This document shows positions 1 to 64,000 of a stretch of DNA of 64,000 bases, piece after piece. The DNA is taken from the NCBI GenBank assembly GCA_020891255.1, contig BQFW01000008.1, positions 1,488,001 through 1,552,000 on the forward strand, given 5' to 3'. How positions within the stretch are numbered: the stretch's first letter is position 1; each line of letters begins with the position of its first letter. The position numbers and the translations under genes were made by a program. The notes under the pieces were generated by a model. It was given only the letters and a program-made list of their open reading frames with translations. It searched no databases and was not told where the DNA came from. The stretch is from Entomortierella parvispora E1425. Lineage: Eukaryota > Fungi > Mortierellomycota.

Positions 1-934
1 CTGTTAAACAAACTGGATGTAGTGTGTGAGAGAGAACATGAAGGCTGTGCTTTTGTTTTCTCAAATGTTCGGCTGCACGGAGGTTTGAAATAATCAATGA
101 CTGAGAATCTACCCCGTAGTTTTTCCTGCAAAAAGTGAGAATGTGGCTGCCCGATATTTTTTCTGCATGGCAATTGGTCTGTGCTTGTTGTCCATGGGGG
201 GGGGGGGGGAAGGACATCATGCACTTCTTTGTGAGCCAACGGAAAAGGAGATAAGTCGGCAAGGACCATATCTCTTGCGCAATGAACTTGTGTAATTCAG
301 TCATCCATTGACAACAGACCTTTTTTTTCTGACAGTTTTGAGTTTGGATGCCTGACTCGAAACGCAGATCTGTCATTGTACAAATCATCAAAGGTTTATC
401 AACTGCCCAGTTGCCCATGAATGCCTTCTCGCTTATATTCCAAAAATATGATTGCAAGTGGAAGGTTGGAGGGAAAGAGGGAGGGAAGAGATGCGATAGT
501 CTTTAGCATCCAACCTCTCACTCTCAAGCTCTCACCCTCACTCTTCTTTTACACAGCGATGATCTGAGTTGCAGACAGGCCCAAGCAGATAAAATGAAGA
601 GTATAAAAATTGAACTACCGCTTGGGGCGGATGGAAACGCTCTTGGAAGTGGCGCGGTCTGGACGAGATAGGACACCACTCAAGGAGAGATAAAGAGACA
701 GCAATTGGGTCTCTGATTGTCGACGACCGCGGATGATAGGGCGGGGAAGCAGCGGATATTAGCCGAGGACATTGTACCGAGTGAGACCTAAGAATGCAAC
801 CAAGAACAATGGCCAGGAAGGGTGGCAGGTGGGGCGACTTCGCAAAACCGTATGGGCCATCGAGGTTTTTGGAAAAAAAAAAAAAAAAAAAATTGCTTTA
901 GACGCTTCTCCACATTTTTTGTTATCTTCCTTCT

Positions 935-937
<3 letters not shown>

Positions 938-975
<38 letters not shown>
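938..975. repeat. (CT)19 microsatellite
   Basis: Read directly from the sequence. Confidence 0.9.
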
Positions 976-978
<3 letters not shown>

Positions 979-3117
979 CTCGCACCGTACCTTCTTTCTC
1001 TCCTCCCTCCCCTCCTTTCCCCCTCCTTCCCCCTCCTTGGCCCTCCTTCCTTTCCCTCTGCGCATATCCCCTCCTCCATCCACCCCCACATACCTCGCTG
1101 ATCGCACGCTACCCTCCCTCCGTTCACCACCACTCGCGCCACACTGCTATATCAACATCCCTTCTTCGCCTCACACCCACTTGGCTCAGGTAGGGCCAGA
1201 GCTATCCTTAAACAATTCGCCTTTTTCTCATCCTCATCGGCCACTGCACCCCTCCTGGCGATGGGCTTTGTTCGATTTGCTCATGAACCCAGCCAAACAG
1301 TACCCACATGCACAGAGACGATATTTTGCTTTGCCAACCCTGCTGACAGATACGACCGTTATCGGGGTTGCAAGTGGTTCCGTTTGCAATCTTTCATCCC
1401 TCAACTATTTTTTCTGGTCAATGCGGTCACTTCCGTGTTGAGCTCTATCAATCAAAAAAGAGGGGTGGTGAGTAGAGGGATGATGCTCTCATCTCGCCTT
1501 GGTGTTCTTGTCAACCTTGATTGTGGAGAGGGAGGGGGGGGTTCCAATAAACAGAGTCCGTTAGTACGAGGGTTCAGCCAAAAGGCCACAAGGCGTACGA
1601 GCTATCTCTTTGTGTGTTGCAAGACCGCAGTTTGTTTGTTTGTTTGGATGTTTGTGCCATGGTGTGTGTGTTGTTGTCCGTTTTTCCTTCCCCGCCCTTT
1701 TCTTTTGGTTTGTTCTTTTTTTGTTTCTGCCCTTCCTTTCGCTCTGACGCACGATCCACCCTTGGAAGGTGGTGGGGAGCAAGTCCAACTCGAACTGGCA
1801 GACATCTAGGGAGCGCAAGTCCGTGCCCTTTTTTTCCTGTCCTTTTCCTCGCCTTCGCAACGTCCCCATAGCTCGTTCCTGGCTTGCACCACCTCCAGCC
1901 ATGTCCCCTCCCTTGACTTGGCCGAGTGTTTGTTCAACAAACAACAAACAACAAACAACAACAGCAGACATCCACCCCTTGCATCCATCCCATCCCCAAC
2001 CACCTTTTCCCCATCCTCCTCCCCCAACGATCCTTCTCACGGTCTGGTCCTGTCCACATAAGCTCCCCTTTTGTCTTGCACAAAGATGGGCCAAAGATAA
2101 AAAAAAAAAAAAAAAAAAAAAGAAAAGGACCGAAAAAAAAAAAGAAAAAAAAAAAGTCAAATCAAACAGCGGACCATTCATGGGCCGCACAGTTGATTTT
2201 ACCTCCAATGCACAATGCACGGTCTTATCTCTCTCGCCACTTTTGCTCCAATGGCGCACCCTTCCTTGTGTTGCCTCGCTTCTCGCCTTGACCTCCCCCA
2301 CAATCTGCTCTCTCTGTTCGTTTATAACCACCATCACCACCGCACTTTTGGCTGACTTCTTTTTCTCTCCTCTCTCTCTTCTTTCTTGACTCTTTTCAAT
2401 TGCCGTCCTGGAACGCATCCTTCTCTCCTCCATCTGTCTGTGTCTGTCCGACTCCTTCGCTCTCTTTCCAGGTAAGCAATCGCGCATTGACACACCCACA
2501 CGTTCTACACCAAGCAGCTGCTCGCATCCAAACACGAGGATCCACCCTTGGCTGCGCTAGCTGCAGTCTTTTTCTTCTTGCCTGGATGCCTGGATACAAG
2601 TCAAGATGAACGGATAAAGACTGACTTTTTATCTCTCTTTCTCCCTCTCCCTCTCTCTCTCCTCTTTCCTCTTATCTCTTCACCCCTGCCTTCCTTCCTT
2701 CCTTCCCCCCTACCTCCTTCGTCTCCCCTATTTTTTATTTCCCTTCACCCATCTTCCCTTCCTCTCCTCACCTTCCTCCTTTCCCTTCCCTTCCTCCTGC
2801 CCTCCTCACCCTCCATTATCCTCTGCTTGCTATTCTCACCCACCCTCCTCCCTCCACCGATTCCTGTTTCTCTCTTGCGACCCCTCTTTTCTATTCCATC
2901 CACTCTCTCCTTGCTTTTCTCTGCGCGCGCGGCTGTCTTCTTTTCTTCATTTCGTCCCTTGTCTTTCCCTGCTCTTCCTCTTCTTCCTCTTCCCTCCCTT
3001 CTCTCCTTTTCTCATCACCTCTTCACACCGTCCAGATCCAGGCTCCTTTCCCTCCACTGCACGTCTCTTCTCAACCATTGCGCGCGCATACTCCCCACCT
3101 TCACACAAACGCGTTCA

Positions 3118-4947
3118 ATGTCTCTCTCCTCCACCCCCGCAGACTCGACTCCCAAACCCTTGGTCCTCTCCAGTCCTGACCGCGTCGTCTTCAGGGCCAT
3201 CCCTCACTCACTGGCCTCTACCAACAAAAAAGTCACCCTCTCCCTGCGACGATCTCCTGCGGTAAAGCCCTCTTCCATTCCCGCAGCTTCCTCCCCGACC
3301 CCAACAGCACTAGACACTCTCCCAGCCGTTGACACACCCGCGTCACCCTCTGAGCCTGCGACTGTGCCACCCAACCATCAGAGTCCAAACTCTCACAGGC
3401 GCAGCTCAAGCTCCACCACCACCCTCACCGACTTTGAGCTCCAGGCCACTACCTCAGCTCCATCGTTGTGTGAAACAAGCTCCTCTACCCTCGCCTCCGC
3501 CCCCAATACCAACCTCAGCAACAACGCACAATACCCACACCACACTTCCCCTCGGATCACCATCACCAGCCCAATGCGTAAACAAAGCACCCAGCCGCTC
3601 CTCAAGAACGGTCTGCCCATCAAATCAGCAATGAAAAGCCCTTTGGCCACCCCAAGTCCCAACAGCAACCACTCGAGCCCCATGGCCCTCTGCAGGCCGT
3701 CCTCCATTCGTTCCCATACCTCTCCCTCGCCTATATCCAGCCCAAAGTTTGTCCACTTCAACACTCAGCTGGAGCATGTCCGCCTCTTTCTTCAAGGGGA
3801 GATGCCCTCCTGCGTGTCTGAGCGTGAGACCATCATTGATTGCCGACCGGATGCAAGCCTGACCAGCGATGTCGAGCTGGCGCTGCTGAACTGGTCAGCC
3901 GTGGCCCCAGGCTCATTCCAGCCCGGCAACATTGATGCTGGAGCCAGCCCCCTCAAGGTGGAGAATGTCCAATTGTCAGAGGACCAGACAGCGCTCCGTG
4001 GCACAGTGTTGATCCACAACATTGCCTTCCACAAGCATGTCTCTGTTCGGTTCACAATTGACTTTTGGCAAACGCAAACAGAGGTGATGGCAGAGTATGC
4101 AGAATCCATCGCTGGAACGGCGTTGGACCGATTTGCGTTCGTAATTCCACTGGACATGGACAAGACGGCGGTGGAGAAGACGTTCTGCTTTGCGGTGCGC
4201 TACCAAGTCATTGGCCGGGAATTCTGGGACAGCAACAATGGAATGAACTACCAGCTGGAATGCAAGCGCGTGGTGACCGTCGCGTCGCCTGCTACGGTGT
4301 CGGATCTGTCCAAGCAGATGAACAGCATCTTGTTGGCCGCCCGCATGCCTGACTATGGCAAGCCTGTGCTCAAGAAGAAGCACGATTCGCGCTACGACTT
4401 TTCGACGTCGCTCTCTGCCGCCTATGGAGGTGGTCACTCTGCCTCCTCTTGGAACTCGACGCCCGCCTCAAAGACTGCCTACAGACCAAGCGAGTACATC
4501 TCCCCAGTGCAGTCTCCCCCAGGCTACCATCAGTCATTGTATGCATCCTCACCAAAGTTCATCAGCCCTTACCTCCTTGCGGCCTCGCCTCCCGACTTCC
4601 ACGTTGGATTCGAGCAACTCTCCATTGAGCATGCCGTGAGCCCTAACAAGAAAAACACTATGAAGTCTTGGGGTGAATATGACTTGGATGCACCAGTGCC
4701 CGTGACACCTACGCGCTCTCAGTCATACCCCTCTGGCTTCTATGGATCATCCCCAAAGTTGTCGTCCTCTCCCATCTCGATCCCTTCTGGACAAGCCCCT
4801 TCCAACCGACCAGCAGTTGGATCTTCCAGCTACTTTGATCTCGTTGATCGCTACTGCTTTTATGAGCCTGGCCAACACTCGAGCCCTTATACAAGTCCCT
4901 ACTCAAGCTACCCCAACTCTCCTCCAGCGCCTTGTATTCGTGGCTGA
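3118..4947 (+). CDS. CBM21-domain protein phosphatase 1 glycogen-targeting subunit (Gac1/Gip2-like), single coding exon
   Basis: The ORF has an RVxF PP1-docking motif (PKFVHF) followed by CBM21 motifs (GTVLIHNIAFHKHVSVRFTIDFW; FAVRYQVIGREFWDSNNGMNY). First ATG is at 3118; the ORF-track extension from 2548 is CT-rich leader read from a non-ATG codon. Confidence 0.88.
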   Translation: MSLSSTPADSTPKPLVLSSPDRVVFRAIPHSLASTNKKVTLSLRRSPAVKPSSIPAASSPTPTALDTLPAVDTPASPSEPATVPPNHQSPNSHRRSSSSTTTLTDFELQATTSAPSLCETSSSTLASAPNTNLSNNAQYPHHTSPRITITSPMRKQSTQPLLKNGLPIKSAMKSPLATPSPNSNHSSPMALCRPSSIRSHTSPSPISSPKFVHFNTQLEHVRLFLQGEMPSCVSERETIIDCRPDASLTSDVELALLNWSAVAPGSFQPGNIDAGASPLKVENVQLSEDQTALRGTVLIHNIAFHKHVSVRFTIDFWQTQTEVMAEYAESIAGTALDRFAFVIPLDMDKTAVEKTFCFAVRYQVIGREFWDSNNGMNYQLECKRVVTVASPATVSDLSKQMNSILLAARMPDYGKPVLKKKHDSRYDFSTSLSAAYGGGHSASSWNSTPASKTAYRPSEYISPVQSPPGYHQSLYASSPKFISPYLLAASPPDFHVGFEQLSIEHAVSPNKKNTMKSWGEYDLDAPVPVTPTRSQSYPSGFYGSSPKLSSSPISIPSGQAPSNRPAVGSSSYFDLVDRYCFYEPGQHSSPYTSPYSSYPNSPPAPCIRG

Positions 4948-5449
4948 GGAAGAAGGGGACCCCTTCAGCCTTTTACTCACTCAACCTTCTCAATCTTTGT
5001 TTGCTTGTTCTTCATTGCCCGCATTTTTATTTTGTTTTTTCTCCTGTACCATATTCCCTTTCTTGTTCACTTGATTGAATCTCTGTATTTCTTTGTGGTT
5101 TCCTGTTCATCGCTTCCGCTTTTCGCTTTCCTTGTCGTCCTTCGTTGCGTGTAGAAACTGCTACTTGTATTTGTACCTTTGCTCATATTTGAACTTTACG
5201 ATAAAACAATTGATAGCTCCCTCTCTCTTTCTCTCTTTACAATCGCTCTTTTGGTCTTACAATATGAAAACGCGAGCTGCAGACTTTTGAACACAATCAA
5301 TCTTGATCGGCGCACGAACCATGGCCCTGTTTTCTTCCGCCCACATGCACACCTTCAAAACTTTACAGATCACGTGTAACCATGGCAGGCAGACAGGGGG
5401 TTCTTGACGTCGCAACGTTTATTAGGCCCTGTTATTTATTAATAATTAG

Positions 5450-8400
5450 TTAGACATGGGACGGTCCCAAGAACCATTGCACCACCACAGGACAGTCTCC
5501 CATTATCGGGTGGGCCACGACCCATTCTAAAAAGTACTCAAGCTCCCTCCGTCTCTTTTCCACAAACGCAGGACGGAATTTGCCCACCACCCGTTTCGGT
5601 GGAAGTTTGGGCAGTCCACGGATAATACTATTCTGTGGTGTGGCCAAAGTCCCTCTTGTTGCGCCGGGAGCTAAAGATCGAGTATTGTTTTCGTCTTCAC
5701 TGTCGTGACCGTCCACATGATCACCTTCCTCATCGTCCTCATCGTCCTCCTGATACGTCGACCCAAGACTCTGGGTCCGGGCAGGGTGGTGCCGTGGCTG
5801 ATCCAAAGTGCCAAAGGACGAAGGCGTATTCGATGTTGAAGCTGAAAACAATCGACGACGTCGCGATTGTTGGTAATTGCCACCGTTGACTCCTCGACTT
5901 TGGCGTCGGTCCTCGAAGGTCTCCACGAGTTGAGATCGTAGAGTCACAAAATCTGAGTAGCGCTTTCGAACTTGAATCACGCGCTTGGCCATAGGAGGTG
6001 CGCCATTCGAGTATCCAGAACTGTCTCCGCGGCCCAAAGGCGCTGCAGATGTCCCTGTGGACACTAACTGGCTCTCTGGCAAAGGCTGGATATCCATCAA
6101 GAGTCTCTCGGCCGAAGGACCCAGCCCAGGGAACGAGAGAGACCGTGTCATCATGAGCGACGCCATACTTGGAGGCTTGGGTTCAGACCTCTCGACTCCA
6201 AGCGGATCCGTCACATGGCCAGCATGTGCCGAATTCGCGCCATTGGCAAAGTCAACAAGTCGTCTCTGTGAACTTTCCAGTGACTCTGGCTGCCGTTGCT
6301 GTTGCTGCCAGTCTTGGTCTCTGGCGTTCGATGCTGCAGTAACGTCTTTGGTCGGATCGCAAAGTGTCAACGCTACAGTATAGACCGTGAACGAGCCAAT
6401 CCCCCGACCGATCCGGATAGGGTTTCCAATCGTTACAGAGTCTGCAAACGGCAGATGTGGTCCAGCACTGGTCTGTCGTTGGCTTTGTGACGAAGGTGAA
6501 GGTCGCCGTGAACGGGAGCGAGACCGTGAGCGAGATCGTCCTTGCCGCTGATGTTCCAATGCGTTAACGGAGAGCAATGGAGGAGGTGGCCGGTCAAAGG
6601 GCCAAGCAGAAGAAGCGAGTGAGCTAGAGCAACCGATATCAATAGGGGTCAAGGCTGGTTTGTTCCGGGCCTCGCCTCGCGTCCTGGATCTATTCCTGGA
6701 CCGTGATCTCGCGAGTCGGAAACGCCGTGATCGCTGTCGCCTCAGTGAACCACTTCCTCGCTGGAGATTGTCCTGACCTTCAAACTCCTCAGACTCCTAT
6801 TGAGTTAGAAAATGGGCAATGTGAATAAACACATAAAAGAGTCATACGGATAACAAGTGTAAACAGTGTGTTACCTCAGAAGGTTGATTGTTGCCCTCTC
6901 CTTCGTTCAACAATCCGTCATCCATCGAAACCTGACTCGGAATTCTTTGCAAAAGTCCCTTTCCTTGCAAAAAATACGGCTGAGGAACGGGCTCCGTGGG
7001 CGTGGGATTCATAGCCTTGTCAAGATCTCGTGCCAACTGTGAAATTTCTTCTTCAGACTCATCAGGTCGTGTACGCGACTTTGGCGTATGGCGAGCTACA
7101 GGACTAGTAATTTGAATAGGTGTGGGTTTGGCCTGTGTCCTGTGTAACTTTGGAGAGGCAGGGCTTCTGAGTTCTGAGAGAGATGATTCAGCTTGAGGTG
7201 GTGGTGGTGTTGATGTTGCTTCTCGAACCATTGTCGATTCCTCTTTTCCGCCGACAGCTGCACTAGGGGCATGGGCATGGGCGGGTGTTGATTGTAGTGA
7301 GGCAATAGACTCTTCTGCTACTGCTGTACTGTATCCTCCGATATTCCTAATGAGCCACGGCGCCGAAGTTTCTGAGTGCGAGGCTGGATTCTGTTCCATT
7401 GTCCTTGACTCCTGAAGTATGGTTGAAGCTGAGAACAACCCTCTAGGTACACGCCGTTGCTGTGGTGGACTAGGGAGTGTCTCAGTCCTTGGACTTGCTG
7501 TTCTTTCTTGCTCTACACTGCGCCGAGACTTGAATGTAGAATTTGCTGTTGGGGAGCTAAAAGGTGCATCCAATGGAGAGGAGATGGGGGTCGAGAGTGA
7601 TGCTGCAGACGAGAGCGATGACGATGTTGCTGCAGAGTTCAACGAGTGATCAGGCTGTGTACTCTTGGCTACTGGCTTGCTGGGAACAGCGATAGTGGTA
7701 GCTATGGACAGAGGTCCATCGCTGACCGATGTCAATGTTGAAGTCAATGTTGGTTTGACCACAGTTTCCGGACTTTTTTGGGTCGGGGTGGGCGAAGCAA
7801 GGGGGGAAGATAGTGGATCATTTGCTGTCATGTCTGTTAACATTGATAGGCGGGTCGCAGTTGCACGTCCAGGCGAGGAGAATGGCGACTGAGCTGTAAA
7901 CTTGGGTGAAGTGGAAAAAAGACCCAACGGGTGCCGATGGACTGATCCTGTTATGGGTGGGGTCCCTGGTCTCAACGGTCCTGATCCGGATCCAACGCCT
8001 GCGGGGATTGGGAGTGAACGCGAGGGATCTGGTCTGGAAGCTGACATCGCTAGTGATCCACCCTTGGGAACTTTTTTGTTGCTCTGCAATAAGGCCCTTG
8101 CTTCTGGATCAGAGGCAACTACATTGCAAAGAGATTGTTTTTGTCAGCCCTGCCGCAAGGATAAACCACTGAAGGCAAACTAGATAGCAGAGTATCGCCG
8201 TCTTACTGCTGAGGGCTTCCCGAACAAGTTTCTGCAACTCCTCCATGGGCTCTCGCAAGATGCGAGGTTCATCCTCGTCCTCGATATCCTCGACATGTTC
8301 CAAGGCACCCTTCAACCTCTTGCTGGTCTCCCATATGCTTCGGCGCAAGTCAATAGCTGCAGGGGATAGAAAATGAATTAGCAGTTGAGGCCGCTCCGTT

Positions 8401-8586
8401 CGTTTTTCCTGGGGATGATGCAGCGTGGTGTGGTATCGAGACAAGACTATTTTTTGCTTCGCCCGTACCTTGCTGGCATTGCTCTGATCGCACTGCTTCA
8501 ACATCGGGTGTCAAGGACACATCGGCATCTTCGATTTCAGCTAGAATCCTGTCGCTCTTGCGCTGTAGTAATGCTGAATGTTGCAT
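5450..8586 (-). CDS. PX-domain protein (Ypt35-like C-terminal PX) with long disordered N-terminus; about 4 exons, start codon uncertain
   Basis: PX motifs VRKRYSDFVTLRSQL and LPKLPPKRVVGKFRPAFVEKRRRELEYFL. ORFs 8350-8721, 8109-8504, 6842-8089 and 5450-6652 join in frame through GT-AG introns near 8467-8362, 8204-8120 and 6876-6799 (the last has CTAAC and TAG). Confidence 0.75.
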
Positions 8587-9057
8587 GTAGAATGAACAAT
8601 CTTCATTAGTCCCATGGTCAAAAGAGACTGAGAGCGGTTTGGTATGCAGCGCATCGCAACCGTCGCCGTCAGGGGAAGTTGCTGACAAGAAAAGGAAAGG
8701 ACCCCCTTTTATTGTTCGCACTTACTGCTCGCTTTCTGTGCCAGCGTCAACAAGTCTCTGGCAGAAGTTCGCAGGTCTACACCCATCCACGCGGACAAGG
8801 TTGGGGGAAGGAGAGATGAGGGAGATTCCGAATGTGGTGTCGCTAGCGCAATGGTTTTGTTCTTTTCCTAGCAGTCTTTTTGCAAACACGCGCGCACAAA
8901 GAGAAAGAGAGAGAGAGACGAAGGGACAAATAGACAGAGGCAGGAGGGATGGGGAGAAGAGGGGGAAGGGGAATGCAGTAACCACAGCAGTGGATGAGGA
9001 CGACTATTTGTTGGGTGTGGACAAGGAAGAAGAAAAGGCCAGATGCTGACTCCTTGC

Positions 9058-9085
9058 AGGTCAGGTCAGGTCAGGTCAGGTCAAG
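9058..9085. repeat. (GGTCA)5 pentamer tandem repeat
   Basis: aggtcaggtcaggtcaggtcaggtcaag, in the divergent PX/ABCG intergenic region. Confidence 0.8.
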
Positions 9086-9903
9086 TCTTGGCGGACATGC
9101 GGCTCTCTTCTTGGACCTTGAGTCCTGCTCTGTCTGCAACACTCATGCAGCCATACAGTCCGACACAGACAGCACACCCAAGAATGCATATACAGTACTG
9201 TACCAAGACTGCATGTCTCTTGGTCATCCATTCCCCCTCTCCCATGGCTGCAATCAGCCTCCACTCCAGCCAAGCACTGGAATCACCCCACAGCAAATCG
9301 ATCGTTAAGGGGTCCCCGTCCCCAAGCACGCGCCATTCCCCCCTTTTCAGCGCAGAGCGGAACGCGTCGTGCTCTCTCTGTCCCTGTCCATACATGTCCA
9401 TGTCCATGTCGATGTCCGTCTGTATGTCTGCAGACGCGTACCCCAAGCGCGCCACAAGAGGGTCCTGTTCTGCTCCTCCCAGCCGAAGGTCCTTATCGTC
9501 GCCATGCATTCCCTTCAGCCCTGCCTGTGACCCCTCCCTCTTTATCCCTCATCTTCGCTGTTCCTTCTTCTCTGCCTTCCCTCCACCTCGCCTCTGAGGA
9601 TACCCTCCCCCTCTCTCCATTTCCATCTTTGGTTCTTTATTACTTCAGGGTCGCACCACAATTCCTTCAGCAAAACCTTTTCTTTCTCTTCGGTAATTCA
9701 CTGCTCCCCCCTCACCCCTCCTAGGTCTCAACACTTCCAACCTCAGCAACCTTGCTGTTACTTACTCACCCAATCACCCTGCCCTCTCTGTCAACCCTTG
9801 TGCTTGCCAACAACTTCTTCACATCATATACCCTCAGCGCCGCCTTGCTTTTGAAAGTTGTACTCTACTCATTTTTCGACAAAGAGGTCAACTGATATCG
9901 GCG

Positions 9904-12900
9904 ATGGGAATCAAAAGCGAAAAGGAGGACAATAAACTCCTCCGAAGAGATAAAAAGGCAAACAAGAAGAGTCATGGCAACCACCATGAAGAGCATGCGG
10001 ACAGTAACAACCGTCAGCGTCAATCTCAGCGTGGATCGCAAAAGGTCTTAGCGCAGGCCCCATTTGACCTGGAATCTCTAAGCAACCTTGCCCTTCATAC
10101 ACCCCTACCAGCTGGTCTAAAGTTCCCTAAAGAGCTAAGTCTGGAGCAGTTGCAAAAAATCATCAATGAGTTTCATACCGAAGAGACAAGGACCGATCTG
10201 CTCTCAAATCTCCCGTTGAGCTTTGAACCCGAGAAGAGTGTCTTCAGCTTCATATACACTATGAACACGTTCAAGGACCCTACAGTGGTAAGTCTCACGC
10301 ACTTGATCAAAACCACTGGCATGCATGTTTGTAATAACTCGCGATCTATTACCTTTCCAATAAATAGCCTGGGTTGCCAGGATGTCCTGTAGCTGGTACT
10401 CCGACAAGCTCTGATGATACTGCCTCCGGCTTAGTATGGGAGTGCGAGGCTGGGTAAATACCAATCAACTTTCATTAACCTATTCACGAGAGGGGTTCCA
10501 TCCCAAATGTAAGCGTACTGACATGAGCAAACAACAACTTTTAGAAACTTTTGCGTAGCCCCCAATGTGTCTGTTCCCTGTTTGCCTGGATTCTACTGTC
10601 CTGCGAATACAGCTCAGCCAACTCTATGCTGCAAAGGCTATCTCTGTAGCGCAGACACGAAGACAATCGAAATCTGTCCAGCGGGTTACTTTTGCCCATA
10701 TGCTTCTACTCGTGCGGTAAATACACAGATGGCCGCCATCTGGTAGATTATGAAGGGTTTTTTTCATCATCTGAACGTCACTAATACAGTTGTTTTTACA
10801 CCCATGATGGCCTTGCACCTCTGAAAATAGCTACCTTGCAACTTTTTGGCGTTTTGTCCTCGCGGATCCATGACCATCGAAAAATATGGTCTCGGAGCGA
10901 TTCTATTCGCATTTGCTTTGATGGTGATGAGTGTCTTCGCCGTCAAAAAGCGTATTTTCAGGGCTCAGCGACTCCGATACCGGCAACGACTACGAGAATT
11001 GGGTGACAACAGCGATGATCTTGCTAGTGAGAAGCGTCAAAAAAAGGAGGCCGCCCAACTGGCTCAGTCCATCATCTTGGAAGATCAGCGCAAGGCCTTG
11101 AGTGGATCTCAACAAGCTCGAGATCGAGAGGCTGGTTTGGATTTTGGTCAGGCGAGCCACCGAAGTTTGGCTTTAGCGGCTGCAGCGGCAGGAAACATGA
11201 ATGTCAGCACGATGAGTCTTCCAAAGGCGGAGCGATCATTTGATATCCGATTTGAGGAGTTGGGATTGACACTGCCCACTGGTGTCGATATTATTAAGGT
11301 AAGAAATGACTGATCATTTTAGAGTAATACAGCAATCTTTCCTAACGGTTGTATTTCTCATGATGATAGAACATCAGCGGCAGATTGATTACTGGACGAA
11401 CATGTGCAGTCATGGGACCTTCCGGGGCGGGAAAGACTACGTTCCTGTCCATCCTGGCTGGAAAAGTAGCCAAAACGGAGGGTAGTATCAAGGTGAATGG
11501 GAAGGAACAGACACTGAGCCTTTGGAAGAAACTTATTGGATTTGTGCCTCAAGAAGATGTGATGTTATCGGATCTGTCTGTTCGTGAAATTCTCATGGTA
11601 TGGAAATTCGCCTTGACCGTCTTTGAGATTGACTGAATTTTGATCAATTATTGAGCTAAAAAAAACTAACTCTCTTTTCCTGCGACATGTGTCTGAAGCA
11701 CTCTGCAAGAATGAGGCAGCCAGTTCACATGAGCCACAATGAGAAGCGTCTCAAGGTTTTGGAGGTCATCCAGTTCTTGGGCTTGGGTCATATCATGGAC
11801 AACCCCATTGGCGATGTCGAAACACGTGGCATTTCTGGAGGCGAAAGGAAGCGCGTCAACATCGGCATGGAACTAGTAGCGTCTCCTTCCATCCTGTTTT
11901 TGGATGAACCTACGTCGGGTCTCGACTCTGCTACATCTCTCGAGGTCTGCAAGTTGCTAAAGCAAATTGCACAGGAGCAGTTCTTGACGGTGGCGGCCGT
12001 GGTCCATTCACCATCCCCTCACGCTTTCAACCAATTCGATGACTTGGTTCTTCTGGGATCTGGAGGTCGTGTTGTGTACTCTGGTCCTAGAGATGAAGCT
12101 GCAGAGTACTTTGAGAGCATTGGCTATCCCATGCCGGATGACGAAAGCCCTGCGGATTTCTTTATCGCACTGGCCGCAGGCAGGGTCGAAAAAAAGAACC
12201 GAAGAGGCAACGGCTACGACAGTCAGGAGGAAGAAGATGTGTATGACCAACAGGACAACGTAAAGCCCAAAACCCCCAGAGAACGCACCCGAGAGCTCTT
12301 CAATGAATGGGAGGCCCACTGCAGAAACAAGGTCCTTGCGAAGAACCTGGAAAAACACGCCATTCATGAGAGCGACACCATGATAACAGTGAGATTGTCG
12401 AACGATGGATCTGCGGAGGGATCGCCCACACAGTCGGCACAACATCCTCATGGCTCATTGAAACAATCAAGTTTGTATCCCCATGAAAGAGACAGTTCTG
12501 AAAAGTCCTTGCCACAGCAGGAGCTCGACTGCCATGTATCCACCATGGCCCTCCACCAGCCTTCACGCCCGCAATCACCCACCTTTAGCGTCGCCATTTC
12601 AAATCTGGCAGGCTCTTCTACTGACACGCGTGACAGCGTAGATGCACTCAGGAGTACTAAGCAGGGCATCTTGACATCTATCCGTTTGTCATTTATTTCG
12701 ACATGGGCTGATATCTCCTACTGGGTCCAAGATGTGGCCGAAGAGATGGGCCATTGGCTATGGAGTATTCGATGCAAGTTTACAGGCGAGAAAGATCCCG
12801 TTCGTGAGACCCCATCCTTTGGAAGTGTCTTTATCCTCTGGTATGATCATCCTTGGCCACAGTACTTTTGTTCTGCCAAATATACCTGATCACTGACCGA

Positions 12901-14231
12901 CATGTTAATATCACTGATAGTTTCAAGCGTGCCTGCCTTCAGAACTACCGCTCTCAAATTGGCTTCTTGTCAGATCAATCCCTCCACCTGGCCTGTGGAC
13001 TCTGTGTTTCGTTCGCCTCTAAAGATATGATGTATATCCGTAAGTGCCTCAACTTTACTCGGATGCAGTCTCATTTATAGTGAAAATGGCTCTTTACTAA
13101 GGTGATATTTCATGTCAACCTACGCTCCTATATTACAGCTCGCCAGCCCGCCGAAATCTGTGCCATGGCACCGGTCGCCATTCAGCTCGCTTGTGCGACC
13201 CCATCAGACGACATCCGCTACGTCGGCATGTTTATGTCTCTTGGAGTGTACTTTGCTGGAATCAGTGTTGGAGCTTCAACGTTTGGTGATGAAAAAGGTA
13301 AGTCTTTTTCACTATTGCCGTGTCGCTGGCCATGCAATGACAAACGACCCATATTGGTAACACTTTTTTTTTTCATGGACATATTGATAGCCGTCTTCTG
13401 GCGTGATACGTCTGCAGGCATGCCCACTCTTCCATATTACTTGGCCAAAGTCCTTGCTGATGTTCCTCGGATGATCGTCGCCTGTACGCTTTGAAAATAA
13501 CTATGTTTTTTTTTGTTTTCCAGTCTGCATCTAAGTCTAATATCTTTCATTTTTTTTCAGCCTGCATGTACACCGGTGCGTTTATTTTCTTCTTCGCATA
13601 CCAGCAGCAGCTGAGCTCACTCTGGTTGGTGATCATGTTGTTGTACGTCAATGCATTTGCGATGGGCTACTTTGTCTCGTCCGTAGTGGGACGACCAATG
13701 TTCGGACTGACGGGCACGGGTATGTCTCTGGCATGGGCCTTGGTTTTGAGCGGAACTGCTCCTCATCTTTGGAAGGTGATGAACAGCGCTGGGTATAGAT
13801 CCGTCCGCTGGGTTTGGCAAGTCAGTGCGCCTCGTTGGGGCGTTGAGGCTTTCTATTTGAAAGAGATGTCTTCTCGCAAGTAAGCTTATTATGGAAAGCA
13901 AACAGGCCCGTCGATTTCGTTTGAAGTGAGGGCTTCTTGTACTGACCTGGAAACGATCGATTGACACTGCTAGCTACAACGAGTTGACTCACAACTACCT
14001 CGGAGATATGTATGCCTTTGAGCATTACGAGAATGCCATCATGTCAATGGTCTATATTGGTCTTGTAAGAAGAAGAAAGGAAAAAAAAAGGATTTCCTGG
14101 TCATTTACAACAAAGTGAAAGCAAAAATTCCTAACACGCGGCCTCATCTCTTTCAATTGTTTTGTTGTTAGGGATGGAACGTGATTACGTTCACATTGAT
14201 GAAGTTACTCAATCGCCACAAGGTCAAATAA
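9904..14231 (+). CDS. ABCG-type half transporter with N-terminal Cys-rich extracellular region; multi-exon
   Basis: Walker A GPSGAGKTT, signature ISGGERKRV and Walker B ILFLDEPTSGLDS, with a TM helix before the NBD (GLGAILFAFALMVMSVFAV) and ABC2 membrane helices after it. Upstream exons encode CLPGFYCP/CCKGYLC/CPAGYFCP. The last exon reads GWNVITFTLMKLLNRHKVK-stop at 14231. Confidence 0.88.
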
Positions 14232-14693
14232 GATAGACATCTTTTAGAATTCACCAATTCTTACTCTCATATCCTTGCTTCTCCACCCATCCTTTCTTCT
14301 GTAATACAATGATTCCTCTGTGAAATCTCAAAAAAACTGGGGGAAAAGCTGTTAAGGAAGCTCGTCGTTACTAGACAATCTTCATTTGCCTTAGGCGACT
14401 GTGCCCGTCGCAAAAATGGTCCCTGAAATGTTGCCTGTCACACACTGGGGAATTTACGATTTTTTTTTTTAATTTCTCTTTCAAATCATGTCCAATTCGG
14501 CCCATTTTTTCATCAAAACACTCTATTTTCGCTTGGGATCATGATAGGCACCATTTCCGGCGCCCCAAGCCTCTCCTTAGAAGGAACTTCTGGGCTCTCA
14601 AGAAAGTGTGGTATATAGACGATCTGAATTTCAATGTTAATATCTGGTCTCCGAAATCGAGCCAATCATGGCTTCAAACAGGCGGTCAAGGTC

Positions 14694-14766
14694 GGGGATC
14701 TAGCTCAAATGGTAGAGCGCTCGCTTAGCATGCGAGAGGCACTGGGATCGATGCCCAGGTTCTCCA
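14694..14766 (+). tRNA. tRNA-Ala(AGC): tRNA-Ala, anticodon AGC (IGC), intronless
   Basis: 73-nt cloverleaf: GGGGATC/GTTCTCC acceptor stem with the G3:U70 alanine identity pair (one U6-U67 mismatch), D arm GCTC/GAGC, anticodon arm CTCGC-TTAGCAT-GCGAG, T arm CTGGG-ATCGATG-CCCAG. Followed by TTTT at 14771. Confidence 0.96.
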
Positions 14767-14770
14767 ATTC

Positions 14771-14806
14771 TTTTGCCTAGTTTCGACTAGGAAGAGTTTT
14801 TTTTTT
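14771..14806 (+). terminator. Pol III terminator region of tRNA-Ala (T4, hairpin, then T10)
   Basis: TTTT at 14771-14774 and a T10 run at 14797-14806. Confidence 0.55.
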
Positions 14807-14939
14807 GTCGCCAGGAGCGTCTTAGCTCCTATACCGCCGACCAGGGTCGTTGTTTAATTTTCCACCGTCCAACAAGGGAGGACCTTCGTTTTGGGTCGCG
14901 TATCTGTCGATCTAGTCATTCTTTACCAGAAGCAGCCGA

Positions 14940-14942
<3 letters not shown>

Positions 14943-14972
<30 letters not shown>
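14943..14972. repeat. (CT)15 microsatellite
   Basis: Read directly from the sequence. Confidence 0.9.
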
Positions 14973-14973
<1 letters not shown>

Positions 14974-15723
14974 AAGCACCGACATCACCTTGTAATCGTA
15001 TCCGCCGACTTGTCTTTATCTTATTTGCGGACCTTTCTAACCAACCTTTCTCTTTACGAATCGTTTCACTTCCGCAATGCCAACACGCTCAAATGACTAT
15101 TCCTTATTTAGCAGGCGATATGGCCTCATGGGCTTTGCACATCTTCAATATCACTAGTTAGCTCACACAAAGTGTGTTTTTGGGCGTATTCAATGACAAA
15201 GTAGTGAACTGAAGAACAAAAGATCGGTAAATAGACTGTTCATCTTTTTTTTCTCTCAGTTGTCAAAAAGATGGACTGTAATAATGTAGACAATATTTGT
15301 TCTGTCCTTTTGATGTAGCAGTGCGTCTTTCATTAGTAATGGCACTGAGAGCCATGGTTTCAGCGATGGTCGCTGATAACATAGCAACAACATAGCAAGG
15401 AGTTGAGAACGCTCCTATTTCAATACATTTCCTGCCAAAAAATAAATATATTATTTTCCATTGTAGACTTGCTGACATACTCCAACACAGAGTGGGATAG
15501 GTTCGAGGAGGATCATTGAAGAGAATAAAAACTCCAGAAAGCTGGCGTGCCGCAGCACATACGAAGTTAAAAAATACGGTGACAGTCACGTGGCGGTTTC
15601 ATGAGCTGGCCTGCTGGGCATTGGGTTTTGGGCACATTCTTTGTGGGTCATTCCTTTCCTCGATTGACCATCCTTCTATCTCCTCTTCATCCTACTCACC
15701 AAATCCGATACAGGAATCCAACC

Positions 15724-18104
15724 ATGAGCTGGAATCTGGGAAAAACTGGGTCCAACACGACGCCGCTTGGCCCTCGCAAGAGAATGATTGGCGACGTTTC
15801 TGACCCCTCTGATCAGCATGACCGTGGACGCTCCTCAGAGCCAACAGAGAGATCAGGCAGCAGATTCAGTGACAATGCTTCTCATTACGATCGTCCAACC
15901 TCATCCCATTCGCCTACACCTGCACCGTATGTTCCCAAAGCTGCAGATCATTCCGTTGTAAAACAGGAGAGTAAGTTTATTTGCTCTGTAGTTAAAAGTA
16001 TGAAGGTATCGATGGTACCTGGAACTTAAACTGATCACCTTCTGCACTGTTTTGTCGTTGATAGACGGTATTGAGGAACCAAGGAAGAAACGTAGAAGTC
16101 GTTGGGCAGCAGAGGAAGAAAAAGTCACTATTCCAGGCATGCCCACTGCTTTGCCCACGAATATGACGGAGGAGCAGCTCGAGATGTTTTTGTGTAAGTG
16201 CATGTTTATGCCGTGGTAGATCAAGGAGTGCTTTATAGTAACTGATCAACTAATTTTTTGAATCTACTGAAATAGTGCACACAAGACTCGAGGAGATTAC
16301 CAGGAAACTGAGAACAGGAGATGTACTTCCCCTTGACCGGGCCAGGTATTGTATTGCTCATATATCTTCTGGACAGGTCGATCACACCTTGGAGCTTTTG
16401 TATAAAGAAACTGACCAGAGATCTTTTGGTGACTTTTCTAGATCTCGTTCACCAGAGCCGGTTTATAACGCAGAGGGAAAACGTGTCAACACCAGAGAAT
16501 ACCGGTATCGCAAAAAGCTGGAAGACGAGCGGCACTCATTGATCGACGGCGCCATTAAAAAGTACCCCGACTTTCGTCCTCCTGCCGACTATAAACGGCC
16601 AACAAAGACGATGGATAAAGTATACATCCCAGTCAAAGAGTTTCCAGAGATCAACTTTATTGGTCTTTTGATCGGACCTCGTGGAAACACTCTCAAAAAG
16701 ATGGAGACAGAATCTGGCGCCAAGATCAGTATTCGTGGCAAGGGTTCAGTAAAGGAAGGAAAAAGTCGTTCTGATTCAGCGTCGAGCTCAAATCTCGAGG
16801 AGGACTTGCATTGTTTGGTCTCTGCGGATACCGAGGAGAAAGTCGCCAAGGCTATCCAGCTTATCAACAAGATTATCGAAACTGTAAGGATGTTATGCCT
16901 GCGTTCTTCCACGATCCATTTTTTTTTCTTTGCAACGATTTTAACTCCTTTTTTTTTATATATTTATAGTCGGCCTCTGTTCCTGAAGGGCAAAACGAGC
17001 TTAAGCGCATGCAACTGCGAGAGCTGGCCTCTTTGAACGGAACGCTCAGAGATGATGAGAATCAGACTTGTTTGAACTGTGGTGGATTGGGCCATCGTAG
17101 ATACGAATGTCCCGAAATCCACAATGTCACAATTAACTTGGTCTGTGGTATTTGCGGTGGTCATGGGCACGCTACTCGTGATTGTCGTGAACGCAACAAC
17201 CCGGAGGCAGCAGAGAAGGCTCAGCAAAGGAACCAGAAGATTGACTCCGAATACTTGAACTTGATGGCCGAGCTTGGCGAGCAAGTTCCGGCTGATGTTG
17301 CCAGAGCTGCAGCAGCACCGGAACGCGAGCGGGACAATGAAAGCAGGGGTCCTTCGGTGAGCATTGTTTATTGTTTCAGGGATATTGTTTATTCATATTA
17401 GAGTTTCCTAACCTAGTTGTAATATGTTTTCTTAGGGGCACTATGGGCCGTCTTCAGCAAGGAGCCAGTCTGGATCGGCTCCTCCTCCTTGGGCAAACAG
17501 AGAGTCAAGGGATTCAAGAGATTCCAGAGACTATCGTGACCAACGTGATCACAGAGATTACAGAGATTCGAGAGATTCGAGAGATTCGCGGGATTCTAGA
17601 GACTCAAGGGAACCTCGAGAGTCTGCGCCACCACCATGGGCCACACGGTCCTCTGCACCTCCTCCTTGGCAGCAGCAAGGAGCATCTGGCTCATATGGCT
17701 CTGCTCCTCCACCACCGCCACCACCCGCGGCACCATGGAATGCGGCTCCTGGATCGGACCCCGCCGCTCCCCCCCCTCCTCCTGCTTACCCCCAAGCAGG
17801 CTATCCCTATAACCCTTACGCAGGATACTATGCACCCTATGGAGCACCCCCTCCCCCACCTCCAGTCGCGCCTCCTGGCTGGGTAAGTTACTTGACAGAG
17901 CTTTTCGAACTTTGCCGTTGTTTTTCTGCATAATCTAACTTATCATTCATTTTTGGGTCACTTCCTTTTAAATAGGCCGGAGCTCCTGGCATGCCTCCAC
18001 CTCCACCTCCACCTCCCGTGTCCGCACCTCCTCCTCCCCCCGGTCATGCAGCCCCTCCTCCTCCACCACCCTCTTCGCAGCCGCCGCCACCACCTCCCAT
18101 GTAG
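15724..18104 (+). CDS. MSL5: Branch-point binding protein BBP/SF1; multi-exon
   Basis: U2AF-ligand motif RKRRSRW, SF1 helix-hairpin (RLEEITRKL; [15 protein letters not shown]), KH-QUA2 domain ([19 protein letters not shown]), two CCHC knuckles ([28 protein letters not shown]) and a Pro-rich tail ending PPPPM-stop at 18104. Confidence 0.95.
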
Positions 18105-18303
18105 TTTTTTTAACACGTTATCGCTGTAGCATTATCAAATTTTGTCAAATAAGGACAGTTAGAACAAGAGAGGGCCGAGGTAACATCTGACAGTGTTATT
18201 TAATGAGTGCATTGCAAATGACACAGATACTAGCTATATGCGTTGAGTATTATATGAGAGTAAATGGCTGTCTATAAATTCTCCAAATCCACTCTTTTTT
18301 GTT

Positions 18304-18735
18304 TTACAAGAGCTGGGCAAGAGCAGCCACTCCTCCTCCCAAAATAACGAGCGCCTTGAGTGGCGCATTCTCCAAAGCATTGCCGGCCGAGGGTTTGTTG
18401 GTGGTGGTGGGGAGGGCGTGTGCGCTGGTAACTGAAGGGTGAGCACTGATGACGGGAGGGACAACAGCCGGAAGGGTGGCCGAGGGAGCAGGAGCACCGG
18501 TGATGGACGCAGGGGCAGGCACAGAGGCTGACGCAGGCGCACTTGGCTCGGCGGACACAGATGCAAATGGAGATGCAGATACGTCCGGGGAGGGAGAAGG
18601 AGAAGGAGAAGGTGAGGGAGAAGGCGAGGGAGAAGGCGAGGGAGAAGGGGAGACCGAGGCGGACTGATGCTTTTTGGCCGAGGCGGCGATGGCCAAGCAG
18701 GCAACGATGAGGAAGGTTGAGGTGGTGAACTTCAT
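18304..18735 (-). CDS. Small secreted Ser/Pro/Ala-rich, probably GPI-anchored cell-surface protein (143 aa)
   Basis: Signal peptide MKFTTSTFLIVACLAIAASA, an (SP)11 repeat, an A/S/P/T-rich stalk and a hydrophobic C-terminus (SAGNALENAPLKALVILGGGVAALAQLL). TATAAAA lies upstream. Confidence 0.8.
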   Translation of the reverse strand: MKFTTSTFLIVACLAIAASAKKHQSASVSPSPSPSPSPSPSPSPSPSPSPDVSASPFASVSAEPSAPASASVPAPASITGAPAPSATLPAVVPPVISAHPSVTSAHALPTTTNKPSAGNALENAPLKALVILGGGVAALAQLL

Positions 18736-18860
18736 GGTTGTACGTTGGTGAGGTAAATTGATTGTCTTGAAAGAGAAGGTTGCAAATGCGGAATGTAGTG
18801 AGAAGGCAGCGTGTTGAAGAATAATAAAAAAAGTCAAAACAAAAGAAACAACAGCATGCC

Positions 18861-18867
18861 TTTTATA
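18861..18867 (-). promoter_or_regulatory. TATA box of the SP-repeat gene
   Basis: TATAAAA on the minus strand, 132 nt before the ATG. Confidence 0.6.
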
Positions 18868-19318
18868 GGCGGGAGTTGCTTCGAGATAAGAGGCTGGGTG
18901 AGGGGGGGGGGAAGGGGGCTCAATCCTCATCTTCAGCACCAGAACCATTGTCCAGACCAAGCGATAATGGATAATGTTAGTTCTGTTCACGTTGTCCATG
19001 TCTATATCAAGGCTTATCGAGGAGAGCTGAGCCAGGCTCAGGGTTAAGCAGGCCTTTCCTTTTTTTCCCAAGACGCGAACTAGACCAGCCCAGAATGTCG
19101 CCAATTCTTTAGCAATTTGCGTGTGAGGGCATGCAGGTGAACAAGGGGACGGGGGGAGAAGAGGACAATCCAGGGCGGTGTTGGATGTGCACTAGAGGGA
19201 GAGGAGACGGGAGCCCTATTTTTACATGTCACCCTCAGGGGCAAAGATTACTGTTGTTTATTTGAAGATCCTGGAAAGATGACAACCTAGCGAGGTTAGA
19301 AGGTACAGAGCAAGAGGC

Positions 19319-19346
19319 GGGGGGTGGGGGGTGGGGGGTGGGGGGG
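19319..19346 (+). repeat. (G6T)n G-rich tract
   Basis: G6-T-G6-T-G6-T-G7. Confidence 0.85.
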
Positions 19347-19614
19347 TGAGGAAGAGATGGATGGTCCAGCCCACTCTAATGTACCGTAGCGCTGTAGTTG
19401 TGGTAGTGCACGCGTTGTACCTTGCCAGGAAGCGTGGGCTGTTCGTGAAATGAATTCGTGAAATGAAGACCCTCGTTGGCCGTGTTTCCCTCCCTCCACG
19501 TGATTTTTTTTTCACTTTTTTTTTTTTTCTCGAGGGCTTTTTTTTTTCGCGCGTGGCACTTTTTTTTATTTTTAATTCCTTTTCATATTCTTACCAACTT
19601 TTTTCCGTCTTTCC

Positions 19615-21382
19615 ATGATCATGCCAAGCCCTATCGAAGGAGATGGCAGGGGTCAAGAAGATGACGATGGCATTCGGTTACCAGAACACCCATCCTCGCC
19701 TGAGCAGGAATTCAATCAGCCTAAAGTTGTGTCACCCACCGTGGCATCTTTTGTCGAAAACTCACCACGCCACCCTCACGGTAATCAAACAAGGTTCAAT
19801 CAGAGTCCTTTCGTTGCGGCCACCCCAGAATTTCAAGATGCCAGATCGTCAGCAGTGGAGCCAGAGATACACCTTCTCCCTAGTCAACTACGCCACCGAC
19901 ACGAGACTACCAAAGCACAGCGACAACAACAACAACTACTACTAAAGGAGCAGGCCCTCTCGGAAGATACGCAGGACTCATCCAGCCTAAACACCATCAA
20001 CGTAGGCGATAGTGGATCTTATTTCCAAGTGGCACCTTCAGAGGACCCAACGAACAAGGATGACAGATCATCTCATCTCCTCGACACCGAAACTGTAGTC
20101 GAGAGCCCGCTGAGGCATCAAGGAGGCAAGGCCACTTTTAACGACCATGATAGCTCAAATGAGGACACGAATTTCCTTCAAATGACTCCACCAGACAATC
20201 TGGCCTCATCCTTTCATTGCGCCAGGGGAGGGGATAGTGGAGCGCTAGTTCGAGCCAACTCGTATAGTATATTCGAGTCCCTCTCCAACAAGAGCCGAGG
20301 TCCTCCATCCGATTCGTCCTACGATTGGTCTTCAACCCCCATTGCTTTATCGCAGGCATCCCACTTCCCAAAGAACATTGAACTCGCAGCAGGGGAATCC
20401 TTAGCAGAAGGACGCTGGTCGTCCGATCTACCCGAGATCATGATGCCGACTCGTGACTGGGTCAAGATGCAAACTCGAATCAACTCTTTGGAGCAAGAGG
20501 TGCTACATGTCACTCGGACCAATATCTTGTTGAACCAGGAGCTCGATAAACTCAACAACCACCTTTTGAGACTCACGAGTGAGGAAGGGGCTGGTTGGCG
20601 AAAGGAATATGAATTCCTGGTCCAACAAGTGGACCTGATGCATCGGCAGCTGCAACTGGCTTACAGTCAAGGACAAGGCGGAGGCGGGTCGGCGGTCGCC
20701 TCTCTGTCAACAAGGCCCAATAATGTGGAGGGTCAGTCGCAACAGCCAGAAATGACCAGCCAGTTGCATGCAGAAGTCAAGGACCTTACAGCCTCCCTCC
20801 GGAGTTGGCAAGCGGCTTTTCAGCAGGCTGAAGAAAAATACCGCAAAAAGTGTGGTATGTATTATATGAGTTTTTTTTTTTGTTTTTTTGTTCTGCTGGT
20901 CCTGGCCGTATTCCTGTCTGACAAAGAAAGAATTCTTTGAAATGATAGATGGAGAACGCGTGCTCAAGCAAACTCTTCGAGAACGAGAAACCCAACTCTC
21001 TGCCCTGGCTGCAAAATTGTCTGGATATGAAGACGAGTTCCAAAAGTCAATCTCCAACTATGAACAACTCGTTCGTCTTTCCACAGAATTGGAGGTTCTA
21101 GAGGGTAAAAAGCGGAGGTCGAGCAAATCTGACAGCACTTCAGTGGACAGCAGTCGTCATGGAGCTTTACGAAACCGCATCTCCTCCAGAGCCGAGAAGG
21201 ACGAGCAGGCCACGGCCACTCTGCAGAGTAACAGAGACGTTGTCGCTCACCAACTTCAAGGCCACATGCCCGGTGTTTTCCCCGGTGGAGAGCAACGGCT
21301 AGTCTTGGCTCCCAATGTCGACAAACTTACTGTTTCCATAATGTCATGGGCCGCCCTACTGGCAACTTATATGCTATCATAA
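19615..21382 (+). CDS. Uncharacterised coiled-coil protein with C-terminal hydrophobic tail; 2 exons (intron 20855-20948)
   Basis: A 441-aa ORF splices in frame (TGTG/gtatgt...gatag/AT) to the 20888-21382 frame. Heptad-like segments include RINSLEQEVLHVTRTNILLNQELDKL and LKQTLRERETQLSALAAKL. Confidence 0.72.
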
Positions 21383-21457
21383 TCTCGGTGCGCTGGCAGA
21401 CAGGAAACAGAGTTTTTGAAAATGCAAAATAAATGATGATGTCTATTGTTTTTGATG

Positions 21458-24400
21458 CTACTCCATGTCTTCGTCACTATCTTCCTCGTCCTCATCGTCT
21501 TCGCTATCTTCGTCGTCTTCACTCTCGCCTTCAGCCTCCTCGGCCTCCTCAGCCTCTGGTGCGGGTGCTGGCTCAGTTGAGGTGGTGGCAGTGGCAGCTC
21601 TAGCTGCAGCGAAAGCATCATGCCTCTCCTTGGCCAAAAGCTCCTCCTCAGCCTTTCTCTGGGCTCTGCTCTCGGCCTCTCCATCCTCCATATCCAGGTT
21701 ATCCATATCACCCATCATTGTCATCAAGTCCATGGCCTGAACAGTATAATCAACCACAAAGCTGCGGACCGACAGAGCCTCCACACGCTGGAAGTGACGG
21801 TCACTGTAGGGCAAGAGTCCATCCAACAAATCCTTGACACCAGGCACCTCAATCATTTCTGAGACCTTGCGATCCCTCAAGATTGCATGCAAGACAGTCT
21901 GAGCTGGACGCATGTTCTTGGCATGGGTGTTCCAGTCACGGACATAGCCCAACAGCTTGGCCAACTGGTCCAAAGAAAGTCCCTTCAAGACCTTGTCCAC
22001 GGCCTCCAATCCAGTGATAGAGACATCGTGTTCAGGGCGATCCTGCAAAATCTGGTTAAAGAGCTGCAAGAGACGGAAGGGCTGCTCCAAGGACAGGGCT
22101 AACGTGATGGCGTTCTTCCAGTCCTTGCGTTGCAAGTAGTTGGACAACTCTTGCTCTTTGAGAACCAGATCGGCCTTGGCCTGCTTCTTCTCGGCATACT
22201 CAGTCTCGGTGAAATCCTCCCAAAGGTTGATCATCGAGTCTGCTCCTCCAGTCACCACCATGTTTTCATCCTTGCGAACGGCGAGGGCCCAGATCTTTTC
22301 CGTGTGGTTGTCCAAAGTGGCAACGCACTCGTTCGTGCGGATCGTCCACAACTTGACCAGGCCATCAGAGCCACAAGAGACCAATTGAAGTCCAGAGGTC
22401 AAAAAGTCAACCTTGAGGATAGAGTTGGTGTGACCCTCAAACGTTCTCAAACAGCTGAAGTCGTTCAAGGACCAAATCTTGATTGTCCGGTCTCCTGAAC
22501 TGGTGGCAAGACATTGATCAACAGGGGAAAACTTGACAGACCAAACACCACGCTTGTGACCCTTGCAGGTACCAATAAGAGATCCGTCCTGCAAGTTCCA
22601 AAGCTTGGCCAGCTTGTCCTGCGATCCAGTAGCAAAGACCTTGTCGTTGGGGGCAATGGCGATGGTGTTGATGTCCTTGTCGTGGGCCTGAACAGTGTAG
22701 TGCGACTTGAAACGCAAGTTCTCATCGGGCTCATCCAAATCTAATACATAACAAAGGATTAGTCTCAAACCCAGAGATATCCTTGGGGCTACACAAAAAC
22801 AAACTAGCGTAAAAACTCACCAGCTGTGCTCAGATCCCAGCACTTGATGGTTCGATCCTGGGAGCCAGTAAGGAGCAAGCCATCTGTCTTCCTCGTCAAG
22901 GCGACGGCACCAATAGCCTCTGTATGACCAACACACGTTCCTATGCACTTGTATCTCTCATCCGCATCCTCGTTCTCCAAGTCCAAGGTCCAGACCTTGG
23001 CGGTATTATCTTTTGATCCCGAAGCCATCAAGGTTCCGTCCGTGTTCCTGTCCAAGCAAATAACAATGTCGGTATGGCCATAGATGAGATCGCACTCAAA
23101 CTCCTTGAGGTTGAAAACTCTGATTTGTTCACTGTTGGCTGCAACAGCCAAATGGGTCTCCTCCTCTCCAATGTATGCCACGTCAATGATCTCGTCGTTG
23201 TAACCAACAATCTGCTTCACACGCTTGAGGTCATTTGCAATATCAAAGAAGATGATGTTTTGGTCACTGGTGATAGACACGAGTTGCTGCGACTCTGTGT
23301 TGTATCTAATATCGGTTCAAGTAAGAGCGTTAAAATACAGGTCTCGAGGGACGAAGAGTCGCATGAATTTGGATCCGAGGCTGGACTTACAAGACATCCG
23401 AAACGCCGGATTTGCTTCCTTGCTCTTCCTTTTGCTTTGCAATCAACTGTCCAGACCTCAAATCCCAGATGCGAATGACACCACTGTCACCGGCGGTATA
23501 GAACAGCTCCTTGTCAGACACGTCCTTGTCTCCAATGGTCTCGAACTTGGACTTTTGAAGGATACCGACAGTTTCCAAAGTTTCATAGATGGGGTAGGTA
23601 GTCGCAAGCTTGTAGCTAGCAAGGTCCCAGACGTTGACGACCTTATCACGAGAACCACTGATCAGGGTCTTTCCAGAGTTCGAAACAGCCAATCCACGGA
23701 TAACAGAGACGTGACTCTCCAAGCATGCAGCCTGCTTTCTGGTCTGAAGGTCCCAAACACGAACTGTGCAATCGTCCGCTCCAGAGAACAAGGACCACTT
23801 TGTGCGATCGGGATGGAAGAGAACAGCCGAGATAACGCCTCCATGTCCCTTGAAGTTGTGTGTACAGAATCCTCCTGCAATGTCCCAGACTTTGACGGTG
23901 CTATCAGCCGATCCAGTGGCCACCAAGGTCGAGGTGGGATCAATAGCCATCACAATAATGGGTGCATCATGGGCCTAAAAGAAAAAGGAATTCATATATG
24001 ATGTGAGCATCGAGATTTCGTACATATAGGCGACCTCACTTGTCACGGTATGAAAAAAAAAAGTCTTTCCTACCTTCAAACTCCTGATGACAGTTCCTGT
24101 GCGGAGGTCCCAGGTCTTGAGCAACAAACTTCTGCTCGCGCTCACAAGTGTGTTGCCATCAGGGGTGACGGCAAACGTGGTGATGATCTCAGTGTCTCCC
24201 TTGAGCCTCCAGACCTTCTTTCCAGTCTTGATCTCGATCACATCAATGTCCTCGCCAACGGTTGTGATAAGAAACTGCTCATCCTGAGATATGCAGACCT
24301 TTCCTCCAGTGTAGATGGACTCGATTGTCTGTGTAGATTTGAAGCTGCATAATTGAAAGAGTCAAATGATTCCCGATCAGTATTCAATACAGCATGAATT

Positions 24401-24516
24401 CCTCATTCATCGGCAGAAAAGACATCCAAGTCTGAGTATGCGCAAGCCTGTAAGGGTCGGTTCGTTATTTACCTGGTCTTCAGGTGGATTTTACCCTGGG
24501 GCGGTGCTTGCGCCAT
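21458..24516 (-). CDS. UTP13: U3 snoRNP WD40 protein Utp13/TBL3; about 5 exons
   Basis: Many WD40 repeats (GHKRGVWSVKFSP, GHTNSILKVDF, GHGGVISAVLFHP) and a Utp13 C-terminal domain (LLGYVRDWNTHAKN, LLPYSDRHFQRV). First exon MAQAPPQGKIHLKT starts at ATG 24516; acidic tail. Confidence 0.94.
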
Positions 24517-25021
24517 GACTTGGATATAGTTGATGGGGGTTGTCTGGTCGAGAGAGAAGGCTCGAGCAGAACTGGGGTGGGAGGTATTGGTGGTGGTGGA
24601 CGGGGGGGTAGGTGTTCAGAGGGTGATGGCAGGAAAGGAGGAGAGGGGGTGATGAAGGATGGATGGATTGAGTATAGGCGAGAGGGAGTCAAGGTGCATG
24701 TACGAATGAATGCCAAAAGTACCAGCTGGCAAGCAGAGAAGGTGGCAACAAAAAAAGAAAAAAAATGTAAACAAAAAAGGACTGCTCATTATCTGATCAC
24801 GTGGCAATGTTTGTCCCGCAGGTCTGTTCTCTCGGAGCAAAAGCAGCGTCGTGCTGGCATCAGGCGCAGACAAGGAACAAACGAAGGTCAAATTGCAACA
24901 TTTCACTGCTCGATTCGCTCCATCCTCAGTCGTCTTCTCCCCTCTGTCTCTGTCTCTCTCTTCCTCTCTCTCTTCCTCTCTCTTCCTCTCTCTCTTCCTC
25001 TCTGCACGTACATTGAACACC

Positions 25022-26069
25022 ATGCTGGCAACCCTCAGAACAGGCGTCGCCTCCAAGGGCATGAACGCCTTGAAGAGCACTTCCTCCATCGCCACTCGCT
25101 CCTTCAGGTACACCCAAGAACCTGATCACTCTCACCTTGCCGGACAATGTCAAAACTCAACAACGCCATCGAGGCAGAAGAATCACTTGACTGACAATTC
25201 ATTGACAACTGCCAATTATTAATAGCAACTCGAACTCTGCCGCCGCTATCCCCACATTGCCCGAGACCATGTCCCCCGAGGATCGCCTCGTCTACGGAGA
25301 GCCTTTGCAGATTCCTCCCACCCACAACATTACTGTCGCCCATCTTCACCTTCGCTCATACCTTCCCCAACAGCTCGAGTTCTTTACGGATTTTGCCCGC
25401 CGCGCCGCCGCTGCCTTGGACATGCCATGCACAGGAGCTATCCCCCTTCCCGTTCAGACCTCAAAGTGGACTGTCAACAAGTCTCCTTTTGTTTACAAGA
25501 AGGCTCAGGAGACATTTGAGAGAAAGACCCACAAGCGCCTCTTGGCTATCCGGGACACCAACCCCGAGGTCGTCCGTCGCTGGGTCCAGTTCTTGAACCA
25601 AAACTCGATGGCCGGTGTCGGAATGAAGATCACCACTTGGGAGCATGTCGAGCTTGGCGCAGGACAAAAGAGACTGGAAACGGTCCAGAAGGGCGAGGCC
25701 AGGAACAGATCTGTTGCTGAGATGATGAAGAATGTTGACGGATCGGCAGAGGTGTCAAGTAACGCGCATCAGGAGCCATCCAAGGAAGTCAAGGCCGTTG
25801 CTGATCAGCTCTTGGCCGAGATGATGAAGGACATTGGAGGCGAAGAGGAGATTGCCAAGGACAACAAGAAGAACGAACAATCGACCACAGAGACCCCCAC
25901 GCCATCACCAGAAGTAGCAACTCCTGAGAACCCAGAACAGCCAACAGAGTCTCCCATTGCGGATGCTGTCGAGCCCCTTGTTAGCGGATCCTCAACATTG
26001 GACCCTGAGCTTTCCAAGATTGTGGAGAAGGCCGTTGCCGAGACTGCTACCCAGACCAAGAAGGATTAA
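25022..26069 (+). CDS. RSM10: Mitochondrial ribosomal protein uS10m; 2 exons
   Basis: Presequence-like MLATLRTGVASKG and S10 motifs (LPVQTSKWTVNKSPFVYKKAQETFERKTHKRLL). Intron near 25108-25224. Confidence 0.9.
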
Positions 26070-26386
26070 GAATGAGGATCCCAGCCCTAGTCTACCTCTC
26101 CCGCCTGTGAATGGAACCATTACCCACCCCTAGAAGGTTGGGTGCTATTGTAGTCCAGTCCCAAAAACCCACCAAACACCTTTCACCTACCACCTACCCC
26201 ATCGACATATTTCGCCCACCATCGCATTTGCTTATTTTTTTGTTTGCCCTCTCTCTGCTGTAGTTTGCTTTCTCTCTATCCTTGTGTGTTTGCTGCATAG
26301 TTTGCTTAATAAAAGAAGGAAAAAAGAGCGCTAGCGCAACATATCTTCTGTACCTGGGTGGTGTCGTGCCACGCGAGTCTTCATGA

Positions 26387-26413
26387 GTCCATAGTCCATA
26401 GTCCATAGTCCAT
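26387..26413. repeat. (GTCCATA)n heptamer tandem repeat, about 3.5 copies
   Basis: gtccatagtccatagtccatagtccat, between RSM10 and TIM44. Confidence 0.8.
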
Positions 26414-26711
26414 CCTCCATACCAACCCCACACACACAAGCCACCCGATTCGCCCAACGAACGGACGAACGAGCACTGCCCCAGCAGGAACAAGCAAGCA
26501 GTCATGACTGCCACAGCGAACCATTTTGGGCAAAAGAAAGAAAAGGAACGAAACGAGCGGGCCGATCGGATCTCCTCTCTCATTCTCCGTTCCGCCATTG
26601 CTCCCGTTTCTTTTTTTTCCTTTCTCCTTTCCTTCCCTCCTTCCCTCCCTCCCTCTTGCCAAGAAGAACAACCCATCCCCCCACCAACCCAAGGGTCCCC
26701 CTCATTTCGCC

Positions 26712-28546
26712 ATGTCTGCTCTTCGATCCCTCGTCTCCTCAAGGACTGCTGGTGCGATCCGCCCCAGCTCGCTGCTTGCATCGCCCACCCAGCGTCTCTC
26801 TGCACACCCCACTGGTCGCCATATCTCTGCACCCTTGATCTCGGCCCGTTACGAGTCCCAGAGCGCCTTTGGAAAGTTTGTCGAGACCTTGAAGGAGCAG
26901 ATCAAGAAGAACAAGGAGCTCCAGGATTCTGTGAAGAAGCTTCAGGATGAGTCTGGAAAGGTTGGCGATAGCGACGCCCTCAAGAAGGCCAAGGATGCCT
27001 TTGGCAAGGCCAAGGTAAAGAAGCCAGGACAGGCGAAAAGTGCTCTTTGAAGGGGAATGTGTCCAAGGACCAAGGATCAGGGTCGCAGAAAAGCAAAGGG
27101 TTGCCCAATCACTGACTCGTTGTTCCAAAAAACTGGTTCTTTTTTTTATATTTCGTCAAAACAGGAAAGTGCCGCCTCTGCTAGCGTCGCCACGGAAAAG
27201 TTGAAGCAGACTGCTGAGCAGTTGAAGAAGGCAACTGGAAAGATCGGTGAGACTGTCAGTGAGACTTTGAAGGGTGCTGCCGAGAACGAGTTTGTGAAGG
27301 GATCCAAGGAGAAGGTAAAAAAAAAAAAAAGTTGGCCACAAGGAGTAGACTCTATGGGTGCGAATCAAAAATAGCCATTGTATTGACACTTGTTGTGTAT
27401 CGTGGCCTTAGATCTCAGAGACTGGAAAGGTGTTCACAGAGACAATCGACTCGGCCTCAAAGCCCATTCGCGACAACCAATACTTCCAGAACGTCAAGGA
27501 GTCAGTAGAAACTGTTATTCAGGACACAGAGTCCCGATATGGAGGTTATATCTCAAAGGCTGCCCGTCGCAAGGCTCGTGGATTGGATCCTAACTATAGC
27601 CCCAAGGATGCTCAAAAGATGGCTCAGGCCGCTGCTGAGCAGACCAAGGAGGATGTCAAGTAAGAGAATGCTGCTGATGGTCATTGTCCGTGATTACGGC
27701 TATGTGGCATCATACTTACGATCTGTCCTACCTTTTTGCATATAGCGCTGGAGAGTCTATGGTCTTGCACAAGGACTCTGCATGGAAGGAGACTTGGGAC
27801 AAGTTCAAGGATAACAACCCCGTTGTTCAGGGTGTCTTCAACATGAAGAAGAACTACGAGGAGAGTGACAATGTCTTTGTCGCTTGGGCTCGTGTTGTTA
27901 CTGACAAGATCTCTGATGCCTGGGGTAAGTTTGCCGGCGCTATGCGACCAAGCCCCTGATTTTGACGAAAGAAAAAAAAAAAAAGAGTCCAAAAAAAGCA
28001 GAATGCTGACTTTTGTTTTCTTTGAATATGTAAATAGTGTCTATGATGGACGAGACTGAGAACGCCAAGACTATCCGTGCTATGCAGATGATTGACCCCT
28101 CATTCAAGATGGACGTGTTCATGAAGGACTGCCGTGAGTTTATTATTCCCGAGATCATGGATGCCGTACTGAATGCTGACTCTGAGACTCTCCACGAGTG
28201 GTGCTCAGAGGCCACCTTCAATGTGTTGTCGGCTGGATTCCAGGCCCAGATCGCCCAGGGACTTGTCAGCGATTGCAAGATTCTTGAGCTCCGTAACGTC
28301 GAGTTGGTCTCTGCCAAGGTTTTGGAGAACGACGTGCCCGTCTTGATCATCTCCTTCAACACTCAGGAGATCACAGTTTTCCGCAACCGTTTGACACGCG
28401 AGGTCGTGTTTGGAAAGGAGGATGCCATTGAGGAGGCCACCTATGCCTGTGTCATCACACTCACTCCCGAGACTATGTCCAACCCCTTGACGAGAGGTGT
28501 CCGCATCATGGATATGGCCAAGCACAATAGCCGTGCCTACATTTAA
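26712..28546 (+). CDS. TIM44: Mitochondrial inner membrane translocase subunit Tim44; 5 exons
   Basis: Presequence MSALRSLVSSR, coiled coil KFVETLKEQIKKNKELQDSVKKL and Tim44 C-domain (MQMIDPSFKMDVF, VPVLIISFNTQEITVFRN). Confidence 0.93.
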
Positions 28547-28749
28547 AGCGCCCATTGGTTTCACTACACTATTCACACACCCTTCTATTGCAACCTCCCT
28601 TTCCCGTTATTTGCATTCCATTTGCATGTACTTTTATCCGGACAAACATTTTACACTATTGTGTTTCTCCAACAAAAACATCCACAGTTATATTAGCCAT
28701 AGACGACATAAAGCCATTATTGTCTATCCACTCTGAAGATGCTACTCTA

Positions 28750-31700
28750 CTAGTATTGTCCTATTCTGAGAGGACGATCTTTTGTGAAAAACCACGATTT
28801 CTCGTTCAGGACCTGGTCGATCAAATGCCGTTGATCCTTCCGTGTGGGCTTTTCTCCACTTCCGCTGCCGACACCACGGAGTTGATGCTGCTGCTGCAAA
28901 GGATGGTGGCGTGGCACAGACGGATGCCCGTTGCTACCTTGACTGCCACTATTGCCCTGAGCGCTGGCCATGGATGACATCGTGCCAGTTTGTTGAGCCT
29001 GTCCGCTTCGACTCATCTCGTCCTGCGAGAACGAAGTCGAGGGAGAAGAGCCATACATGATTTTTAGTTTGGTCGCGACTTCCTTTCGAGCTGCTATCCG
29101 TCGATGTCCTGTCCATTGTTCCAGCAGTTGGAGTACAGGTCCCACCATGTCCTTACTCTTCTCCCGGCGACGCTGCTGTTGCTGATAAGCAGGGTAGGAG
29201 GGGTTTGGGGAAGGAGACCGGCCATTGTGGAGGGGCTTTTGCGGAATGAGATCCAACTGACCAGCCGCAGCACCGACCCAAGTGAATTTTCCAAGTTCCC
29301 TAATCTCCTCAATCAAGCTCAATAGCCCTTGTCCTTCTGTAGAGTTGGCAGGAGGGACATAGTTTCCATTGGATGTCGGCGAGCTTGGAGATGTCGGCGA
29401 AGAGCCAACATCTAAAGGATAGAGTACTCGGATGACCCGCATAGCCTTGATGATATCGGCTTCAGAAGCACTAATATCGAGATCATGGTTCAACAGCCAC
29501 TCTACGTTCTTGATCTTGAGGTGAGCTGCCGCAACAACGAGTGCAGTCTCACCTTGAGAGTACCCCGTAGCTCCTTGACTTTGATGAGAACGTGAAGGCG
29601 GGTATCCTGGACTATAGGGGCTACTATATCGGATGGCGGGGTCAAGCCCCGCTTCACAGAGAAGATCTAGAATTCGATAATCCTCTTGCATGGCTGCCAC
29701 AATATGGATCAAAGGCCGACCATTGTACTGCTGCTGCTGTTGTTGTTGTCCCTGCCCTGCGGTGATGCCTCTCTCTTGCTGAGGTGGTGACTTTTTGAGA
29801 CCAACTACCGGGTTTCCTGTGCCACCATTTTGAAGCTGATGCGGTTTTGAATCATGTACGAATTGCAGAGCATACGCTTGTGAAGAACTCAAAGGCACGA
29901 TGGGCTGTCGAACATAGGCCGGGATGCGTGCTCCTCTCATCACAAAGTACTTGAGTGATTCATAGCACTGAGTATTGGATGTGACCAAAGACATGACGGG
30001 AGTGTAGCCCTGCAGGTTTTCCAGATTGATGTCTGCGCCCAGTTCGACCAGGACCTTGATCATGTCCAGCGGATTCTCCAAAAAGAGGCAGGCAAGATGA
30101 AGAGCGGTATCACCTGTTTGCTCGCTAGATTCATTGATAGGGTTGTAGGCTGATCCATGATGGAGTTGCGGCTGCGTCAGATAGTAGTGAAATGTTGCAA
30201 TGTCACCTACGATCGGACATAGATAGACTGGTGTCCTTGGAGGATTTGAAAATGAATACGGCTCGGGTCGCTGCTGCTCAACAAGAAATGCTCGTGTACC
30301 TAGAAACAGCAATGGTTGTCAGACGAATAAAAATCGATCAATGCTCTGTAGTAGAGAGGAGGGATGACAATAAAAAGAAAGAAAGAAAGAAAAAAGGCCC
30401 AAACCCGCTCTTACGTTCGACATATCTCGCAGTTTCTTTCATGGCCGGATCCTGGACTTCAAACATCAGCTTATTAAACCGACTGGTCGCCCTTTCCAAT
30501 GCCGCCATCTTTGCATTCAGGTCTGGTGGCACTGGAAGGGCCGCTGACTTTGTCAAGCTGGGCACCATAAACCCGGTTGCGACCTGATGAACAGGCTCTG
30601 AGGGTTTGGCCATCAAAGCCTGCAAAACTGCAATGACCACGTCGATCTTGAGTCTCCGGCTGGGCTTTATATCCCAGCATTTCACGAGCAAGTCCCGGTA
30701 TTCCCGTGGCGTCCCGGGAACAATCTCTTCTCTGAGTCCATGCAAAAGATCAGACAAAAGGACTGGGTCCTTCAGTCTGTCTCCAAATGGAATCCGACCC
30801 GAGGAGATGTGCCAAAAGATCACGCCAAGACTGTAGATATCACACGATGCAGAGTAAATGGGTCTTTTTGGCGGAAACCTCTCTGGCGCCAAGAAAGACG
30901 CGACACCCACGGCTGCCACCAAATCCGTTGTTTGAGCTTTGGTGGCCGATCGACTCAGACCGAAATCACAGATCAAGGCAGTCCGTTTGTCATCCAACAA
31001 AATGTTGCCAGAATGAAGATCTCGATGGTGAAAGCCAGACTTGTGCAGGAACTCGAGTCCCTTTGTAATCTCGATCGAAAGTCGGTATCGCTCAGCCCAC
31101 GTCAAGACCGCGTGATACTTGCCCAAGAATGCACACAGGTTGCCGTTTGTGCAGTGCTTCATCACCATACACTTGACTCCTGTAGTAGGGTCTGTTGTCA
31201 CACCATAGAAGGGTACAATAAAGTCGTAGTCGTGCACTCTTTTCAAAATCTCAAGCTAGCGAAAAAAGATTCATTTGTTAAGAAGGCAGCGCTTACCTTG
31301 GCATTCAATGGACAGTTATTAGCATCGCAACTTACCTCTTGTTCAAACTGTTCGACGCCCTCATTGTGCTCCACTAGAGCTCTTTTCAGCACCACACGAA
31401 GTCGCGACCACTCTCCTGTGTGGATCTCTCCAAAACCACCTCGCTTCATAGGTTGGATATCCGTAATATCGTTATAGTAGATCGTCCGATAGCTGCTCAC
31501 GACTGTTCGCTGTAATATCCGCGTACGCTCGCGTTTCAAGGTCTCCTTTGTTTCCAGCTCTGGTGTGTAATGCGTCACTGGCCCATCAGTACTCACAATC
31601 ATACGCCCGGGGTCCTCTTTGGGCTTGATCTTGGGCCGCGCCGCCAGAGGAGGTGGCACGGCTCGAGCGGAAAGGTCATTTGGATTGGACTGAGGCATCT

Positions 31701-32168
31701 GTTGCTGTAGGTTGTCAGCTGCTTGTTGAGAGCTCAACTGCCGTGGGAAGTCTGTACGAGAATATTTGGAAGAAATTATCCCATCCGATAGTTCAACTCC
31801 ATCTACCGACGAAGTATATTCGTTGCTAGTGGCATCAGTTGGGAGAGAATACACTCCAACAGAGTGTGCAGCGTCGTCTTTCGATGCAGACATGGTGCTA
31901 GTCCCCGTTGGGCGAGCAGAAGTGACGATATGAGGGCGCAGTGAAGGGAGAGCTGATTGCATTCGCTCCTGCTCTTGTTGTTGAGGATGTGGGCTGAGGA
32001 CTGGAGCTGGGCTTAGCGATTCTCGGCGACTTGGGATGTTGGATGGGGGCAATATTGGTGGCGCATTTGAATACACGAAGCTTGCTGGTCGTTGTTGCTG
32101 CTGTTGTTGTTGGGGAATGACCAGGGGTCTTGGGAGATGCGAGCTATGATGCTGACGCTGGTTCTGCA

Positions 32169-32205
<37 letters not shown>

Positions 32206-32242
32206 CTGGTGCCGCTGGTGTTGATAAGACTGAGGCGGTAGG

Positions 32243-32279
<37 letters not shown>

Positions 32280-32949
32280 GATGGAGGCCGTTTGAGATAC
32301 TTGGGTGCGTTATTGAAAAGCCATCCTGACGTTGAGGGTGGTGTTGGTGTTGGTGTTGGTGCTGGTGTTGGTGCTGGTGCTGGTGCTGATCTTGTGGCGG
32401 AACTACATGAGATTGACCTTGGTGAAAAGATTGACGTTGCTGATCAATTCGACCTTGCACAGAGGGACTAGGTGACCTCTGCGCCTGGGCACCATTACTA
32501 TCACCATTGTTGAAGCCATTGAAGCTGTTTCTGGCAAAAGATGAAGATGTCGCGACAGGTAGTGAGAGGTCGAAGCTGGGTTGATACGACATGGCAAAGG
32601 GGTCAAACATAACACGGGTCCGAAGTTGCTGATCTTCATTCTCTTGATCACCCAGTTCTCCCGACATGTATCCTTCTTCCTCCTCGTCTTCTCTCAGGGG
32701 ATTGTCAACGAAGGCGCCAGCTCCATAGCGTTGTTGCCATTGCTGAAAGGATGTGGTATTGGCGGTGCTGGCAGAAAGGGGCATGGACAGTGGTGCGGTG
32801 GAGAGCTCGGCCGTGCTGAGATATTCGAATTCAATGTCCAGAGTGGTCTTGTCACCTAGAACAGCCTGGTAACTGTAGACAGAGTGAAGACTGTTGGAAG
32901 TGGAGGACGTTTGGATAGAATGGGTCCTGTCGAGATCTGCTAACGTCAT
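28750..32949 (-). CDS. Tyrosine-kinase-like (TKL) protein kinase with Gln/His-rich N-terminus and C-terminal ankyrin repeats; 3 exons
   Basis: Gly loop RGGFGEIH, VVLK, HRDLHSGNILL, DFG, FLAPE and DIYSLGVIFW. C-terminal ankyrin-like repeats (TGDTALHLAC...GADINLENLQGYTPV; GRPLIHIVA; GETALVVAAA). ATG at 32949 is in the frame of ORF 31243-33306. Confidence 0.85.
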
Positions 32950-33612
32950 GACGCGTGATGGTGTAAGAAAAGAGAATGAGAATAGAATGGAGGGGTATAT
33001 GAGCAGTAGCAATGCATTCACTCTATGCAGACCATGTAAAAAAAAAAAAAAACCAGGGTGAAAAGGACGAACGGAAAAATAAAGTGTATTCGGGTCGAGG
33101 AAAGGAAGAAAGAGGGTGGGTACATGTAAGTGAGCAAGTGAATAAGAGAGCAACACCTGCAGAGTCGACCTAGGGATCAGCTCAAAAAGAGGGGAGGAAA
33201 AGGGTGAGGAGGACAATGGAAGGAGAGAGGGAAAAAGGCAGAAGGTGCATCTCTTTCTTGTTTTATTGGACTGCAGCACAAGGTCTGGTCGACTCTTGTT
33301 GCACATCTATTGTTTTCTTTTGTTGAGCTCGAGCTGCCTTCGCCAACCACATCCTCACAAAAGGGCAAAGGACACGAGAGTGTCGCACTGCGCCTTGACG
33401 ATCAAAGACAGTTTCGCCATCTCCTCACTGAATCGGGCTCTGCGCCAAAATTCCGAGAAACTGTAATGAAGAAGAGGAGGACCATTGGTTGTGCATAGCC
33501 ACACGATATTTCCAAAACTTGCTTGCACAACAGGCGCATGGACTTTGCCTTGACACAATAGTTGTTTGGCTGATAGCACGCCGCACGTCGTTTCAAGAAA
33601 ATATCACACAGC

Positions 33613-35048
33613 CTATATTCCAAGGATAGAATCCAGCCATTCCGCGTCATTGGCACCTTTGCCCGAGCCCTTTTTGGGTCCTCCAGGGAGTGGCCCTTTG
33701 GGCTGTGCAGGAGGAGTTTTTCCTTTGGATGGAGGAGGAAGACGAGGCTTTCGACCCAACTCACTGCTTTCCTGATTATTTGTTGGCCGTGAAGGCCCAG
33801 ACCGTGACTTTCCATATGATTTTGTAATATCAAGCAAGTCGTCCAGGTCGGCATCCAAGGAGGCTGCAGAAATATAAAGTGGCTGATTAGAAACGACCCA
33901 TAGAAGCTGTGAAATGACACGGCACACATTGAAAAGGATAGACCTCATACCTTGGTCCGTAATCTTTGATCCAGCAGCTTCCACCATTGCTGCCTTACTA
34001 TAACTATCCATGAGGGTGACGTTTCTCTGAACACCTGTTGTGGGCGTAGGTCCTGAAGGTTTAATCAAAATATCTGCCGCGGCTTCTCCGCGGACCAGCT
34101 TTGGTACAATTGGTTTTCCTTTGGACAAGGACACCTTTCCAACAAGATCCTCGTCTAACTGCATGATAAAAAGAAAAAATCATAGGTAGCGTGAGTTGGT
34201 TGCCTTGGGGTAACTTTGCATCAATATGGAAGGTTGCTAAAATCACTTTACAGCCCTGGCATCCGACTCGCGCAGAAACAAACGGTCCTTGATAGACAAC
34301 GTCATCAAAGCCTCTTCGATATCATTCAGTCGAACCTCTAAAAGCTTCCGAGCCTGTTGAGAGTTCTCCAAAGGATCCTGTACTTCGACCTCCTTTTCAG
34401 ATTTGAATCGAAAATAGGCGGCTGGATCAAAGGTCTGTTTTTGATCAGAGTCCTTGAGAAGCTCCTTGAATGCTAATGTCTGTCTATCGATGCCCTGCTC
34501 TAGCTCCTCAGACTCGGTTACTATCCAATACAAACAGAAAATGAAAAAAAAAAACAACAAGAAAAGCAATCTTATCAGCGCAAAGTCGAGACCAATTAGT
34601 AATATAAGATTGGTTCATGTTCAAGGACTTACCTTCGTCCTCTCGTTCCAGATACCTATCAGCATTGCTTGTGATCTTGCGTCGTGCATAGCTTTTTCTT
34701 GGGGCTGTCAGAACCCACCCAGACACGAAGCAAAAGCGCGTCCATGTTAGTATCCATGCAGTGACTTTCAAAGTATCTTTACAAGAAAATGGAAAGTCGG
34801 CATTGTCCTAGCAAGTACTTACTACCATCCTCATTTTCATCCTCGTCGTCATTCTCTTGAATATTTCCGCTGTGTCCTCTGTAGCCCTCACGTCCGCCTC
34901 CTCGGCCCCGACCTGCACCAGCGCCTCCTCGGCCGCCACGGCCAGCGGCAGAGGCTTCACTGTTTGATCCCGCAACGCTTCCTCCGCGGCCTCGGACCTT
35001 ATTGTGGTATTTCCTGGAGGCGGCTTGCTTATGTGGGTCTGGCCTCAT
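33613..35048 (-). CDS. Aven-like RGG-box protein; 4 exons
   Basis: ORFs 34779-35048, 34508-34771, 34243-34569 and 33613-34164 join by GT-AG introns. The product has an RGG tract, an acidic patch, YARRKITSNADRY, FRFKSEKE, LDADLDDLL and terminal EWLDSIL. The gene itself is well supported; the Aven assignment rests on recalled motifs. Confidence 0.75.
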
Positions 35049-35368
35049 TCTATGATCTATGGTGGAGATGACATGGAATGAGACTTTTGCATGTGCTCAT
35101 TGACACTTTTTATGATAAATCATCACGTGATTTGTGTAAATCAAGTTGGTGAAAGGGCTGATTTTATTGTGGGTTCAGCAGAACCTCTATGAACGATGCG
35201 AAAAAACAACAAAAAACTAAAGAACAAGGAGAGGATAAGTGTAGTAGAGTCGGGAGTTTGGTGAATAGGGAGGTGGTGTCAAATGTCTTCTCTTGCCAGC
35301 CGAGAAAGCTGGCGGGGTAAAATATAAAAGAAAGAGGATCAACAAGAACGAATGCGTAAAGGCATTAT

Positions 35369-37043
35369 TTACAAGTTGGAGATGACGGCGAAGGTAAAGT
35401 CGGTGGTGGTGCTGGAGCCGCCCATGTCAGGGGTCTTGACAGCGCCGTTCAAGATGGTCTTGGAGACGGCGTTGGCAATCTTGTTGGCGTGATCATCGAG
35501 ACCAAGGTGACGGAGCATCATGACGGAGGAGAGGATCATGGCGGAGGGGTTAGCAGAGTTGCGTCCCTGGATGTCCTTTCCGACGTGACGGCAGCCCTAA
35601 TTGTATGAAAGGATAGAATGTCATTGTGAGCAAGGATAGAACAATTGAAAGAATACTTGTAATAAAACAAAAAAAAAGAGTAAAAGTGGGGACTTACGGG
35701 CTCGAACATGGCGAACTCACGACCAATGTTACATCCGGGGACAATACCGGGACCACCGACCAAACCAGCACCGACGTTGGAAACAATGTTTCCGTACAAG
35801 TTGGGCATGACCATGACATCGAACTGCTGGGGCTTAGAGACGAGCTGCATGGAGGCATTATCGACAATCATGTCATCGAACTTGATTCCAGAGCTGGCGT
35901 ACTCCTTGGCGACCTCGCGACAGGTGTTGAGGAAGAGACCATCAGCCAACTTCATGATGTTGGCCTTGTGGATGCAGGTGACCTTCTTTCTGTTGTTGCG
36001 AAGAGCAAAGTCAAAGGCGAAGCGGGCGATGCGCTCAGACTTGGTGCGGGTGATGACCTTGAGGGACTCAACAACGCCGGGGTAGGACTGGTGCTCGAGA
36101 CCAGAGTACTCTCCCTCGGTGTTCTCACGAATGATGGCAAAGTCGACGTTCTCGTGACGGGTGGGGTAGCCGGGGATGTTCTTGCAGAGAACCAAGGAAG
36201 CGTACATGTCCAAGTCCTTGCGGATGGTGACGTTGAAGGAGGAGTGTCCAAGGGAAGAGACGGGGGTGTAGAGAATTCCCTTGAGACCGACCTTGTTGCG
36301 GCGGAGAGACTCGATCGACTGCTTGAAGGTGGTATCATCAGCAGAGGTGTATCCAGAGACATCGAACTGCTCCCAGTCAACGGGCACGTTGGCGGCCTTA
36401 AAGATGGTCTTGACAGCCGAGGCAGTCTCCTGACCGATACCGTCACCGGGGATCAAGGTGACAGTGTAGCGACCACCGAGCTTGGAGGTAGGGACCTATA
36501 CGATGACCAACATAGCCATATTAGCCTTGATCTGCCATTGTGTTGTCCCGAGGTGATATACATTATATATCTCAATTGCTGTCAGTCCAGATCTCGATCC
36601 ACACTCCCTGAACGTCCAAGAATGAAAGCGATCCGCTCCACTGCATGGAGGCGTAGGGCGAAGCAATTTAATTATCCAGGGTTGTTCAGGTATGTCAGCC
36701 GTTACAAGATCTGCTTTGAATCCACGCTGAATCAGTCACTTACATCCTGAACCTGGGGGACGACGGTGGAGGTGCTCATGGCACGAGGTCCCATCTATTG
36801 TGACAAAGGCAAAAGTCCGAATCAGATCAGTTGACAAGAAAAGGATTACTACCATCGGGGCCAGAGTGCTCTTTCTGCATGAATGCTGTAGTGTGGCATG
36901 ACATGGGTGTTGAGGATAAAGAAGTATCGAGGCAGCAGAGAAGGAAGAAGAGCGATGCGGGGGAAGGAGAAAGAATGAAGGGAGGGGTTTACCTGACGGA
37001 GGGTGGCAGCCAAGGGCTTGGAGAGAGCGACAGTGCGGAGCAT
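35369..37043 (-). CDS. IDH1: NAD-dependent isocitrate dehydrogenase, regulatory subunit 1 (mitochondrial); 4 exons
   Basis: [46 protein letters not shown] and [34 protein letters not shown] instead of the catalytic SD identifies subunit 1. Two 51-nt leading exons encode the presequence. Confidence 0.95.
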
Positions 37044-37934
37044 GATGGAAGTGATGCGGGGAGAGGTGAAGATGGATGAGGAGAAGAGAGGAGAGAGAAG
37101 GAGAGAGGGGAAAGAAAAGCCAGGCCAGAGAGGGCCATGCTGGATGGACGATGAAAACATAAACAAAAAATCGAACCCCGCCCAGGGCAACTCTTATCAA
37201 ATTTCCATCAAGAAACGGGTTGCCCTTTTGGGCCTGGAGACAGTGTCGTCACATCTGAGCCCGCGGTGGAGAGCAGCCATGTGGGCACTGGAGGATGAGG
37301 CGCGTTCTTCTTTCCTCTCTTGGGTGCCTGGGAAACAATTCTCGGGGAGGGCATTTTATTGTTTGAAGATGGCTCTCGGTCCAACGGCAAGTTGCGTTTT
37401 GCAGATCAGCAGAAACTCGGGTCGTTCGTCGTCAAGTGGGAGGGAAAAGAAAAAAAAAGGGGACGCAATTACTTGAAGAAATAAAAGAGCAACTCTACAA
37501 CAAACAAAGCAGCAGCAGCAAGAGCAAGGGAAAAAAGGTATGCTTTAGGGCATGGCAGGGACGTCGTTGGACAAGGAGGGGATTGTGCGAACGAACGAAG
37601 GAGTGAGGGTTGGTGATGGGAAGAGTGCCGCACTGTTGCAATAATGGAGTGGAGTATATACAACGCAACAATACGGACTTTATAGGCTGGAGAAAGTCTT
37701 GCTTAGCAAAGGAGAGAAGGAAAAGAATTGTAGGAGAGGGAGGGATGGCATTTTACAAGGTCGGGCAGAGTGTCATAATTGAGTGCGCATTAAGAAATAA
37801 TAAGGGCCGTAGCAAGGCCAAAGTAGTAGGAAGGAAGGGGAAGAGTGCTTCACTCGCGGCACACCAAAACGGCCAAACTGCAAGATGGAGCATGGAACGT
37901 GAAGGATTGTGGGAGAGAGGAACTGTCCAAGATC

Positions 37935-40162
37935 CTAACGGGACCAACCGTCATCCTCTCCTGGAGGTTTAGACGAAGTTGCAGTGTTTGGCTCGGGCAC
38001 GCACTTGTACTCGCCGCCAACACATTGAAAGACTTGTTCTCCGAGAACAATCTTCTTTGGAAGTATCATCCTGCTACTATCCTGCTTCCACGGCCGGACG
38101 CCATCATCTTGAGACATTCTTTGGAGTGCTTGACCAGCTTTGAAAAACTCAACAAGCTCTTGATGAGAGAGCCCTGAAAGCGTTGGTGCGGAAGTAGATG
38201 CTTGAAAGTCCATACTATCATGCTCTGGTGATCGCATGGATGGGTGCTGAGATGATGGCAAGTACTGTGGCGGGAGTTGATGTAGTTGACTATGGTTGTG
38301 GTGTTGTTGCTGTTGCTGTTGCTGTTGTTGCATCTGAAGTCGTTGTTGTTGACGAAGTTGCTGTTTCTGAGCACGGCTCGAGCCACTGTTACGGCCCAGT
38401 CCCTGCGCTGCCTGCGTGTTACTGGAGACATAGTTGTTGTAGGCAACGTAGTTTGCGGCGATTCTGTTGGCGATTGGCATGGGGCTACGCGTTGGGGGTC
38501 TTCCTCGTCGAGTCCGTCCAGTCTTTGTGTTTGAACTGGCGCCCGAGAGCGCAAAGGCGGTACTCATGGGCATCGGTGATGAGTTGCGGCGAGAGAGGTC
38601 AAGACGTGCGAGACCAAACATTGGGTCTTCTTGCTCGCTTGCACACGAGTCACCATCGACATCAATGTCCTCTTCGTCGTACGAGCCTGTCATTGACTGA
38701 TGTTCCTCCTCATCTTCTGTAGAGCCATCCAAGAGCCGGTCTTCGTCCTCGTCCTCATCATCATCATGGTCGCCTTGGGGATCAAAGCGACCCGTCTGGT
38801 GGAATCGCTGCTGGTCTATTTCTAAACCAGAGTCTTCTTCCTCCTGATCCAGATCCAAGTCATCGTGGTCACCGTCATCACTGTCGCGCTGGTGGTCTTT
38901 GTTACGATTAAGTAAGAACGACGAGGACGACGAAAGATGACTGGAAGCAGGCGCGTTCGCCTGGTGGAATCGACTGATGCGGCTCACATCATTGCTAGAG
39001 TACCGTCGCTTTAAACTCGGGTGAATGTGTGTCTGCTGGAGCCGCAGCTGTTGGGCGCCCATGGCTGTCTGGCGCTGACCGACCACGCACTCTGAGGCGC
39101 GTCTTCTGACAACCGTCAAGTGAATAGAGCCAAAGCCCGGTGTATCGGGAGGAATACAATCGTTGACAAACCCTTGACCAAAAACTGGCACGAGTTCATG
39201 TCTTAACTTGTAGCAGGTCTTCTTTGCAAGGTCATAGGCCTCCTGGTGTGGCATCCTATAATCAAAAAGTAAAGTTCAGGGGCAAGCCATGCGAATCATG
39301 GATGTCAGAGTCTGCGTCGTGTCAGGCATGGCCCTTTCTATTTTCTTGTGAAAAAGGTGGACGCTGGGATAGTGCTTTACCAAGTGCCTTGGATCTTGAG
39401 AAAGCCTCCACGCACTTTACGGATGATTGACTCGAGAATCGGGTTTGCATCGATGATTTTGACGATATCAGCCTTTGTTTTTCCAAGGGCCTTCCAGATA
39501 CCAGTGAAATGAACATACAAGTTCTCTTGGTCCCACATGATGGGATGGCCATAGAGCTCATACTCGTAGACTGCAAATGTAGAGGTCTCGGTCAATTATC
39601 AGGTTACACGGAGGAGGTTGGGCCTTCTTGCCGCAATGCGATCAAGAGCAAAATGGGGTTTACCTGGAATGAACCCGCGAGGGTCCAGTGATGTCGAGTA
39701 CTTTGCTTTCTTGATGTTAGCCACAAAGTTTTCACCCACGCCAGTTGAGACTTCACCCGAGGCAGAGGCAAGGGTTGAAGATGAGGACGAGACTGAGGGA
39801 AGAGAGGGGGTCGAGGGTGAGGTGTTGGAGTGGCTGGAATATGGGTAGGCCGGGGGCAAGGCTGCTCCTGCGGAAGAGGGCTTGATGTTTATGGCGGAAG
39901 AAGAGATGGTCGAGGATGCGGAGGAGGAAGAAAGAGGGGGGTGGCTATGATGAAGCTTGGTCTGATTGTTTGCCTTCAAATCCTGCAGGCCTTGCTGCTG
40001 CTGTTGTTGTGGATGCTGTGGAGCGTGGCCATGGTGCTGATGCGGGTGCTGGTGCGGCGGATGTTGTTGATTGTAGTGTGGGTGTTGCTGCTGTGGGTGC
40101 TGGTGCTGGTGCTGGAGAGAGTGCTGGTGCTGCTGCTGCAGCATCTGTTGGTGGCCAAGCAT
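37935..40162 (-). CDS. APSES/KilA-N transcription factor (Xbp1-like); 3 exons
   Basis: KYSTSLDPRGFIP/VYEYELYGHPIMWDQENLYVHFTGIWKALGKTKADIVK...VRGGFLKIQGTW is an APSES fold. It also has Gln/His-rich tracts, an acidic tract and an AT-hook-like RRGRPP. Confidence 0.85.
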
Positions 40163-40294
40163 CCAGGGGAGTGATAGCTGATGACAGAAGCGAGTGTTGT
40201 TAGGGTGACAGGGAAGCGAGTCGGGATAATTTAGCAATAGATGTTTAGCAGTTGGATGTTCGGAGATTGCTTGAATGAGGATCAACGACTGGGA

Positions 40295-40297
<3 letters not shown>

Positions 40298-40346
<49 letters not shown>
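40298..40346. repeat. (GA)24 microsatellite in the APSES gene leader
   Basis: Read directly from the sequence. Confidence 0.9.
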
Positions 40347-40349
<3 letters not shown>

Positions 40350-40459
40350 AGGGCAGAGAAGCAAGAGTGAGAGCAAGAATGAGAGCAAGAATGAGAGCAA
40401 GAGAAGAAAAGTGAAGAATGAGAGAGTGGAAGAGAGAGAGAGAAAGAGGAGGACCAGAA

Positions 40460-40492
<33 letters not shown>

Positions 40493-40625
40493 GTTGTGCG
40501 AGGGAGGAAGAAGAGTAGGCGGACAAAAGGACGAGGAGGAAAGAAGAGTCAGGGAGAAGGAGGAGAGTGCACGATGAGGACTAGAAACAGAACAGAGGGC
40601 AAGACGAGAAGAAGGGGCACAAGGG

Positions 40626-40702
40626 GGACAGGACAGGACAGGACAGGACAGCACAGGATAGGACAGGACAAGACAGGACAGCACAGAGGACAGACAGGAC
40701 AG
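40626..40702. repeat. Degenerate (GGACA)n pentamer tandem repeat
   Basis: GGACA x5, then variants GCACA, GGATA and AGACA. Confidence 0.85.
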
Positions 40703-42892
40703 AGAGACGAAGAGAGAAAGAGAGAGAGAAAGACAAGAGGCCACAGGTCCAAAGAAAGAAGGACGGGCCATGCGGATGAATCGTGTCGGTGGCAGGGTGT
40801 GGAAGAGAAGGGGATGGGCGAGGTTGGTCAGACTTGATCCTGTCAGGAGTGAGGGGTTCGCGCAAAGAAATAAAGCACTCTTCTTTGACTTCATTATTAT
40901 TTCTTTTTCTCGCGTGGAGGGAGGCAACACAAACAGTGTGGCGAAAAAGAAAAAAGATTGGATCGAATCGAGTGGAGGGCATAGTGTGGAGAACAAAATG
41001 AACCGAGGTGGTCGTGGAGTGGATCTGGATCTGGGAATGACAATGATTCCTCTGGTCCATTGTCACTTTCTCGGGCATCAGAGCACAGTTATTGACGGAC
41101 TAGCATATCGGTGTGTTGGAATGTGGTGCACTTACGCCGGACCACTGCCTCCTCTTGGGCACAGAACCAGGAGCCATCCACAAGCGACCCAAGGAGAGCC
41201 ATGTGGGCGGGACAAATGGAGACGCCACTTGATGTACGTTATTGCATTGATCGGGCGATCTTCGTTGGACGAGGCGATATACTGACTCTTGCTCGAGTCC
41301 AGTACTGTATCACCATGTCGAAGATGAGCTGCACTGTCAGACAGACGGTGAGGAGGCGGCTTATGAAGCAGCTTTGGGAACAGGCGGGGCGCCGAGAAAG
41401 TGGACGAGTGGAGAGACTCAATGCATTCAACTTGCACGAAGTGGTTGCTGCATTGCATCCCGACGTTCACCCTTTACTTTGGCGACCACAATGGGTTCCG
41501 AGGGAGAGGAGGTTCATGTAAGTACATGCAAGGGTGGGAAAACGTAGGGCACGACGACCACACAAAGTCAATGCATCATCATCATGGGCCAAGAGGAGGC
41601 AAGTGATGCGCAAGGAGATAGTGGGGTCATCCCAATCTGCCCTTGCGACCTCTCCTTTCCTCCTCTCCTTCTCTCCTTGCAACCTTTTTTTTTGTTTTGT
41701 TTTTCTTTTTTTTTTCTTTTGTGATTCTCCACGCACAAACAAACAAGGCTTCCCCAGCACAAAGCCCGATCAAACACCGCTTTGCACTTCATGAGAACCC
41801 AAAGCGTGTCATAACAGCAGCTGGATGCGAGGAGTCGGGAATTGTTGAGAAGACGGAGAAAGAGGGTAGAAGGGCTCCTTTTTGTTCGCAGGGCCCCTTT
41901 GGATTTATGTAACCCACAAGTCCGTGCCTTCCAAAAAAACCACCTCGGGACAAGGGGTTCTGGCCGTAGCTCTGGCTTGAGGTCATGATCTCAATCAATT
42001 CCCGAGGTGTAGAGTTCCTCGACGGCGAAAGGAAGGCTGGCAAAGTAAGAAAGAGGCAAGGAGATACTGGGAATAGGCATCACAGGACTCCTGATTCAGA
42101 AGAGCTAGGGGCAGACCACGGGAGTGATGTCGACGGTGCTATTCTTGGAGGTGCGTATCCTCCCAAAGATGAAGAACAGTGGTGCGGCCTTGGGGTGGGT
42201 CTAATGCTTTGGGTGGATCAATTAGACATGCAGCTGCATGTCGGTCCGAGCGCTCTTCTACGACCGAGAAAAGAGAAGGGGAGAGAAAGACAAGGGGGTG
42301 GTTCGACACGCGTGCTTGACGCGTGCCGATTGCAATCACCGCAGATCGGCCAGCAAAACAACAACACAAAGGCAGACAAAGAGAAATTAGTGGCGTTGCA
42401 CGTTCCATTGTTCCATTGTGTCTGTTCCTTGCCTGTCCAGCCTTTGGAGCAATGATGATTTGCACCTGCATGCACAGCACAGCGTGGGCCGTGTCCACGT
42501 TCTTGCAGCAACCGCAACGGACGGTTCCACCGCGGAAGTGCACGCACGATGAGCGCATCGAAAGTCACGGGATCGCATCACATCGCCGCTGCAATTCGCC
42601 CGTGAGAGAGACACGTTGCGGCAGTGCGATTTTTTCATATGCCGACTCACCAACATGCATTGGCTGCATTCTTTGGTCCATGCAGCTCGTCATTCGTTCA
42701 CTTTGTTCATCCATCATTCTCATCAACCTACCTCCCTACTCTCTCCCTCCCCACTTTCTGTGTCTGTTTCTCTCCCTCTCCTGTCCCTCTGGCTCTTTTC
42801 GTCATCTGGCATCTTGCCTTTGGGTCTAATTCTTCGCAACTTCTGCATCCCATTTCTCTTCATTCCACACCTCTCGGCTCGCTGTGCGTACT

Positions 42893-45800
42893 ATGAATCC
42901 TGGAGGCAGCAACAGCAAAAGCAGCTGCACGAGTAGTCCGTCTTCAACCCATGGCCGTGCTCTAGTCAAGGACACAGCCTCGATCAAATCGTCGCCTGGT
43001 ACCCTGTCCGGACTGGACCTGTTGGCCAGTGCAAAGCGCGGCCCTTCTGTCTGTGCGTCGGTATGTCATTTCCTAGATTCAAATCCAGCGTATCTGCCCA
43101 CTGTCGTCATGGGTACGCTTTTCATCGTCTAACTCCCTGATTCTCTATCCACTCCTCTGTCTCTCTCTCTCTCTGTGTCTCTCTCTCATCTGATCTATCT
43201 CTTTCTGTACTCCGTACAGAGTAACAACAGCGATAGTGCGACCATTCTTAAATCCTCTTCGTCGTTGTCGCTGGATCAAGTCGGTGTTGGCTCAGAAGGC
43301 AATAGCGCTTCCCGATCCTTGGAGAGCATCATGCGAAAGACGAGTGCCTCATCTTTATCTGGTCCGAGAGTTTCACAAAAGAGCAGCGCCTCTACTGCAG
43401 ATCTCTCTGTTGCGGTGACCCCATCAAAAATGGACAATACCACAGCAGACACGACAATAATAGCGCCATCGACGCCTGCTATTGATACAGTGCAAGAAGC
43501 TGACCTTGCTTCGCGCAGCCCACCTCAGGAACCGGCTCAGGAGTCACCGTTGCTTGGTGTAGTAGCCTCAACGGACGACAAGTCCCCCATGGAGGTCGAT
43601 CCAGCATTACCACCACAGCCAGTATCAAACAAGATGGAGCCGATCGCCCGAACCAACAGCCGCGATACTGTCCGCACAGGAGACAGCGGTGCTAGCGAGA
43701 GAATGTCGTCCCTGGGCGTGCTTGCCACGTGGTGGTCTGGAAGCAGCAGTACGACGCCCGCCTCTTCCAATCGCATCGCCGCCCCTGACCACGACCAGGG
43801 CATACATACTCAGGGCAGTTCACTCGCTTTGACCACAACCACAACGGGCTCGTCGATCACTTCCACCTCAACCACCACCACCACGCTCGCATCTTCCATA
43901 CCAGCCACCTCGACTTCACCTCCTCCTGATAGTAAAAGTGTCAGAGGTGGGGACAGCATGGATTGGGAGCCAACAGGACCAGAGGCCGCTTTCATTCAGA
44001 GGACAAAGCAAACCGCTCAGTCATCATCCTTACCTTCATCTCTACCCTCCTCTTCGGCCTTTCCAACCTCTATGCTCAAGCACTCCAAACTTGTTGATGC
44101 AGCAAGTCAGCGCCGAGGATCGTCCCCTTCAACACAGGGATCACTCTCAACACTACTCTGGAGTAAGCTTGCGGCAAGTCAGGACAATTTGGTTTCCCAG
44201 GGACCAATTGCTTACAGCAAGATCGAGCATACTACAGAAGGAATACCAACAAGTGCCACCGCCGACTCTGTCGCCGATGCGGATGTAGACTTTAATAGAA
44301 CAGGTAGTCTCGCCATTGCGCCCCTAAACGCCAAAGCGCCTGATTCGCAAAGCAGCAGCAGCAAAAAGCGATGGTCCATATTTGGATATGGCTCCAAGGA
44401 CGATGACGACAGAGGTGCACCTGCGACTGGCAGATCTCTTCTGAGGAGTGGCGACGTGATTATCGAATCCGAGTCAAGACCCTCGAGCATCAGGGAGCCT
44501 AGCCAACGACCTGACACGCCAGTATCAACAGTAGCACCATCCACCACTGACGCCGCAGCATCACCCCCTTTGGCTATGAAGTTGGATGGACCTACGCCTA
44601 TGAAAACAGAGTTTGTAGAGGCGATAGACGAAGGTGGAGCCATTGCGCCAGCCACTGTGGGAACATCAGAACTGAGTGTCGTCGTCCCTCCTGGAGCTGC
44701 TATCATGGCAAGTAAAGCCAACTCCAACGATAACTCCAACGGTGCTCTCTCCAACAGTAGCAGCTGGTTGGCTATGATTCCGGGCTTCAGCTCCAAGGCA
44801 GATGGCGTAGCACCAATATGGAGCAGCCACCAAGTGACCGATTACGAGGAGGGTGAGCGCAAGGACATCAATGGAAGCAGTATCAAGCTGGAGGCCCAGC
44901 CAAGCGGAAGGACATTTGCACAGATGACAGAAGCTAGGAACTCGAAGGAGAGCCTTTCTGTCAAGTCAAATGCTTCGGGAGGTGCGAGAGAGGGACAGAC
45001 TTTTGCACAACTGAAAGAGCGGGAAAGCAAAGAGAACGGACTTGTCGAGGAAGCGGGCAGGGCGGCGGCGTCCTTGTCGAAAGTGATTCTTAAAAAGAAG
45101 AACATGGTCTTGCCTAATTACTACGAACAGTTCCCAGATGTCCGCCAGAGTCTGCTTACAATTCCCATTGGACAGATGGATGTGCCCATGGACAGTCCTA
45201 AACATGCAAGGTCAGGGTCGATTGTGAAGAGCGCTGTCAACGCACTGAGCTCACTTTTGTTCTCAAAACCGCCCACCGCTCACCAGGATGCGCCTTTGAC
45301 AAGCGATGAGGCGCTCCATCGCGGTGCCAGTGGTATCCAAAAGGTCGTCATCATTGGAATCCACGGCTGGTTTCCAGTGAAGCTTATTCGAACCGTTATT
45401 GGTGAGCCCACAGGCACGAGCAAAAAGTTTTGCGACGAAATGGGCCTTGCTTTGAAAGACTACCTCAAGCTGCACAATGTTGAGCTAAAGCCCGAAAACA
45501 TCAGTCTCATTCCGCTGGAGGGCGAAGGAAAGGTGCTGAACAGGGTGGAGATTCTATATCAGAACCTTGTCAAGAACGAAGAATGGAAAAATGCTCTCCA
45601 CGAAGCTGATTTGGTACTGGTGGCGACCCATTCGCAGGGAACTCCTACGAGTACGATACTGATCGCGCGGTTGATTGATGAAGGTCTACTGCGAGTCAAG
45701 GAGCACGACCCCAAGATGCAGCGCGTCGGTATCCTGGCGATGGCAGGGATCTCCCACGGACCTTTCCCGTCCCTGAAAGGAAACTTGATCGTGCGTTGGT

Positions 45801-46556
45801 TCGAGGCGGAGGCTGCTCAGGAGCTCTTTGAATTCATGGACTCGGAGACAGATATCGCGAAAAAGTATCGAGAGGCGCTCCGGACGGTGCTCACCTCTGG
45901 CGTCCGGTTTACATGTGTCGCCAGTTTGGAAGACCAAGTCGTTCCACTTTACTCGGCTGTGATGACCTCAATTCATCATCCTTCCATCGTTCGGGCTGTG
46001 TACATTGACGGGGCTAGTTTCCAGGACGACTTTTTGACCAACTTGATATCGTTCTCGATGCGTCTGCGCAATTCTGGTGTGGACGATCATGGCGTTTTGG
46101 TGCACCTGAGTGAAGTTGTGGCTGGAAGTATTTACGGCGAAGGACACTCGACCATCTATGAAGAGCGCGAGGTGTACTTGTAAGTTATCTGACGTAGGAA
46201 TGAGTTTGACTCTTGCACTTTCTCCTTGCAGTTCTGACCGCTCTTCCTTTTATTTGTTATTTTTTTTTCCATTCAGACTGGCCATTCGATCGCTCCTAGA
46301 GCCCCCCAGCAGTTTGACCTCTGAGATGGCACGCAGCGAACCAATCCTCCATCCATTCAAGGCCAAGCAGACATTGAATCCATTTTACCTTCCTTGGGGT
46401 ATGCGCGGTGTCATGGATGAGCTCAAGGCACGAGGAGATCAAGTCTTAGATGATGAAATGGAGCGACTCAAAAAGCTCTACGATGACTGGAGGCCAGTAT
46501 CCAAGGGCATGAAGGAGATCAAGTTTAGATTGGAGCCGGTCCGCTCTAAGCTTTAG
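42893..46556 (+). CDS. YML020W-family protein with predicted alpha/beta-hydrolase C-terminal domain and PTS1; 3 exons
   Basis: KVVIIGIHGWFP...EPTGTSKKF, VATHSQGTP, EDQVVPLYSA and GEGHSTIY; ends RSKL-stop. First exon is ATG 42893 to a donor near 43061, acceptor near 43219, last intron near 46181-46276. Confidence 0.82.
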
Positions 46557-46578
46557 CTCCCTGTATTTTTATTTGTCA

Positions 46579-48038
46579 TTAAACTGGCTGTATAACATTC
46601 ACAAACTCGGGATCATCTTCTCTATCCTGTAAATCGACCGCAGGAAGTTCGAGTTGGCTAGGGAACAAGTGTATTGCCAGGTCGTTGAAAGCCCTGTCGT
46701 CCTCGAATTTGATGGCAGGAAGATCTGAAACTTTGGCAATTGAAAGTGCTGGCAAGATAAAAGGCGCTTGTTTGGCCTGCTGTTTGAAAGAGGGACTGAT
46801 AATAATGATCAAATACACAGTAAATGTTAGAAATATGACAATGACGGTCAAGCGATGTACAGTGTTTTACCTTTCGTCGTATCTTGTGAAGCGGTTACCA
46901 AGGATGACGATTTTATCCAATTGCTCGCGACTCCAATTGAACTCCAAAACTTGAGAGTACAGCCCCTTGGGGCAGTGGGGCATATACAACAGGGTGCGAT
47001 GCTGCTGGACTGGTTTCTTTGATGTCTCATCTTTGGCATCCAATACAACTAATCCTAAATGCTTCGCTAACTCGCAATCGTATTTGGACATGACCGGATC
47101 ATACAGCGAGACAGATCCGGATATCTACATTAAAATTCAAGAGCATCTTAGCAATACAGCCATGGGGCAAATGCATCATCAAAAGCCGAACTGTAAGGTA
47201 TACTTGCTTACCTCGAGTATATCTTTGATGCAGAGCGCAAGGGCCAGTTGAAACTGAGAGTTTTTTGAAGACTCGATAGATCCAATTCCGTAACAGATAA
47301 TGTCCTTAAAGGAGTCTGGGTCATTCAATGGCTTTGCGCCTATGGTGCCGTCGGGCAATGAGGTGGATTCCATTGTTTGAGCTGCTGCTTCCAAAGTGCT
47401 GTTCGTCGATGTTGATGCCACGCTATTCTCGCCTGTTGAGGGTGCTGACTCTGTCTGCTTCCTTTCGTTCTTGGACGAGCATGGAGGTGAGAGTGTAAGT
47501 CTTACAAAGTCTATTGTGTGTCGAAGAGGAAATAAGTTAGCCAGAGAAAAAAAAAGAAAAAAAGAATCCACAATTATTCTTGCTTACCTCGGAAAGCGAC
47601 GTAAAACTTGGATTGCTTGAGAGTCATGATCCGCTCTTCCATCATGTTTTGACCCCATTCGATTGTTCTATCTTCGTCTTCTTGTCCTCGGGATCCCATC
47701 ATCTTTGCGCGCTGGCTGTTCTTCTTGACTTTGCCGCCTCCTCGTCGCATAGTCCATCCTGGGAGCTGTGGAGCCGTATCGGCTTCCTGGGCGACCTTGT
47801 TGGATAGTGGCGGTTGTGCTTTGTTAAGTGAATGTGTGTTTGCTGGACCACGCCCTTTCTTCTTTTTGGAGGTTACAAAGGTAAAAGGCTCTTCTTCGGG
47901 TTCCTTTTCCAGCAGCAGCTGCTCCTCCGTTTCATTCACTTGCATCTGATCAGCGGCATTTGGCTTTGACAGGTCCTGGGGTATACTATTAGCGGGCTCG
48001 CATGTAGGCGCGTCTGGAAGTGGATTCGTCGATGCCAT
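46579..48038 (-). CDS. SRR1: SRR1/Ber1-domain protein; multi-exon (start may be upstream at 48071 or 48182)
   Basis: IICYGIGSIESSKNSQFQLAL, LYDPVMS, TLLYMPHCPKGLYSQVLEFNWS, IVILGNRF and AFNDLAIH are SRR1-family motifs. Confidence 0.85.
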
Positions 48039-48555
48039 GGATGAGCTGTCTAGAGAGATGCAATGGGTTTGCACCAGCATGTCTTTCTGCCTGATCGAAA
48101 GAACAACAAGACATTCGGCTGCTGCGCCACGCTTTGTGTTGTTTTCATCGTGCACGCTTTCCAAGCCACATTTCGGGCACATCCTGCCCGCATTGTCCCC
48201 ACAGTCGCGGTGGACTATTCTGACCGACACATTACCGTGTATGCCTTGAAGCGCTACTGTAGTTAGACTACATACTGCACTCTATTGGTGCTCCCAAGCG
48301 CACCGTCCAGGGTGTCGCACGATCGTGTCTCAACTTGTGTTTCCCCGCAAGGTCCTTCGATAAGCGCCACGGGTGGGCAACAAGATTGCCCGCCCCGCGT
48401 CTACACGAAGAAAGTTTCAACGAGGAAAAAGAACTGCCCGAAGAAAGAGACGCGCGAAACTTTTGGTTACGTTTGAAGAAGACATGACCTTGTCCCCACT
48501 TTTTTAGTACCTCCGTCGGGGAAGTTGACAGGGTGCAACGTAAAAAGGGTTCAAG

Positions 48556-48562
48556 TATAAAA
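48556..48562 (+). promoter_or_regulatory. TATA box of the dehydrogenase gene
   Basis: TATAAAA 108 nt before the ATG, followed by a CT/CA-rich leader. Confidence 0.6.
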
Positions 48563-48663
48563 GGAACAAGTCTGACTACTTTTCCCTTGCATCCTCAACA
48601 TCATCTTGCATAACACCTCTTTTACCCTCTTTCACCCTCTCGGCTCTTAGCGTAACTTCCACA

Positions 48664-49728
48664 ATGAACCATCTACTTCACCTCAAGCATCAAGACAGAA
48701 TCGGCTGGATCGGTCTCGGCAAGATGGGCTACAACATGGCCCACAACCTCCAGCGCTATCTGGGCTCGTTGCACTTGACCATGACCGTCTGGAACCGCTC
48801 TCCAGAAAAGAGCGCAAAGATGCACAGCCATGGTGCTCATGTCGCCAAGAATCTTGAGGATCTCGTTGCTCAGAGCAACATCATCTTCACCTCGCTCGCC
48901 AACGATAGCGCGGTCGAGGAGATCTATTCCACTTTGTTGGAGCTCGCGAGCCAGGTGGACCACCCAATCATCTTTGTCGAAACCAGTACCATCTACCCTA
49001 CCTTGGCCACAAAGATCTCTCAGCAAGTCGCAAGCCTTCCCCAGAAGCACATTTACCTCCAATGCCCCGTCTTTGGTCGACCTCCCGTGGCCAAGGCCGC
49101 CAAGTTGGTCTGGGTGACCAGTGGAGACGAGAAGGCCATTAAGAAGATGTGTTTGTACTTCACTACCATGTCCAAGAGTATCATCCATCTCAAGACCCTC
49201 GATGTAACCAAGGCCTGTAACTTCAAGCTCATTGGCAACTTTTTCGCTGCTGGATCCGTGGAACTCTTGGCCGAAGGGTTGACATTGGCAGAAAAGTCCA
49301 ACGTGGATCAAGAGTCAGTCCTCAAGTTTGTCGAGACCTTCTTCCCCGCCCCTTCTTGGTTGGAGTACTCTCGCAAGATGGTCGACGGTCAGGTGTCACA
49401 GAAGGAGGCCAACTTTTCGGTCAACCTTGGTCTCAAGGACGTTGGCCACATGCGCCAGCTCGCCCAGGACTCTGGTGCCTCGTTGCCCACGGCAGATTTG
49501 GCTTACAGACACTTGAAGGCCGTTCAAGACCAGGGAAGAGGCGATGAGGATTGGAGCAGTCTGATCAACACCTTGCGTTCTGCCTCCTCGTTGCCCTCGG
49601 TGGTTGAGCAATCCGTTGATGTCAAGGAGAGGTACATCCCAGAGGATCATAAGCCTGTGGGTGACAGCCACCAACAACTTCTTCTCCACCAGAACGATGC
49701 CGTCCTTGCTGCTCACCGTGAGCAGTAA
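48664..49728 (+). CDS. Beta-hydroxyacid dehydrogenase (6-phosphogluconate/3-hydroxyisobutyrate dehydrogenase NAD_binding_2 family, glyoxylate-reductase-like), intronless
   Basis: Rossmann IGWIGLGKMGYNMA, WNRS, ETSTIYP, CPVFGRP, catalytic K in FKLIGNFF, and FSVNLGLKDVGHM. Confidence 0.9.
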   Translation: MNHLLHLKHQDRIGWIGLGKMGYNMAHNLQRYLGSLHLTMTVWNRSPEKSAKMHSHGAHVAKNLEDLVAQSNIIFTSLANDSAVEEIYSTLLELASQVDHPIIFVETSTIYPTLATKISQQVASLPQKHIYLQCPVFGRPPVAKAAKLVWVTSGDEKAIKKMCLYFTTMSKSIIHLKTLDVTKACNFKLIGNFFAAGSVELLAEGLTLAEKSNVDQESVLKFVETFFPAPSWLEYSRKMVDGQVSQKEANFSVNLGLKDVGHMRQLAQDSGASLPTADLAYRHLKAVQDQGRGDEDWSSLINTLRSASSLPSVVEQSVDVKERYIPEDHKPVGDSHQQLLLHQNDAVLAAHREQ

Positions 49729-51171
49729 CATGGAGATCTAGACAAAAAAGAAAAAAAAATGCCCGCGCTTTTTTCTCCTCGTTTTGAATTTGTATAGACC
49801 GATACCCCTCTTCCTCGTCGTATGGCTGTGTACGAGAAACAGAGCTCTCTGGCTCCTCTCTCTCCCCCGCTTCATCATTCCCCCACATCTTCCCGAAAAG
49901 AAATACAAACTGTCGTACGCTCTTTGATATACCAGATGTGTTTGACCCAATAATGAGTTGTGTAACTACGTTGAAAAAGTTGATCGAATGCGGGGAACAC
50001 AGATAATGTATATAGCCTGTGGCCATTCCTCTTTCGCCCAAATGTGAAGTGTGGCATCCTTCGTTTTCCTTTGCAGAGGAAAAAAAGAGTCCAGCTGCCC
50101 GCCACCATAGCCTAGGGTGACTGACTGTCTAGACATGAATATTCGCGCAAGCCAAAGTCTGCAGACTCTGGTTCACTTGTTGTTCCCCCGTCCAGTTTTT
50201 CCTCGTACAGAAAGTACATAGGATGAACAATGGCTAATCCTGTGATCTGCCAATTTTATCCAGGGGCGGGCGGAGGCTCCAGCTGGTCGTGTGGGCTTAA
50301 ACTCTCATGGATTACAAAAAACTTTTGACGAATAACGAGCGACGGCGAACAGCTGAGTCAGGGCAAAGTGGATCAGGGCACAGAGGGCCAGCAGGGCAAC
50401 GGTTGAGGGGCTGGACAGAACCAACCATATTTGTAAATGGAGGCAAAGAAAAATAGCCAGCCAACCGTACACAACTATCGAGCCCAAGATACCTTCTCCG
50501 TACGCAGCCACAGCCTCCTTCTCGACCGGAGCTTGCGCTGCGAGACAGGGGCAAAGACAAAGAGAAAATAAGACAGGGGCATCGATCTGACGTCCATTGG
50601 CACAGGCACAGAAGGAATATAAATCCGAAACCGCAACAACCTTTCGTCAAATCACCGCACGGCTTCACTTTGAGTTTGGTCCAGGGGCGCTGTCCAGTGG
50701 CCCTGGGGCTCTTGCGGGGATTGGCTGGTAGGGGCCCCTTGTCTTGCTGCACTTCTCAAAATGGCGCAGATTTATCGATGGCTGTGCCTGTTTTGCCTGT
50801 TCTGCCTGTTCCTGTGCCATGCGACGACAGCTTTCCCGCCCTTTTCAGTTCAAGGTTAATTCGCTAAATTGTCCACTTTCCTTTATGATTTGGCGCAGCA
50901 GCAGACAGAACTTTCCTCCATGACCAATGGAGAGCCCAAGAACTGAGGTCTTTTCATCGATACACCAGTAGCGAGGCTGGGTTTCGATTCAAAGATACTT
51001 CCTTCGCACATGGAAAAAATAAGAATGCACGGGGCATCCTTCCTTTTCATTTTACGGTACTTGTACCTTTGATGAGTTAGGATCAGGGCCTACATTCTCG
51101 TAGCTACATAGTTCAAGTCCAGACCCATCGTCCTTTATCCGAAGACAGGGTCCTTTAGCTGTCCGAAAAGG

Positions 51172-51178
51172 TATAAAA
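51172..51178 (+). promoter_or_regulatory. TATA box of the RlpA-like gene
   Basis: TATAAAA 129 nt before the ATG, followed by a CT/CA-rich leader. Confidence 0.6.
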
Positions 51179-51300
51179 CCCTCGTCCTCATCCCCTACTT
51201 TTTTTTCTTCTCTACACCTCACTCATCATCAACACTTGCAAACGCAAACACACTCTCTTAACACACTCTCTTAACACTCTCAACCAACCTTTTACCAATC

Positions 51301-51735
51301 ATGACCGCCTTCTGCAAGCTCGCTCTCATTGCCACCGCCACCTTGGCTGCCATGGTCTCTGCCGCTCCCGTCGCCACCACCACCGTCCGTCAGACTTCTG
51401 CCACTCCTGTCTCGCTCGCTGCCTCATCTTCCCAAGACAATGGCCCCTTCTCTGGCCGCGGTACCTGGTTCACTGATTCCGTCGGAAGCTGTGGAACTCC
51501 CTTCGACACCAACGATATGATCGTCGCCATGAACGGTGAACAGATGGGTGACAACACCCAATGTGGTCGTACCGTCCAAATCACCTCCAACGGCAAGACC
51601 GTCAAGGCAACTGTGGTCGATACCTGCCCCTCCGAGTACTGCGCCACTGGTGCCCTCGATCTCTCTCAGGCTGTCTTCGAGCAGCTTGCTCCTTTGTCCG
51701 TCGGTGTCATCCAGATCGAGTGGTCCTTTGTCTAA
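51301..51735 (+). CDS. Secreted RlpA-like double-psi beta-barrel protein (expansin/loosenin-like), intronless
   Basis: Signal peptide, Thr/Ser linker, then GRGTWF...GSCG...IVAMN...CGRTVQIT...ATVVDTCP...C...ALDLSQAVFEQLA. Confidence 0.9.
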   Translation: MTAFCKLALIATATLAAMVSAAPVATTTVRQTSATPVSLAASSSQDNGPFSGRGTWFTDSVGSCGTPFDTNDMIVAMNGEQMGDNTQCGRTVQITSNGKTVKATVVDTCPSEYCATGALDLSQAVFEQLAPLSVGVIQIEWSFV

Positions 51736-52001
51736 ACAAGCAAAACAAGCCCTTTCAATCTTTGTTCACCTTCTGTATTTTTCAAAATTTTATAACATAT
51801 CTGTAAATCATTCCCCCCCCCCCCCACGCTCATTCATTTCCATGTTGATCATGGACAAAATAAAATAGAAAGACCAGGCTGGTTCTGGTTCTGAGATCCC
51901 TTCACAAAAAAATCCAAGAAAAGATGTCGTATATTTATTTTGCTGCTGGTATAAAAATAAGAATGAGCTTTGGATGTCAAAGAGAAAGGGTACAGCTTAA
52001 G

Positions 52002-53621
52002 TTATTCTATCACGTAAAAACATTCTTTCCCTTGCCCTGCTGGAATTGTAGGGTCGTTGAGTGGGGTGTTCAAGAGAAAGAAAGGAGACAGCTCCGAAAA
52101 GGAAGAAGAGGCGCTTGAGGACAAAGAAGAGCAATAGGGCAGAGTCGGAGACTGGACCGTTCCGTTCTCCATCATGATACCATTCGAAAGAGGACCTGAT
52201 GTCCAAACGGGGACTGCCAGAGTCGTCAAAGAGGGTGGGAGAGACGACAGAGCTGCAGTGACAGGTTGGAAGGAGTAAGCAGGCATTGCGTACTCTGAAG
52301 AAGCAATGGACGGATGACTTGGAGTTGGGCCAGGACAACTTTCGAATGCTTTAGCAATGTAGGTTTGACTTGAGACGGATTGAGTCGGTGGGGTGCCTTC
52401 AAACTGGGAGGGAGTCTCCCAACTTAAATTAAGGACGCCACCATCCGCCAACGACTGAGATAGAGTAAAAGAGGGTAGTGAGGATGACTGTATTAAAGGA
52501 GGGCAGGGACGTTGAGGAGAACCTTCGCTTGGGTACAAGAATGAATACATGGTCGGGATTTGCATGGATGGAGGCTGTGACTCGAGGGTGCAAATGTTAT
52601 CAGACGCGAGAGGATCGGAGGGAATAAGGGAAGCTGGGGTATTGTACAAAGGGAGAAAAGGAATTTGTCCAGGTGTTGCAAATGGATCAAAGAAGAGAGA
52701 GCTGGGGAAGTGGGAAGTAGGCATCGAAGTGTATGTGGGAGTGGGAGTGGGGGGAGAATAAATGGGAGGCGCGACACGTTGCTCTGAAGGTAAGAGCTGA
52801 GTCTGAGCCTCTCCATGATGCAGTAGGACTGGCAAGGGTAGGCCATCCTTTTCAACCACCGCTGGGTATGCGGCTAGAGTTGAGGGGGCTGGTTGGGAAA
52901 ATGGGTTGCTGTGCATTGGTGAGATTGAAGTTGAGGTTGTGGAGGCAAAGTAGCCCCCAGCGAACCCAGCGGCAGTGGCCTTTCTAGCAGCCTGCATCTG
53001 AGCTTTCTTGCCTGTGCCCCGTCTCGCCGGCATGAACTTGTACTCTGGATACCGTCGAGCGTGTTCTTCTTGGGCCAGCCGGGCCAATCTTGCAAAATGA
53101 GCTTTTCGCTCTTCGGGTTCAGCCTCCCACTTCTTGCCCAGGATCATGGAGAGCTGTGAGGCCATCAAGCCTCGATGCAAAGCGGCCTGTTCTCTTCGAT
53201 AGATCATAAAAGAGTTGGGTGGGCGAGGGATCTTTTTAGGTGTATCGATTTTTGTCGAATCAATTGTTGTTTGTTTCCTTGATGTGTTTGGGATTTTGTA
53301 TGACGTGGATCGAGGTGTGGAGGGCGAGAGAGGCGATGAAAGCCCTCGGTGCTGTTGGAAAGTGGAGGGTGGTATCGACGAATACCGTTTTCGCTGCTGC
53401 GAAAAGTCAGAGCCAATACTAACAGGCAACGCGGGAAGGGTCTTGTTGCTGTTGAATTGTGACAGAGGAAGGCTGGAGGTCGAGGAGGCGGGTGATGATG
53501 CGAGAGACGACATGTCGTAGGAATTGGCTGAGCAAATTGAGGACAAAGACGAGTTTGAGGCTGTGAACAAAGATCCTGAACCGTGAATCGGGTACTGGGC
53601 CCTGACATTCGCATGGGCCAT
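52002..53621 (-). CDS. Sequence-specific HMG-box (MATA_HMG/Rox1-like) transcription factor, intronless
   Basis: KIPRPPNSFMIYRRE...SQLSMILGKKWEAEPEERKAHFARLARLAQEEHARRYPEYKFMPARR. First ATG is at 53621; flanks are Ser/Pro-rich. Confidence 0.85.
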   Translation of the reverse strand: MAHANVRAQYPIHGSGSLFTASNSSLSSICSANSYDMSSLASSPASSTSSLPLSQFNSNKTLPALPVSIGSDFSQQRKRYSSIPPSTFQQHRGLSSPLSPSTPRSTSYKIPNTSRKQTTIDSTKIDTPKKIPRPPNSFMIYRREQAALHRGLMASQLSMILGKKWEAEPEERKAHFARLARLAQEEHARRYPEYKFMPARRGTGKKAQMQAARKATAAGFAGGYFASTTSTSISPMHSNPFSQPAPSTLAAYPAVVEKDGLPLPVLLHHGEAQTQLLPSEQRVAPPIYSPPTPTPTYTSMPTSHFPSSLFFDPFATPGQIPFLPLYNTPASLIPSDPLASDNICTLESQPPSMQIPTMYSFLYPSEGSPQRPCPPLIQSSSLPSFTLSQSLADGGVLNLSWETPSQFEGTPPTQSVSSQTYIAKAFESCPGPTPSHPSIASSEYAMPAYSFQPVTAALSSLPPSLTTLAVPVWTSGPLSNGIMMENGTVQSPTLPYCSSLSSSASSSFSELSPFFLLNTPLNDPTIPAGQGKECFYVIE

Positions 53622-55840
53622 TTGTTTCGTTGAAGAGCAACACTCGGTTGCGAGCAGAGTGGGGAAGAAGATAAATGTGCTTCTGTGATCGTTTGAAGTG
53701 CGGTTATGGCGGGCAGAGAATGCGAAAAGATCTGGTAAGGGACGCGACAAGGTGAGTAAAAAATGAAGGGTTGCAGTGTGAGAGATCAAGCTGGACGGTG
53801 AAAGTATAGGGGGCAGCAAAGAAATGTAGGAAGAAAAAAAGAAAAAGTGGATGAAGGGAGATGCTCCTACCTTAAATAGCCTTGTACCAGTTGATGTTCA
53901 TTGAATTACACTGCTGTGCTCTCGTTCGGTAGTTTCCTCAGGCTCGCCATGGGTTCATAAGTGCATACGCATGAATGAAATCTGAATTTGCGTGCAAGAG
54001 GTCCACGAGGGTAATGTGGATCAGGGAGGATCGAGTTCTGTGCCAACTGAGCAAGATAAGGCGCAATGTCAAAACACGGAAGAATGATATTCTTTGGAGA
54101 GGAATTGAATGGACGAGAAAAGATGAGAGCTCTGCGAAAGAGACGCGCTATGTAAACAAGAAAAAATGCAAGTCTTCGGTGCGCACATCAGATCCTGCCA
54201 TTTCGCCGCCACTGTGTTCAAATGAGAAGGAGGGGCGGGAGAGTGTGTAGGAACACAAGCCATTGTCAACAAACAAGAAAAGCCAGCCGCATCCCCAACC
54301 GCCTCTCTCTCTTAGTTGCCCTGTCCTTGCACCCACTTGGTCCCATGATTTCCCCAATCGCAGCAAATATTGCAAGATAGGACAGTCATCACCGTCCTTC
54401 AATAACTCCTTCTTGGATGCTCCAATTAGACTGAAAATGTCAACACCACAAGATCCACATTGTCACGTTGACTCTCTGCCTTCTCAAAAAAAGTCCGAGC
54501 GACACTAAGCAAAGATAGATATGGAATGAATGTTCCTATCCTGTTGCCAAAGGTATGCATGCATGATGCAGAGCGTGGAAAATGATGGCAGGCACGCGTG
54601 CCCCGCCTCCACAAAAATTCCTTGGGCCGGGAACTCAACGCCTCCTCCCGTTTGCACAGAGCAGTATTGAGTGAATAGAATAGCAACCTTCCAACCTTCT
54701 TCCCTCCAAAAAAGGATGGGGGGGGGGGGAATATCAAGTAAAAAACCAAAGAAAAAAATAATAATGAAATGCAGAATGAGGAAAGGTGCTCGGACTCTTT
54801 TCTTTTCGAGGTCCGCCACTCTGCGTCCAATGTTGTTCAGTCTTTGTCTTTGTCCTTGAGCTGGGATCTATATAGGCGAAGGTTGAGGGGACTGCTAGGG
54901 TGGAAGGTAGGAATTTCAATCTGGATCCGAAATAGACAAAATCTATGTCACCAGCCAGCCTTTAACTCCTAGCACTAATCATTAATGTACTGCGACAACA
55001 AGGACCAGAGGTGAAGGCGACGTGATAATGGCAAGGTACAACAAAAGGTCGACATTGATCCCAGAAAGGCAAAGTTCAGGAAGAATAACTTGGCGTCGAA
55101 CGAACTGGACAGAAAACCAAAAACGTGCCCATGAATGGACCGACGAAGTCTTTCTTTTTGGAGGTGGACCAACCACATTCAATTATTACGCTTGAGCGAT
55201 TGAAGGCAACCATGCCTCCTCACAGACCCTCGTTTCAAACCGATGGCATCCAAAAAAACAAAAAAAAAAAAAAAAGTCTGGATGGAGAGGAGAGCAGGAG
55301 GCTCCCAAGTAATGAGTCGAAAGCAAACATGGACAGCATGGAAAAAGAAAAAGAGAAAAAGAATGAAGAATGAGGCCAACATGCAAACAAGGCAGAAGTA
55401 TCAACAAAAGCTCGAGTTTTTCTCAATGCAAAGAGCGGGATCGGCAACGTGCTGGCGGTCAGTGGCACTGTAATCTCTTTGATGGCCCGATTTGGATAGT
55501 GCTCTGTTGAACACAAGTCTTGATGGTTGCACAGCGTGCAAGGCAAAGTATGTTAGTTTGGGGGGATTCGGTTGAAAGGGCGAAAAAAAAGGGATCTAGA
55601 CTTTGAGATATGAGGCGTCTCGCTGGATCGCGCTCGGGGGAGGGTTTGAGATTTGGCCATGAAGGTTGGGTCCACAGCAGAAGGCGGGCGAGGGGAGGCA
55701 AAGCAATGAATGGACAGGCACAATCGCGACTGAAGCAAAAAAAACAGGCGAAGATAGGCAATGCATACCCTTAAGATGATATCAGTCTCGTGACGAATCG
55801 CAAAGGAGATTTTTCTTTTTTTCTCATGTCTTGCTCTTCT

Positions 55841-55847
55841 TGAGTCA
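55841..55847. promoter_or_regulatory. Gcn4/CPC-1 (AP-1-type) binding site upstream of CPA1
   Basis: Perfect TGAGTCA about 250 nt before the uORF ATG, plus a partial TGAGTC at 55313-55318. Fungal CPA1/arg-2 genes are known Gcn4/CPC-1 targets. Confidence 0.6.
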
Positions 55848-56093
55848 CTTCGAGACACGAGGGGCAAAGAGGGTTCAAGATAACATGTTCTGAAATCTAG
55901 AGCAAAGGCTTTGGTCGAGTGGTGTTGTGTGGTGCAATAAAAGGCGCTACCCGTCTCCTTCTTTTCACTCTTTTCTTCTTCTTCAACTACACCCGCACCC
56001 GCACTCTCTCTCACCAACTCATCAAAAGCTGACCAGCTCGCTGCCCTAGGCACCCTCAACTCCACTCTCTTCTGCACCCCGGTACACCTTTCC

Positions 56094-56406
56094 ATGTACT
56101 CCCACTCGCAAGAAAAGAACTCTGCCGATTACATCTCTGACCAAGGTAAGCTTGCCGTCTCTTCTCCCCCTGCACTTCCTCTCTGATGGGTTCTTGGTTG
56201 TCTTTGTAGACCTGGCTTCTCGTTCGAACCAATGTGAAATTGGATGAATGGCGTTCACTAACCTGATCTTCCTCCCTTTTCCTCTCTTTCTTCTATTGCT
56301 GTCCTGTTTGTCGCTTCTCCCTGCCTTTCAATTGCAATCATGAATCCTTCAATTGTTGCCAAAAACGATAACAGTCTGGAAGAACGCCAATCCAAACAGC
56401 CTCTAA
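56094..56406 (+). CDS. Arginine attenuator peptide uORF (27 aa), spliced: exon 56094-56145, intron 56146-56374, exon 56375-56406
   Basis: Spliced translation is MYSHSQEKNSADYISDQVWKNANPNSL; D12, Y13, S15, D16 and W19 align with Neurospora AAP DYLSDHLW. Donor is AAG/GTAAG, branch CACTAAC near 56256-56262, and the first downstream AG is at 56373-56374. It lies upstream of CPA1. Confidence 0.88.
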
Positions 56407-56826
56407 AGCATACACACCGCAACTACCACCACATCACCCGCTACTTCTCCAACTCCTCCTTTGCTAAATCTCCGTTTGAAGCTCGTCCCCGCGACCTTCA
56501 CCTCGTCTCTCCTCTCTTTCTCAACACCCTTCCTTTTTTAAACACTTTTTTTTCTCTTTGATAAGAGTCGCCCTATTTTCCTCACCCCGTTCTATCCTCT
56601 CGCACTCTTGCTTGCTGCTTTCCACCAGTTCTTCCACGACAGCCGTCCGAAGTAATCGAAAGAAACCCAACCGAAAAAAAGATATTATCCATCAGCTTTT
56701 TAGCAGTCACCTACCCCACACCGCCACGCGATTCGATCATCTCTCCATCGTCCGATCCAGTCAGAAAGGATATATCCAAATCAAATCAAGCAAAACTATT
56801 CAACAAAAAAACAACTAGCAAACACC

Positions 56827-58218
56827 ATGTCCCTCCTCCGCCCTGCCCTCATCTCGCGTGCTATGGCCGTCAAGTCCTTGACTCGCCCCACTGCCCGCCT
56901 TGCCTACACGCACGTCCGAGCCCTGGCCACCGTCGCTGATACTGTCTTCCCTGCCAACAAGGCTGCCCCCAAGCCTGCGCACTCTGCTCCTTACCAGTTC
57001 GATGCCTCGGCCCCTAAGGCCACGCCTGCTGCCTTGAAGCTCAAGTCTGGACACGTCTTCACCGGAACCTCCTTTGGAGCCCAGAACTCTTCCTTTGGCG
57101 AGGCTGTGTTCACAACCTCCTTGGTCGGTTATCCCGAGTCCATGACTGATCCTTCGTACCGCGGTCAGATCTTGGTCTTTACCCAGCCCCTGATTGGAAA
57201 CTATGGAGTCCCTTCTCAGGAAAAGGATCAATTTGGATTGCTCAAGTACTTCGAGTCCAACAAGATCCAGTGCCAGGGAATCGTTGTCAACGACTACGCG
57301 ACAAAGTACTCTCACTGGACTGCCGTCGAATCCTTGGGAGAGTGGTGCGCTCGTGAGGGCATTCCCGCCATTTCAGGAGTCGACACCCGTGCCATCGTCC
57401 ACCTGCTTCGTGACCAAGGATCGACTCTTGCAAAGCTGGAAGTCGGCGAGGAAGTTCTGGAGAACAAGGAGGTCGTGGAATTCCCCAACCCCAACGAGCG
57501 CAACTTGGTCTCAGAGGCTAGCACCAAGGAAATCTATGAGCTGAACCCCATGGGCGACGTCAAAATTGCCTTGATCGACTGCGGTGTCAAGGAGAACATC
57601 TTGCGCTGCTTAGTCGCTCGTGGAGCCGCTGTCACTGTCTTCCCCTGGAACCACGACTTCAACAAGGACATGGATCAGTTTGACGGCCTTTTCATTTCCA
57701 ACGGACCTGGAGACCCACGCGCCGCCATGCCCACTGTCAACAACTTGGCCACTGCCTTCAAGAACCCCAACCCCAAGCCCATCTTTGGCATCTGCATGGG
57801 CAACCAGCTGATGGGCATGGCCGCGGGATTGGGCGTGTACAAGCTTCAGTTCGGAAACCGAGGACACAATCAGCCTGCAATCAACATGCAGAATGGACGC
57901 TGCAGCATCACCTCCCAGAACCATGGCTACGCTCTCGAGGATTCAGTCCTGACTCCCGGAAAAGGCTTGAACGGCTGGGAAAAGTACTTTGTGAACGCCA
58001 ACGATGGCTCGAACGAAGGCATCCGTCACCTCACCAAGCCCTTCTCCTCGGTTCAGTTCCATCCCGAGGCCAAGGGAGGTCCCCAGGATACGGAGTACCT
58101 CTTTGACGATTTCTTGAACCTCGCTCGTGCTGAGAAGGTCAAGATGTCGTCCAAGCCCTTCTACACCACCGAGTCTTTGATCAAGGAGGTTCCCAAGCCA
58201 GTGGAGGTTGTGGCCTAG
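56827..58218 (+). CDS. CPA1: Arginine-specific carbamoyl-phosphate synthase small (glutaminase) subunit, with mitochondrial presequence
   Basis: [36 protein letters not shown], nucleophile GICMGNQ, SQNHGYA and SVQFHPE. The N-terminus is Arg/Ser/Ala-rich, as in Neurospora arg-2. Confidence 0.96.
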
Positions 58219-61200
58219 ATTGCGTATCTTGTGCCTATTCATTTCGCAATTCAAACCCGCTCCATATCCACGTTGTTTGCTTGTCATTTTATTTTTCATT
58301 CTTTGCTTCATTTGTTATATCTTTTTCTTTCTTTCTTTCTTCGATATTTGATTTGATCCAAACGTCGTGGGGTGAACTGTGTAGACGACCAACTATCCTT
58401 TTCTAGCCTGATTTTTGATATCACATTCTTTTTCATTTCATTTTCTTTACATTTACATTTCTGCTGGAGAGTGGACTGCACACCAGAGTCGTCTCGAGGA
58501 GAACAAGACGTGACGGAGAAAAGGACGCGACCAATATTATGGAGAGCCAAAAGTGCGTTAAAAAAAGGGATATATTAGAGAAGAAGCAGAACGAGGTGTA
58601 GGAAAGTGTTGGACAAAAGTTCAAAAGGAAAGGAATCAATCGAGGAGAAAAAGGAAGTGGAGGCATCCCGACCAACCTGTTGCATCCATTTAGCCCTCTT
58701 TTCTTCGAATCCGATCCAGTTGTTTATAACTTTCCCCTTCCCTCTTCCAACCCTTGTTAATATTCTTCACCTTTTTTTTTTTTTTTTTTTATTACAAAAA
58801 ACTCGCACTCACTTTTCATAGTAGTTTTTTTTCTTCTTTCTATTCTTTAACATCTCGCCACATCTATTGTCAGTGTCACCAACCAAAAAAAACCCCCCGC
58901 ATTGTCTCTGACACCAAAAACATGAATAAAATCCTCACTTTTGTGCGCAATTTTAGCTGTGCTGCGCGGATGCTTGAAGGTCAGAATGCTTCCTTCCTTC
59001 TTGCGACCCTGGCCCTTGTTTCGAACTGTGAGGGTGGGAAAAACAGAAGCAGCGTGAGATTTAAGGCGCTCAAAAGTCCGCGACCAATGTTTCATACCCA
59101 GGTTCTGAATCCAGGGTCAAAGAAAAAACAGAAGGAAGGGCGAAGGATGCTCCGTGGGCAAGGATCGACCGGTGGAACAATGCACCGTGACGGGCTGGAC
59201 AAATTCTATTCTCGATCGATCCTTCTCGCGATGTGTGGTCAGTGTCCTGCCTGATGGCTGAGCATGCGACTGTCCACTTCTCACCGGGCGTAGTCCATGA
59301 TCGACTTCCTGCTGACGCCATCCATCCATCTGCCCTTCGGACATTCTCGGGTTCAAGACTGCTTTTTCTGCAACAAGGTTTCCTACTTGTTCCTTGCACA
59401 TGCCACCTCGGACGGATACATGTGCAAAGGCACTCAAGCAAAGTGCGAACAACGCCGACAACGATGGTGCAAACGTCGCCGCCGACTGCTCTCCAAGGGC
59501 CAGGGCACCCCGACCAACTCGAGGCTGACCTACAGCTAATTTTGTATGTCATTATTCTGACCTTTGGCAAACCGAGGTGCTTATTTCTCTGTGCTACCTT
59601 GGAGTGGTCAAAACGATTTCCGCTTGCATGTCATTGCAGTTGGTCTGACGTCTGTTGACCTTTACTCCCAACAACTCACCCGCAATCCTCCAGTCCTTGA
59701 CCATGTTCTATGCTCCAGTTCTTGGGCCCCCTCTCCCCCCGGCGACCCTGGTGTTTCCCCCACGAATTTTTTTTCGCTTCCCACTTCTCCCCGCTTCACT
59801 CCCCCTCAAGTCTTCGCGTTTCCTTCTTTGGAAATGCCAACAAGGTTTGTTGTGTGGGGACAAGAGCGGCTGGCCCGATTTTTATTTTTGGGCAGAGAAT
59901 TTCCCCAAGGTCCAAACTCCGGCCTGGAATAAAACATTGTAGGCCCATGTTCGACAATACAACGAGGCGGACGGACCAATGGGCGAGACCTTTGAAGAGT
60001 CACCAAGAATCATTGGACTGGATGAGTGGAGACAGGCGCGCATCTCCACTCCTTCATGAATGAGGTGCTTGCTGGGGCTGGGATTCTTCAGCCGTTCAGC
60101 ACGTTCAAGTTCTCTTCCGACAATTGCACTGCTGTGTGAAGATGTGATTCATCCGAGCTATTGTGTGCCAGTCTATTCTTTACTTCTCCCCTCTTGTTCA
60201 GTTCACAGGAAGCCCCCTAACTACTCAATGGGGCCGGGGTTGTGTTAGGTGGTAGATGCGCCTTTCTTTCTGTGAGCTAGGCTGAGGTAGCCCCAATTCA
60301 TAGTCCTCAATTGAACATGCTACTCATACCATTTTCATGAGTGCCGGCACTCAAAACAGAAAAAGGGGAAAAAAATTGACACTCCTACCCGTGGATGTTT
60401 GGTCCATCCCAACGTTCGCACGAATCCGAACTTCCCTTCTGCCGTTGTGTGCGACGACCCTTTTTTGTTGCTCCTCTCCACAGCAGGAAGGGGTTGCTCG
60501 CACAAGGCACCCCCGCCTTTATTATTTTTCTTGCTCCTGCAAAGGTGATCTTAATATATCACCGTGTGCCCTGCAGCCCCTTCCTTCCTCTCCTTTTTGT
60601 TCTTCGGGGCAACTCGTCGAGAGGACTTTTGGTTGACTCTCGGGGGTCCTCTTTCATCAATGGGTGAAAACGGGTCGAAAAAAGGTCTTACATCCCGCAT
60701 TACTGCCCTGTTACGCAATATTCTTGAAAGTTGTTGGGTTCGCACAGCGGAGACAAGGTTGGGACTCCAGAGGCCATTTCATCCTTGAACACCCGCTAAT
60801 GACCAAGCGTATTGGTGTGTGTCTTCAATGCCTCCAACAGTTATTCCCTCAAGCCTGCAGACCCAAAAAAAGACATCCCATGAGTGAAATGAGTGCCTGG
60901 GACTGAAGGGAGGAACAAGTAGACCAGAGAAGAAGATGTGAGTCGTTCAATGAGAAGCGGAATCCGTGGAAGAGGAACGAAATTAGAGTTGGCGAGTATT
61001 CAATGGCTGGACAATTCAAAAAGGTCGGTTTTCATACCCCGGACACAATGTTCTTGACCTCTTTTAGGTTGCAAAAAAAAAGAGAAAAAAGCGGAGGAGG
61101 GGAATCATCCGGTGCAAACAGAAGATGAACCAAAATAGAGTCATTTGGGCTATTGAATGCAAACACAATAAGCTGCACCGTGCCTCTGGCTTTTGCAACG

Positions 61201-61278
61201 TATTCACCTTCAATGAACACGCACCTCCAAGCCCGTGGGCCGGGATCCTCCTCCTCATCTTTCCGGCTCAAGTCATTG

Positions 61279-61285
61279 TATAAAA
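61279..61285 (+). promoter_or_regulatory. TATA box of PCK1
   Basis: TATAAAA 117 nt before the ATG, followed by a CT-rich leader. Confidence 0.6.
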
Positions 61286-61395
61286 GAGACAGGGCATTCT
61301 CACTCCTCCCCTCTTCTTTGACTTACTTTTCATCCACACAAACCCACCCCACTCTCCCCTCTCCCCTCTCCCTCACACACACGTACTCATCCAAG

Positions 61396-63030
61396 ATGAC
61401 GAAATCACCTACTCCCTCCATCCACAAGCACGACCCCGAGCTCGAGGCCTCGGTTGGCAAGGACGGAATCGATTACACCCGCGTGAACTTGCTCCGCAAC
61501 ACCTCGGTCGCCAAGCTCTATGAGGATGCCCTCCGCTACGAGCCTGGTACCTCCATCTCCTCCGCCGGTGCCCTTGTGACCTGCTCTGGCAAGAAGACTG
61601 GCCGTTCCCCCAGGGACAAGCGTATTGTCGATGAGGAGTCGACCACTGAGGATATCTGGTGGGGACCCGTGAACACCAAGATGACCGAGCACGCCTTCTT
61701 GATTAACCACGAGCGTGCCGTCGATTACCTCAACACCCGCGAGCGCCTCTATGTCTTTGATGGATTTGCTGGATGGGACCCCAAGTACAGACTCAAGATC
61801 CGCGTTGTCTGCGCCCGTGCCTACCACTCCTTGTTCATGCACAACATGTTGATCCGCCCCACCGAGGAGGAGCTCAAGAACTATGGCGAGCCCGACTTCA
61901 CCATCTTGAACGCTGGTGCCTTCCCCGCTAACCGTTACACCACTGGTATGACCTCCACCACCTCGGTCTCCATCAACTTCAAGCTTCGCCAGATGGTCAT
62001 TCTCGGAACCGAGTACGCCGGAGAGATGAAGAAGGGTGTCTTCACCATCATGCACTACCTCATGCCCAAGGCTGGTGTCCTCTCCCTCCACTCATCTGCT
62101 AACCAGGGACCCCAGGGCGATACCTCTTTGTTCTTTGGATTGTCTGGAACTGGAAAGACCACCCTCTCTGCCGACCCCGCCCGCGCCTTGATCGGTGATG
62201 ATGAGCACGTCTGGACCGACACTGGAGTTTTCAACATTGAGGGAGGATGCTACGCCAAGACCATTGACTTGTCTGCTGAGAAGGAGCCCGAGATCTTTGG
62301 CGCCATTCGCTTCGGATCCGTCTTGGAGAACGTTGTCTTTGATGAGGATACCCGCGTTGTTGACTACACCGACAAGTCCTTGACCGAGAACACCCGCTGC
62401 GCTTACCCCATCGAGTACATTCCCAACGCTCTCTTGCCCTGCATTGGTGCTCACCCCAAGAACATCATCATGTTGACCTGCGATGCCTTTGGTGTTCTCC
62501 CCCCCGTCTCCAAGTTGACCTCCGCTCAGGCCATGTACCACTTCATCTCTGGATACACCGCCAAGATTGCCGGCACTGAGGAGGGTGTCACCGAGCCCGA
62601 GGCCACCTTCTCGGCCTGCTTCGGTCAGCCCTTCTTGGTCCTCCACCCTACCCAGTACGCCACCATGCTCGCTGACAAGATCCACGAGCACAAGGCCAAC
62701 GTCTGGTTGATCAACACTGGCTGGAACGGCGGTGCCTATGGTACCGGCAAGCGCATTGCCCTTAAGTACTCTCGCGCCATCATCGATGCCATCCACAACG
62801 GTGAGCTCGCCACTGCCGAGTACGAGACCTACCCCATCTTTGGCCTCGATATCCCCAAGGCCGTCACCGGTGTCCCCGCCGAGGTCTTGAACCCCGCCAC
62901 CGCCTGGCAGGGAACCGTTGAGGAGTTCAACGGCACCGTCGCCAAGCTCGCCACGCTCTTCAACGAGAACTTTGCCAAGTACCAGGATCAGGCCACTGAG
63001 GATGTCATTGCTGTTGGCCCCAAGATCTAA
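61396..63030 (+). CDS. PCK1: Phosphoenolpyruvate carboxykinase (ATP), intronless
   Basis: [31 protein letters not shown]-loop [25 protein letters not shown] and ENTRCAYP. Confidence 0.97.
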
Positions 63031-63287
63031 ATCTCTCCCACTCTTTCGCATTAGCATTTTTTTTACCTTTCCATCATAATTATATCCCCCACTCTCTCAC
63101 CTCCACTCATCATTGTAAATAATAATAGACCCATTTTGGAAACAACAAAAAAAACCTTTGTTTGAGCCTTGTACAGTACTGTTGCACTGAATCCTTGAAC
63201 GCTGTACTTTGACTCCTGTCATTTATTCTCGCCACGAACAGTAAAAGAGGGAGGTGTGTTGGAGATGAAAGCCCAAGGCATCAGACT

Positions 63288-64000
63288 CTATTCTGAGTGT
63301 GTCAATTGCTCCAATTGAACCTCCAAAAGTCGGATCTTGACATCCCGCTGCGCCATCTGGTTCTTGAGATCCTCATTCTCTTGACGAAGTTTGTGATACG
63401 CCTCCTGGTAATCCTTGTCACTCTTGGGTGGAGCCACAACATGTTCCTCTCCGACCTGAGCGGCCGCACTTGAAGCCACAAACTCCTTCTTGGCCGACGC
63501 CGTAAAGCCCTTCTCGAGCGAGATCAATTTCGGCTCTGCACTTTCACCTCCAAACCAAGCATCGGCCGACAAGGACGCCTCGTCTCCGATCGTGTCTGGG
63601 AACAGATCGGCCTGAAACGAGTCGGACTATGTGGGATCCCCAAATTTGATGAAGACCAAAAATTAGCATTCCACAAAAGCAATGACCAAAAAAAAAAAAA
63701 AAAACGCCATGACATACCTTACGTGGGACCGTAAAGCTGATTGGCTCTACAATTCCGTTCGAGACCTTGTAAGCCCTGGCAATCTCGCAGTCGTTCACGT
63801 TCAAGGCGCGCTTAGGCATAAAGGCCATTCCACGCTGGGGAACATTTGAGCCAAACTCAGAGAGGGTATAGATTTCATCGCCCTCGTACTCAAAGTAACG
63901 AATATTGCCATCACTAAAGAAGGAGTGGGGAGGAAGGGGGAAAAAAAAGAAAAAGTTGGCTCAGTTCAATGTCATGAGCGGTCAAATATGGCTGCTTCCG
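63288..64000 (-). CDS. CRN1: Coronin, 3' part only (gene continues beyond the window)
   Basis: QRGMAFMPKRALNVNDCEIARAYK, EPISFTVPRK/SDSFQADLFPDT, and a terminal coiled coil LRQENEDLKNQMAQRDVKIRLLE. Confidence 0.9.

Follow-up and report, generated by a model that had tools for sequence, protein, structure and literature searches.

The closest described systems to the locus analyzed here come from mammalian cells, where the SKI complex has two stable partners, AVEN and FOCAD, in both mouse and human cells (Tuck 2020, PMC7083229). According to the same work, AVEN binds GC-rich structured RNA, its conservation is given as "from mammals to flies", and loss of Aven leads to increased ribosome stalling, SKIV2L binding and 3'–5' decay (PMC7083229). 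Furthermore, AVEN, FOCAD, SKIV2L and TTC37 stabilize one another (PMC11864970), and the RGG motif of Aven binds G-quadruplex (G4) RNA and puts Aven on polysomes (Thandapani 2015, PMC4561382). FOCAD/RST1 has been described as "not in fungi" (PMC8116306) and as "apparently absent from modern fungi" (PMC6711988). Two further small, lineage-restricted SKI modulators are known, the Arabidopsis RST1/FOCAD partner RIPR, described as having no relationship to AVEN (PMC8116306), and Saccharomyces cerevisiae Ska1, described as confined to Saccharomyces and its near relatives (PMC6711988). Neither was returned by any sequence search that we ran, and both may play an analogous part where no AVEN is recognizable.

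The gene considered here, EMPS_06141, was analyzed within a 64,000-nucleotide stretch of DNA (the window) from Entomortierella parvispora (Mortierellomycota), and almost certainly encodes a member of the AVEN family (PF28377) that is orthologous to animal Aven, as judged from sequence comparison. Three-frame translation of the reverse complement places the start codon (ATG) at position 35048 of the minus strand and the stop codon down to position 33613, with the conserved blocks split among all three frames and united by four short introns, all of which are GT-AG. Splicing these out produces a coding sequence of 1026 nt in five exons, rather than the four counted in the initial annotation of this DNA, and a translation of 341 amino acids (Table 1). 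The spliced product is identical at 100% of its residues to GJJ73783.1 (P0041), an independent public annotation that corresponds to UniRef A0A9P3HC69 ("hypothetical protein EMPS_06141") and is located on the 3.3-Mb contig BQFW01000008.1 of assembly GCA_020891255.1, and alignments with orthologues run unbroken across all four exon junctions. We note that, because intron 4 contains no in-frame stop codon, the mechanical open reading frame at 33613–34164 runs through this intron.

Table 1. Exons, introns and sequence features of EMPS_06141, with positions numbered from the first nucleotide of the window.
Feature	Position	Strand	Description
Coding region of EMPS_06141, AVEN family	33613..35048	–	5 exons, 341 aa; spliced in this work
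Exon 1	34823..35048	–	aa 1–75 and base 1 of codon 76; basic N-terminal motif MRPDPHKQAASRKYHNKV, RGG/RG tract, acidic patch
RGG/RG tract, putative RNA-binding region	34875..34994	–	aa 19–58; 4 RGG, 7 RG
Acidic patch	34827..34856	–	ENDDEDENED, aa 65–74; aligns with the acidic stretch before the RRK motif of animal Aven
Intron 1	34705..34822	–	118 nt, phase 1; donor GTAAGT, TACTAAC branch site, acceptor CAG
Exon 2	34633..34704	–	Motif PRKSYARRKITSNADRY (family signature RRKxxSNxDRY), from alignment
Intron 2	34521..34632	–	112 nt, phase 1
Exon 3, conserved core	34252..34520	–	AFKELL helix, YFRFKSEKE, LEVRLNDIEEALMTLSIKDRLFL; within the hhalign match
Intron 3	34159..34251	–	93 nt, phase 0; 9 codons past the conserved RL
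Exon 4	33951..34158	–	Fungal GKPIVPKLVRG motif and disordered linker
Intron 4	33864..33950	–	87 nt, phase 1; no in-frame stop
Exon 5	33613..33863	–	LDADLDDLLDI helix, K/P-rich disordered tail, C-terminal AEWLDSILGI helix, stop codon

The fungal blocks quoted in the initial annotation are all present in the spliced protein and in the order given there, namely at residues 80–93 (SYARRKITSNADRY), 116–143 (AFKELL...FRFKSEKE), 160–182 (LEVRLNDIEEALMTLSIKDRLFL) and 260–269 (SLDADLDDLL), with AEWLDSILGI at the C-terminus. The animal blocks given there are also essentially right in comparison to Aven from Cebus imitator (P0054), which reads NYSKRKIVSNWDRY, DFSVLL...FRFAEEKEW, LVRALQELPLSLRLN, LEEELDLLL and EDWLDSMIS. 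The exon 2 motif PRKSYARRKITSNADRY aligns with SKRKIVSNWDRY and SRRKLESNWDRY of animal Aven, and alignment of the fungal and animal proteins reveals a shared order of a basic N-terminus, an acidic patch, RRKxxSNxDRY and an amphipathic LL helix, followed by (Y)F(R/Q)F(K/S)xEK(D/E)W, LExxLxxL(P/S)xxxRLxL, (D/E)LDxLL and, at the extreme C-terminus, (D/E)WLD(S/D)xL. The likeness of EMPS_06141 to animal Aven thus extends from the N-terminal RGG/RG tract and the acidic patch that follows it, both of which are found in EMPS_06141 and in animals, through RRKxxSNxDRY, the LL helix, FRFxxEKxW, LxxLPLxxRL and LDxLL to the C-terminal (D/E)WLDSxx, and this co-linear motif architecture was found in two fungal/animal alignments. 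The two proteins are of comparable length (341 amino acids for EMPS_06141 vs 299–353 for animal Aven), at an overall identity of approximately 25%.

Across 48 aligned sequences, E141 is the single invariant residue. Nearly invariant positions in the family alignment include R83, R84, N89, R92 and Y93 in exon 2, Y135, F136, F138, K139, E168, L171, R179 and L180 in exon 3, P205, I206, P208 and K209 in exon 4, and D266, L269, W334, L335 and D336 in exon 5. The spacing of LDADLDDLLDI is that of the LEEELDLLLNL block of primate Aven, and the hydrophobic spacing pattern of the LDxLL block is not universal within the family. We also note that the published export signal maps to the region of LEEELDLLLNL in the primate protein.

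The relationship to animal Aven emerges from searches carried out at increasing depth. An exhaustive HMMER search with the 89-residue peptide encoded by exon 3 returned a small fungal family, and a single-sequence search with the Gamsiella orthologue (P0003) returned approximately 45 Mortierellaceae proteins, one Mucorales protein and one chytrid protein, with the cell death regulator Aven of Cebus imitator (P0054, E = 3.8e-3) as the sole non-fungal match. A profile built exclusively from 16 fungal sequences (A1) matched Aven from Oryzias melastigma (P0071) with an E value of 1.6e-8 in 5.77e9 sequences; this profile also added members from Glomeromycota, and Aven was the sole non-fungal family that it matched, with no hit to any unrelated one. 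When A1 was aligned by hhalign to a pair of animal Avens (A3), we obtained a probability of 98.8% and an E value of 1.2e-16 over approximately 100 columns, with the aligned region corresponding to fungal residues 75–187, that is, to the non-repetitive core outside the RGG tract. In addition, BLASTP of EMPS_06141 (P0041) against the primate Aven P0054 gave an E value of 1e-7, with 37% identity over 92 amino acids.

In the reverse direction, we used primate and fish Aven as phmmer queries against the 74 collected proteins only, with E values scaled to Z = 5.77e9, and fungal proteins were reached from both. Under these settings, primate Aven retrieved Mortierellaceae proteins with E values of 1.5e-7 to 1e-3, and EMPS_06141 itself with an E value of 0.018; since this last value is only borderline, the support for the membership of EMPS_06141 comes from the profiles. 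The gene also carries a precomputed Pfam match to PF28377:AVEN, which is unmarked and thus has an E value of 1e-5 or lower, and every fungal relative, as well as fish and primate Aven, bears the same label. A scan of a copy of Pfam-A that does not contain PF28377 gave no match for the five exon peptides or for the full-length fungal or animal proteins, and this blank is not evidence against membership, as the family model is missing from that copy and a genuine primate Aven was left blank as well.

The resemblance between EMPS_06141 and animal Aven is therefore far above chance, and the homology put forward in the initial annotation is borne out by the profile search, hhalign, BLASTP and the PF28377 match alike. 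Its novelty holds only in part. We found no mention of a fungal Aven, or of the accessions of this family, in the literature searched, and the protein is named hypothetical or uncharacterized in GenBank and UniProt, but the homology is already captured by PF28377 and is known at the database level, with the newest Pfam release labeling the fungal proteins AVEN. EMPS_06141 adds to this known family a member that is unreported in the literature searched, and brings no new mechanism.

AlphaFold2 predictions place the conserved blocks in a chain without a globular fold. The model of EMPS_06141 has a mean pLDDT of 55.9 and a pTM of 0.20, with predicted helices at residues 5–20, 112–123, 149–196, 255–268 and 330–338, which are the conserved blocks; the N-terminal helix (residues 5–20) has a pLDDT of approximately 71, and residues 160–190 are the best-modeled part of the protein (pLDDT 84–87). 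The corresponding model of fish Aven has a mean pLDDT of 54.0 and a pTM of 0.20, with helices at residues 112–122, 138–172, 231–240 and 287–298. The pattern of disorder and helices is thus the same in both, and for both proteins most of the chain is predicted to be disordered, with short helices that match at the conserved motifs. As the input alignments of the two models largely overlap, this likeness is a sign of consistency and not an independent proof. Searches of the PDB with the fungal profile, fish Aven and the N-terminal 27 residues returned no solved structure of any AVEN member and, for the last of these queries, no match to the fungal N-terminal motif, and we found no structure paper on AVEN–FOCAD in the literature searched. 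The only hits from the PDB paired the LDxLL region with a disordered stretch of yeast Ski2, at a chance-level E value of approximately 0.5, which we do not consider meaningful.

Members of the AVEN family were found in more than 40 species of Mortierellomycota, in the Glomeromycota (Rhizophagus, Glomus, Funneliformis, Gigaspora, Cetraspora and Racocetra), in one species of Mucorales (Helicostylum) and in two chytrids (Blyttiomyces and Rhizophlyctis rosea, P0013). Word-indexed searches returned no AVEN from Dikarya among the 8000 candidates sharing most words with the query. A search with a mixed fungal and animal profile, in which candidates were again selected by shared words, gave essentially the same fungal set and added neither new phyla nor further animal Avens. 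The presence of orthologues in four early-diverging fungal lineages places the origin of AVEN before the animal–fungal split, in support of the ancestral opisthokont protein proposed in the initial annotation, and the distribution as a whole fits such an origin combined with loss in Dikarya, in line with the loss from yeasts suggested there.

Several parts of the fungal protein differ from animal Aven. Every full-length member from the fungi, chytrids and Mortierella included, opens with MRPDxHKxxxxRKYxxK, which is predicted to be helical and which neither of the two vertebrate Avens compared contains. The motif PIVPK(L/T)VRG, which is common to the fungi, has a weak counterpart in animals. 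The existence of a fungal-only N-terminus together with a weakly matched PIVPK motif means that the partners of the fungal proteins may differ from those in animals. Conversely, the string LLxSAGDSF before FRF belongs to the animal proteins, whereas the fungi have LLKDSDQKQTFDP at this position, with a 5-residue insertion and without the G-D. In our own reading, LLxSAGDSF would fit the L-x3-G-D pattern of a BH3-like sequence; a BH3 in Aven was reportedly predicted by Hawley in 2012.

At the gene level, EMPS_06141 is spread over 5 exons in 1.4 kb, in comparison to 6 exons in 28 kb for the fish Aven gene. Intron 4 of the latter lies in phase 0, 8 codons past the conserved RL, and is thus close to fungal intron 3, which has the same phase and lies 9 codons past. 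It is possible that these two introns are shared, although the evidence is suggestive at best, and none of the remaining intron positions match between the two genes; the comparison of gene structures carries little weight either way.

The RGG/RG tract varies within the fungi themselves. Most Mortierellaceae carry it, as does Blyttiomyces, and it is nearly absent from Actinomortierella (one RGG) and from Helicostylum, the Glomeromycota and Rhizophlyctis (none or one). The RGG N-terminus that had been pointed out in EMPS_06141 is real in this protein, with its four RGG repeats, but has been lost in several fungal lineages. As the tract is not constant among the fungal members, G-quadruplex binding cannot safely be extended to the whole family, and its poor retention in Glomeromycota, Mucorales, Actinomortierella and one chytrid argues that RGG-dependent G4 binding is not the conserved core function. 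In the mRNA of EMPS_06141 itself, there are candidates for two-tetrad (GG) quadruplexes at nucleotides 51–68, 106–131 and 136–155 of the coding sequence, and no GGG-run quadruplex motifs were found in this coding sequence.

Taking these observations together, the reading that we favor, with moderate confidence in the explanation as a whole, is that EMPS_06141 is an Aven orthologue that would act as a disordered adaptor between RNA, the ribosome and SKI. What fungi and animals have conserved in common is a set of short helices within a disordered chain, a pattern characteristic of motifs that dock onto a large folded partner, and this favors an adaptor model. The SKI/ribosome mechanism, which we infer from work on the mammalian proteins, has in our view roughly even chances of applying to EMPS_06141. 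By this mechanism, the protein would bind structured or G-rich mRNAs at translating ribosomes through its basic N-terminus and use its conserved helices to engage a large partner, either FOCAD-like or SKI; in animals, this partner is the ARM-repeat protein FOCAD, which provides the link to the SKI2-SKI3-SKI8 helicase complex. AVEN would then limit or resolve ribosome stalls and couple these stalls to 3'–5' mRNA surveillance. Ancestrally, it would have served translation and RNA quality control, and the binding of Bcl-xL and Apaf-1 would have been added later, in animals. What would be carried over from the mammalian AVEN–FOCAD–SKI system is thus the model of a disordered RNA-binding adaptor tied to SKI2-dependent 3'–5' surveillance; the difference is that the mammalian partner is FOCAD, which is reported to be absent from (modern) fungi.

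This difference is the starting point of the alternative that survives best, namely that EMPS_06141 is an AVEN member that operates without FOCAD or SKI, as a free-standing RGG mRNA-binding protein in translation or in mRNP granules, with helices that bind fungus-specific partners. Such a role would be in line with the published absence of FOCAD from fungi (PMC8116306, PMC6711988), with the motifs MRPDxHK...RKY and PIVPKLVRG that animal Aven lacks or matches only weakly, and with the RGG-rich, disordered nature of EMPS_06141 itself. However, "absent from modern fungi" does not cover the early-diverging fungi, and conservation over approximately 1 billion years is highest in the motifs that fungi share with animals, which argues for a common partner. 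As, in addition, the RGG tract is dispensable in many fungal members, we consider this alternative unlikely.

Less likely still is a nuclear role for this AVEN member, in activation of the checkpoint kinase ATM/Tel1 (Tel1 being present in fungi), with the LDxLL block mediating control by CRM1-dependent export. The hydrophobic x3-x3-x1 spacing of export signals is matched both by LDADLDDLLDI in EMPS_06141 and by LEEELDLLLNL in the primate protein, but not in the fish protein, in Mucorales or in most members from Glomeromycota, and no kinase-binding domain is indicated by the sequence. A passage of PMC4561382 cites Aven as an activator of ATM under the control of a nuclear export sequence; unbiased proteomics in mouse and human, however, gave FOCAD and SKI, and not ATM, as stable partners (PMC7083229, PMC11864970), and we therefore regard a nuclear role as improbable. 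Finally, convergence of short linear motifs in unrelated disordered proteins, with RGG and acidic low complexity inflating the scores, could draw on the largely disordered nature of both proteins, their pairwise identity of approximately 25%, their mostly different intron positions and the blank Pfam-A scan, but is highly improbable and effectively refuted by the profile, alignment and Pfam results, as the significant alignment covers the non-repetitive core (residues 75–187) and not the RGG tract, the five motifs are co-linear with one at the extreme C-terminus, the fungal and animal groups come together under a curated Pfam model and with profile E values of 1e-8 to 1e-16, and the blank scan results solely from the missing PF28377, with a bona fide Aven missed too.

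Returning to the adaptor reading, it can be extended, more tentatively, to the family as a whole. Within the mRNA surveillance associated with ribosomes, AVEN would be an ancient opisthokont component, kept together with an overlooked FOCAD-like partner in the early-diverging fungi (chytrids and the broad Mucoromycota) and lost along with that partner in Dikarya, and the N-terminal MRPDxHK...RKY helix would be a dock for the ribosome or RNA that was replaced in animals by an expanded RGG tract. We hold this wider scenario to be possible, at somewhat less than even chances. If true, the anti-apoptotic activities behind the name Aven would be animal add-ons, and the early-diverging fungi would offer a simple system in which to study the AVEN–FOCAD–SKI axis, which is pursued, together with PELO, as a synthetic-lethal target in cancer.

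The gain from the present locus is modest, since the newest Pfam release already tags the fungal proteins as AVEN and function is something that we can only infer. Bcl-2-family and Apaf-1 proteins are not known from fungi, and the occurrence of AVEN in organisms that have neither Bcl-xL nor Apaf-1 supports a core job in RNA/translation surveillance rather than in apoptosis. The AVEN family is thus older than the animals and the Bcl-2/Apaf-1 machinery of their cell death, and its ancient parts are the central and C-terminal helical motifs, with the RGG tract and the BH3-like string varying by lineage. This map of ancient motifs helps to place the interaction surfaces of human AVEN that are relevant to SKI complex stability and to PELO synthetic lethality in cancer.

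In the orthologues from Lunasporangiospora and Podila, as annotated (family entries P0008, P0049 and P0009), approximately 25 residues (VTEAEELEQGIDRQT.AF.ELLKD) are missing, and in the E. parvispora AVEN gene these residues form the beginning of exon 3. This gap is probably due to a mis-called splice acceptor in the annotation, rather than to a real deletion. Five further family entries (P0001, P0004, P0006, P0014 and P0059) look truncated at the N-terminus.

The LDxLL region of the fungal AVEN profile, a conserved block in exon 5, also matched residues 238–300 of yeast Ski2 (PDB 8qcf_M / 5mc6_h), an acidic, disordered segment whose last residues are DDAEIDELLPI. With an E-value of about 0.5, this likeness is at chance level and was rejected as not significant; we record it solely because Ski2 is the helicase with which AVEN associates in mammals.

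The mRNA stretch coding for the RGG tract (window 34875–34994, minus strand; CDS nt 51–155) carries three overlapping two-tetrad (GG-run) quadruplex candidates, and no GGG-run quadruplex motif occurs in it. These candidates are only loosely relevant to published ideas on the binding of RGG proteins to their own G-rich coding RNA.

Neighbours of the AVEN gene, in window coordinates and in the second coordinate set for the locus (L001)
Product	Window	L001	Strand	Pfam	Position
Isocitrate/isopropylmalate dehydrogenase, 375 aa	35369–37043	6006–7680	−	PF00180	immediately upstream
Poly-Q protein, 1334 aa	28750–32949	10100–14299	−		downstream
Tim44-family protein	26712–28546	14503–16337	+	PF04280	
S10-family ribosomal protein	about 26069 and below	16980–17436	+	PF00338	

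Nothing points to functional clustering of the AVEN gene with its Tim44-family and S10-family neighbours. The poly-Q protein, whose poly-Q and His-Gln runs are very long and for which no Pfam match is on record, contains a segment (GGFGEIHTGEW...VVLKR) that resembles the beginning of a protein-kinase domain. Upstream, the dehydrogenase gene lies on the same strand as the AVEN gene. The AVEN start codon follows the dehydrogenase stop by only ~320 bp, an interval that must therefore accommodate both the promoter and the 5′ UTR of AVEN.

Follow-up and report, generated by a model that had tools for sequence, protein, structure and literature searches.

The arginine attenuator peptide (AAP) is a textbook translational switch of fungi. 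At CPA1/arg-2, scanning ribosomes leak past the start of an open reading frame situated upstream (uORF), ribosomes that translate it stall at its end when arginine is high, and nonsense-mediated decay takes part (PMC7038982, PMC11550727, PMC7049704). Asp12 of the peptide contacts uL4 in the exit tunnel (PMC7038982, PMC11550727, PMC7049704), and the D12N substitution abolishes arginine-dependent stalling (PMC7038982), which documents the need for this residue that the first-pass annotation had cited. The function of the peptide was found to be independent of where the conserved residues sit within it (PMC11550727), so the length of 24–25 codons may be no defining feature.

The window, meaning the whole 64,000-nt stretch of Entomortierella parvispora DNA that was analysed, carries the following features of a CPA1 locus.

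56081..56093, + strand: 13-nt conserved block AGTACACCTTTCC, which sets the poor context of the upstream AUG (uAUG), with T at −3
56094..56145, + strand: uORF exon 1, ATG at 56094, seventeen codons MYSHSQEKNSADYISDQ plus base 1 of codon 18
56146..56374, + strand: intron, 229 nt, GT-AG, phase 1, GTAAGC...TAACAG
56375..56406, + strand: uORF exon 2, bases 2-3 of codon 18, then WKNANPNSL and the stop codon TAA at 56404-56406
56407..56826, + strand: intercistronic leader, 420 nt, ATG-free
56827..58218, + strand: CPA1/arg-2 orthologue, small subunit of the arginine-specific carbamoyl phosphate synthase (CPSase), 463 aa

Read on the + strand, the spliced uORF has 27 codons, MYSHSQEKNSADYISDQVWKNANPNSL-stop, and ends at 56406. 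G56145 precedes the GTAAGC of the donor, and the spliced frame continues as VWKNANPNSL; the acceptor is ...TAACAG|TC, with its AG at 56373-56374, followed by TC TGG AAG AAC GCC AAT CCA AAC AGC CTC TAA. All coordinates and readings of the first-pass annotation (ATG 56094, the donor, the AG at 56374, and VWKNANPNSL-stop) were correct. If the intron is left in place, the frame gives a 30-aa read-through, MYSHSQEKNSADYISDQGKLAVSSPPALPL-stop. Residues 11–20 of the spliced peptide are ADYISDQVWK, which is the complete AAP core (D12-Y13-[IL]-S-D16-H17-[ILV]-W19-[KR]20, at fixed spacing) except for Gln in place of His17, and the intron lies inside this stalling core, between Gln17 and Val18-Trp19. The numbering proposed for D12, Y13, and W19 matched the positions in the 24-aa ascomycete AAPs of two environmental contigs (L014 and L016). 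The stop codon is located 8 codons past Trp19, as compared with 5 in yeast, and the uORFs of relatives span 24–28 codons; the proposed C-terminal extension likewise held, the C-terminus being 3 residues longer than that of the studied 24–25-aa AAPs.

The spliced peptide passed the gathering score of the Pfam family Leader_CPA1 (PF08252; 19.1 bits, E = 8.4e-4, gathering score 18.5), whereas the unspliced read-through had no PF08252 match; exon 2 was required for the match. To keep the splice call from becoming circular, an independent profile was built from five unsplit AAPs (Coemansia, Blastocladiella, yeast, and two ascomycete environmental contigs), and peptides were enumerated over 55900-56826 from any ATG, with the intron absent or with any GT..AG intron of about 40–500 nt. 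The proposed splice ranked first among 69 candidates (42.4 bits). Candidates with exon 1 only scored 27–28.5 bits, and exon 2 contributed about 14 bits. Short peptides can match motifs and the acceptor had been picked by eye, so the resemblance might be a chance product of choosing one splice among many. We consider this reading refuted: the same enumeration in 55 random segments of the window gave at most 6.8 bits, the uORF is located upstream of the one gene family known for AAPs, and it is conserved in every relative examined. A PDB sequence search with the uORF peptide gave no match. The Pfam threshold, the score against the unsplit-AAP profile, and the CPSase small-subunit gene downstream all speak for the AAP identity claimed by the first-pass annotation, and on this sequence evidence the assignment of the 27-codon uORF as a genuine AAP of CPA1/arg-2 is well supported.

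The downstream 463-aa ORF contains the Pfam domains CPSase_sm_chain (1.3e-46) and GATase (4.1e-48). It is 83–89% identical to Mortierellaceae proteins (best match Mortierella alpina, 89%) and 60–72% identical to those of Mucorales, Glomeromycotina, Basidiobolus, Kickxellomycotina, and chytrids; UniRef labels the relatives as 'carbamoyl phosphate synthase arginine-specific small chain.' Its N-terminal extension is predicted from the sequence to resemble a mitochondrial presequence. Dozens of stand-alone CPSase small-subunit proteins of early-diverging fungi (about 400–480 aa) bear the NCBI name 'Multifunctional pyrimidine synthesis protein CAD,' and on arginine-specific CPA1 orthologues this name is probably a propagated misannotation. 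A gene for squalene/phytoene synthase (SQS_PSY) was observed in M. alpina and G. multidivaricata; it has the strand of the AAP uORF and lies about 1.3 kb farther upstream, a placement that suggests conserved synteny.

L001:78-982, same strand as the uORF: SQS_PSY gene near the AAP uORF
L004:400-1262, same strand as the uORF: SQS_PSY gene near the AAP uORF

The window was compared with the sequence preceding the CPA1 orthologues of 11 further fungi, and the AAPs read as follows.

Window: MYSHSQEKNSADYISDQ/VWKNANPNSL, intron phase 1, 229 nt
M. alpina: MYSHSQEKNSADYISDQ/VWKNSNPNHF, intron phase 1, 96 nt
L. zychae: MYSHSQEKNSADYISDQ/VWKNSNPNH, intron phase 1, 118 nt
A. ambigua: MYSHSQELNSADYISDQ/VWKSANPQY, intron phase 1, 123 nt
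G. multidivaricata: MYSHSQEKNSADYISDQ/VWKNANPNQL, intron phase 1, 136 nt
Umbelopsis: MYIHAHEKNSADYICDH/IWKSSGAY, intron phase 1, 80 nt
Rhizopus: MYIHAYEKCSADYICDQ/IWKSSENY, intron phase 1, 54 nt
Geosiphon: MQPYSDTTAADYIAHQ/VWKTSTVGF, intron phase 1, 133 nt
Basidiobolus: MYFHTQEKNSSDYISDQ/IWKALNQTN, intron phase 1, 76 nt
Coemansia: MYTHSFERNSSDYIADQVWKALDI, no intron
Blastocladiella: MAAACYAHDQELVSLDYLCDQLWKSASH, no intron
Yeast (contigs L015 and L018): MFSLSNSQYTCQDYISDHIWKTSSH, no intron
Chytridium lagenaria (tentative): MLCCYRHSSEKVSLDYISDQ/VFKSLSA, intron phase 0, 94 nt, one base off

The split AAP spans nine genomes, from three Mucoromycota subphyla and Basidiobolus, and in 9/9 split cases the intron follows base 1 of codon 18 (the N-terminus of Geosiphon is one residue shorter, and its site was placed by alignment). 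Mortierellomycotina, Mucoromycotina, Glomeromycotina, and Basidiobolus share this phase-1 site, and the intron in the AAP core may be an ancient one with a fixed position. When the five Mortierellaceae genomes were aligned, exons 1 and 2 formed sharp islands of conservation with an unalignable intron between them, the exon 2 island being AG|TCTGGAAGAAC..AATCCAAAC. Within the 12-codon core, D12, Y13, and K20 were invariant in 16/16 sequences and W19 was present in 15 of the 16, whereas synonymous differences between phyla occur in the codons for Asp, Tyr, Ile, and Lys. As judged from these alignments, the core of the AAP is under strong purifying selection in at least five fungal subphyla.

The Geosiphon pyriformis AAP (L007:2599-2810) reads DYIAHQVWK, with Ala15 and His16 replacing the near-invariant Ser/Cys15 and Asp16, and with 11.8 bits it falls short of the Pfam cut-off. 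The AAP-like uORF of Chytridium lagenaria (L010:2736-2913) has Phe at position 19, where all other AAPs have Trp; with an alternative intron of 43 nt, the peptide would read DYISDQ/WK and lack residue 18, and the gene model is tentative. In the basidiomycete Puccinia graminis (L011, 500-3200), examined with regard to the age of the intron, no AAP-like uORF was found, spliced or unspliced, with the patterns that recovered all others; the annotated CPA1 gene model of this species spans 4.1 kb and looks doubtful.

The residue at position 17 is a counterpoint to AAP function, as the window peptide has Gln whereas the studied ascomycete AAPs have His. The first-pass annotation was right that Gln occupies this position, but it is not peculiar to this fungus: Gln17 is the usual state in early-diverging fungi (10/12 genomes), with His17 in Umbelopsis and the ascomycetes. 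The uORF might accordingly be a true AAP homologue that has lost arginine sensing and only slows CPA1 translation constitutively, irrespective of the peptide sequence, a reading to which both Gln17 and the C-terminus, longer by 3 residues than in the studied 24–25-aa AAPs, lend some support; in the literature searched, we found no AAP with Gln17 and an 8-residue tail that had been shown to respond to arginine. We regard this loss as quite improbable. Strong purifying selection on the core alongside abundant synonymous change is unexpected for a sequence-independent uORF, Gln17 as the common early-diverging state is not a lesion, and AAP function is reportedly independent of the position of the conserved residues (PMC11550727).

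Splicing was examined in the window and in transcript-like sequences. The window intron is the longest of the set (229 nt vs. 54–136 nt in the 8 other genomes), the intron sequences being unalignable, and contains five ATGs. Its only CTAAC branch-point candidate is located 113 nt before the acceptor, as compared with 27–51 nt in the relatives. The AG dinucleotides of the intron are at 56149, 56208, and the acceptor 56373 only, leaving a 163-nt AG-free zone (56210-56372) before the acceptor, and because no AG lies between 56208 and the acceptor, a branch point downstream of 56208 would first reach the AG that restores the AAP. Much of this zone is rich in pyrimidines, a stretch without counterpart in the shorter introns of the orthologues. 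The next AG (56381-56382) is found 8 nt past the acceptor, within TGG-AAG; as it spans the codons for Trp19 and Lys20, it is unavoidable in any AAP. It could compete as an acceptor, and its use would delete Val18-Trp19; in the relatives represented by contigs L013 and L017, the junctions show that the upstream AG is used.

These junctions came from a scan of JGI environmental contigs with a degenerate exon-exon junction pattern (DYI[S/C]D-x-[V/I]WK), which returned six contigs (L013–L018). Two of them (L015 and L018) are yeast AAP loci and two (L014 and L016) are ascomycete AAP loci. Contig L013, from a Mortierella relative (2,931 nt), encodes the contiguous peptide MYSHSQEKNSADYISDQVWKNSNPNHF, and its CPA1 ORF, 89% identical to the window CPA1, begins 520 nt downstream of the uORF. 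When aligned to the M. alpina genomic locus, it was colinear over the whole leader minus exactly the predicted 96-nt intron; it reaches 217 nt upstream of the uATG, and its first ATG is the uATG and its second the CPA1 ATG. Contig L017 is a Mucorales CPA1 contig with a spliced AAP from the same sample (Ga0170475). The intron is thus missing in two unrelated fungi within one sample, which indicates contigs probably derived from cDNA, and L013 and L017 are direct evidence for the predicted junction in relatives. For the window species, we infer from the sequence that the AAP uORF is likewise transcribed and spliced.

The distance between the branch-point candidate and the acceptor would favor the view that the intron stays in the mRNA, that the 30-aa read-through is what is translated, and that the downstream VWK match is coincidental. 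Several observations make this very unlikely. The read-through tail is unconserved, with a different sequence and stop in each relative, and has no Pfam match; the exon 2 island is in frame with exon 1 only after splicing in all 9 genomes; the spliced junction occurs in L013 and L017; and an intron kept in the mRNA would bring 5 uAUGs into a leader otherwise free of them.

Exon 1 is more conserved than its peptide requires. Together with the preceding 13 nt (56081-56145), it showed 100% nucleotide identity in four Mortierellaceae genera and in contig L013, exon 1 itself being nucleotide-identical in the window, M. alpina, L. zychae, and G. multidivaricata. The 13-nt block was nearly invariant in the five Mortierellaceae genomes, and the sequence farther upstream was unalignable. 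Identical codons were used at 16/16 positions of exon 1, as compared with about 52% for conserved CPA1 residues in the same genomes (P about 3e-5 per pair), so the synonymous sites of the uORF are constrained beyond the requirement of the peptide. Pairing of an upstream GUACA with UGUAC, which lies in the AUG-UAC codons, could enclose the uAUG in a small hairpin, a fold that was not significant; RNA structure was rejected as the cause of the constraint, as the fold was no better than shuffled sequences (z = 0.19). The intron might have been retained because splicing adds a second layer of control over CPA1. Under such control, unspliced RNA would encode a Trp-less, arginine-blind peptide and carry extra uAUGs, so that CPA1 would be silenced at any arginine level, and the synonymous constraint in exon 1 could reflect signals for regulated splicing. 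We hold this second layer to be unlikely.

The start codons differ in context as the first-pass annotation had described, with a weak uAUG (TCCATGT, T at −3), a strong CPA1 ATG at 56827 (ACCATGT, A at −3), and 420 nt free of ATG between the uORF and CPA1. The leader from 56407 to 56826 has 0 ATG, as compared with 3.3 expected from its composition (P(0) about 0.03), and no ATG occurs between 55900 and the uATG either, a span of 194 nt. The other four Mortierellaceae leaders (519–648 nt) also have 0 ATG vs. 4.8–5.8 expected in each (P(0) = 0.002–0.006), whereas the introns of the same four fungi do contain ATGs. The intercistronic leaders of all relatives examined (28–648 nt) have 0 ATG. A pyrimidine is found at −3 in 11/12 uAUGs, the exception being Blastocladiella (T-G-G), and A at −3 in every main AUG examined. 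An architecture suited to leaky scanning is thus present in the window leader, with the same pattern in relatives save for the uAUG context of Blastocladiella.

The sequence of the intercistronic leader is poorly conserved among Mortierellaceae. One block, ATTATCCATCA ... TTTTTAGCAGTCAC (window 56684-56710), was found about 120–140 nt before the CPA1 ATG in five Mortierellaceae, and the rest of the leader around it was unalignable; the block does not act as a splice acceptor in contig L013, and it might have a regulatory role or belong to an internal promoter. The possibility of another leader intron, at a conserved TTTTTAG|CAGTC motif, was considered and rejected, since L013, which is transcript-like, runs colinear with the genomic sequence at this site.

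Modeled on the Neurospora and yeast systems, regulation in the window would proceed as follows. The AAP uORF of the CPA1/arg-2 mRNA would be split by a phase-1 spliceosomal intron, and splicing would be obligatory, as a transcript that keeps the intron would have no Trp19 in its peptide and would expose the five extra uAUGs. At low arginine, most scanning ribosomes would leak past the weak uAUG and CPA1 would be translated. At high arginine, the nascent AAP and arginine would stall the ribosomes translating the uORF near its end, the stalled ribosome would block those scanning behind it, and CPA1 synthesis would fall; nonsense-mediated decay would probably be triggered by the stalled ribosome. 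Because the leader has every sequence feature needed, we infer that it works in the same way, provided that it is spliced first. Arginine-dependent stalling by the window AAP is predicted here by analogy, and we consider it highly probable that the uORF is an intron-split AAP with arginine-responsive control of CPA1.

The first-pass annotation had called the uORF probably unannotated, and the look-ups agree. An exact search of about 15 billion proteins recovered the yeast peptide (UniProt AAP_YEAST, 'Arginine attenuator peptide') and 0/9 early-diverging AAPs, that of the window included, and none of the four annotated relatives has a gene call at the uORF site. Given the absence of these peptides from public protein collections, the uORF can be taken as unannotated; annotation pipelines miss it partly because the intron hides it. 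Full-text searches found no publication describing an AAP with an intron, its splicing, or an AAP in Rhizopus or Mortierella, with Hood et al. 2007 outside their reach. That study reportedly published AAP conservation across fungi and surveyed AAPs and gene structure across fungal phyla, and an earlier report of the AAP intron, for example there, is likely. The window thus adds an unsurprising new AAP case to a well-known system, with the conserved intron site and the synonymous-site constraint as modest extras.

At the sequence level, the AAP switch appears intact in Mortierellaceae, wider Mucoromycota, Basidiobolus, Coemansia, and Blastocladiella. The natural variants found (Gln17, Cys15, Ala15, His16 in Geosiphon, possibly Phe19 in a chytrid, and tails of 5–8 residues) could be used in existing cell-free stalling assays to learn which residues are tolerated in arginine sensing. 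The fixed position of the intron may serve to mark and date its loss from CPA1 leaders, and searches for uORFs that use unspliced genomic DNA will overlook the split ones.

Among described systems, the uORF2 of hCMV gp48 and the MAGDIS/S-uORF of AMD1 resemble the window uORF in that the nascent peptide stalls its own ribosome and blocks scanning (PMC7038982), and some stalling uORFs of this kind respond to a small molecule (PMC7038982). They differ in having no sequence relation to the AAP, other effectors, and no association with CPSase genes. The 24-aa Neurospora crassa arg-2 AAP and the near-identical Pezizomycotina peptides of L014 and L016 (MSGRPS[VA]FTSQDYISDHIWKASVN) are closer, with the same numbering of D12, Y13, S15, D16, W19, and K/R20. 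Neurospora arg-2 also shares the poor uAUG context, the good main AUG context, and a downstream enzyme with an N-terminal extension that appears presequence-like. The ascomycete uORF is continuous, with His17 and 24 codons, whereas that of the window is split, with Gln17 and 27 codons, and the N-terminal halves are unrelated (MYSHSQEKN in the window vs. MSGRPSVFT). The yeast CPA1 leader peptide (YOR302W, AAP_YEAST, 25 aa) is also encoded by a uORF before the gene for the arginine-specific CPSase small subunit. It is unsplit, has His17, and ends 5 residues after the Trp (split, Gln17, and 8 in the window), and the main ATG follows after 56 nt as compared with 420 nt; both peptides belong to PF08252 and share the core DYISD-x-[IV]WK (QDYISDHIWK in yeast and ADYISDQVWK in the window).

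Follow-up and report, generated by a model that had tools for sequence, protein, structure and literature searches.

The arginine attenuator peptide uORF of Entomortierella parvispora CPA1 and its intron with a probable distant branch point

The 5' leader of the CPA1 gene of Entomortierella parvispora E1425 contains an upstream open reading frame (uORF, 56094-56406) which, judged from its sequence, is the arginine attenuator peptide (AAP), and this uORF is split by a phase-1 intron. The intron is probably a constitutive AAP-uORF intron of the Mortierellaceae in which the distance from branch site to acceptor has here increased to about 110 nt, and in which a proximal TAG would be a cryptic site. 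All coordinates refer to the window, that is, the whole 64-kb stretch of DNA that was analyzed.

The CPA1 gene and its split leader peptide

The intronless ORF at 56827-58218 displays 81-89% identity to full-length Mortierellaceae proteins, the top match being the one from Mortierella alpina (89%), and its full-length matches bear the Pfam domains PF00988 and PF00117. By these similarities it is the Mortierellaceae CPA1/arg-2 small subunit. The uORF is found in its 5' leader, with an ATG (56094) located about 730 nt before the CPA1 start. The parts of the locus are as follows:

56094-56145, + strand: exon 1 of the AAP uORF, encoding residues M1-Q17 and including the initial base of codon 18
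56146-56374, + strand: phase-1 uORF intron, 229 nt, GTAAGC...CAG, with the donor starting at 56146
56375-56406, + strand: exon 2 of the AAP uORF, encoding the rest of V18 and W19 to L27, with the stop codon TAA at 56404-06
56827-58218, + strand: CPA1/arg-2-type carbamoyl-phosphate synthase small subunit, 463 aa, intronless ORF

The 17 codons of exon 1, counted from the ATG at 56094, encode MYSHSQEKNSADYISDQ and are followed by the donor GTAAGC at 56146, while exon 2, which follows the CAG at 56372-74, reads V-W-K-N-A-N-P-N-S-L-stop. The first 24 residues of the resulting peptide are identical to those encoded at loci L003 and L005. The 27-residue peptide of the spliced contigs L016 and L002, both from relatives, scores 21.1 bits to the Pfam family PF08252 Leader_CPA1 (cut-off 18.5), and the match covers residues 10-23, that is, it runs across the exon junction. 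The distal-type junction thus makes an AAP, and this junction alone gives a peptide that matches Leader_CPA1.

Ten relatives were available for comparison, nine of them genomic loci reached via the CPA1 protein and one a metagenome contig reached via a 22-nt exon-1 pattern. The uORF and an intron at the identical phase-1 position are present in all ten (..GACCAAG/GTA...YAG/TCTGGAAG). In alignment A1 the DNA of exon 1 is near-invariant among these relatives, while beyond GTA and YAG the intron bodies are unalignable between species.

The transcript data are from RNA of relatives and include four soil metatranscriptome runs from three studies, each containing 5-7% of the sampled words; the contigs are about 87-96% alike to the window on the uORF exons, and their assembly hides rare isoforms. 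Contigs of three runs have a GT..AG joint equivalent to 56145/56375 that skips 229 nt, and the contig of the fourth run has a loose end, TCTGGAAGAAC, at 56145. The contig depth is zero over 56224-56304. The junction of exon 1 to TCTGGAAG is found in all spliced contigs, namely those of the four metatranscriptome runs together with L002 and L016. Contig L002, of the M. alpina type, matches the M. alpina genome locus L001 at 99.5% and lacks precisely the 96-nt intron that was predicted there, and the JGI contig L016 is spliced in the same way. Comparison of L002 with L001 further indicates that the uORF intron is the sole intron in the M. alpina 5' leader. Contigs L011-L015, which were fetched with proteins P0018, P0004, and P0008, begin downstream of the uORF and are uninformative.

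The DNA of the uORF (56094-56145 and 56375-56397) is much more conserved than the peptide demands. At positions where the amino acid is the same, 92% of the uORF codons are identical in nine taxa (the window and loci L001, L003-L008, and L010), as compared to 54% for the CPA1 ORF at these loci. The conserved uORF codons include some that are rare in the CPA1 gene of the window: CAA (2/17), AAT (2/29), and CCA (2/31). For the CAA preceding the donor the conservation can be explained by splice-site context, but this is not so for AAT-CCA at codons 23-24. A spacer of about 420 nt (56407-56826) separates the stop codon of the uORF from the start codon of CPA1; in transcripts of relatives this spacer is swapped for unrelated sequence of similar length (joint 56488 to 56614, with 148 letters between).

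Anatomy of the intron and position of the probable branch site

Upstream of the used acceptor, the following elements can be recognized in the intron:

56256-56262, + strand: putative branch site CACTAAC, with A56261 as the branch A, which precedes the A of the final AG by 112 nt
56263-56267, + strand: CTGAT overlapping the branch motif, 107 nt from the AG
56263-56325, + strand: pyrimidine-rich tract directly behind the branch motif, by base composition
56210-56372, + strand: AG-free zone, 163 nt
56326-56371, + strand: pyrimidine-poor, window-specific intron tail with two copies of TTCAATTG (56327-34 and 56348-55); a gap in every relative
56372-56374, + strand: used acceptor CAG, the sole AG restoring the conserved ...DQVWKNANP reading; the joint is seen in contigs of relatives

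A first-pass annotation of this DNA had placed the best branch site at CACTAAC, about 112 nt from the AG, and had described the stretch between them as free of AG. The position of the motif and the lack of AG both hold when the coordinates are read directly in the sequence, where there is no AG in 56210-56372. The values for the relatives and for the window compare as follows:

Intron length: relatives 85-199 nt; window 229 nt
Distance from strong branch motif to AG: relatives 25-61 nt; window 112 nt (107 nt for the overlapping CTGAT)
AG-free zone: relatives 33-113 nt; window 163 nt
Pyrimidines in the last 20 nt of the intron: relatives 75-90%; window 45%

All ten relatives have a strong branch motif of the ACTAAC, ACTGAC, ACTAAT, TTAAC, CTAAT, or ACTCAC type. 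In the window, TCACTAAC is retained and the last 107 nt before the AG contain no other yUnAy. CACTAAC and the bases on either side of it have been preserved in an intron that has otherwise diverged. The distant branch point suggested in the earlier annotation is therefore supported by the comparison, as the relatives keep an ACTRAC-type motif 25-61 nt out and the window intron has no yUnAy closer than 107 nt to its acceptor. On these measures the window intron is the extreme case of its family, with the longest intron, the farthest branch motif, and the longest AG-free zone. Its extra length is largely made up by the tail at 56326-56371.

The AG-free gap of 163 nt ranks 7th in length among those on the + strand of the window, and 0.28% of mononucleotide shuffles with identical base content reach a zone of this length. 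Taken by itself, the 110-nt spacer between branch site and AG is unremarkable, being AG-free in 9% of composition-matched shuffles. Among the 31 ACTRAC motifs in the window the next AG is found within 48 nt in 29, and the CACTAAC at 56256 has the second longest distance with its 112 nt; these distances give a rank only, since controls are similar and real branch sites cannot be told from chance motifs by this measure. A small set of 15 introns, inferred in the window by a rough ORF-joining heuristic, has lengths of 80-298 nt (median 97 nt), and its branch-to-AG distances have a median of 26 nt. A stricter first version of this set, with 12 candidates of which several were doubtful, was dropped.

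A distant branch at the retained CACTAAC is a reasonable reading of these data, and the best one. U2 would then recognize the retained consensus (A56261), which is immediately followed by the pyrimidine tract, and the second step would take the first downstream AG; as the spacer is free of AG, this is the one at 56373-74. Splicing to 56375 would restore codons V18-W19 and a functional 27-residue AAP. Which adenosine branches and how the long distance is bridged are both inferred.

Two further proposals bear on this. According to one of them there is no distant branch point at all; the branch is formed at a non-consensus site in the tail, for instance at the second TTCAAT (A56351/52), and CACTAAC is a relic. 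Such a branch would be 21-22 nt from the AG, which is near the usual distance (median 26 in the window set and 25-61 in relatives), and the TTCAAT motif is duplicated in the tail. TTCAAT, however, does not conform to yUnAy or to the ACTRAC consensus that all relatives have retained, and the tail lacks a pyrimidine tract (45%). That the last 110 nt are AG-free is only mildly unusual (the 9% of shuffles given above) and is in keeping with a branch in the tail, but the AG-free state of 56210-56262 would be left unexplained (0.28% for the whole zone). CACTAAC itself and the bases next to it are intact. Branching in the tail is therefore considered unlikely.

The other proposal is a refinement of the distant-branch reading, where a predicted helix closes a 125-nt loop and offsets the long linear distance between branch site and AG:

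56240-56256, + strand: intron arm of the predicted helix, complementary over 6+8 nt with a 3-nt bulge, ending at the first base of CACTAAC
56382-56395, + strand: exon arm of the predicted helix, pairing with intron 56240-56256

In this arrangement the base of the helix would be separated by 5 nt from the branch A and by 8 nt from the 3' AG, a geometry that might bring the two together, although the helix could equally impede the access of U2 or U5. It is present in both the MFE and the centroid structure of two different folding windows, but the folding z is modest in the local window (-1.85) and the effect is absent in the larger one (+0.70). Its RNAduplex value is reached by 2/500 shuffles, and its local-alignment score by 24/1000 dinucleotide shuffles and 8/558 genomic segments; the helix was found post hoc, however, and the significance is only about 2% (p about 0.004-0.024 against shuffles). 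Yeast introns with distant branch sites depend on structure (PMC3239191), which speaks for a role of this kind, while the sequence of the exon arm is dictated by the peptide in any case, and the helix is found in no relative and thus allows no covariation test. Bridging by this modeled helix may be entertained as a tentative addition, somewhat doubtful in itself. No significant stem-loop was found in the spacer, where folding of 56250-56385 gives a z of -1.22 and 21/200 shuffles fold as well, and no significant structure was found for the intron as a whole.

Some other features of the intron should be mentioned. TTCAATTG contains the palindrome CAATTG, and similar copies are present upstream of the branch motifs in the AAP introns of Mortierella sp. 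AD031 (L004) and Gamsiella (L009; two copies). The motif ATGGC(G/C) precedes the branch motif by 3-26 nt in the window (56248) and in three relatives (L004, L008, and L017) whose introns are otherwise unalignable; the ORFs opened by this intronic ATG are not conserved. If the GT at 56234 (GTGAAA) were used as a donor, a 24-nt in-frame piece (56210-56233) would be left, inserting DLASRSNQ and changing V18 to F. This is an arithmetic reading of the letters, and the piece is supported by no contig. When 55900-56900 was scanned against Rfam, the sole match was a sub-threshold snoRNA outside the intron (20 bits vs. 50), and a scan of the intron by eye for C/D boxes revealed no terminal stem.

The proximal TAG

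The same annotation had pointed to a second possible acceptor in the first part of the intron, preceded by a branch-like motif:

56181-56187, + strand: branch-like CTCTGAT needed by the proximal acceptor; not conserved; the sole decoy combination in the intron
56207-56209, + strand: proximal TAG, a putative cryptic acceptor upstream of the main branch motif; gives a 64-nt intron if used

These elements are present as described, CTCTGAT at 56181-87 and TAG at 56207-09, with 22 nt from the branch A of CTGAT to the AG and 65% pyrimidine in the preceding 20 nt. Joining 56145 to 56210 gives ...ISDQ followed by DLASRSNQCEIG-stop (stop codon at 56245-47), a product that lacks W19, as had been claimed, and its frame agrees with that of the listed ORF 56152-56247. 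The additional upstream ATGs of such an isoform are found at 56232, 56244, 56248, and 56340, and the ORF starting at 56340 has 73 codons. Three of these four positions had been given correctly, while the ATG placed at about 56231 is actually at 56232. Since the proximal TAG is upstream of the putative main branch site, it can compete only by way of its own CTGAT.

It had been suggested that the choice between the proximal TAG and the distal CAG is regulated, for instance by arginine, so that a uORF without W19 together with extra uORFs tunes the translation of CPA1 or its nonsense-mediated decay (NMD). If true, part of the CPA1 mRNA pool in this one species would have a uORF without W19 along with extra uORFs, and the AAP-based arginine control would gain a further level at splicing, enabled by a weak and distant main acceptor. 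The site does have a plausible branch motif and a U-rich tract, and by eye the TAG looks better than the GAG/AAG decoys of three relatives. Human exons with distant branch points are, moreover, alternatively spliced above average (PMC1431707). Nevertheless, the AG at 56209 is absent in 10/10 relatives, in an intron body that is unalignable, even though the uORF itself is extremely constrained; the decoys of the relatives end in GAG/AAG or imply an impossible 22-nt intron. The 64-nt intron would also be shorter than every intron inferred in the window (minimum 80 nt) or in the orthologous set. All spliced contigs from RNA of relatives carry the 56375-type joint and none has the 56145/56210 joint, a weak negative as these are data in contig form. 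As far as these data extend, they agree with the two observations that the annotation had named as refuting a switch, namely a 56375 junction only and an AG at 56209 that is not conserved. The proximal reading does lose W19 and gain upstream ATGs, but its product would fall outside the AAP family and would be followed by further uORFs, including the one of 73 codons. An isoform without the AAP core and with several added uORFs would thus be unproductive rather than arginine-blind. No description of alternative splicing of an AAP uORF was found in the literature searched.

A regulatory switch at this position therefore appears very improbable. We read the proximal TAG as a species-specific cryptic site, which may at most be a source of unproductive noise transcripts and is not likely to be an evolved switch, and the site is presumably little used in E. 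parvispora.

Relation to known systems

The AAP is the textbook example of a eukaryotic nascent peptide that senses a metabolite. Hood, Spevak and Sachs reportedly surveyed AAP uORFs and their introns across fungi in 2007. As in Neurospora crassa arg-2 and Saccharomyces cerevisiae CPA1, the uORF described here is situated in the leader of the CPA1/arg-2 orthologue, and the core D12-Y-I-S-D...W19 is in the same register. It differs from these two in having 27 codons and in being split inside codon 18, such that the stalling core is present only after splicing. Residue D12 of the AAP has been shown to be essential for Arg-dependent stalling (PMC7038982), and the CPA1/arg-2 orthologues are NMD targets through the uORF (PMC7049704). 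Alternative splicing coupled to NMD is known to alter uORF content; the hypothetical proximal isoform would similarly add uORFs and would likely be repressed or degraded. Unlike in those cases, however, the isoform is not seen in the contigs of relatives and its splice site is not conserved.

In human introns, an extended zone devoid of AG is the mark of a distant branch point (Gooding et al., 2006; PMC1431707). The window intron resembles the human exons with such AG-exclusion zones in having a branch consensus far upstream with an adjacent pyrimidine tract and an AG-free spacer to the acceptor, and the last AG before the zone is likewise located upstream of the branch site. It differs in that it is fungal, has a strong yeast-like motif, is a single case, and displays no alternative splicing in the contigs of relatives. 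Spacers of more than about 55 nt require an internal stem-loop in S. cerevisiae, as for COF1 and UBC13 (Gahura et al., 2011; PMC3239191). The branch to 3' splice site distance in the window is, as in these two introns, far above about 55 nt, and the predicted helix could shorten it in effect. In contrast to COF1 and UBC13, the spacer contains no significant stem-loop, the candidate helix pairs pre-branch sequence with the downstream exon, and there are no silent AGs that need to be masked.

By its sequence features the locus is an AAP uORF combined with a probable distant-branch-point intron, both of which are known kinds. On present evidence no new regulatory layer is added to the control of CPA1, and the reading of the intron as a switch is unsupported. 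The window intron, with its approximately 110 nt from the probable branch site to the acceptor, would be a convenient natural substrate for studying the recognition of a distant 3' splice site in a fungus other than yeast. In the Mortierellaceae the sensing core of the AAP exists only after splicing, and the accuracy of splicing is thus a precondition for arginine control.
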